Part shown: in pieces, positions 1-32,000 of the stretch
Position numbering within the stretch: the stretch's first letter is position 1
Layout: every line of letters begins with the position of its first letter
Source: an uncultured archaeon
GTDB lineage: Archaea > Iainarchaeota > Iainarchaeia > Iainarchaeales > DATDZZ01
Reading direction: 5' to 3'
Assembly (NCBI GenBank): GCA_964373795.1
Contig: CAYJVY010000001.1
Span: forward strand, 131,537 to 163,536
DNA: 32,000 nt
Notes under the pieces: generated by a model
What the model was told of the DNA's origin: nothing
The model's database searches: none
Seen by the model: only the letters and a program-made list of their open reading frames with translations
Made by a program: the position numbers and the translations under genes

Positions 1-130
1 CTTGGATTTTTTGAATTCAATTCTGCAAGCAGAAAAATTTAAGTCTTGCCTAGTTTCTGGAAGCAAGGTTTTCTTAGAATATAATGGAGTTCAATTTCTT
101 GCAGGCATTAATTTAATTTTAATGAAGCAA

Positions 131-406
131 GTGCAGTTCAGCCGGCGAGGCTGAGTGCCCACGTGGGCATCGCGCTTGCCGCGCGAGACGGCAGCTGAAG
201 GGTCACGTGACCCCTCGTGCTCGACGCACGAGACGTCGCAGCCGGCGAGGCTGAAGCTAAAGCCAATGAAGCTGAGCCAAGTGGTGGGTGTGAGTCAACA
301 GTCAGCGGAGCTGAGGCAGGCGGCGAACATGAAGCCAGTGAGGTTGACTCGTGTTCATTGTGTGCAACCGCAGTTGAGTGCCTTCGAATCATTTTGGTTA
401 GTCGCG
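131..406 (+). ncRNA. GC-rich structured element, unclassified candidate non-coding RNA
   Basis: This is the only stretch in the window with G+C far above background. It carries consecutive perfect hairpins at 138-154, 156-169, 171-185, 200-213, 214-232, 239-253 and 292-350. The plus strand is G/purine-rich. All three overlapping track ORFs translate to low-complexity A/S/G/R-rich sequence. Boundaries and strand are approximate. Confidence 0.35.
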
Positions 407-499
407 TTATTTTCTGAGTTAATCTCCATTAAAATGAAATAACTTCATAATCCCTTTCTTTTAGTATCAAAAGGTTTATTAACACTAAAATAAAGAATA

Positions 500-1435
500 A
501 TGTTGGATTTGACTATTATGTGTTTTAAGGCAAAGATATTATTTGTTTTATTTTTAATATTGTTTTGTAATACTTTTTTTGCAGAACCTACAAAGGTAAA
601 AGTTGGAAGCTATATTTTGAATGTTGGAAATTTTGATCCTGCTTTAGGAACTTATGATTTGTCCTTCTATGTTTGGGTCAAATGGGATAAGGACATTAAT
701 GGCTTTACTGCTGAAAATTTTGAATTAATGAATGCAAAAAATATGTCGCTTGAACTAATTGAAGAACTTCCCGGCTACAAATTTTATAGTGGTCAGGGGA
801 CTTTTTTCCAAAAAATTGATATGGCAAATTTTCCTTTTGATTCGCATGAAATTTCACTTGAATTAGAAGACAAATTATATGATGTAACCAAGTTAGTTTA
901 TGTTCCTGACACTAATTGGCTTTCCTCAGAGAACCCAGATATTGCAGTACTTGGATGGAAAAATAATGGCGCAAAAATAGAGTTTGTTGAAAGATATTAT
1001 GACACTTGGAACACTACATATTCAAGGTATATTCACAAAATCAATGTCTCAAGGCCTTTAATTGATTCACTAAAAGTTTTTCTGCCAATAATTTTTCTTT
1101 CATTGTTGGGATTTTTTACATTTCTTATAAACATTCGAAAATTTTCAGAAAGACTTTCAATGTCAGTTTTTACTTTCATGGCTGCTATTGCCTATCAAAT
1201 ACAAGTGAATGTAACAATTCCTCCATTGGGGTTTTTCACGATTGCAGACAAGGCAATGATTGCAATTTATGCAGGCCTTTTGTTTGCAACGATTTACACA
1301 ATTTATATACAATGGTATGAGGAGAAAAACAAAGAGGCAGTCGCTAGTAGGACAAACAAATTCGTGATATCATTTTATTTCATTTTCCAGCTGTTAGTAT
1401 TCTTAGTAATATTTGTTTTGGATTATCTATTTTGA
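500..1435 (+). CDS. Prokaryotic pentameric ligand-gated ion channel (Cys-loop receptor family) homologue
   Basis: An N-terminal signal/anchor is followed by a ~190-aa beta-rich ectodomain with the family signatures VKVGSYILNVGNFDPALGTYDLSFYVWVKWDK and FPFDSHEISLELE. An RP motif then precedes M1, and there are four C-terminal TM helices (M1-M3, loop, M4). Confidence 0.65.
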   Translation: MLDLTIMCFKAKILFVLFLILFCNTFFAEPTKVKVGSYILNVGNFDPALGTYDLSFYVWVKWDKDINGFTAENFELMNAKNMSLELIEELPGYKFYSGQGTFFQKIDMANFPFDSHEISLELEDKLYDVTKLVYVPDTNWLSSENPDIAVLGWKNNGAKIEFVERYYDTWNTTYSRYIHKINVSRPLIDSLKVFLPIIFLSLLGFFTFLINIRKFSERLSMSVFTFMAAIAYQIQVNVTIPPLGFFTIADKAMIAIYAGLLFATIYTIYIQWYEEKNKEAVASRTNKFVISFYFIFQLLVFLVIFVLDYLF

Positions 1436-1613
1436 GTAAACAAAAGGATTGCTTTGCTTGTAGCATAAGGCGTTTCGAGAATTGTATCAGAGTTTATTTA
1501 AAAGCTTTTAATTGCATTATTTCTGTGTTAGAAATTGAAAAACTGAACACAAAGCTTTTTATATTAAAATGAATACATGTTATGTAATTCATATGTTTTT
1601 TTGGTGAAATGAA

Positions 1614-3131
1614 TTGAAGATTGTTACTTTAAATCCGCCTTTTTTTGAAAAGTTTTCCAAGGATTCTAGGAGTCCAGGTGTATCAAAAGGAGGCTGTGTT
1701 TATTATCCTATTTGGCTTGGATATTGCACTGGATTACTTGAAAAGCAAGGACATGAAGTGAAATTAATTGATTCCCCTGCTGAAGGAATGAATTTAGAAA
1801 AATGTTTGCAAATTGTTAAAGAATTTAATCCTAGAATGATTGTAGTGCAAACAGTTACTGCAAGTTTTAATAATGACATAATGGTTGTAGAAGAATTAAA
1901 GAAAATCTTGCCAAATGTTTTCATTGCATTAGTTGGAGATCATACTAGTGCAGTGCCAATTGAGTCTCTTAAAGCAAGTAAATTTGTTGACTGTGTAACA
2001 ATTCAAGAATTTGATTTCACTGTAAGAGATATTGCAATTGCTTTAGAGCAAGGAAAAGATATCTCTACTGTTAGAGGAATTGTTTATAGAAAAATTAATT
2101 CAGATGTATTAGAAGAATTCAAGTTTACTTTGCCTCGCGAATTAATTTCAGGCCAAGACTTAGATGAATTTCCATTTGTTTCAGATGTTTATAAAAGACA
2201 TTTAACAATTGAAAACTATTTTTATCCTTCAGTGTTATATCCTGAAGTAACAATTATTACTGGCCGTGGATGCAAATACAGATGTACGTTTTGTAAATGG
2301 CCGCAGACTTTGACAATGCATGAATATAGAGCTAGGTCAGTGAAAAATGTGGTAGATGAATTTGAATGGATTGAAAAAAATTTGCCTCAAGTAAAAGACA
2401 TTATGATTGAAGATGATACTTTAACTCAAGACAAGACTAGAACAATTGAGTTATGTAAAGAAGTTGTTGCAAGAGGGTTGAAAATTCCTTGGACTTGTAA
2501 TTCCAGAGCAGACATTGATTTAGAGACAATGGAGTGGATGAAGAAAGCTAATTGTAGATTAATGTGTGTTGGATTTGAATCAGCTGATCAACAAATTTTA
2601 AACAATATTAAGAAGGGAACAATGATTCCAAAAATAAAGCAATTTGTTGTAGATGCAAAAAAAGCAGGAATATTAATTCATGGGTGTTTCATGCTTGGAA
2701 ATAAAGGTGAAACAAAGGAAACAATTAAGAAAACAGTTGCAATGGCTAAAGAATTAGATCCTGATACAGCTCAATTTTTTCCAATAATGGTTTATCCTGG
2801 AACAGAGGCATATAAATGGGCTGAAGAAAATAATTTCCTGAAAACAAAGGATTGGAGTAAATGGTTATTGCCTGATGGAACTCACAATTCAATTGTTTCA
2901 ACAGACAAATTAACTTCAGAAGAACTAGTAAGAGAATGCGATAAAGCAAGAATTGCATTTTATTTAAGGCCTGCATTTATTTTCAGAAAATTAAATCAAG
3001 TAATAAAAAATCCTTTAAAAGAATTCCCTAGATTTGTTATTTCAACTTGGATTTTCTCTAAGTACTTGGCAAAAGAAGTAAAAGAAACCATTTTTCCAAC
3101 TCCTTCCAGCAAAACAACTCTTTCAGCTTAA
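1614..3131 (+). CDS. B12-binding-domain radical SAM enzyme (class B, HpnJ-like architecture)
   Basis: It has the CX3CX2C cluster motif GRGCKYRCTFCKW. The N-terminal cobalamin-binding-type domain (LNPPFFEKF...YYPIWLGY...LIDSPAEG, EFDFTVRDIA) resembles HpnJ-type enzymes. A TTG start lies 6 nt after GGTGA. Confidence 0.8.
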   Translation: MKIVTLNPPFFEKFSKDSRSPGVSKGGCVYYPIWLGYCTGLLEKQGHEVKLIDSPAEGMNLEKCLQIVKEFNPRMIVVQTVTASFNNDIMVVEELKKILPNVFIALVGDHTSAVPIESLKASKFVDCVTIQEFDFTVRDIAIALEQGKDISTVRGIVYRKINSDVLEEFKFTLPRELISGQDLDEFPFVSDVYKRHLTIENYFYPSVLYPEVTIITGRGCKYRCTFCKWPQTLTMHEYRARSVKNVVDEFEWIEKNLPQVKDIMIEDDTLTQDKTRTIELCKEVVARGLKIPWTCNSRADIDLETMEWMKKANCRLMCVGFESADQQILNNIKKGTMIPKIKQFVVDAKKAGILIHGCFMLGNKGETKETIKKTVAMAKELDPDTAQFFPIMVYPGTEAYKWAEENNFLKTKDWSKWLLPDGTHNSIVSTDKLTSEELVRECDKARIAFYLRPAFIFRKLNQVIKNPLKEFPRFVISTWIFSKYLAKEVKETIFPTPSSKTTLSA

Positions 3132-3212
3132 ATTCAAACAAATTTCTAATTATTAACTTTAGATCTTTTATTTGTTTTCTAATTTAAAAAAATTTCTTTA
3201 ATGACATTTGTG

Positions 3213-4025
3213 TTATACCCCTTTTCTTAGAATAATTTTTTGTCCTCTTTTTACTTCAAATTTTTCTGCAAAATTTCCAAGGTTAACTGCTATTTCAATT
3301 CCGTCAAAATCATCATCTAAAATAACTAGTTCTCCTTTTGAAACCTCTCCAAAAGTTTTCTTATAATTTAATTCAAGCTTTAATTCATTAATTTCTGCAA
3401 TGATTTTATCTCCTAGTTTAGCAAATTCATGAAAATCTTTTTGCAAAACATTTACAAAAGCGTTCCCCTCGGCATTGACGTCGATAATTGTGCAAGCAAT
3501 TTTTTTTCCATTACTTTTAATGTTTTCATAAGGAGCTTTAACTAGCTCTTGCGGATTGAGTTTTCTTCCAAATTCTTGAATTTTTTTTCCATTAGCTAGA
3601 TGTGCTGCTGCTGGCATGAATACATCTCTTCCATGAAAAATATTTGAAACAGGTTGATTCATTAATTTAGGGTTTTCTAAAGCATGAACTTTAACAATTC
3701 CTCCTAAAAAGTTTGCAGCAGGAATTAAAACTCCGTTATCAGGGCCAATTAAATAATCTCCTCGATTTGTTTGAATTACAATTCCTTTTCTTGAAGTTCC
3801 AACTCCTGGATCTACAACGCATACATGGCATCCAATAGGCAACCATTTAATTGCTTCAAAGACTTTTGCTCCGGCAACAATATCAAATGGAGGAATATTA
3901 GTACTCAATTCTATTACTCTAGCTTTTGGGCAAATCTTGAATGCAATTCCTTGCATTGCTCCATGGCCTTTATTTCCAGAGCCAAAATCAGTTGAAAAAC
4001 TAATGAAAGGATTTTTTGTTTTCAT
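3213..4025 (-). CDS. S-adenosyl-L-methionine hydrolase (adenosine-forming), DUF62 / SAM hydroxide adenosyltransferase family
   Basis: It carries the family motifs STDFG, VVDPGVGT, GPDNGV and FHGRDVF. Its 270-aa length is typical. Confidence 0.8.
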   Translation of the reverse strand: MKTKNPFISFSTDFGSGNKGHGAMQGIAFKICPKARVIELSTNIPPFDIVAGAKVFEAIKWLPIGCHVCVVDPGVGTSRKGIVIQTNRGDYLIGPDNGVLIPAANFLGGIVKVHALENPKLMNQPVSNIFHGRDVFMPAAAHLANGKKIQEFGRKLNPQELVKAPYENIKSNGKKIACTIIDVNAEGNAFVNVLQKDFHEFAKLGDKIIAEINELKLELNYKKTFGEVSKGELVILDDDFDGIEIAVNLGNFAEKFEVKRGQKIILRKGV

Positions 4026-4125
4026 ATAATATTTTTAGTGTATTATTAATTTAAAGTCTTTTTTAAGCAAAAGGTTATAAATTTCTTTTCCTTAATATTT
4101 TAACACAATTTAAGGTGGAATTTTT

Positions 4126-5355
4126 TTGGCTGTAAATGTTGTTTCAATTCTTTTATTTATTGGATCAATTGTTTTCATTGGATACATTGGGCATTTAATT
4201 TTTCAAAAATTTAGGATTCCAGACAGCTTGATTTTAATTTTAATTGGATTACTTGTTGGTCCATTTTTTCATGTATTGGATGCAAATTCAATTGAATTAT
4301 TTAAAGGAGTTACTCCCTTGCTTGCAACCCTTACTTTAATAATTCTTTTATTTGAAGGAGGCATGAATCTAAATTTTTATTATTTTTTGCAAAACCTTGG
4401 AAAAAGCAGTGGGTTTACTTTACTTGTATTTCTTTTAACTTTAATTTTTTCTGCAATTTTTTTTACTTTGCTCGGATGGAACCCAATTATTGCTGTAATG
4501 ATTGGAGGAATGATTTCAGGAACCTCTTCAGCATTAATTGCAGTAATTAATAGCACTAACGCTAAAAGTGATTCAAAGATTTTGCTTAACTTGGAAGGAA
4601 TTTTAACTGATGCTTTTTCAGCTGTAATTGTTTTAACTGCAATTGAATTGTTTTTAGCGAAAAGCATTAATTTTTCTGAAATATTTCAATCAATTCTTGG
4701 AAGTTTTTCAATTGCTGCAGTAATTGCTTTTGTTATAGGAATTGCATGGTTAAAGGTTTTAGAAAAAATTGTTTCAAAAGAACACGCTTTTATAATGACT
4801 TTTGGAATAACCCTAATAACTTACGCTTTTGTTGAATTCTCTAAAGGTTCTGGAGCAATTGCTGCTTTAGTGTTTGGACTAGTTTTAGGGAATGGAAAAG
4901 AAATTGCCCACATGCTTAGAATTAAATCGAAAGATTTAAGCGTGAATGTAAAACTTTTTCAAGCAGAGCTTTCATTTTTTATTCGAACATTTTTCTTTGT
5001 TAATTTAGGAATTATTTTTGATTTAAATCTTTTAACTCTTGAAACGCTTTTAATTGTTTTAGGAGTTTTAGTTTTAATGTTTATTGCAAGAGTAATTGGT
5101 TCAAAGGTTTTAATTAGAGTTGTAAAAGACTATAAAGAAGATGAATTATTAATTCAATCAATTATTGCAAAAGGAATGGCTGCAGCCGCATTAGCAACTT
5201 ATCCTATTTCCATTAATCTTCCAATTGGGGATTTTGCTTCAAAAATTATTTCAATTATTTCCTTGCTAATAATTTTTACAAATATTTTTAGCTTCATCGG
5301 AATTTATTTATACGAAAAAGGCAAGAAAGCAAAATCCTTGCAGGAAACAAAATAA
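4126..5355 (+). CDS. Cation:proton antiporter (Na+/H+ exchanger family)
   Basis: This is a ~12-TM polytopic protein with Na_H_exchanger-like segments (LLFEGGMNLN, EGILTDAFSAV). A TTG start lies 7 nt after AGGTGG. Confidence 0.65.
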   Translation: MAVNVVSILLFIGSIVFIGYIGHLIFQKFRIPDSLILILIGLLVGPFFHVLDANSIELFKGVTPLLATLTLIILLFEGGMNLNFYYFLQNLGKSSGFTLLVFLLTLIFSAIFFTLLGWNPIIAVMIGGMISGTSSALIAVINSTNAKSDSKILLNLEGILTDAFSAVIVLTAIELFLAKSINFSEIFQSILGSFSIAAVIAFVIGIAWLKVLEKIVSKEHAFIMTFGITLITYAFVEFSKGSGAIAALVFGLVLGNGKEIAHMLRIKSKDLSVNVKLFQAELSFFIRTFFFVNLGIIFDLNLLTLETLLIVLGVLVLMFIARVIGSKVLIRVVKDYKEDELLIQSIIAKGMAAAALATYPISINLPIGDFASKIISIISLLIIFTNIFSFIGIYLYEKGKKAKSLQETK

Positions 5356-5375
5356 TTTTTTTAAAGGAATTTAAA

Positions 5376-6092
5376 ATGCAGGAACTAGAATTGCCTTTAA
5401 TTGAAGTGATTCAAGAAACTCCTTCAATCAAGAGTTTTAAATTTTCTTTGCAAGGCCGGAAACTAAGTTTCAATCCAGGGCAATACATGATAATGGATTT
5501 AAAGGTTGCAGATCCAAAAGGCAATACACGTTTGTTTTCAATTTCCTCTGCTCCTTTAGAAAATTTTTTAATGTTTTCAACTAAAATCTCTGACTCAAAT
5601 TTCAAGCAAAAACTTAATTCATTAAAAATTGGAGAAAAAGTTAAATTGCAAGGCCCTTTAGGAAGATTCACCTTGCAAGAAGACATTTTTAAAAAAACTG
5701 TAATGATTGCAGGAGGCATTGGAATAACTCCTTTTAGATCAATGATTAAATTTGCTTTAAATTCAGTTCCTGGATTAAAAATTGTTTTACTTTACTCTAA
5801 TAAAACTCCGGATGAGATTGCTTTCAAAAAAGAATTTGAAGAACTGGCTTCCACGCATGCAGAAAACTTTTCTTTAGTTAACACTATTACTCAACCAGAA
5901 GAAGCCCTTGAATGGATTGGAAGAATTGGCAGAATAGACGAAACCTTAATTAAAGAATTTGTTGAAGACTTAAACGAAGCAATTTTCTATGTTTGTGGTC
6001 CTCCAAAAATGGTTGAAGCAATGGTTTCACTTTTAAAAGAAATGCAAATTCCTTCAACAAACATTAAATTTGAAAAATTCGTTGGATATTAA
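5376..6092 (+). CDS. FNR-like FAD/NAD(P)-binding oxidoreductase
   Basis: It has the FAD-binding motif RLFSISS, the NAD-binding motif GGIGITPF and a C-terminal YVCGPPKM, which is the ferredoxin-reductase-type fold pattern. Confidence 0.7.
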   Translation: MQELELPLIEVIQETPSIKSFKFSLQGRKLSFNPGQYMIMDLKVADPKGNTRLFSISSAPLENFLMFSTKISDSNFKQKLNSLKIGEKVKLQGPLGRFTLQEDIFKKTVMIAGGIGITPFRSMIKFALNSVPGLKIVLLYSNKTPDEIAFKKEFEELASTHAENFSLVNTITQPEEALEWIGRIGRIDETLIKEFVEDLNEAIFYVCGPPKMVEAMVSLLKEMQIPSTNIKFEKFVGY

Positions 6093-6115
6093 TTTCTTTT
6101 AATGTAAAAATATTT

Positions 6116-6766
6116 ATGGAATCAAAGTTACAGCTGAGAATTAAAAAAATTCTGGAATTGCTTAAACCTTTATACAAAAAAGATACTGCTTTAAAGTTTT
6201 CAACTCCATGGGAATTTGTTGTAGCAGTAATTCTTTCCGCGCAATGCACTGATGTTCGCGTAAACCAAGTTACAACCAAGCTATTCAAGAAATATAATTC
6301 ATTGGAGGATTATTGCCTTGCTTCTCAAAAAGAATTTGAGAAAGACATTTATTCAACAGGCTTTTATAGAAATAAAGCTAAAAATATTCTTGCAAGCGCA
6401 AAAAAAATTCGAAACGAATTTAAAGGAAGAATTCCTTCTACAATGCAAGAACTTTTAACCTTGCATGGAGTTTCAAGGAAATCAGCTAACGTAATTCTTT
6501 CAAAGCTTTTTGGCAAAATAGAAGGAGTAGTAGTTGACACTCATGTAAAACGTTTAACGCAAAGACTTGGATTAACTCAATTCATTGTTCCAGAAAAAAT
6601 AGAGCAAGACTTAATGCAATTAACTCCGCGCAAAGATTGGTGGAATTTAAGCAATTTATTGATTTGGCATGGAAGAGCAATTTGTCAAGCAAGAAAACCT
6701 AAATGCAGTGAATGCATTTTGAATTCTTTTTGTCCTTCAGCTTTTCATAGTCAAATTCGCCAATGA
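6116..6766 (+). CDS. nth: Endonuclease III (DNA glycosylase/AP lyase)
   Basis: It has a helix-hairpin-helix (LLTLHGVSRKSANVIL), a catalytic-region VDTHV motif and a C-terminal 4Fe-4S motif CX6CX2CX5C (CQARKPKCSECILNSFC). Confidence 0.9.
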   Translation: MESKLQLRIKKILELLKPLYKKDTALKFSTPWEFVVAVILSAQCTDVRVNQVTTKLFKKYNSLEDYCLASQKEFEKDIYSTGFYRNKAKNILASAKKIRNEFKGRIPSTMQELLTLHGVSRKSANVILSKLFGKIEGVVVDTHVKRLTQRLGLTQFIVPEKIEQDLMQLTPRKDWWNLSNLLIWHGRAICQARKPKCSECILNSFCPSAFHSQIRQ

Positions 6767-6857
6767 TTATTTTGTTGGAAAAACATTGGATACAGGCAGG
6801 CATTAACGACTTTGGATTGCAAAAATATTTTACTGGCGCAAACTATTCCACAAAAGA

Positions 6858-7388
6858 CTAAACAATGATTGCCTTCCACAGAAGCAACAAGATCATAAAC
6901 TTTGAGAGAAAAACCACAATGAATAATTGAGGCAAGTTTATTTTTCCAAATGACATCAATGCAAGGGCTATTTCATCAGGAACTGGCATGCCAAATGCAA
7001 AAAATCCCAGAACCGGAAATGCTACTGATAGCTTAGCGAAATTACAGTGAAGCTTTTCCATAATTTTCTCAGTGTTTTTCTCCAAAGTCTTCCTTACAAC
7101 CGAGAAAAGGAGACAATCAACACAAGCAGCAACAAGTGCAGCAACTAAAGCAAAAAAAATAGCGTTCCCACTTTGCATTAGCTCCAATATAACAGCCATT
7201 GAAAAAGGTGTTGTTATGCCGAATGTATAAAAAGCTCCAGCAACAGCAGAACCAATCAATCCAAACCCAAGAAGATATTTTGAAACAATTCTGTCAAGAC
7301 CAAATAACACTAAGACCAAGCTCACAGCAATAAATATTATTGATAGAAGAATTCTTAATTCTAGAGAAAACTTTTTTGATAAAAGCAT
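6858..7388 (-). CDS. Hypothetical small integral membrane protein
   Basis: This 176-aa ORF has 4-5 predicted hydrophobic helices. I recognise no family. Confidence 0.5.
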   Translation of the reverse strand: MLLSKKFSLELRILLSIIFIAVSLVLVLFGLDRIVSKYLLGFGLIGSAVAGAFYTFGITTPFSMAVILELMQSGNAIFFALVAALVAACVDCLLFSVVRKTLEKNTEKIMEKLHCNFAKLSVAFPVLGFFAFGMPVPDEIALALMSFGKINLPQLFIVVFLSKFMILLLLWKAIIV

Positions 7389-7399
7389 TAAATCGCCTA

Positions 7400-8660
7400 A
7401 TAATATTATTCTTAATTTAGTATGTCAATTACCCACCATTGAAATGGTTGGCTTGTCGTTAAGCTCTGCTTCAATTCTGTTTCCAGTTTCAGCTTCATCA
7501 CTTACAACATTTGGCTTATTGACTAAAGCCTGCACAAAAAGAGATTTACCCCCTCTGACAATATTTCGAGAAGCATTCAAATCAGAATGCAACTCAAAAA
7601 CACATTCTTTACATTTGAACACACTTTCATGCCTATTATTTTTATCAACATATCCGCATTTAGAACATTCCTGACTTGTATACTTAGGATTAACCAAAAC
7701 AACTGATTTACCCAATCTCTCAACTTTATATTCAATGAAACTTCTAAGTTGAGCAAAACTCCAATTACCAATCATTTTTCTAGTTTTTCTACCAGTTCTG
7801 GAATTCCTAACATTTTTCAAGTCTTCTAAAGCAAATACATTGAAAGGCAATTCAACAATTTGCTTGCTAATTAAATGATTTACATTTCGCACAAAACGGT
7901 TCTCTTTTCCACTAACTTTTTGTAGTTTTCTTTTAGCGGATTTAGTGCCTTTGCTTTGCAAATCACTTTTCAACTTCTGATATTTACCTTTAATATTTCT
8001 CAAACTTCGAGAATTAAAAAAAGAATTATTTGACAAAGTAACAATATTTTTTATACCACTATCAATGTCAAGAGTTTCAAAACCTTCAACTTTAGGAATT
8101 TTATCATTCAACATTTGTAAATGCAAAAAATAGTTTTGTCTTTTCTTTACAAGTTGGGCATTTGAGTATTTCCACTCAGAATATTTTTTGAAATAATTAG
8201 CCATTATGAAAGGAATTTTTTGTCTACCAAACAAAGTGCTTATAGAAATTATACCTTTGTCAAACATTATTGAAAGGTTTCTTTTGTCAAATCTTATTCC
8301 AGAAAACTCTTTTTTAATAGGTTTTTGTTTTAATTTCAATTTTTTGAGCATATCACTTGCTTGATCACGGGAAGTTTGAAGTAAAGAAGATTGTATGCGT
8401 GGATATTTTTTTCTAAGTAAATTGTAAGTTCTTTTATGTAGTTTGTTTTTGTTAAAAGTATGGTTTTCATATCCAAAATTAATTATTTCTTGACAAGTTT
8501 TGTTAAATGTGGACATAGTTGATTCTAATTCCTTCACAACACCAAGTTTTATTATTACAGTCCTAATATCTTTATTAATCATACAATATTATTATTACTT
8601 CTTACTTATAAAAGTTTAGACTTATTTCAAAGATCCTTAAATAAGCCACATTAACTGCCT
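7400..8660 (-). mobile_element. Putative solo-TnpB (IS1341-like) element; ends approximate
   Basis: The tnpB gene is bracketed by imperfect hairpins. One lies at about 7433-7451, across the stop codon (candidate RE / omega-RNA 3' stem). The other lies at 8621-8645 (CTTATTT...AAATAAG, candidate LE hairpin). A TATA-like TTTATAAG sits about 30 nt upstream of the ATG. Confidence 0.4.
7425..8582 (-). CDS. tnpB: TnpB-like RNA-guided endonuclease (IS200/IS605-family OrfB)
   Basis: The motifs are RuvC-I LDIDSGIKN, RuvC-II ALEDLK, zinc ribbon CSKCG...CKEC and RuvC-III HSDLNASRNI. The 385-aa length is typical. No tnpA is adjacent. Confidence 0.85.
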   Translation of the reverse strand: MINKDIRTVIIKLGVVKELESTMSTFNKTCQEIINFGYENHTFNKNKLHKRTYNLLRKKYPRIQSSLLQTSRDQASDMLKKLKLKQKPIKKEFSGIRFDKRNLSIMFDKGIISISTLFGRQKIPFIMANYFKKYSEWKYSNAQLVKKRQNYFLHLQMLNDKIPKVEGFETLDIDSGIKNIVTLSNNSFFNSRSLRNIKGKYQKLKSDLQSKGTKSAKRKLQKVSGKENRFVRNVNHLISKQIVELPFNVFALEDLKNVRNSRTGRKTRKMIGNWSFAQLRSFIEYKVERLGKSVVLVNPKYTSQECSKCGYVDKNNRHESVFKCKECVFELHSDLNASRNIVRGGKSLFVQALVNKPNVVSDEAETGNRIEAELNDKPTISMVGN

Positions 8661-8680
8661 TTTTTTGCACAATCACTAAC

Positions 8681-8923
8681 TTGAAGGAAAGCAATTTTTG
8701 CAGCAAATGCGGAAAACCACTCAACACAGAAACCTTGAAAGTATTGGAGCAAAAAGCCCAAACAAGCAACTTGCTGCAAGAAATAATTCGTTCAGAACTA
8801 GAAAAGAAAGGAATTGATTTAGCGGAAATAACTAGAGTTTTGGCGGCAAAAGCTGAATTTTCATCCAAAACGTTTAAATTTAGGTGTTACACTCATATTA
8901 ATAATTCTTTAATATTGGTGTAG
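8681..8923 (+). CDS. Small zinc-ribbon-like ORF, possibly a gene remnant, directly upstream of abiEi
   Basis: It has a TTG start and an N-terminal FCSKCGKPL half zinc ribbon. It ends 3 nt before the AbiEi ATG. The C-terminal residues run through AT-rich promoter-like sequence. Confidence 0.25.
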   Translation: MKESNFCSKCGKPLNTETLKVLEQKAQTSNLLQEIIRSELEKKGIDLAEITRVLAAKAEFSSKTFKFRCYTHINNSLILV

Positions 8924-8926
8924 CAT

Positions 8927-9427
8927 ATGGAAGGGCTTTCCAGCAAGGAAATCAAGGTTATTTCTTTTCTTGAACTCAATGAGAAGTCTTTCTTTACAAG
9001 AAAAGACATCAAACAGTTTTTCAAGAACTATTCCGAGCTTTCAGTTTATCTTCACAGGCTTAAAAGCAAAGGCAGGATAATCAAGATAACCAAAACCAAA
9101 TATTACCTAGTTCCGATAAAAGCATACGAGGGCAAATGGTCTGAAAATCCATTCATTGTAATTGACGAAATATTCAACGGCAAAAACTATTTCATTGGAG
9201 GTTATGCCGCAGCACACTATTTGGGCCTCATTGACCAAATCCCAAGAAAAATTGAAGTCTATTGCACCAACAAGCAGGGAAAAACCAAACTTTTTGACAC
9301 AGAAATTGTATTTAAGAGAATCAGACCAAAAAACCTCGTTGGCTTTGTCGAACAAAAATCCAAAAACCACTCTTTCAAAATAGCTTCTAAAGAAAAGGTA
9401 TTGCAATGGATGAAATCAAACCCATAA
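8927..9427 (+). CDS. AbiEi-family antitoxin / transcriptional regulator (type IV TA)
   Basis: An N-terminal winged-helix-like segment (FFTRKDIKQFF...LHRLKSKGRIIKITKTKYYLVP) is followed by GGYAAAHYLGLIDQIP. It overlaps the downstream AbiEii gene by 22 nt. Confidence 0.6.
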   Translation: MEGLSSKEIKVISFLELNEKSFFTRKDIKQFFKNYSELSVYLHRLKSKGRIIKITKTKYYLVPIKAYEGKWSENPFIVIDEIFNGKNYFIGGYAAAHYLGLIDQIPRKIEVYCTNKQGKTKLFDTEIVFKRIRPKNLVGFVEQKSKNHSFKIASKEKVLQWMKSNP

Positions 9428-10188
9428 CAGAAAACCGCCTTCGATTCTTGGCAGCTGACAAAAAATTCAGTCTCTACTACTTGGAAAAAGACTATTACCT
9501 GACAGCACTGCTGTATTTCCTCAAAGATGTTCCTGACATTTGCTTTAAAGGCGGAACCGCACTAAACAAAATATTCCTCAACCACACCAGGCTGAGCGAA
9601 GACCTGGATTTTACCTGTGTCGGCCCACTGGAAAAAACAAAAAAAGCAATTCTCGAAATAGCTGAAAGCCACAAGGAATTCTTTATAAGAACACAATTTG
9701 ACAAGCAAACACCAAACTTTTTCAGGCTAAAAATCACCTACAAAACAATAACAGACTTAAGACCAGAAATCGTTGTTGATGTAAACAAGCAGGCATCTGT
9801 TTACTTGAAACCACAAAAATATAAGATCCCACACTTTTACGATGAAATCCCAGAGTTTGAGGTTTCTGCACTCGACAAGAAGGAATTGATTGCAGAAAAA
9901 GTCAGAACTCTTTTTCAAAGAAAAAAGGCAAGAGACTACTTCGACCTCTACTCCATAATCCAAGAAAAAATTCCAATAGATTTGGCTCTTGTAAAAAAGA
10001 AGCTAAAAGACATCAAAAAATTTGAAGTTAGCCAAATTTTCAAAAACGCCAACAAAGTTTATCGCTCTTGGGAACTGGAAATCAGTGCACTAACCAACAA
10101 ACCAATCGAATACAAAACCGCAATAACCACTATTTCCAAACACTTCAAATACAAGCAAACAAAACAAAGCAAGGCTGCCAAGAAGTGA
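9406..10188 (+). CDS. AbiEii/AbiGii-family nucleotidyltransferase toxin (DUF1814)
   Basis: It carries the signature FKGGTALNKIFLNHTRLSEDLDF (GGTAL...R.SEDLDF). The 260-aa length and operon overlap with AbiEi fit the family. Confidence 0.75.
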   Translation: MDEIKPITENRLRFLAADKKFSLYYLEKDYYLTALLYFLKDVPDICFKGGTALNKIFLNHTRLSEDLDFTCVGPLEKTKKAILEIAESHKEFFIRTQFDKQTPNFFRLKITYKTITDLRPEIVVDVNKQASVYLKPQKYKIPHFYDEIPEFEVSALDKKELIAEKVRTLFQRKKARDYFDLYSIIQEKIPIDLALVKKKLKDIKKFEVSQIFKNANKVYRSWELEISALTNKPIEYKTAITTISKHFKYKQTKQSKAAKK

Positions 10189-10350
10189 ATTGCATGGAAA
10201 CATTTAAGGGAAAAGTCCGCAGAATCCTAGCCAACGGTGGAACCGGAATTTCCATTTTGGTTTTGTTTGACGGAAACAATAATACTTATTTTTGTGCCAG
10301 CATTTTAGGCAGGCTAGACTAACTTTTTCTGGGTTTGTCATTTGATCACT

Positions 10351-10620
10351 TTACAGTTCTTTTATTTGGTTGAGTGTTGTTTCTATGTTTTCGTTTGAAA
10401 CTAGGAAGAACGCTGTTTTTCCATTTCCAAGTTTTGCCCAGTCGTCTGCAATCTCAACTTTGTATTGGGTGTCTTTTGTGCTGGTTCGGTCGTCCCCTTT
10501 CCATTCAAGAACATAATTGTGCCTTTTTTTGTAACTGCAATAAAGTCAGGATAAAATTTGCCTCTCTTCCAGCCTGGATGTAGAAGTCTTGCTTTTCCTT
10601 GTTACGAACCCAGCATTTGG
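10351..10620 (-). pseudogene. Frameshifted C-terminal remnant of a PD-(D/E)xK nuclease domain, as found at the end of type III restriction Res / helicase-like proteins
   Basis: My own minus-strand translation gives three frames. They read CWVRNKEKQDFYI..., then ...HPGWKRGKFYPDFIAVTKKG, then ...NYVLEWKGDDRTSTKDTQYKVEIADDWAKLGNGKTAFFLVSNENIETTLNQIKEL*. One shift falls in the homopolymer run at 10524-10530. No N-terminal helicase part is present. Confidence 0.55.
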
Positions 10621-10753
10621 CTTACTTGCATTAAATTCTTTTTTTCTCTGATAAAACGAAAATTAAAATTAAAGAGCATTAATTAAAAAATATGGCTTTT
10701 TAAATTGTTTTATGAGATAAATATTCTACTAATATAGTTGCCGGGGTGATTAA

Positions 10754-10900
10754 TTGCCTTTAGTTGAAGCAAGTTCCAAGTCATCAAGAGTTGAACGAAG
10801 ATGCATGAGTTGTGGCAGGGCTTTAAATCCAGATGCAAGAGACCTTTATTCAAGAAGATTTTGCTCTAATGGATGTAAAGAAAACTATTTAAGAAAATAA
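10754..10900 (+). CDS. Small zinc-ribbon protein (DUF2116-like), missed by the ORF track
   Basis: The 48 codons read (M)PLVEASSKSSRVERRCMSCGRALNPDARDLYSRRFCSNGCKENYLRK*. It has a CxxC...CxxxC pattern. A TTG start lies 3 nt after GGGGTGAT. Confidence 0.55.
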   Translation: MPLVEASSKSSRVERRCMSCGRALNPDARDLYSRRFCSNGCKENYLRK

Positions 10901-10921
10901 AACTTTTTTAATAGTGTTCAA

Positions 10922-11707
10922 ATGGATTTTATTACTCAAAAAGTAAATCAATTGTATGAAAAATATCCTTATCCTTCTCTTTCTTTTTTTAATCCAAGCC
11001 TAGACATATCTATTCATGCAAACAAGATTGCAAAGCCTTTGAATAAAACCATTTATGATCTTTCTCCTAGGAACTCTGTTTTAGATGTTGGATGTGGAAC
11101 AGGAGAAATCACTTGTTCTCTGGCTTTTGGTGGTGCGAAAACAGTTGGAGTTGATTTGTCAAAAAATTCGTTGAAGAGAGCAAGGCTTTTAGCAAAAAAA
11201 CTCAAACTTTCAACCATTAAATTTTTGCATAAAAATTTATTTGATTTAAATTTAAATCAAGAATTTGATTTTGTTTTTTCTTTAGGAGTATTACATCATA
11301 CTTCTAATCCAAAAAAGGGTTTTGAAAAACTTGTCCAACACACTAAATCAAATGGATTTATTACTATTGGATTGTATAATGTTTTTGGAAGATTTAAGCA
11401 CAGGCTTAGAAGAAAACTTATTTCTGTTCTTGCAGGAAAAGACATTGAGAAAAGAATTGCTTTAAGCAAGAAATTGTTTCATAAAGGATTTGCTTCAGAG
11501 CAAGATGAAATTTATTTAGCTGATAAATTTGCTCATCCAAATGAAAGGTATTCTTCTTTGGAAGAAGTTTTTTCCTGGTTTAAAGAATTTAACATTAAAT
11601 TTGTTGACTGTAATCCAAAAATTTCTTCAAATCCTTTTTTAACTCAAATCAATTGGCTTTTAAATGAAAAAACGTTTTTCATTGTTTCAGGGCAAAAACT
11701 TGAATAA
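10922..11707 (+). CDS. Class I SAM-dependent methyltransferase
   Basis: It has motif I VLDVGCGTGE and post-I GVDLS, and GVLHH marks a Methyltransf_11/25-type fold. Confidence 0.8.
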   Translation: MDFITQKVNQLYEKYPYPSLSFFNPSLDISIHANKIAKPLNKTIYDLSPRNSVLDVGCGTGEITCSLAFGGAKTVGVDLSKNSLKRARLLAKKLKLSTIKFLHKNLFDLNLNQEFDFVFSLGVLHHTSNPKKGFEKLVQHTKSNGFITIGLYNVFGRFKHRLRRKLISVLAGKDIEKRIALSKKLFHKGFASEQDEIYLADKFAHPNERYSSLEEVFSWFKEFNIKFVDCNPKISSNPFLTQINWLLNEKTFFIVSGQKLE

Positions 11708-11739
11708 GCTTTAATAATTTTTTCAATTAAACTATTTCA

Positions 11740-12237
11740 GTGATTGAATTGAGTGAAGTTAAAAAAATAATTGAAGCAGCATTATTTATGAGTTCAAAAC
11801 CAATTCCTTTCATGGAATTACTTAAGTTATCGGAAAGCGCTTTAGAGTTAAGAAAATCAATTACTGAGTTAACCAATTTTTATAATTCATCTGATTCTGC
11901 TTTAGAAATAACTGAAACTCCTGCAGGATTTCAAATGAGGGTTAGATTAAATTATGCTGATAAAGTAAACCATTTAGCTGCTGCTTCAAGTGAATTTTCT
12001 TCATCTGTAATGAAAACCCTTGCATTAATTGCTTACAAGCAACCATTAATTCAAGCAGAATTAATTAAGTATCGTTCAAACAAAGCATACGAAGACGTAA
12101 AAGTTTTAGAGTCATTAGGATTTATTTCTCGTGAACCAAACCAGAAAACATTTATTTTGCGTACAACAAAAAAATTCGTTGAATACTTCGGCCCAAACCC
12201 AGTGAAACTAGTAAAACACGAAGCATTAAAAGAATAA
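11740..12237 (+). CDS. scpB: Segregation and condensation protein B
   Basis: It has the ScpB-type N-terminus IIEAALFMSSKPIP and a second winged-helix segment (LIAYKQPLIQAELIKYR). It uses a GTG start. Confidence 0.7.
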   Translation: MIELSEVKKIIEAALFMSSKPIPFMELLKLSESALELRKSITELTNFYNSSDSALEITETPAGFQMRVRLNYADKVNHLAAASSEFSSSVMKTLALIAYKQPLIQAELIKYRSNKAYEDVKVLESLGFISREPNQKTFILRTTKKFVEYFGPNPVKLVKHEALKE

Positions 12238-12245
12238 TTTCTAAA

Positions 12246-12989
12246 TCACTTCTTTTTAACATATATTTGATAAGGAAAGTAAACTCTTCCTTCAATTTCC
12301 AAAGTAATTGTTTTAACACTGTTTTCAGTTTTATTAAAAATGGCGTCATATATTTCATATTGGTTATCGTTTATCTCAAAATAAATTTTTGAACCCTTAT
12401 TCAGAGGAGGTGAAGTAAACCATCCTCCTCTCTCAGTTTTTCCTTCTTTTAATAACTCTCCATTTGATGAAAAAAGTTTTACATTGATTCCTTCCACTTC
12501 ATTAAAAATATTTTCATCAAGAACAGAAATTTTAACAGTGTTTTCTTTTTTTTCAAAATCATATAAAGGATTTAATGAAACTGCAAAGCTGCTTACTTTT
12601 GATAGAACTCCACCTTCAATATATTCGTGACTGCTTACAAATCCTTCCTTCATTGCAAGTACGTATAAAGATTCATTTTTATCAGTGTTTTCTTTAATAG
12701 CTTTAGTTGAATAAAACGTTCCATCAAAACCTGTTCGACCTTCGTCTACTATGAAAAATATTGAACCAGTTTCTTCATTAATTGTATTTCTTTTAATCAC
12801 AACTACTATTGAGTCTGATACTGGTTGTTGGGTTTCATCATTCAAGACAATGATTTTTCCATTACCTGAATTGTTTATTAAATTTACTCCAATGCATCCA
12901 CTTAAAGTAATAATTAATAAAACCAAAAGCACAAAACTTGTCAAACTTTTTTTTGATTCCATAAATTCTACAAAAACCTTATTTAACAA
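12246..12989 (-). CDS. Hypothetical membrane-anchored / lipoprotein-like protein
   Basis: An N-terminal TM helix ends in the lipobox-like LSGC. The rest is beta-rich, and I recognise no family. Confidence 0.5.
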   Translation of the reverse strand: MLNKVFVEFMESKKSLTSFVLLVLLIITLSGCIGVNLINNSGNGKIIVLNDETQQPVSDSIVVVIKRNTINEETGSIFFIVDEGRTGFDGTFYSTKAIKENTDKNESLYVLAMKEGFVSSHEYIEGGVLSKVSSFAVSLNPLYDFEKKENTVKISVLDENIFNEVEGINVKLFSSNGELLKEGKTERGGWFTSPPLNKGSKIYFEINDNQYEIYDAIFNKTENSVKTITLEIEGRVYFPYQIYVKKK

Positions 12990-13051
12990 ATGATTTATAT
13001 ACTTGTTTGATACATAATACTAATACGTATTTTTATTTAGGGGTGATTTTT

Positions 13052-13405
13052 TTGGGATTTCTTAAAAACGTGTTATCTCCAAGACAAGAGGAAATCAACA
13101 TTGAAGAGTTTTTAAACAACTTGGATGTTGAAGAAGAAACTTTAGAAGATGCAGATGCATATGTTAAGCCAATGGTTTTAGCAGAGGAAGCAGATGTGCA
13201 AACAGTTTTAAACGAAGCAAAGCAAGGAAATATTGTTTTGTTAAACATTGCTGATTTAACTAAAAGAAATGCATTAAAGCTTAGAGACTTAGTTGGAAGA
13301 ATCAGAGACGAAGTTGAATCAATTAATGGAGATATTGCAAGGATTTCAGATGATAGGGTTTTGGTTACTCCGTCTAGGGTTAAAATTGTTAAAAGAAGGA
13401 ATTAA
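13052..13405 (+). CDS. sepF: SepF-like cell-division protein (DUF552)
   Basis: The C-terminal core reads YVKPMVLAEEADVQTVLNEAKQGNIVLLNIADL...INGDIARISDDRVLVTP. The N-terminal GFLKNVLSP looks like a membrane-targeting helix. I placed the start at TTG 13052, downstream of GGGGTGAT. The track ORF starts at 13007. Confidence 0.7.
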   Translation: MGFLKNVLSPRQEEINIEEFLNNLDVEEETLEDADAYVKPMVLAEEADVQTVLNEAKQGNIVLLNIADLTKRNALKLRDLVGRIRDEVESINGDIARISDDRVLVTPSRVKIVKRRN

Positions 13406-13428
13406 AGTTTAATTACAAGGTTAATTAA

Positions 13429-14214
13429 ATGATTTTAAACAAACCTTCTTTTTCCATTTCTTTTTCTTTTGAAGATTGTGTTTCTACTATTGAAAGCATT
13501 ATTAAGTCTCATGGTTGGACTAATTTTGAAGTAGGAGACGTAAAACTTGTTTACACTCCTTACTGGATTTTTTCTTACGATGCTTTTCTTGAATCAACTG
13601 AAAAAGGGAAAGAAAAATTTATTTCAGACACCTCTTCTAGTAAAATGGCTTTAAATTCTCATACAGGAGAATTAAATCAAGACATTCCTTCATTGCTTGA
13701 ATTTAATCCAGTTCACAATGTAAGAAAACCAGACGAAAAATATGAATTCGAAGTAGTCACTCCACTCATTTCAAAAAATGAAGTGCAAAAAATTGCTCCA
13801 ATTAAATTAGCTTCTCAATTGCAAGTTCCAAAAGACAATATTGTTATTTCTGCCTTGCAAGAATTATTTGTTCCTGTTTGGATTTTGCAAATAAAAGTAG
13901 CAGAAGGAGTTTATAGATTTGAAGTTAACGCTGTAAGCGGAGACATTATTAATGAACAAGAAATTCCTGAAAGAGAAAAATCTTGGATTGAAGTAACAAA
14001 TGAAACTCTTTCAGAGTTACAATCTCCTGGAGCATGGATTAAATATTCTTCCGAGATTTTTGGAGAAACATTTAAATCAGTACCAAAGCCTTCTTTAAGT
14101 TCAAATCAAAATCTTTTAAGTCTTTTTTCCTCCCAAAAAAGAATACTAATAATTTTATTAGTGATTTTGTTAATTTTAATTCTTTTATGGAATTATGGAT
14201 ACATTAAAATATAA
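13429..14214 (+). CDS. Hypothetical protein with a C-terminal TM anchor
   Basis: This 261-aa ORF lies 23 nt downstream of sepF. It has a C-terminal hydrophobic helix (ILIILLVILLILILLW). I recognise no family. Confidence 0.5.
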   Translation: MILNKPSFSISFSFEDCVSTIESIIKSHGWTNFEVGDVKLVYTPYWIFSYDAFLESTEKGKEKFISDTSSSKMALNSHTGELNQDIPSLLEFNPVHNVRKPDEKYEFEVVTPLISKNEVQKIAPIKLASQLQVPKDNIVISALQELFVPVWILQIKVAEGVYRFEVNAVSGDIINEQEIPEREKSWIEVTNETLSELQSPGAWIKYSSEIFGETFKSVPKPSLSSNQNLLSLFSSQKRILIILLVILLILILLWNYGYIKI

Positions 14215-14234
14215 CTTGCCTTCCTATTTTTTTT

Positions 14235-14486
14235 ATGAAACCATTTCCAAGAAAACAAAGGAAAAGAACTTTTCCACCTAAAATGAAGGTAGATAGAAAG
14301 CTTTCGAAAAAACAAATCGCTTATTATCAAAAACTTGGTTTTAAAGTTTTAAGACATCCAATTTCCGCAAATTTAATTTTATTTAATCCTAAAACAGGAA
14401 AAGAAATTTGGGTTTTAGAAGAACATAGTGGATTTAGTAGAGCAATGCTTAGAAGAATTTTTCTTCCAGAAGATGAACTTGATTAA
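14235..14486 (+). CDS. Hypothetical small basic protein
   Basis: This 83-aa ORF has a Lys/Arg-rich N-terminus. Its 3' end overlaps the convergent DP2 gene by 4 nt. Confidence 0.4.
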   Translation: MKPFPRKQRKRTFPPKMKVDRKLSKKQIAYYQKLGFKVLRHPISANLILFNPKTGKEIWVLEEHSGFSRAMLRRIFLPEDELD

Positions 14487-17400
14487 ACAAATTCAAATAA
14501 ACTTTTTTGAGAAGGTTTATCGTCTTTAAAAATTGAATCAATTTCTAGTTCAGCTAATTCAATTCTTTGCTTTAAATAAGTGCTTAAATCGTAGTTGTAA
14601 ATTATTTGTTTAGCTATTTCTAAATATTTTCTTACAGTTCCTTGAGAGATTGTTAAAATTAATTCATTATTGCATTTAGTGCAAGTGCCTTTTAATGGAA
14701 TTCTTCTATACTTTGAATTGCATTTACTGCATCTAAATTGTTGTCTAGTGAAAGCGCGAGCATTTCCAATAATGTCTGGAAAGAAATGGCTTCTTAAAAC
14801 TCTTTCCAATGCATCTTTTCCTTTCACTGATTTTATTTTGAATTGCAGTTCAGCCTGTCGTTTAATTTTTTCCTCCATTTCTTTTAATTGAGTATACATT
14901 GATTGTTTTGGTCCGGCATCGAATAAAGTTGTTGAATGAGTGAAATTTAATTCAGTGAATTGATTTTCTTTTCCTAGTTTTTTTTGCACTGTTGAAATAA
15001 AATTCAAAAAACTTGTTTCATAGTTTAACGATTTTTCATATAATTCTATTGGATATTCTTTGCATGTCTCCATTGAATAAACTTCATCATCTATTTCTTG
15101 AGGATTTAATGCAACAGTAAAAACTAATGGAGCATCCATTCTTCCCCCGCTTTTATGGCTTAAATATGTTTGACTAAAATTCAATAATGAATCCATTAAC
15201 AACATTATTGAATCTTGATCTCCATCAAAATTTCTTCTTCTACACATTACTGAATATGGATGGCACCACATTAGCAATGCTTTACTGAATCCAATTACTC
15301 TTTGAACTATTCCAGCAGAAGTATGAGGAGCTAATCCAATTACTAGTTCTCCAATTAATTCTTCTTTTGAATTAACTTTATAGTATGGTTCTATTTTGTA
15401 AAATTTTTCAAGTAATTCGTCAATGAATTTACTCATTCTAAGCATCCAAATTCCGGCTTTTTCGTTCACAATTACGTCTTGAGGAAATAATTCAATTAAT
15501 TGTTCTTCTGAAGTAATTTCTTTTCCTTCAAAATCAACTGTATACCCTAATACTTTTACTTTTTCAACTGTTAAACCAATTTCTTTTGGTTTAAAAAAAT
15601 TTAATGGAGCATTTAATAACTCAAACCTGCTTGTCCCATCTCTATAAATATGAATATTGTGTTTTCCTCTTAGAATTCCTTTTTCCAATGGCTCTGGAAT
15701 CTTTGATTCAGCAAATAATCCTTTGACTCCTTTAATTAAGTCAGGCATTCTTTCATCTAAATTTTCAACTGCTTCGCCTAACATTTTTTTTAATTCAATT
15801 TTTCTTTTATTAAATTCACTTAAATTAATTGATCCGCATCCTTTACATCTTTCTCCTTCAACTATTCTCATACAGTCATTGCAAGAATTAACCTTCATTG
15901 TTCTAATTCCACATTCCTTGCAATAATAGTATGGCAAGATTTTTTCGCATTTCATGCATTTAAATAAAGCTATTTCTACTTCTATTACTCCTTCTTGTAA
16001 AGACTTTTTATCAATGTCATTCATTGCTTTGTTAATGCTTCTAGTTGGCCCTCCTTTTAATGCAATTGGAAACAATATATGTGGATTGCCTTTCATTTGC
16101 CTTTCTTTAGCTGCTTCTGGTCGCCCCATTCTTGCTCCAATAAATGTTCCACATTTATCCATTATTTTTACTCCGCTAATTTTGCTTAAAGATTCTAACA
16201 CGTTTTCTGAAACTAATTCCAAAACTTTTTCATTAAAAAACCCAAAACAAGTTAAAACATTTTTTGCGTGTTTTTCTTCAATAACTATTTTTCCGTCAAT
16301 TATTTTATGCTCTAATCCAATTAATTCTAATAAGGGTTTGATTTTTTCACTTACTTTTACTTGAATAATTCTTTCATCAAGTGATTCGATTTCCGCGTTT
16401 TTGAATTCATTAATTAATTCAATTAAATCTTTTTTAGACAAAATCTTGTAATAATAAATAAATTTTGGATGCAACGGAATTCCAAAATCTTTCGAAAGTT
16501 TGAAAGCAAAATCAAAATTCAATTCGTTTTCTCTTCCATTATTTGCAATTAATTTTTCAATTTCAACATTAAAATTATTTGAAGTAACTGCTTTTTTTAG
16601 GTCTTGAATCCACCATTCTTCAACATATGCACTTGGCACTAAAGGATGAGCTGTTTTTTTGAAATCCCCTAAAGTAACTAGAATATCTCCTAGGAAAAGG
16701 ATTTGCTCTAATTGAGGTTTAAGTTTCTCTGCTAATTCAATTGAATTTACTTGAATTACTTCCCCATTTTTTAATTTAATTATTGGGCCATCAATTGAAT
16801 CGCATGGAAATAATTGGGCTGCTTTTCCTGGGCGTTCAATTCTAATATGTGTTCCAACTGCAATGAATTCATCCAGTAAATACATTAAAGCTGGATTAAT
16901 TGCTTTAGCCATGCAACCAGTATTTCTTGCTTTTCCATATCTTAATCTAAACCCTCCAAAAGCACTTGGATATGCTAGTAAAGGCCTGCCTGCAGCCAAG
17001 CCTTCCAAGTATTTATCTGTTGGAGTTATTTCAGTTATTTTGTCTGCTGTTTTTTCAACCTTAATTATTTTTTCCAACCATTTCCAATCTAAGCTTAACT
17101 GGTTTGCCCAACTCAAAATCTTCATTGCTTTTAATGCAACTCCTTCTGATACAACTAAAGCCATTCCTCCTCTAATCCTGTTTGAAGGAATTCTGTCAAT
17201 ATTTCTATGAACTGAAACTTCTCTTTCTTCTGTTGGAATTCCATTAATGCATATAGGGCATCCTCTAATAATTGTTTTAATTTCTTCTTCCGGAACCTTG
17301 TATTGTCGAGAAATGATTTCAGTTTGATAAATCATTATTTCTTCTACATATCTTTCAACTTCTTCTTCTGTTGGTTTATATCTGTCAATGTCTAATAAGC

Positions 17401-17917
17401 TTCTAGCATAATCTGCTAAAATTAATGGAATAACTGTTGCACTTCCTCCTGCTGCTCTAATTGGTCCAGAAAAGTATACATCAATGTATTTAGTTCCATC
17501 CAGGTTTTTTGAAATTAATACTTTTGGCAATCCATCTAATGGAGATACAACTACTCCTTCAGTCATTAACACTAGTCCTGATTTAATTGCTAATTCAATT
17601 CTTTTCTGCAAATCAGGAATTTGAATCCATTTTTGTTCAATTAGTTCTCTAAAGATTTGAAACAAGGACTGCATTCTGTCTCCATTGTTTTCATTTAATA
17701 CTTCTCTATATCTTTTAGCAATTCCTGGTGGGCCACAAATTTTTTCTGCTCTTTCAGCTAAATCAGTTACAGGTAATGATTCAACTTCAGTTGAAACGTC
17801 AAATCCTTTTTCTCTAGCTTTTTTTGCTAACTCAAATTGCTTTTCAACTCTTGAAGAAATTAGTTCAAAGTATTTTTTTGTTTTTGCATCGCAAGGCCAT
17901 TTAATTTTTCCAATCAT
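14483..17917 (-). CDS. DNA polymerase II (PolD) large subunit DP2
   Basis: At 1144 aa it is collinear with archaeal DP2. It has a conserved N-terminal region (PPGIAKRYRE..., GGSATVIPLILADYAR), several Cys-cluster zinc modules (CMKCEK..CKECG, CNDC..CKGCG, CSKCNSKY..CTKCN) and a GDQD catalytic-region motif (NFDGDQDS). No intein is present. Confidence 0.95.
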   Translation of the reverse strand: MIGKIKWPCDAKTKKYFELISSRVEKQFELAKKAREKGFDVSTEVESLPVTDLAERAEKICGPPGIAKRYREVLNENNGDRMQSLFQIFRELIEQKWIQIPDLQKRIELAIKSGLVLMTEGVVVSPLDGLPKVLISKNLDGTKYIDVYFSGPIRAAGGSATVIPLILADYARSLLDIDRYKPTEEEVERYVEEIMIYQTEIISRQYKVPEEEIKTIIRGCPICINGIPTEEREVSVHRNIDRIPSNRIRGGMALVVSEGVALKAMKILSWANQLSLDWKWLEKIIKVEKTADKITEITPTDKYLEGLAAGRPLLAYPSAFGGFRLRYGKARNTGCMAKAINPALMYLLDEFIAVGTHIRIERPGKAAQLFPCDSIDGPIIKLKNGEVIQVNSIELAEKLKPQLEQILFLGDILVTLGDFKKTAHPLVPSAYVEEWWIQDLKKAVTSNNFNVEIEKLIANNGRENELNFDFAFKLSKDFGIPLHPKFIYYYKILSKKDLIELINEFKNAEIESLDERIIQVKVSEKIKPLLELIGLEHKIIDGKIVIEEKHAKNVLTCFGFFNEKVLELVSENVLESLSKISGVKIMDKCGTFIGARMGRPEAAKERQMKGNPHILFPIALKGGPTRSINKAMNDIDKKSLQEGVIEVEIALFKCMKCEKILPYYYCKECGIRTMKVNSCNDCMRIVEGERCKGCGSINLSEFNKRKIELKKMLGEAVENLDERMPDLIKGVKGLFAESKIPEPLEKGILRGKHNIHIYRDGTSRFELLNAPLNFFKPKEIGLTVEKVKVLGYTVDFEGKEITSEEQLIELFPQDVIVNEKAGIWMLRMSKFIDELLEKFYKIEPYYKVNSKEELIGELVIGLAPHTSAGIVQRVIGFSKALLMWCHPYSVMCRRRNFDGDQDSIMLLMDSLLNFSQTYLSHKSGGRMDAPLVFTVALNPQEIDDEVYSMETCKEYPIELYEKSLNYETSFLNFISTVQKKLGKENQFTELNFTHSTTLFDAGPKQSMYTQLKEMEEKIKRQAELQFKIKSVKGKDALERVLRSHFFPDIIGNARAFTRQQFRCSKCNSKYRRIPLKGTCTKCNNELILTISQGTVRKYLEIAKQIIYNYDLSTYLKQRIELAELEIDSIFKDDKPSQKSLFEFV

Positions 17918-18018
17918 TCAAGGTCACGCCCCTTGAGTGCGAATCACTTGAGTGTGAATCAAACACTCTTTCAAGGCAATTAATTAGTAAATAAATTTGA
18001 ATGAAAGAAAATAAAAGC
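17918..18018 (-). promoter_or_regulatory. Structured intercistronic spacer / 5' leader of DP2 with a tandem 15-mer
   Basis: A tandem CTTGAGTGCGAATCA / CTTGAGTGTGAATCA lies at 17932-17961. The hexamer TCAAGG occurs at 17919-17924 and 17971-17976, and its complement CCTTGA at 17931-17936, so mutually exclusive hairpins can form next to the DP2 start codon. The spacer is locally GC-enriched. Confidence 0.45.
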
Positions 18019-19551
18019 CTACTCTATTTTTTCATTAAAGAAATAGTTTTCAATTATTTTCATTGTTTTTAGTTCTAGCACTGGAACTACTCCTGGAGTA
18101 GGAGTGTGTCCTTTGCTTACTTGAAAGTCAGTTCTATTTTGCCAAGTGCCATTATTAATTATTAGTGTTCCTCTGTAATTTCCATATCCATTGTGATGCA
18201 TGTCTCCACCTATATAAATATCTGGAGCGCTTTTTAATACTAGAAAATCTTTTTTTTCTGGAGCATAAGTTTGCCTTAAACCATAAGTTCCTCCAACAGT
18301 TCCTCTTCTTAATGCATCCATTATTGCTAGTTGAGGCTTGTTTGGATTTAAATAACTTAATTGAGAATAAAGGTCGTGTAATGCTCCTCCATGATATGCT
18401 AAAACAGTTAATCCTTCTAATTCAATCCATGAAGGGTTTCCAATTAAATGGAAATTCTTTAATTCACTTAATTCTGGTAGAAACTCTTTTGCAATTGCTG
18501 GTTGAGGTTCAGCTCTTCTTACTGCATCGTGTTGTCCTGGTATTAAAAATACTTCAATGTATTCAGGGACTTGCTTAATTAATTCTTGAAACCTAGTGTA
18601 TTGTCCGTAAATGTTTTGGATACTTAGTTCTTTGCTTTGCCCTGGATAGACTCCTATTCCGTCAACTAAGTCTCCTGTAATAATTAAATATTTTATTTTT
18701 CCAACTTTTTCTTGTTCTTTTCTATCCCCAATTTTTCCATTCAACCATTCAATGAATCTAATGAATTCTTTTTCAAGAAAAAGTTTTGAGCCAACATGAA
18801 TATCTGAAATAGTGCATAAACTTAAATCTCTTTCAGCTGTTTTTATTGGCTTCATTGGAAGCTCTGGATAAAACACTTGCTTTATTATTATCATGTCTCC
18901 TTGGCCTTTAATTCCCTTAATTCCTATTACATCATCTAAAAGAATTTTTTCTGCTTCCCTCATTAAACTTGCGTCATCTTTTAAAATTAATGCAATTGCC
19001 TCTCCTTCTAAATCCTCTACTTTAAAGCATACATGCCCATTTTTTGAAACCCATTTCTTTGAAACCATTGCAATTAAATCCACTTCATTTCCTTTACTGA
19101 TTCTATTCAATCTAGAAGTTGTTTTCGGATTTAATCCAATTCTTTTCTTTAAAACATTTTTTAATGAATCAAATTTATCTCTAAACAAGGAAACAAAGTC
19201 TTCAATTATTCCTTCACTATTGCTTTGCCCTGTTACATCAAATTCTTGCAAAATTCTGTAATTTGGTTTAAGTTCTCTTGCAATTGGCTTAAAAAAATTT
19301 GAATAAACTTCAACTTCTTTTTGCAACTCAATTTTGGTTTCTTTTCTAATTAAATAGTCTTGAACTATTTTTGTGTCAATTAAATAATTGTTTTTTTCAA
19401 TTAATTCATCTAATACTTGTTTAAAATTTTCTTTTTCTAACAAGACTTGAACTGCATCTAAAGTAATAATAATATTTTTTTGAGTTGCATAATCTATCAC
19501 TTCTTTACTTGAAACCTGTTTTAAAACATTTACTGATTCCAAAGCAATCAA
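18019..19551 (-). CDS. DNA polymerase II (PolD) small subunit DP1
   Basis: It has calcineurin-like phosphoesterase motifs (ISDIHVGS, ITGDLVDGIGVYPGQ, PGQHD, GGDMHH) plus an OB-fold region. A TTG start lies 4 nt after the upstream stop. Confidence 0.95.
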   Translation of the reverse strand: MIALESVNVLKQVSSKEVIDYATQKNIIITLDAVQVLLEKENFKQVLDELIEKNNYLIDTKIVQDYLIRKETKIELQKEVEVYSNFFKPIARELKPNYRILQEFDVTGQSNSEGIIEDFVSLFRDKFDSLKNVLKKRIGLNPKTTSRLNRISKGNEVDLIAMVSKKWVSKNGHVCFKVEDLEGEAIALILKDDASLMREAEKILLDDVIGIKGIKGQGDMIIIKQVFYPELPMKPIKTAERDLSLCTISDIHVGSKLFLEKEFIRFIEWLNGKIGDRKEQEKVGKIKYLIITGDLVDGIGVYPGQSKELSIQNIYGQYTRFQELIKQVPEYIEVFLIPGQHDAVRRAEPQPAIAKEFLPELSELKNFHLIGNPSWIELEGLTVLAYHGGALHDLYSQLSYLNPNKPQLAIMDALRRGTVGGTYGLRQTYAPEKKDFLVLKSAPDIYIGGDMHHNGYGNYRGTLIINNGTWQNRTDFQVSKGHTPTPGVVPVLELKTMKIIENYFFNEKIE

Positions 19552-19555
19552 CTAC

Positions 19556-19810
19556 TTATTTTACTTTTTCTTTTAATGCCTCTAAACTTGAAATAATAGT
19601 CCAAATATCTGTTCTAGTATGAGAAGGCATGTTAATGTCATTACTTATGTCATCCAATAAATAAACAGCTGCACTTATCGTAGTAGAACTAATTTCTTTC
19701 TTAATTTTTTCTTTTGCTTCTTCAACTGCTCTTCTAATATTTCTTGGAACACTATGATCGCCAATTAAGTTCTCCATTAATTCAATTAATTCAGTTGCTT
19801 CTGCAGTCAT
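19556..19810 (-). CDS. UPF0147-family small archaeal protein
   Basis: The 84-aa sequence (DHSVPRNIRRAVEEAKEKI...LLDDISNDINMPSHTRTDIWTIISSLE) matches the UPF0147 pattern. GGAGGTG lies 5 nt upstream of the ATG. Confidence 0.65.
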   Translation of the reverse strand: MTAEATELIELMENLIGDHSVPRNIRRAVEEAKEKIKKEISSTTISAAVYLLDDISNDINMPSHTRTDIWTIISSLEALKEKVK

Positions 19811-19864
19811 TCAACCACCTCCAAAAAGCTACAAATAGAGTTTAATTTCTTTAATTGATATGAA

Positions 19865-20521
19865 TTATTTTTCACGAACCCATTTTAAAATGATTTCCAG
19901 GTTTTTGAGTTGTTCTTGTAATTCATTTACCTTGCTTTGAAGAGTTTGAATATTCTTATTAGAGGTTTCCAATCTAAAATTTCTTAATTCTTGAGCGTAT
20001 TTTGCAACTCTTTTATCTTTTCTATACACAATTGAAGTTAAAACAGTTTCAGTTAATTGTTTCCTGTAATCCAAGTCGTTTACAAACATTGAAATCATTG
20101 GCCTGTATTTTGGTTCGGCAATCATTTGAACAGGTAATTTAACTGATTCAACATCTTTTCTATAATCTTCATCAGTTAAAGACTTTGTTAAATGCTGCCA
20201 ATAAAGTTTGTCAAAAAACTTGAATGCATGAGTTTTAACATTATAAATTTTAGCTAAATTAAATTTGTTTTCCCATTCAGATTTTTTTTTACTAAACATT
20301 TCAAGGTTTTTTTTTAATTCATTTATTTGATGCATTAACCTAAAAGGACTTGGATAACTAATTTTTGGCCATGCATCGTTTTGAGAAACAGCTGAAACAA
20401 CTCCTCCTAACTTGAAATAGTTTTTTAATGCAGTTATTCTGGGATTATTTTCATCTATTTCCTTAATTGAAGGAAAAGTTTTTTGAAAAGTATCAAACGA
20501 AGAAATTATTTCTCCAGCCAT
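19865..20521 (-). CDS. Hypothetical protein, C-terminal coiled coil
   Basis: This 218-aa ORF is the first gene of the apparent operon with UPF0147, DP1 and DP2. I recognise no family. Confidence 0.45.
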   Translation of the reverse strand: MAGEIISSFDTFQKTFPSIKEIDENNPRITALKNYFKLGGVVSAVSQNDAWPKISYPSPFRLMHQINELKKNLEMFSKKKSEWENKFNLAKIYNVKTHAFKFFDKLYWQHLTKSLTDEDYRKDVESVKLPVQMIAEPKYRPMISMFVNDLDYRKQLTETVLTSIVYRKDKRVAKYAQELRNFRLETSNKNIQTLQSKVNELQEQLKNLEIILKWVREK

Positions 20522-20588
20522 AACTTATTAATATCTTGACTCATTAATAAATTTAATGGATATTTATATTTTTATTAGAGGTGAATAA

Positions 20589-20921
20589 ATGTTTCCTGGA
20601 ATAGGTGGAATGAATCCAACCCAAATGAAATCCTTAATGAAGCAATTAGGAATTAAATCTCAAGACTTGAAAGCAAAAAAAGCAGTATTCGAATTAGACG
20701 ACAAGCTTTTAGTAATAGACAATCCTCAAATAACTTTAATTGAAATGCAAGGCGTTAAAACATTTCAAGTAATAGGAGAAGCAAAAGAAGAATCCAAAGG
20801 CTTCCCGGAAGATGACATTAAATTAGTTGCAGAACAAGCAAATGTTTCATTAGAAGAAGCAAAAAAAGCCTTGCAAAAAACAAATGGAGATATTGCTCAA
20901 GCAATAAACGATTTAAAATAA
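20589..20921 (+). CDS. nac: Nascent polypeptide-associated complex protein (archaeal NAC)
   Basis: It has a NAC domain (AKKAVFELDDKLLVIDNPQITLIEMQGVKTFQVIGE) and a C-terminal UBA-like segment (LEEAKKALQKTNGDIAQAINDL). GAGGTGA lies upstream of the ATG. Confidence 0.85.
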   Translation: MFPGIGGMNPTQMKSLMKQLGIKSQDLKAKKAVFELDDKLLVIDNPQITLIEMQGVKTFQVIGEAKEESKGFPEDDIKLVAEQANVSLEEAKKALQKTNGDIAQAINDLK

Positions 20922-20923
20922 TT

Positions 20924-22318
20924 TTATTTTTCTTCCCTGAATTCTATTACAATTATTTCGTTCACTACTGCAATAAATTCAATTAATGCATTTAAGTCTT
21001 CTAATTCTTTGTGTCCTACTTCAATAAATCCATTTACTTCATTTGATTTTTGTTTCAAGAAATAATTTTTGTCGTTAACTTGAATTTGATTTGAATCAAG
21101 TTCAGTTAAAGCTTGTTGTTTGAATTCCTTTAAAGAAGCATTTAATGGCAACAACTCAATTACTTGTTTTTTGAATTCAACTGCGTTCTTTGTTTTCAGG
21201 CTTGCATCAACTCCAATTAATTGTTTTGGTTCATTCAATTCATACTCTGAAAAATTTAAGTCACTAAATTTTTGTTTAATGCTTTGCTTTAATTCTTCAT
21301 AATTTGCATCTAAATTAAACGCAACAAGTATTACTGGTTTGTTTAGAAGAGTATTTGCTTCAACTTTATTTACATCTTTCACTTCTTCCATTGCTTTACT
21401 TAATTCATTTATTTTATTTGAATCAAATGAATTTAAATCAATTGAAATTATTGGATTAAATTTTTTTGCTTCAATTAAAACAGAGTTAACATCACTTAAT
21501 TTTTCTAAACCTGTTTTAAATGAATTCACGTCTAATGTAGGCAATGTTTTTTCAAAAGTGAAAATAGTTCTAGGCTTTAATTCTTTTAACTTAATTGTTT
21601 TCTGAAATGACTCTTGAACAGGAGTTCGAGTAACATTGTTTACTTCAATTCCAATTATTTGCAGTAATTGTTCTCCATTAAAAGAAGCTTGTTCAACTAA
21701 ATTTATTTCATCTTGTTCTTCTGTTTCCAGTCTTACAAAACCTGGAACAATATTTGAATCAAATTCATGAATTCTTTGAATTGATTCATCTTCAGTTGAA
21801 ATGAATTTAACTTTTTTTGGTACTTCAATTAATGCACTGCTTAAAACCTCGAAATTAAAAAGCATTAAAGCTTTTTCTTGAATTTCTTCAACTATTTCTC
21901 TTTTAGTTCTTTGAGATTCATCTAACGAAATTTGTGCAACGTACAACAAATTTATTCCACTTAAACCTTGCTGTGGAAGCTGTCTGTAATTAGATGAAAG
22001 ATTTGCTACTCCTTTTACTTGCAGTATTGCTGAATCAATTGATTGTTTTTCTGCTTCTTCAGTTCTAGCAGTTAAAATAATGTTTGGATTAATTTCTTGA
22101 ACTCTTCCAGTTACTTCTTCTGATCTGAATACCTCTATTCTGTTTTGATTAATTAAAGGCAAGTTTTGATCCTGGTTTTGAGGGGGTTGTCCTCTTACAT
22201 CTGTTGGATCTTGTTGATTGTCTTGATTATTTCCTGAACTTAATTGAATTCCAATTCCAATGCTTGAAGCCAAGAACAAAGCAACAATAAATAAACTCAT
22301 TAATTGTTTTGAATCCAT
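20924..22318 (-). CDS. Hypothetical secreted / membrane-anchored protein
   Basis: This 464-aa ORF has an N-terminal TM/signal helix followed by a Q/N/D/P-rich low-complexity linker. I recognise no family. Confidence 0.5.
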   Translation of the reverse strand: MDSKQLMSLFIVALFLASSIGIGIQLSSGNNQDNQQDPTDVRGQPPQNQDQNLPLINQNRIEVFRSEEVTGRVQEINPNIILTARTEEAEKQSIDSAILQVKGVANLSSNYRQLPQQGLSGINLLYVAQISLDESQRTKREIVEEIQEKALMLFNFEVLSSALIEVPKKVKFISTEDESIQRIHEFDSNIVPGFVRLETEEQDEINLVEQASFNGEQLLQIIGIEVNNVTRTPVQESFQKTIKLKELKPRTIFTFEKTLPTLDVNSFKTGLEKLSDVNSVLIEAKKFNPIISIDLNSFDSNKINELSKAMEEVKDVNKVEANTLLNKPVILVAFNLDANYEELKQSIKQKFSDLNFSEYELNEPKQLIGVDASLKTKNAVEFKKQVIELLPLNASLKEFKQQALTELDSNQIQVNDKNYFLKQKSNEVNGFIEVGHKELEDLNALIEFIAVVNEIIVIEFREEK

Positions 22319-22468
22319 TTAAATCATTTAGAATAATACAATAATTAGTTTCATTACCTATTTTAATTTATTTTAATTGTTATTGCATTTATTTTTAAAT
22401 CTTCTATTAAATTAATGTATATATAATTTCTTTAAAAACTATTTTTGAATTTTATAGATGGTGAATTT

Positions 22469-23167
22469 ATGGTGGAAAAAGGTGAAATGGTTTTAATTTC
22501 CTTTGAAGGAAAAGACCTTGTAACTGGAAAAGTTTTTGATACAACTAGTGAAGAAACAGCTAAAAAAGAAGGGATTTTCAGAGAAGGAAGCATATTCAAA
22601 CCAATTCCAGTTGTAATTGGAAAAGGAGAATTAGTTCAAGGCCTTGAAGAAGCACTTCAAGAAATGAAGATAGGAGAAGAAAGAGTTTTAGATATTTCTC
22701 CTGAAAAAGGTTTTGGAGAAAGAAACCCTGAACTAGTTAGAGTAATTCCTTTAAATGAATTCAAAAAAAGAAATGTAACTCCTGCAACTGGAATGGTTGT
22801 AGACATTAACAACATGTATGGAAAAATTCAAAGCATTTCAGGAGGAAGGGTTAGAGTTGACTTTAACCCTGATTTAGCTGGAAGAGCAGTTCAATACAAG
22901 TTAAAAATTGAAAAAAAACTTGATTCATCTGAAGAAAAATCTAAAGCCTTGTTTGAAAAATATTTTCCTTTCATGAAACAAGAGAATTGTAAATTAATTG
23001 GAGATTGTTTTGAAGCAAGCCTTGACACTAAAATCGCGCCTCAAATAGGGCAATTAAAACATGTTTTCGCGCAAACCTTGCTTGAATTTGTTCCTGAAGT
23101 GAAAAAAGTTAAATTCGTTGAAGAATTCAACGAAGATTCATTTAAATCAAACAAAAACAAAAAATAG
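22469..23167 (+). CDS. FKBP-type peptidyl-prolyl cis-trans isomerase (long archaeal SlyD-like form)
   Basis: It carries GEMVLISFEGKDLVTGKVFDTTS and VVIGKGELVQGLEEALQEMKIGEE, with an IF-type insert and a C-terminal domain. I placed the start at ATG 22469, after GGTGA. The track ORF starts at 22445. Confidence 0.8.
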   Translation: MVEKGEMVLISFEGKDLVTGKVFDTTSEETAKKEGIFREGSIFKPIPVVIGKGELVQGLEEALQEMKIGEERVLDISPEKGFGERNPELVRVIPLNEFKKRNVTPATGMVVDINNMYGKIQSISGGRVRVDFNPDLAGRAVQYKLKIEKKLDSSEEKSKALFEKYFPFMKQENCKLIGDCFEASLDTKIAPQIGQLKHVFAQTLLEFVPEVKKVKFVEEFNEDSFKSNKNKK

Positions 23168-23253
23168 TTTTAATTTTGAATTATTTGAGTAAGCTATTTA
23201 AACATTTATGTTCCTAAAATTAATTGGTTCACCGACTAATTGTAGATGATTAA

Positions 23254-23877
23254 ATGAATAAAACCATGGAAACTGGGACAACAACTGTTGGCTTAGTATT
23301 CAAAGACGGAGTAATTCTTTCCTCTGATATGAAGGCTTCAATGGGGCATTTAAATTACGATGAAGAAGTGAAAAAAGTTTTCAAAATAACTGATTACATG
23401 GGAGTAACAATTGCTGGATCAGTTGGAGATGCTTTAACAATTGTTCGTTTTCTAAAATCCCATGCAAAACTGTTTGAAATTGAAAGAGAAGGAAGACTCA
23501 CTCCAAAAGCAGCAACAGTATTCCTTTCAAATATTTTAAATTCTAATAGATATTATCCTTTCCTAGTTCAATTAATTGTTGGGGGATTTGTTGGCAAACC
23601 ACAATTATATGACATTGATCCAAGCGGAGGATTACTTGAAAGAAAAAAATTTGCAGTTACAGGAAGCGGAACAGAACTAGCTTTAAGTGTCTTAGACGAC
23701 AACTATAAAGATGATTTAAACGAAGAACAAGCAATTAAAGTAGTAGTAAAAGCAATTGAAGCTGCTAAAAAAAGAGACAATTATTCTGGCGGAGTAGCAA
23801 TTAATTTAATGATTATAAACAAAGACGGGGTAAAAGAATTAAATTTAAAAGAAGTAAAAAAATATTTAACAAACTAG
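23254..23877 (+). CDS. psmB: Proteasome subunit beta
   Basis: A short propeptide precedes the catalytic Thr (MNKTMETG/TTTVGLVFKDGVILSSD). GSG and other Ntn-hydrolase beta-subunit motifs are present. Confidence 0.9.
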   Translation: MNKTMETGTTTVGLVFKDGVILSSDMKASMGHLNYDEEVKKVFKITDYMGVTIAGSVGDALTIVRFLKSHAKLFEIEREGRLTPKAATVFLSNILNSNRYYPFLVQLIVGGFVGKPQLYDIDPSGGLLERKKFAVTGSGTELALSVLDDNYKDDLNEEQAIKVVVKAIEAAKKRDNYSGGVAINLMIINKDGVKELNLKEVKKYLTN

Positions 23878-23962
23878 ATTTTTTTTTAATTAAATTTTTT
23901 ATTTTTCTGAATTTTTTTTGGATAGGCTTAATTAAACCAAAGTTTTAAAGAGAGTTGATTAA

Positions 23963-26900
23963 ATGGATTATATAAAGCAAATAAAGGACACTATTTTGGA
24001 ATCGCTTCCAAAAGAAGCACTAGTTACTACAGTTGATTTAGAGGGCCCAGAAATAGCTATTTATACTAAAAACCCTAAAATGTTTTTTGAAAACCAAAAC
24101 CTAGTAGCAAAAGCAGCATTTGATTTAAAGAAAAGAATTAACATTAGAACAGATAAAAGTCTTTTAACTGAAGAAAACAAAGCAGAAAAAACAATTAGAG
24201 AAATTGTTCCACAAGACGCAGACATTAGAGACATTTCATTCAATCCAGCTTTTTCAGAAGTAGTAATTGAAGCAATTAAGCCAGGACTAGTAATTGGAAA
24301 AGGCGGAGAAACATCCAAGCAAATTATTTTAGAAACAGGTTGGACTCCAAACATTATTAGAGCTCCTACTTCTCCTTCAAAGATTTTGAAAGGCTTGCGA
24401 AACCATTTACATAAATATTCTAGTGAAAGAAAAAAAATTTTGCAAGACATTGCAAGAAAAATTTATGCTGAACGATCCGAAAACGCTAAGAATTGGATTA
24501 GATTACATGCTTTAGGTGCTTTCAGAGAAGTTGGAAGAAGCTGTGTATTTGTTGAAACCCCTTATACAAAGGTTTTACTTGATTGTGGAGTAAATGTTGC
24601 AAACAACGCAGAACCATATCCTTATTTAGATGCTTTAAATTTTTCAGTTGACAGATTAGATGCAGTAATAATTTCTCATGCTCATTTAGATCATTCTGGA
24701 ATGCTTCCATATCTTTTCAGACTAGGTTATAGAGGCCCGGTTTATTTAACAAAGCCTTCAAGAGACTTAATGTGTTTACTTCAATTTGATTATATTGATG
24801 TATTAGTTAAAGAAGGAAAAGAACCTCCTTACACTGAACAAGACATTAAAGAAATGATTAAGTACTGCATTACTCGTGAATACAGGGAAGTAACAGATAT
24901 TGCTCCAGACATGCGTTTAACTTTTCACAATGCCTCTCATATTCTTGGCTCGAGTTCAGTTCACTTGCATATAGGAAATGGTCAACACAATTTAGTTTAC
25001 TCTGGAGACATTAAATTTGGTTTTACTCGTTTATTTAATGATCTTGATTTAAATTTTCCAAGAATTGAAACACTAATAATTGAATCAACTTATGGATCTA
25101 AAATGGATCTTCATCCTAAAAGAATGGATGCAGAAAAAAACTTAATTCAAGTAATTAAGGAAACAATTCAAACAGGTGGAAATGTTTTAATTCCAGTTTT
25201 CGCTGTTGGAAGAGCTCAAGAAATAATGCTTGTATTAGAAGAAGGCTATAAAAGAGGAGAACTAGATGGAATAAATGTTTACGTTGATGGAATGACTAAA
25301 GAAGCTTCAGCAGTTCACACTGCTTATCCTGAATACTTGAGAAGCAAAGTTCAAAGAAGAATTCTTCAAAACGATTCGCCTTTTACTTCAGAAATATTTA
25401 AAGAAGCAACTTGGGATCAAAGAGATGAAATTCTTGCAAAAGGTTCAGCAGTAATTCTTGCTTCTTCTGGAATGCTTACAGGAGGAGCTTCACTTGATTA
25501 CTTAACTAAAATGTCTTCAGATCCAAACAATACAATAGTGTTTGTTGGATTTCAAGGACAAGGATCAACTGGAAGAAAAATTCAATCAGGAATTAAAAGC
25601 TTTCCAATTACAGCTGAAAACAGTAAAACAAAAGAATTAGTAATCAATATGCGAGTTGAAACAATTGAAGGATTTTCAGTTCCATATGAAACAGATGTAA
25701 TGATTAAAAGAAATAATTTGTTTGAATTAATTGAAATTGGAAAACTAGCAGATGAATTTCTGCCAAAAACCTCTGAAGGTTTAGTGGAGTTAAAAAGAAT
25801 TCAAGTTCCTGCATTTGATTTCAACGGAAAAATTTCTTGGCATGCTGTAAGCCATTTATTGAAGCATAAAAGTAAAGACAATCACTTGCTTTTTAAAACA
25901 AAATCTGGAAAAGAAATCCAAGTATCTAAAGGGCATAGCCTGTTTTGCTTTAAAAATAAGGCAATTCAAGCCTTGCCTGCAAACAAATTAACTACTGGCT
26001 CTCACATTGTAATTCCAAATAAATTGCCTGAATCTCACTCAATTCATTCAATTCAATTCCAAGAATTTGTTGACAATAAAAATTATGTTTTAAACGAAGA
26101 GCTTAACAAATTTGAACCAATGAAAGGTGGAAACAAAAAATCCTTTTTAATTTCTGAATGCAAGGATATGAAAAAACTTGCAAGGTTTTTAGGATATTAT
26201 ATTTCTGAAGGAAACATTGAAAAAGGAAAAGGCAATAGAGCAATTTTAAGCTTTGGAGCACATGAAAAAAACTTAATTGAAGATGCAATTGATTGCAGTA
26301 AAACTTGTTTTGGAATAACTCCAACCATTCATAAGCCTCACAAAACCGAAACACAGCTAAGGATCCATAATAAAATGTTGGTTGAATTTTTGGAACAAAT
26401 TGGTTGTGGTGAAAGAGGTTCAAGCAAAAGAGTTCCAAAAATTGTTTTAAATTTTTCAATTGAAGTTCAAAAAGAATTCTTGAAAGCATATTTTGAAGGC
26501 GATGGTTATATATACAAGAATGGAGGAAAAGGTTATCTGGCTGCAAAATCCATTAGCAAGAAACTTGTTTCAGATCTTTCCTATCTTCTTTTACAACACG
26601 GAATTGTTCCAAGAATTAAAGGTCCAATAAAAGAAAAAGCAAGGGAATTGAATGGTAATTTCTTGAAAGAATCAATTATTTTCAAAATATATTTGTCTGA
26701 AAAAGACTTTACAAAAATTCAAAGAAATATTGGCATTGCTCCGTTTGCATTGCCTTTAATTGAAATTAATTTGAGGAGCTGGTATACTGCAATATCTAAT
26801 CCAAAACTAAGAAAATTAGCTAATGCTTACATTAACGCTCTTGAAAAAAAAGGAAGAAGCTATATTGGATTACATGTTTTGAGACAGTTTTTGAATGCCT

Positions 26901-27274
26901 TAAATGAATCAAAGTTGAATAAAAAAACTCTTGAATTAATTTCAACACTAAAATGCTTATCTTTAAACGACATTTTAGTTGACGTGATTACAGAAATAAA
27001 AGAAGTTTCTTCAGGAGAATTTGAATACGACTTTGTTGTTCCAGGCAAAGAAAATTTTGTTGGAGGTTTTGGTGGAATAATGCTTCACAATTCAGGGCAC
27101 AGTGACAGATCAGAATTAACTAATTATATTCGCACTCTAAAAATTAAACCTAAAAGAGTAATAGTTGACCACGGAGAAAAATCTAAAGCAATTGAATTCG
27201 CGAAATTCATTACAGCTAAATTCAAAATCAATTCCACTGCATTACAAAACCTTGATGCAATAAGGTTAGAGTAA
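23963..27274 (+). CDS. aCPSF1/FttA-type beta-CASP ribonuclease (two N-terminal KH domains, MBL, beta-CASP) interrupted by an intein
   Basis: It has a KH GXXG motif (VIGKGGETSKQI) and the MBL motif HAHLDHSG. The beta-CASP motif GFS/GHSD is split by a 472-aa insert. Without the insert the protein is 631 aa, the usual aCPSF1 size. Confidence 0.9.
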   Translation: MDYIKQIKDTILESLPKEALVTTVDLEGPEIAIYTKNPKMFFENQNLVAKAAFDLKKRINIRTDKSLLTEENKAEKTIREIVPQDADIRDISFNPAFSEVVIEAIKPGLVIGKGGETSKQIILETGWTPNIIRAPTSPSKILKGLRNHLHKYSSERKKILQDIARKIYAERSENAKNWIRLHALGAFREVGRSCVFVETPYTKVLLDCGVNVANNAEPYPYLDALNFSVDRLDAVIISHAHLDHSGMLPYLFRLGYRGPVYLTKPSRDLMCLLQFDYIDVLVKEGKEPPYTEQDIKEMIKYCITREYREVTDIAPDMRLTFHNASHILGSSSVHLHIGNGQHNLVYSGDIKFGFTRLFNDLDLNFPRIETLIIESTYGSKMDLHPKRMDAEKNLIQVIKETIQTGGNVLIPVFAVGRAQEIMLVLEEGYKRGELDGINVYVDGMTKEASAVHTAYPEYLRSKVQRRILQNDSPFTSEIFKEATWDQRDEILAKGSAVILASSGMLTGGASLDYLTKMSSDPNNTIVFVGFQGQGSTGRKIQSGIKSFPITAENSKTKELVINMRVETIEGFSVPYETDVMIKRNNLFELIEIGKLADEFLPKTSEGLVELKRIQVPAFDFNGKISWHAVSHLLKHKSKDNHLLFKTKSGKEIQVSKGHSLFCFKNKAIQALPANKLTTGSHIVIPNKLPESHSIHSIQFQEFVDNKNYVLNEELNKFEPMKGGNKKSFLISECKDMKKLARFLGYYISEGNIEKGKGNRAILSFGAHEKNLIEDAIDCSKTCFGITPTIHKPHKTETQLRIHNKMLVEFLEQIGCGERGSSKRVPKIVLNFSIEVQKEFLKAYFEGDGYIYKNGGKGYLAAKSISKKLVSDLSYLLLQHGIVPRIKGPIKEKARELNGNFLKESIIFKIYLSEKDFTKIQRNIGIAPFALPLIEINLRSWYTAISNPKLRKLANAYINALEKKGRSYIGLHVLRQFLNALNESKLNKKTLELISTLKCLSLNDILVDVITEIKEVSSGEFEYDFVVPGKENFVGGFGGIMLHNSGHSDRSELTNYIRTLKIKPKRVIVDHGEKSKAIEFAKFITAKFKINSTALQNLDAIRLE
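25676..27091 (+). mobile_element. Intein (Ser1 ... HN / Ser+1) with LAGLIDADG homing-endonuclease domain, inside aCPSF1
   Basis: The blocks are A SVPYETDVMI, B SKGHSLF, and LAGLIDADG motifs LARFLGYYISEGN and FLKAYFEGDGYI. Blocks F/G read EYDFVVPGKENFVGGFGGIMLHN followed by SGHSD. The insert is in frame at 1416 nt. Confidence 0.85.
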
Positions 27275-27510
27275 CGCCGCTGACTTTTTGCGATTTTCTG
27301 AGATAGGTACATTTGTAAGAGAGTCTTTAACCAAAATAACCACTTCTTCTTTAGGATTTTCTAATTGTCCAGTAAAGGAGTAATTAATAAAGATCCAATT
27401 AACAAAAACCCAGAAACAACCATTAAAAAATTTATCAAAATCATTTTCAAAATTAGTATTTTATTACATATTTAAGCTTATTGAACTAAAGAGACAAATT
27501 GTAATATTAT

Positions 27511-27765
27511 TTATTCTTTTAATAATTTATCTGGGTTGATTTTGAAGTCTAGTTTTTTTAAAGGTATGTCATATGATTTTAATCTGTTTTTGATTGTTGA
27601 AAGAACCTCATAATAAGCCAGCACTCTTCCTTCTTGAAATAATTTGTCTTCTTTCTTTTTAGCAGTTTTAACATCTTTTTTGGCTTCAATAGCGTAATCT
27701 GTCAAAGACATTATTATATCTGCTAAAACACCACTATACTCATTTTCTTTTTTCATTTTCAACAA
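27511..27765 (-). CDS. Hypothetical small helical protein
   Basis: This 84-aa ORF is isolated between two longer intergenic regions. I recognise no family. Confidence 0.35.
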   Translation of the reverse strand: MLKMKKENEYSGVLADIIMSLTDYAIEAKKDVKTAKKKEDKLFQEGRVLAYYEVLSTIKNRLKSYDIPLKKLDFKINPDKLLKE

Positions 27766-27977
27766 AATATTGTTCTACCAATATTCTTATTAAATCATAA
27801 AGGATGGACTGCTGGAAAAACCCGCGCAATAATTAATTCTCTTATTACATCTAAAACAGTGAAATCAAAAAAATTACTTAAAAATGGTGGAGCAGTAAAA
27901 CTGGTTAAATTAATTGACTAGTTTTATCTAATTTTTTCAACTTACATTTTAAATTGTTTTTGTAATGAAAACTTTTA

Positions 27978-28685
27978 ATGCCGGAATTTTTTTTTATTGA
28001 ATGTGATGGAAAAGTTTTCTTAATTGAAAAAAATAATAAATTAATTTTTCCTTCACGTAAAAAAGAATTTAATTTTAAAATAAATATTTTAAGAGAGTTT
28101 TCTTTGCATGAATCCAAGTTTTTTTTCTGTGAACCAGTTTTAGAAAAATATCCAGATGAATGGTTGTTTAAAAAAGATGCCTTGCTTTCAGATAAGTCTT
28201 CTAAAATAGTGAAAGAAGCAATTTATTTTACTTCTTTTACTTGGGTTGTTGGAAGAGCAGTTGTAGTTGACGGCAAAGGAAAAATGCTTGTATTAAAAGG
28301 GGGCAGAGGAATAAATAAAGGAAATTTCACTACTCCTGGAGGAATAGTTGTTTACGGTGAAACAACTCAAGAAACCGCTTTGCGGGAATGCATAGAAGAA
28401 TGCGGTTTAAAAATTGAAATAATTAAATTACTTGGGATATTGGATGGCTTGGATAAAATTGGAATGCAAAGAGTTACCTTTGTTTATTTATGTAAACCAA
28501 TTTCCGGCAAGCTTTCTCCAAACATGGATGATGTAGTTGAAGCAAAATGGATGCCAATAAAAGATGCTCTTGAAAAATTTTCATATTATTCTTTTAATGT
28601 TTTCAAGAACTGGATTCAAGTCAATCCAAAAGAAGCAAAAAAATTAACTGGATTTAATTTTGAGAAGCAAGCAAGCCGGCAGTGA
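27978..28685 (+). CDS. NUDIX hydrolase with ~95-aa N-terminal extension
   Basis: It has the Nudix box GGIVVYGETTQETALRECIEECGL (GX5EX7REUXEEXGU). Confidence 0.8.
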   Translation: MPEFFFIECDGKVFLIEKNNKLIFPSRKKEFNFKINILREFSLHESKFFFCEPVLEKYPDEWLFKKDALLSDKSSKIVKEAIYFTSFTWVVGRAVVVDGKGKMLVLKGGRGINKGNFTTPGGIVVYGETTQETALRECIEECGLKIEIIKLLGILDGLDKIGMQRVTFVYLCKPISGKLSPNMDDVVEAKWMPIKDALEKFSYYSFNVFKNWIQVNPKEAKKLTGFNFEKQASRQ

Positions 28686-28889
28686 AATGAGGGCTTAACC
28701 TTTAAAGCTTTTTCCAATTGTGAACAATTCCTTTTTATTTCTTTCTGTTAACTTCTTTAATATAAATTATATATTTAGATATATAAATCGATTTTTCTCC
28801 TGAGCGTGAAAAGAGTTGTTAAACAATTTCCATATTTTAGTGTATTAACTTAAGTTAACTTGTAGAGATCTCTCTGGAGAAGCTTTTCT

Positions 28890-28969
28890 TTGGAAAAGAA
28901 AACCTTGGAAAAGAAACATGCCTTGGAAAATGCTTTGAAAAAAGCATTGGAAAAGAAATTGAAAAGAAA
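28890..28969 (+). repeat. Tandem array of the 12-mer TTGGAAAAGAAA (3 perfect and 3 degenerate copies) in the rpoH leader/promoter region
   Basis: Perfect copies lie at 28890-28901, 28905-28916 and 28947-28958. Degenerate copies start at 28923, 28935 and 28959. Spacing is 12-18 bp, and the array ends 9 nt before the rpoH ATG. Confidence 0.8.
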
Positions 28970-28978
28970 TTTGAGGGA

Positions 28979-29218
28979 ATGATTTTGACTCTAGAATCTC
29001 TTTTAGAACATGTTTTGGTTCCGAAACACGAAGTAGTTCCAAGAACTCAAGTTCAAGAAGTATTAGAAAAATATGGAATTACTTTGGAAAAACTTGCTTT
29101 AATTTCTGTTGATGATCCAATTGTAACTGAATTGCAAGCAGATAAAGGAGATTTAATTAAAGTTACTCGTTTTAGTCATACTGCTGGGGAAAGCATTTAT
29201 TTTAGATTAGTTGGTTAA
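28979..29218 (+). CDS. rpoH: DNA-directed RNA polymerase subunit H (Rpo5)
   Basis: It reads LEHVLVPKHEVVP...LALISVDDPIV...GDLIKVTRFSHTAGESIYFRLV, the canonical RpoH pattern. It lies immediately upstream of rpoB. Confidence 0.9.
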   Translation: MILTLESLLEHVLVPKHEVVPRTQVQEVLEKYGITLEKLALISVDDPIVTELQADKGDLIKVTRFSHTAGESIYFRLVG

Positions 29219-29231
29219 AGGAGAGATTGAA

Positions 29232-32000
29232 TTGAATAACTTGGAATTAATTGATGCTTATTATAGAAGTAAAAAAATTTCTAAAATGGAAATTGATTCT
29301 TTTAATCAATTCTTGGATTTAAAATTAAATGAAATAGTTGATGAAAATAAATTTGTTTCTCCTAAAATGGAGGAAGTAAGAATAGAGTTATCAAAAATAG
29401 AGGTTTTAAAGCCAAGAATAATTGAAGCAGATGGTTCTCCTAGATCAAACTTTTTTCCAATGGAGGCTCGTTTAAGAAACAGAACTTATGCTTCCCCGAT
29501 TTTTTTAACAATGACTTTGCTTAGAAGAGATGTAGAACAAGACGTAAAAAAAGCTTATATTGGGGATCTTCCAGTAATGCTTAAATCAAATCGTTGTTGG
29601 CTTGAAGGAAAATCAGATGAAGAATTAGTTGAAATGGGTGAAGATCCATTAGATTTTGGTGGATACTTTATTATTAATGGATCTGAAAAAGCTTTAATGA
29701 CTCAAGAAGTTTTGGCTTCAGATAGAGTAATGATTGCTGAATCATCTCAAGAGAAAACAATTTCTGAAGTGATTTCAACTCGAGGAGCATTTAAGGGAAG
29801 GACAAGAGTAATTCGTTCTCCAGACGGAACATTAAATGTTACTTTTCCTGCTTCTCCAAAAAAATTAAACTTATATGTTTTATTAAAAGCTTTAGGAATG
29901 AAGTCAACTAATCAAATAACTGATGCTTTTAGTGACTTAAAAGAAATTAGAAACGATGTATTAATTAATTTTGAAAATCTTGACGTTAAAGATGAAGAAG
30001 AAGCATTAGATAAAATTGGAAAATATGTTGCTCCAGGACAAGTAATTGATTATAGATTGAAAAGAGCTCAAGAAGTAGTAGACGCATTTTTATTGCCTCA
30101 TATTGGGCAAAACCCTGAAGACAGATTAGCTAAAGCATACTTTTTATGCATGATGGCTGAAAAAGCAATTGAAAAAGCTAATGGTTTAAGAGGCGAAGAC
30201 GATAAAGATCATTATGCTAATAAAAGAGTTGAATTAAGTGGAAAATTAATGGAGCACTTATTTAGATATGCATTCAAATATTTTATCAAGGACTTGAAAT
30301 TCCAAATTGACAGAACTATTACTCGTAGAAGAAAACTAAACATTTCAACTGTTGTTCGCCCAGGAGCTGTAACTGAAAGAATTCGTTTTGCAATGTCTAC
30401 TGGAAACTGGATTGGCAGAGCAACAGGAGTAAGCAAATTCATGGACAGAGTTAATTACATTGCTCCTTTAACTGATTTAAGAAAAGTTAAATCTCCTTTA
30501 GATAAAAGTCGAGAATTATATGAAGCAAGAGATGTTCATGGAACTCATTGGGGTAGACTTGATTGCATTGAAACTCCTGATGGGCCTCAATGCGTTTCTC
30601 CTGAAACTGAAATGCTTTTAGATGATTATACTGCAATTCAAATAAAAGATTTTGAAGAAATTTGGAGAAACAAAAAAATTTCTTCAATTGATTGGAATAA
30701 AGAAGATAAAAGTGAAGTTAAATCCAGTATTGCTAGATTCATTAAGTTAACTCCAAATAAAAAGGTTTTCAAGATTAAAACTAAGGAAACTGGAAGAGAA
30801 TTAATTGCTACAATTGATCATCCTTTTTACTCTGAATTGAAAGGAAAAACAGATTTAAGCAATTTGCATGAAGGAGAAAGAGTTGCTGTTTTGCCAATTA
30901 AAGCACTTAAATTTGAAAAACCTGTAAAAGAATTAATTTTATCAGAGCAAGACATTATTAATGCATGTCCAGAAAAATCTGATCAAGAACACATTTTAAA
31001 TGAATTAAAATCAAAAAACTTAATTCCGTTTTATTCAGATAATGAAAACATTTTAATTGCTTCAAAAATTTTAGGCCATTTATTTGGAGATGGAAGCTTA
31101 ACTCTTTCAATGAAAAAATTTAAATCCAATTATGCAATTGTTTTTTCTGGAAACAAAGGAGATCTTGAAGACATTTCATTAGATGTTAAAAAACTTGGCT
31201 TTAATGCTTCAAAAATTTCTCAATTAAAAAGAAAATCTATTTTAACTAATGGAAGAATAATTGAAGGAACATCTACTTTAATGCATTGTTATTCAAAGCC
31301 TTTATGGGTTTTCTTTAAAGCTTTGGGAGCGCCAAATGGGGACAAAGTTTTAACAGAATATTCAATTCCTGCATGGATTAAAAATCAAAGAAAAATTGTA
31401 GTAAAAGAATTTTTATCTGCATATTTTGGAAGCGAAATGACTAAACCGCAAGTAGATAAAAGAGATGAAAAAATATTTTTACAGCCAACGTTTTCATTGA
31501 ATAAATCAAAGGACTTGGTTTTAAGTGGAATTAAATTCACTGAAGAATTAAAGGAACTTCTTTCATTATTTGATGTGAACATTTCTAAAACAAAAATTGT
31601 TGACTGTATTCAAAGAAAATCAGGTATTGAAACAAGAAAAATTAAAGTGTTATTTTCTTCCAAGATAGATTCTTTGCTTAATTTGTTTGGATTAATTGGA
31701 TTCAATTATTGTAGAGAAAGAAATAGTTTGGCAAGACTTGCATTTGAATATCTTTTAACTAAAAAAACTTTAATTGAAAAAAGAACTTTATTACAACAAT
31801 CAACAATTAATTTGTCTAATAAAGGCTTTAATGAACAACAAATTTTAAGTGAATTAAAACAAGGCCTGCGATTACATGATGTACTTAATTGGGTTAAAAA
31901 ATCTAAACAAGGAGATGAAATTTCTCCAAGAGTTTCAGAAATTGATTTCCCTAAATTTGATGAATGGATTAGAAGTCATGCGATTTCCGAAAATGGTTTG
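29232..32000 (+). CDS. rpoB: DNA-directed RNA polymerase subunit B (Rpo2), 5' part, interrupted by an intein; runs off the window
   Basis: I read the frame as open from TTG 29232, after AGGAGAG, to 32000. The track omits it because it has no stop in the window. Supporting segments are the N-terminus MEIDSFNQFLD, then GGYFIINGSEKALMTQE, DDKDHYANKRVELSG and HGTHWGRLDCIETPDGPQ followed by the intein. Confidence 0.9.
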   Translation, partial: MNNLELIDAYYRSKKISKMEIDSFNQFLDLKLNEIVDENKFVSPKMEEVRIELSKIEVLKPRIIEADGSPRSNFFPMEARLRNRTYASPIFLTMTLLRRDVEQDVKKAYIGDLPVMLKSNRCWLEGKSDEELVEMGEDPLDFGGYFIINGSEKALMTQEVLASDRVMIAESSQEKTISEVISTRGAFKGRTRVIRSPDGTLNVTFPASPKKLNLYVLLKALGMKSTNQITDAFSDLKEIRNDVLINFENLDVKDEEEALDKIGKYVAPGQVIDYRLKRAQEVVDAFLLPHIGQNPEDRLAKAYFLCMMAEKAIEKANGLRGEDDKDHYANKRVELSGKLMEHLFRYAFKYFIKDLKFQIDRTITRRRKLNISTVVRPGAVTERIRFAMSTGNWIGRATGVSKFMDRVNYIAPLTDLRKVKSPLDKSRELYEARDVHGTHWGRLDCIETPDGPQCVSPETEMLLDDYTAIQIKDFEEIWRNKKISSIDWNKEDKSEVKSSIARFIKLTPNKKVFKIKTKETGRELIATIDHPFYSELKGKTDLSNLHEGERVAVLPIKALKFEKPVKELILSEQDIINACPEKSDQEHILNELKSKNLIPFYSDNENILIASKILGHLFGDGSLTLSMKKFKSNYAIVFSGNKGDLEDISLDVKKLGFNASKISQLKRKSILTNGRIIEGTSTLMHCYSKPLWVFFKALGAPNGDKVLTEYSIPAWIKNQRKIVVKEFLSAYFGSEMTKPQVDKRDEKIFLQPTFSLNKSKDLVLSGIKFTEELKELLSLFDVNISKTKIVDCIQRKSGIETRKIKVLFSSKIDSLLNLFGLIGFNYCRERNSLARLAFEYLLTKKTLIEKRTLLQQSTINLSNKGFNEQQILSELKQGLRLHDVLNWVKKSKQGDEISPRVSEIDFPKFDEWIRSHAISENGL
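30591..32000 (+). mobile_element. Intein (Cys1) with LAGLIDADG domain inside rpoB, C-terminal end beyond the window
   Basis: It follows the conserved IETPDGPQ. The blocks are A CVSPETEMLLDD and B ATIDHPFY, with LAGLIDADG-like ILGHLFGDGSL and FLSAYFGSEM. At least 470 codons pass without reaching an HN/+1 junction. Confidence 0.8.

Follow-up and report, generated by a model that had tools for sequence, protein, structure and literature searches.

MITEs and the pneumococcal BOX elements are non-coding, a few hundred bases long and modular, and they have strong secondary structure. REP elements, for which a unit size of 20-40 bp is usually quoted, lie mostly downstream of coding regions, and those of the CGTC type consist of an unpaired CGTC tag, a stem of 8-9 bp whose first two pairs are A-T, a loop of 4-5 nt and a CCA-like tail (PMC3733652). 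Computational predictions of REP-like palindromes exist for Euryarchaeota and Crenarchaeota, in a survey that makes no mention of DPANN (PMC12306157). In yeast mitochondria, GC-rich palindromic clusters spread, merge and shuffle in AT-rich genomes (PMC4478555).

Here, we analyze a 32-kb stretch of archaeal DNA (hereafter the window) with a GC-rich island at positions 131-406. Its short perfect hairpin modules form a real array that chance does not account for. The island encodes neither a known RNA nor a known protein, and as such it is an interesting oddity and not a newly found gene. By analogy, it appears most like REP/BIME arrays and the palindromic GC clusters of AT-rich mitochondria; no family membership is claimed.

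Composition and layout of the island

The window is part of an archaeal chromosome, as it encodes PolD DP1/DP2, ScpB, a proteasome subunit, NAC and FttA. The closest relatives of its B12-radical-SAM gene (1614-3131) are Candidatus Iainarchaeum and archaeon GW2011_AR10 (58-66% amino-acid identity), both of the Iainarchaeota/Diapherotrites within DPANN. The species itself was found only in NCBI and Logan data, and look-ups with its ORFs brought up neither the left flank nor further assemblies.

Positions 131-406 are the sole GC-rich spot across the 32 kb. Their G+C is 0.609 (61%), compared with 0.306 (31%) for the whole window, and their plus strand holds 98 G and 70 C, which bears out an earlier note on this DNA that had described a block of about twice the surrounding G+C with more G than C on that strand. 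When perfect hairpins (stem of at least 5, loop of at most 8) were counted against dinucleotide shuffles, the island contained 9 where 2.6 were expected, and 9 or more arose in 2 of 2000 shuffles. All of this excess is confined to the left part (131-253; G+C 0.71), with 8 perfect hairpins against 1.95 in shuffles; specifically, the window has 10 GC-rich perfect hairpins in all, and 8 of them fall within 116 nt, at 138-253. The right part (254-406; G+C 0.53) is at chance, with 1 hairpin against 1.0 expected and an RNAfold z of +0.28. The earlier picture of a hairpin-built island of ~270 nt thus stands as to a real and non-random array, but not as to its extent. Relative to shuffles, the fold of the left part is better by about 2 SD, on the plus strand (z -2.15) as on the minus strand (z -2.46), and the stem pairs are Watson-Crick in 48 of 48 cases, with no G-U pair among them. 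Stems that are Watson-Crick throughout, together with equal folding of both strands, are as expected for DNA palindromes. The elements of the array and its flanks are as follows.

111-127: AT-rich left arm of the inverted repeat that flanks the island, ATTTAATTTTAATGAAG
122-138, plus strand: copy 1 of the direct repeat, ATGAAGCAAGTGCAGTT, adjoining the hairpin core on its left
138-154: hairpin H1, TCAGCC-GGCGA-GGCTGA, which contains the 16-mer CAGCCGGCGAGGCTGA
150-193: module 1, made up of GCTGAG, P1 (156-169), H3 (170-186), H3' (177-193) and GAGACG
156-169: palindrome P1, TGCCCACGTGGGCA, 14 nt, loop-less and centred on CACGTG
171-185: hairpin H3, CGCGC-TTGCC-GCGCG, extended by one more pair to 170-186
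194-238: module 2, made up of GCTGAA, P2 (200-213), H5 (214-232), H5' (222-238) and GAGACG
200-213: palindrome P2, GGGTCACGTGACCC, 14 nt, loop-less and centred on CACGTG
214-232: hairpin H5, CTCGTGC-TCGAC-GCACGAG
239-253: hairpin H6, CAGCC-GGCGA-GGCTG, with the second exact copy of the 16-mer CAGCCGGCGAGGCTGA at 239-254
292-299 and 343-350: 8-bp stem GAGTCAAC/GTTGACTC, enclosing 43 nt
298-317, 316-335 and 331-350: three decayed tandem 20-nt units of the H1/H6 type, matching at 14-16 of 20 positions
329-345, plus strand: copy 2 of the direct repeat, matching copy 1 at 14 of 17 positions
424-440: AT-rich right arm of the flanking inverted repeat, CTCCATTAAAATGAAAT

Every perfect stem listed in the earlier note is present, as are the two loop-less 14-bp palindromes centred on CACGTG and the recurrent motifs GCTGA(A/G) (five times, at 150, 194, 250, 271 and 310) and ATGAAGC (three times, at 122, 266 and 329). 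The analysis adds a second hairpin in each module that overlaps the first and was absent from that note (H3', 177-193; H5', 222-238). The region around the 8-bp stem (292-350) folds no better than shuffles. On a reading of the sequence, the loop GGCGA of H1 and H6 could also pair with the loop of H3.

The array is modular and tandem, with two exact 16-mers, two modules of ~45 nt and three degenerate copies of 20 nt. The units all point the same way, H1/H6 and H3/H5 being direct copies of each other. Over 38 aligned bases, the two modules differ at 12, and 12 of these 12 differences form six compensated pairs, of which the palindrome has three, H one and the overlapping H' two, with no one-sided change and with identical unpaired bases. 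Random trials of 12 substitutions kept all helices in 0 of 2,000,000 cases. Three matches such as those of the degenerate 20-nt units were seen in 0 of 3000 shuffles; among these units, only the first (298-317) still folds (TCAGC-GGA-GCTGA, 302-314). Copies are intact at the far left, and at the far right they decay toward A+T.

The two flanking arms are complementary at 15 of 17 positions. Equal or better pairing was found at 0.03% of random window positions and at 0.2% of equally AT-rich ones (p ~0.002), and the motif occurs nowhere else in the window. The earlier statement that an obvious long-range closing helix is lacking holds for the GC-rich body, which has no significant long-range fold, but the flanking inverted repeat is a possible one. 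The two copies of the direct repeat are spaced 207 nt apart (p ~0.011 by shuffling); they lie inside, not outside, the arms of the inverted repeat. Directly outside the inverted repeat (111/440), there is no clean target-site duplication.

The cluster begins at the stop codon of the ORF at 2-154, and the next gene starts at 500. An AT-rich, TATA-like tract lies ~20-30 nt upstream, and the nearest T-tracts beyond the cluster are at 391-394 and 410-413. The other genes of the window lack a hairpin behind the stop codon, and general hairpin terminators were rejected as an explanation on this ground. There is no transposase or RAYT-like gene nearby; the sole transposon gene is tnpB (7425-8582), and its flanks are unrelated.

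The 32-kb window holds no further copy of the island. A comparison with relatives, which the earlier note had proposed, gave no similar DNA in ~230 kb (blastn, nhmmer), and the same ~230 kb contain no GC island of comparable contrast. Phage and plasmid records had no match to the island. In pattern scans of viral and metagenome collections, the 16-mer, alone or combined with CACGTG, gave only chance matches in contigs of 60-74% G+C, and the module pattern gave no match. The downstream gene's orthologues in two relatives have upstream spacers of ~65-110 nt without the island, in a gene order that differs from that of the window. Synteny gave no basis for a comparison, since the pLGIC-like gene and the rSAM gene both have other neighbours in relatives.

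Likeness to described elements and to inserts in relatives

The island shares with REP/BIME arrays short GC-rich stem-loops that are clustered downstream of a coding region. Specifically, 138-253 contains eight perfect hairpins, their stems 5-7 bp long, and the cluster is extragenic, between the stop codon of the ORF at 2-154 and the gene at 500. Families of REP/BIME elements are species-specific, and the island resembles them further in that it is likely transcribed into an mRNA 3' end. On the minus strand, a CGTC immediately precedes the stems of H3 and H5, whose loops have 5 nt, as in CGTC REPs; however, these stems are of 6-7 bp with A-T in the first pair alone, and the tail is a different one. 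The island units are also shorter than REPs (14-19 nt, with 5-7-bp stems) and perfect where REP stems are imperfect, and they are all direct instead of alternating in orientation as in BIMEs. Unlike in REP systems, no RAYT gene is seen near the island, which is seen at one locus in 32 kb.

The likeness to MITEs and BOX elements lies in a flanking inverted repeat and a modular core of ~45-nt units. A terminal inverted repeat of the kind found in MITEs is present at 111-127/424-440 (15/17, p ~0.002 against equally AT-rich flanks), but no matching autonomous element is seen, and there is no clear target-site duplication beside the inverted repeat. The likeness to mitochondrial GC clusters extends to GC-rich palindromic units in a very AT-rich genome, to composite clusters, to stems that are more constrained than expected and to the lack of an encoded transposase. 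The mitochondrial clusters, however, are organellar and occur in hundreds of copies with presence/absence polymorphism (PMC4478555), whereas the island lies in an archaeal chromosome. In GC42, moreover, changes concentrate in the loops (PMC4478555), whereas all differences between the island modules are compensated stem changes.

Analogous structures occur in the same phylum. In L066 (Candidatus Iainarchaeum andersonii) and L064 (an uncultured archaeon), chains of 2-5 perfect hairpins lie at gene junctions; they are enriched over shuffles and flanked by 13-24-nt direct repeats of the junction. L066 carries a 131-nt chain of five perfect hairpins between rfbB-like and rfbA-like genes, with the rfbB 3' end directly repeated at its flanks, and L064 carries a 70-nt insert with two main hairpins at its rfbB/rfbA-like junction, between perfect direct repeats of 24 nt. 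In L069, L063, L067 and L068, the rfbB/rfbA-like genes are adjacent, without an insert. A second insert in L064 lies between two other genes and has a 17-nt direct repeat, and at 9684-9870 of L066 the rSAM 3' end, together with hairpins, is duplicated in tandem over 93 nt; the 93-nt copies have different stems, each still perfectly paired. Two modules, CAACAGTTTCGGCTGTTGGGTRCGAG and CCCTGCGAAGCAGGG, recur across loci and genomes in both orientations, and there are loop inversions between the relatives' modules.

Like the window island, these inserts consist of short perfect hairpins a few nucleotides apart, at gene ends, and the tandem copies in L066 resemble its modules in that differing stems stay perfectly paired. 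Direct repeats of the adjacent gene end flank the inserts, and a direct repeat accompanies the window island too, although it matches at only 14 of 17 positions. They differ from it in that dispersal and an empty site are shown for them, whereas the window island is known from one locus. Their host genomes have ~50% G+C, compared with the AT-rich host of the window island, and their inserts are therefore not GC islands. There is no sequence similarity between the window island and the relatives' modules (A, B). The existence of analogous, direct-repeat-flanked hairpin-chain inserts in two relatives lends support to the reading of the island as a miniature insert. The part of the earlier note that had offered a DNA-level element as an alternative is favoured for a miniature insert or palindrome cluster, which fits better than an RNA gene, but not for protein-binding palindromes.

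Alternative explanations

The open reading frames in and around the island are the following.

2-154, plus strand, frame +2: upstream ORF, open from the window edge; its TGA (152-154) forms the last bases of H1
138-392, minus strand: ORF on the opposite strand
155-442, plus strand: 95-aa ORF
217-417, plus strand: 66-aa ORF, annotated by NCBI, with a GTG start inside H5
329-442, plus strand: tail after copy 2 of the direct repeat, 39% G+C, open in frame +2 and reading MKPVRL...ISIKMK followed by a stop

The earlier note had reported three overlapping ORFs on both strands and had taken their translations for an artefact; the ORFs are found at 138-392 (minus), 155-442 (plus) and 217-417 (plus), and the protein comparisons are in line with that judgement. 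The 66-aa ORF matches only itself among 5.8 billion proteins, and the 95-aa ORF has no real homologue among 1.84 billion representatives, its single match (P0006) having been rejected as a spurious tandem-repeat ORF. None of the three, of which the minus-strand ORF was compared with family libraries only, has a match in Pfam, NCBIfam or PHROGs. The GC3 of the 66-aa ORF is 0.43, against 0.15-0.27 in native genes, and it contains 18% Ala and 15% Glu, against 5% and 8% in native proteins, so that it is probably a by-product of stop-poor repeat sequence. It is very unlikely that the locus holds a real small protein gene, be it this ORF (frame +1) or a frame +2 read-through of the upstream gene, although NCBI annotates the former, G is concentrated at the first codon position of frame +1 in 253-417 (28/16/9, p ~0.001), frame +2 is open at 2-442 save for one TGA and the three ATGAAGC copies are all in phase. 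The 3-base periodicity is accounted for by tandem 15/18-nt (GNN)n units, and one and the same 16-mer is read in two different frames because its copies lie 100 nt apart; the absence of real homologues and family matches and a GC3 and amino-acid make-up far from the native proteome likewise count against a protein. On the small-protein reading, the hairpins would lie within or ahead of the coding sequence. TGA is an ordinary stop in this genome (the normal stop in 4 of 14 native genes), which makes recoding unlikely, and selenocysteine/TGA recoding of the in-frame TGAs at 152, 196 and 208 was rejected; a -1 frameshift signal was also rejected, as there is no slippery heptamer at a suitable distance. 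The upstream ORF has codon-position G+C values of 0.43/0.29/0.33, of which the first two are near those of native genes and the third, which takes in the GC-rich start of the island, is above the native 0.15-0.27. It is contained in no protein of the 5.8-billion collection, and tblastn for its continuation past the insert gave chance-level matches only against relatives. The tail at 329-442 may, we infer, be the displaced native 3' end of this upstream gene.

Known RNA families are equally absent, as the earlier note had concluded for SRP RNA, RNase P RNA and tRNA from the lack of their motifs. The Rfam search that it had suggested gave no match at the gathering threshold anywhere in the window (Rfam 15), and at E<=10 the matches within 1-700 were at chance level only (the best, chrB-a, with 22.6 bits against a cut-off of 43.9), with neither SRP nor RNase P RNA among them. 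ARAGORN found no tRNA or tmRNA genes in the window, odd forms included. Riboswitches and other Rfam families were rejected for lack of a match, DGR or retron RNA because a reverse transcriptase is absent among the window ORFs scanned, and an IS200/IS605 end or TnpB guide RNA because tnpB lies 7 kb away and its flanks are without related hairpins. A lineage-specific structured RNA, either a small RNA of its own or part of the upstream gene's 3' UTR, is the main rival, though a doubtful one. Its functional core would be the two tandem 45-nt modules, each with two mutually exclusive or pseudoknotted helices, which could act as a switch or protein-binding platform. RNA genes in AT-rich archaeal genomes classically show up as GC islands, and this reading also draws on the six compensated pairs, which include both overlapping helices H and H' and leave unpaired bases unchanged, on the TATA-like tract ~20-30 nt upstream and the T-tracts at 391-394 and 410-413, on the G excess and purine-rich loops of the plus strand and on the 15/17 inverted repeat, a possible closing helix that is part of the MFE fold of 100-450 (z -2.27). 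However, the earlier inference that such islands are normally structural RNA genes fares poorly at this locus: only the left 120 nt are hairpin-rich, the folding z is only about -2 and equal on both strands, all pairs are Watson-Crick with 0 G-U pairs among 48, and the right half is an unstructured, decayed repeat (z +0.28). There is, in addition, no Rfam match even at E<=10 and no homologue in ~230 kb of relatives or in the collections scanned. The apparent covariation is between two paralogous copies in one genome, and template switching can yield it in the absence of selection (PMC8604942, PMC7202029). By our own reasoning, a pseudoknot would need a 3-nt loop across a 6-bp stem and is sterically doubtful.

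We regard it as unlikely that the left half (~135-255) is a functional RNA of a new class. In that case, each of the two tandem modules would consist of a CACGUG-loop hairpin and a bistable or pseudoknotted H/H' pair, preserved through the six compensatory pair changes, and two identical GGCGA-loop hairpins would cap the modules, forming a switch or protein sponge in a DPANN archaeon. The data are also compatible with a second new reading, in which the Iainarchaeota may have a so far undescribed kind of insertion element that is built of hairpin chains, has no transposase and duplicates 13-24 nt at its target. Another proposal, that the two CACGTG-centred 14-bp palindromes form an operator-like cluster of sites for a dimeric DNA-binding protein, is highly improbable. 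Both are loop-less and perfect over 14 bp, CACGTG occurs nowhere else in the 32 kb, and they lie 44 bp apart, centre to centre about four helical turns. However, two CACGTG sites arise in 17 of 100 window shuffles, and the palindromes have in common only the 6-bp core and one adjoining pair (C-CACGTG-G), which disfavours the protein-binding idea of the earlier note; the remaining outer bases differ and covary, which points to structural constraint and not to sequence recognition. Archaeal operators usually lie at the TATA box or transcription start, and these sites are 290-340 bp upstream of the next start codon. That the island is an assembly or chimera artefact can be suspected from its position, 130 nt from the start of the window, where a contig may end, from the upstream ORF, which is in no protein collection, and from Logan contig L005, which breaks inside the cluster at window position 225. 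Such an artefact is nevertheless extremely improbable: the independent assembler (Logan) gives 225-406 joined to the downstream gene, base for base, the left part has exact repeats and modules in common with the right part thus confirmed, and there is no match to plasmid or phage sequences.

Origin and meaning of the cluster

Our tentative preference, held with a probability a little short of even, is that the island is a species-specific DNA-level palindromic repeat cluster, similar to REP/BIME or mitochondrial GC clusters and inserted at a gene 3' end. Most likely, it represents a new DPANN-lineage variant of palindromic repeat clusters. Points against this reading are that the island is a single locus in 32 kb, that it has no sequence likeness to the relatives' modules, that no transposase or RAYT-like gene is near and the units are all direct, unlike in typical BIMEs, and that no clean target-site duplication abuts the inverted repeat. 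Furthermore, a selected RNA structure would also be compatible with the purine-rich loops of the plus strand and with changes that are compensated in both of two overlapping helices. We infer that the palindromic cluster was inserted at its site in the window, and that it may be mobile or multi-copy in the source genome and may have an effect at the RNA level.

The available data are compatible with a model in which a GC-rich hairpin unit, foreign or self-propagating (CAGCCGGCGAGGCTGA), together with a 38-nt palindrome-plus-hairpin unit, was inserted at, or seeded a cluster at, the 3' end of a gene. The units would have been amplified locally by tandem duplication, with the rightmost end decaying under AT-biased mutation. 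If propagation depends on the hairpin or cruciform form, this may have kept the stems perfect. Another possibility is that changes on one arm of an inverted repeat are copied to the other by template switching, a process that may also invert loops (PMC8604942, PMC7202029). As T-tracts lie only beyond the cluster (391-394, 410-413), transcription of the upstream gene would run into it and give the mRNA a 3' tail, in which the stem-loop chain could protect the 3' end in the manner of REP elements.

For annotation, this means that one should not assume an RNA gene wherever a GC island interrupts an AT-rich archaeal genome. If the preferred reading as a palindromic repeat cluster is true, some 'hypothetical protein' calls and contig breaks in such MAGs would be repeat artefacts. 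The filled and empty sites of the relatives, in turn, offer a handle on the origin of such elements, by transposition or by template switching. If true, the preferred reading would mean that even the tiny, streamlined genomes of DPANN archaea harbour REP-like or GC-cluster-like palindromic modules, which enter at the ends of genes with duplication of their target and change in a compensated manner. A class of non-autonomous DNA that is still poorly understood would thereby gain a new domain-level lineage.

The window's left edge and the gene beyond the island

The fragment of an open reading frame that enters the window from its left edge (1-154) and stops inside the first hairpin of the GC-rich island is absent from all protein collections, whereas the neighbouring proteins of the same NCBI contig are present there; the window start may therefore coincide with the contig end. 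An independent Logan contig, L005, likewise terminates within the hairpin cluster, at 225. Assembly breaks appear to lie at or close to this cluster.

Directly downstream of the island lies the gene of a membrane protein of 311 aa, in which a distant signature of pentameric ligand-gated ion channels is recognised. Its product matches NCBIfam LGIC_1 (E 1e-14) with a score far under the family cut-off, gives a weak match to Pfam Neur_chan_LBD, and has just three homologues in 5.8 billion proteins, all of them from archaeal contigs or MAGs.

Genes of the window
500-1435, +, 311-aa membrane protein
7425-8582, -, TnpB (OrfB_IS605 / Cas12f-like TNB)
8927-10188, +, AbiEi/AbiEii toxin-antitoxin pair
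23963-27274, +, FttA/aCPSF1

Mobile and possibly acquired sequence, and a candidate small RNA

No TnpA gene was found adjoining the TnpB gene. In the toxin-antitoxin pair, the GC3 of AbiEii is 0.43 versus 0.15-0.27 in the adjoining genes, which suggests its recent horizontal acquisition. The 730 nt that follow (10189-10921) hold no ORF of at least 100 aa and returned no match in an Rfam search; their G+C is raised (0.40) and T strongly exceeds A, with an AT skew of -0.33 at 10201-10500. The FttA/aCPSF1 gene encodes a transcription termination factor with KH, metallo-beta-lactamase, beta-CASP and RMMBL domains; an intein that contains a LAGLIDADG homing endonuclease splits this gene.

In the related archaeon GW2011_AR10 (contig L062), an intergenic stretch at 5285-5400 contains two GC-rich hairpin structures, nested or alternative, immediately after an AT-rich, TATA-like tract. 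This stretch, which had no Rfam match at the gathering threshold, may be a small RNA gene.

Hairpin-chain inserts in relatives

Chains of short perfect hairpins also occupy gene junctions in two relatives, Ca. Iainarchaeum andersonii (contig L066) and an uncultured archaeon (contig L064).

Hairpin chains at gene junctions
L066: 7201-7411, 9684-9885 and 12385-12445
L064: 7587-7705 and 15708-15873

A 5S rRNA gene (77 bits) lies on the minus strand of L066 at 12235-12350; about 40 nt off its 5' side are modules A and B, two recurring sequence units of these inserts without similarity to the window's island.

Direct repeats of 13-24 nt, copied from a junction that takes in the ribosome-binding site of the downstream gene and the ATGA overlap, flank the chains, and the same junction occurs without an insert in four further relatives. 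Their modules are common to different loci and genomes and are found in both orientations. The hairpin chains at these junctions may represent small insertion elements of Iainarchaeota of a kind not yet described.
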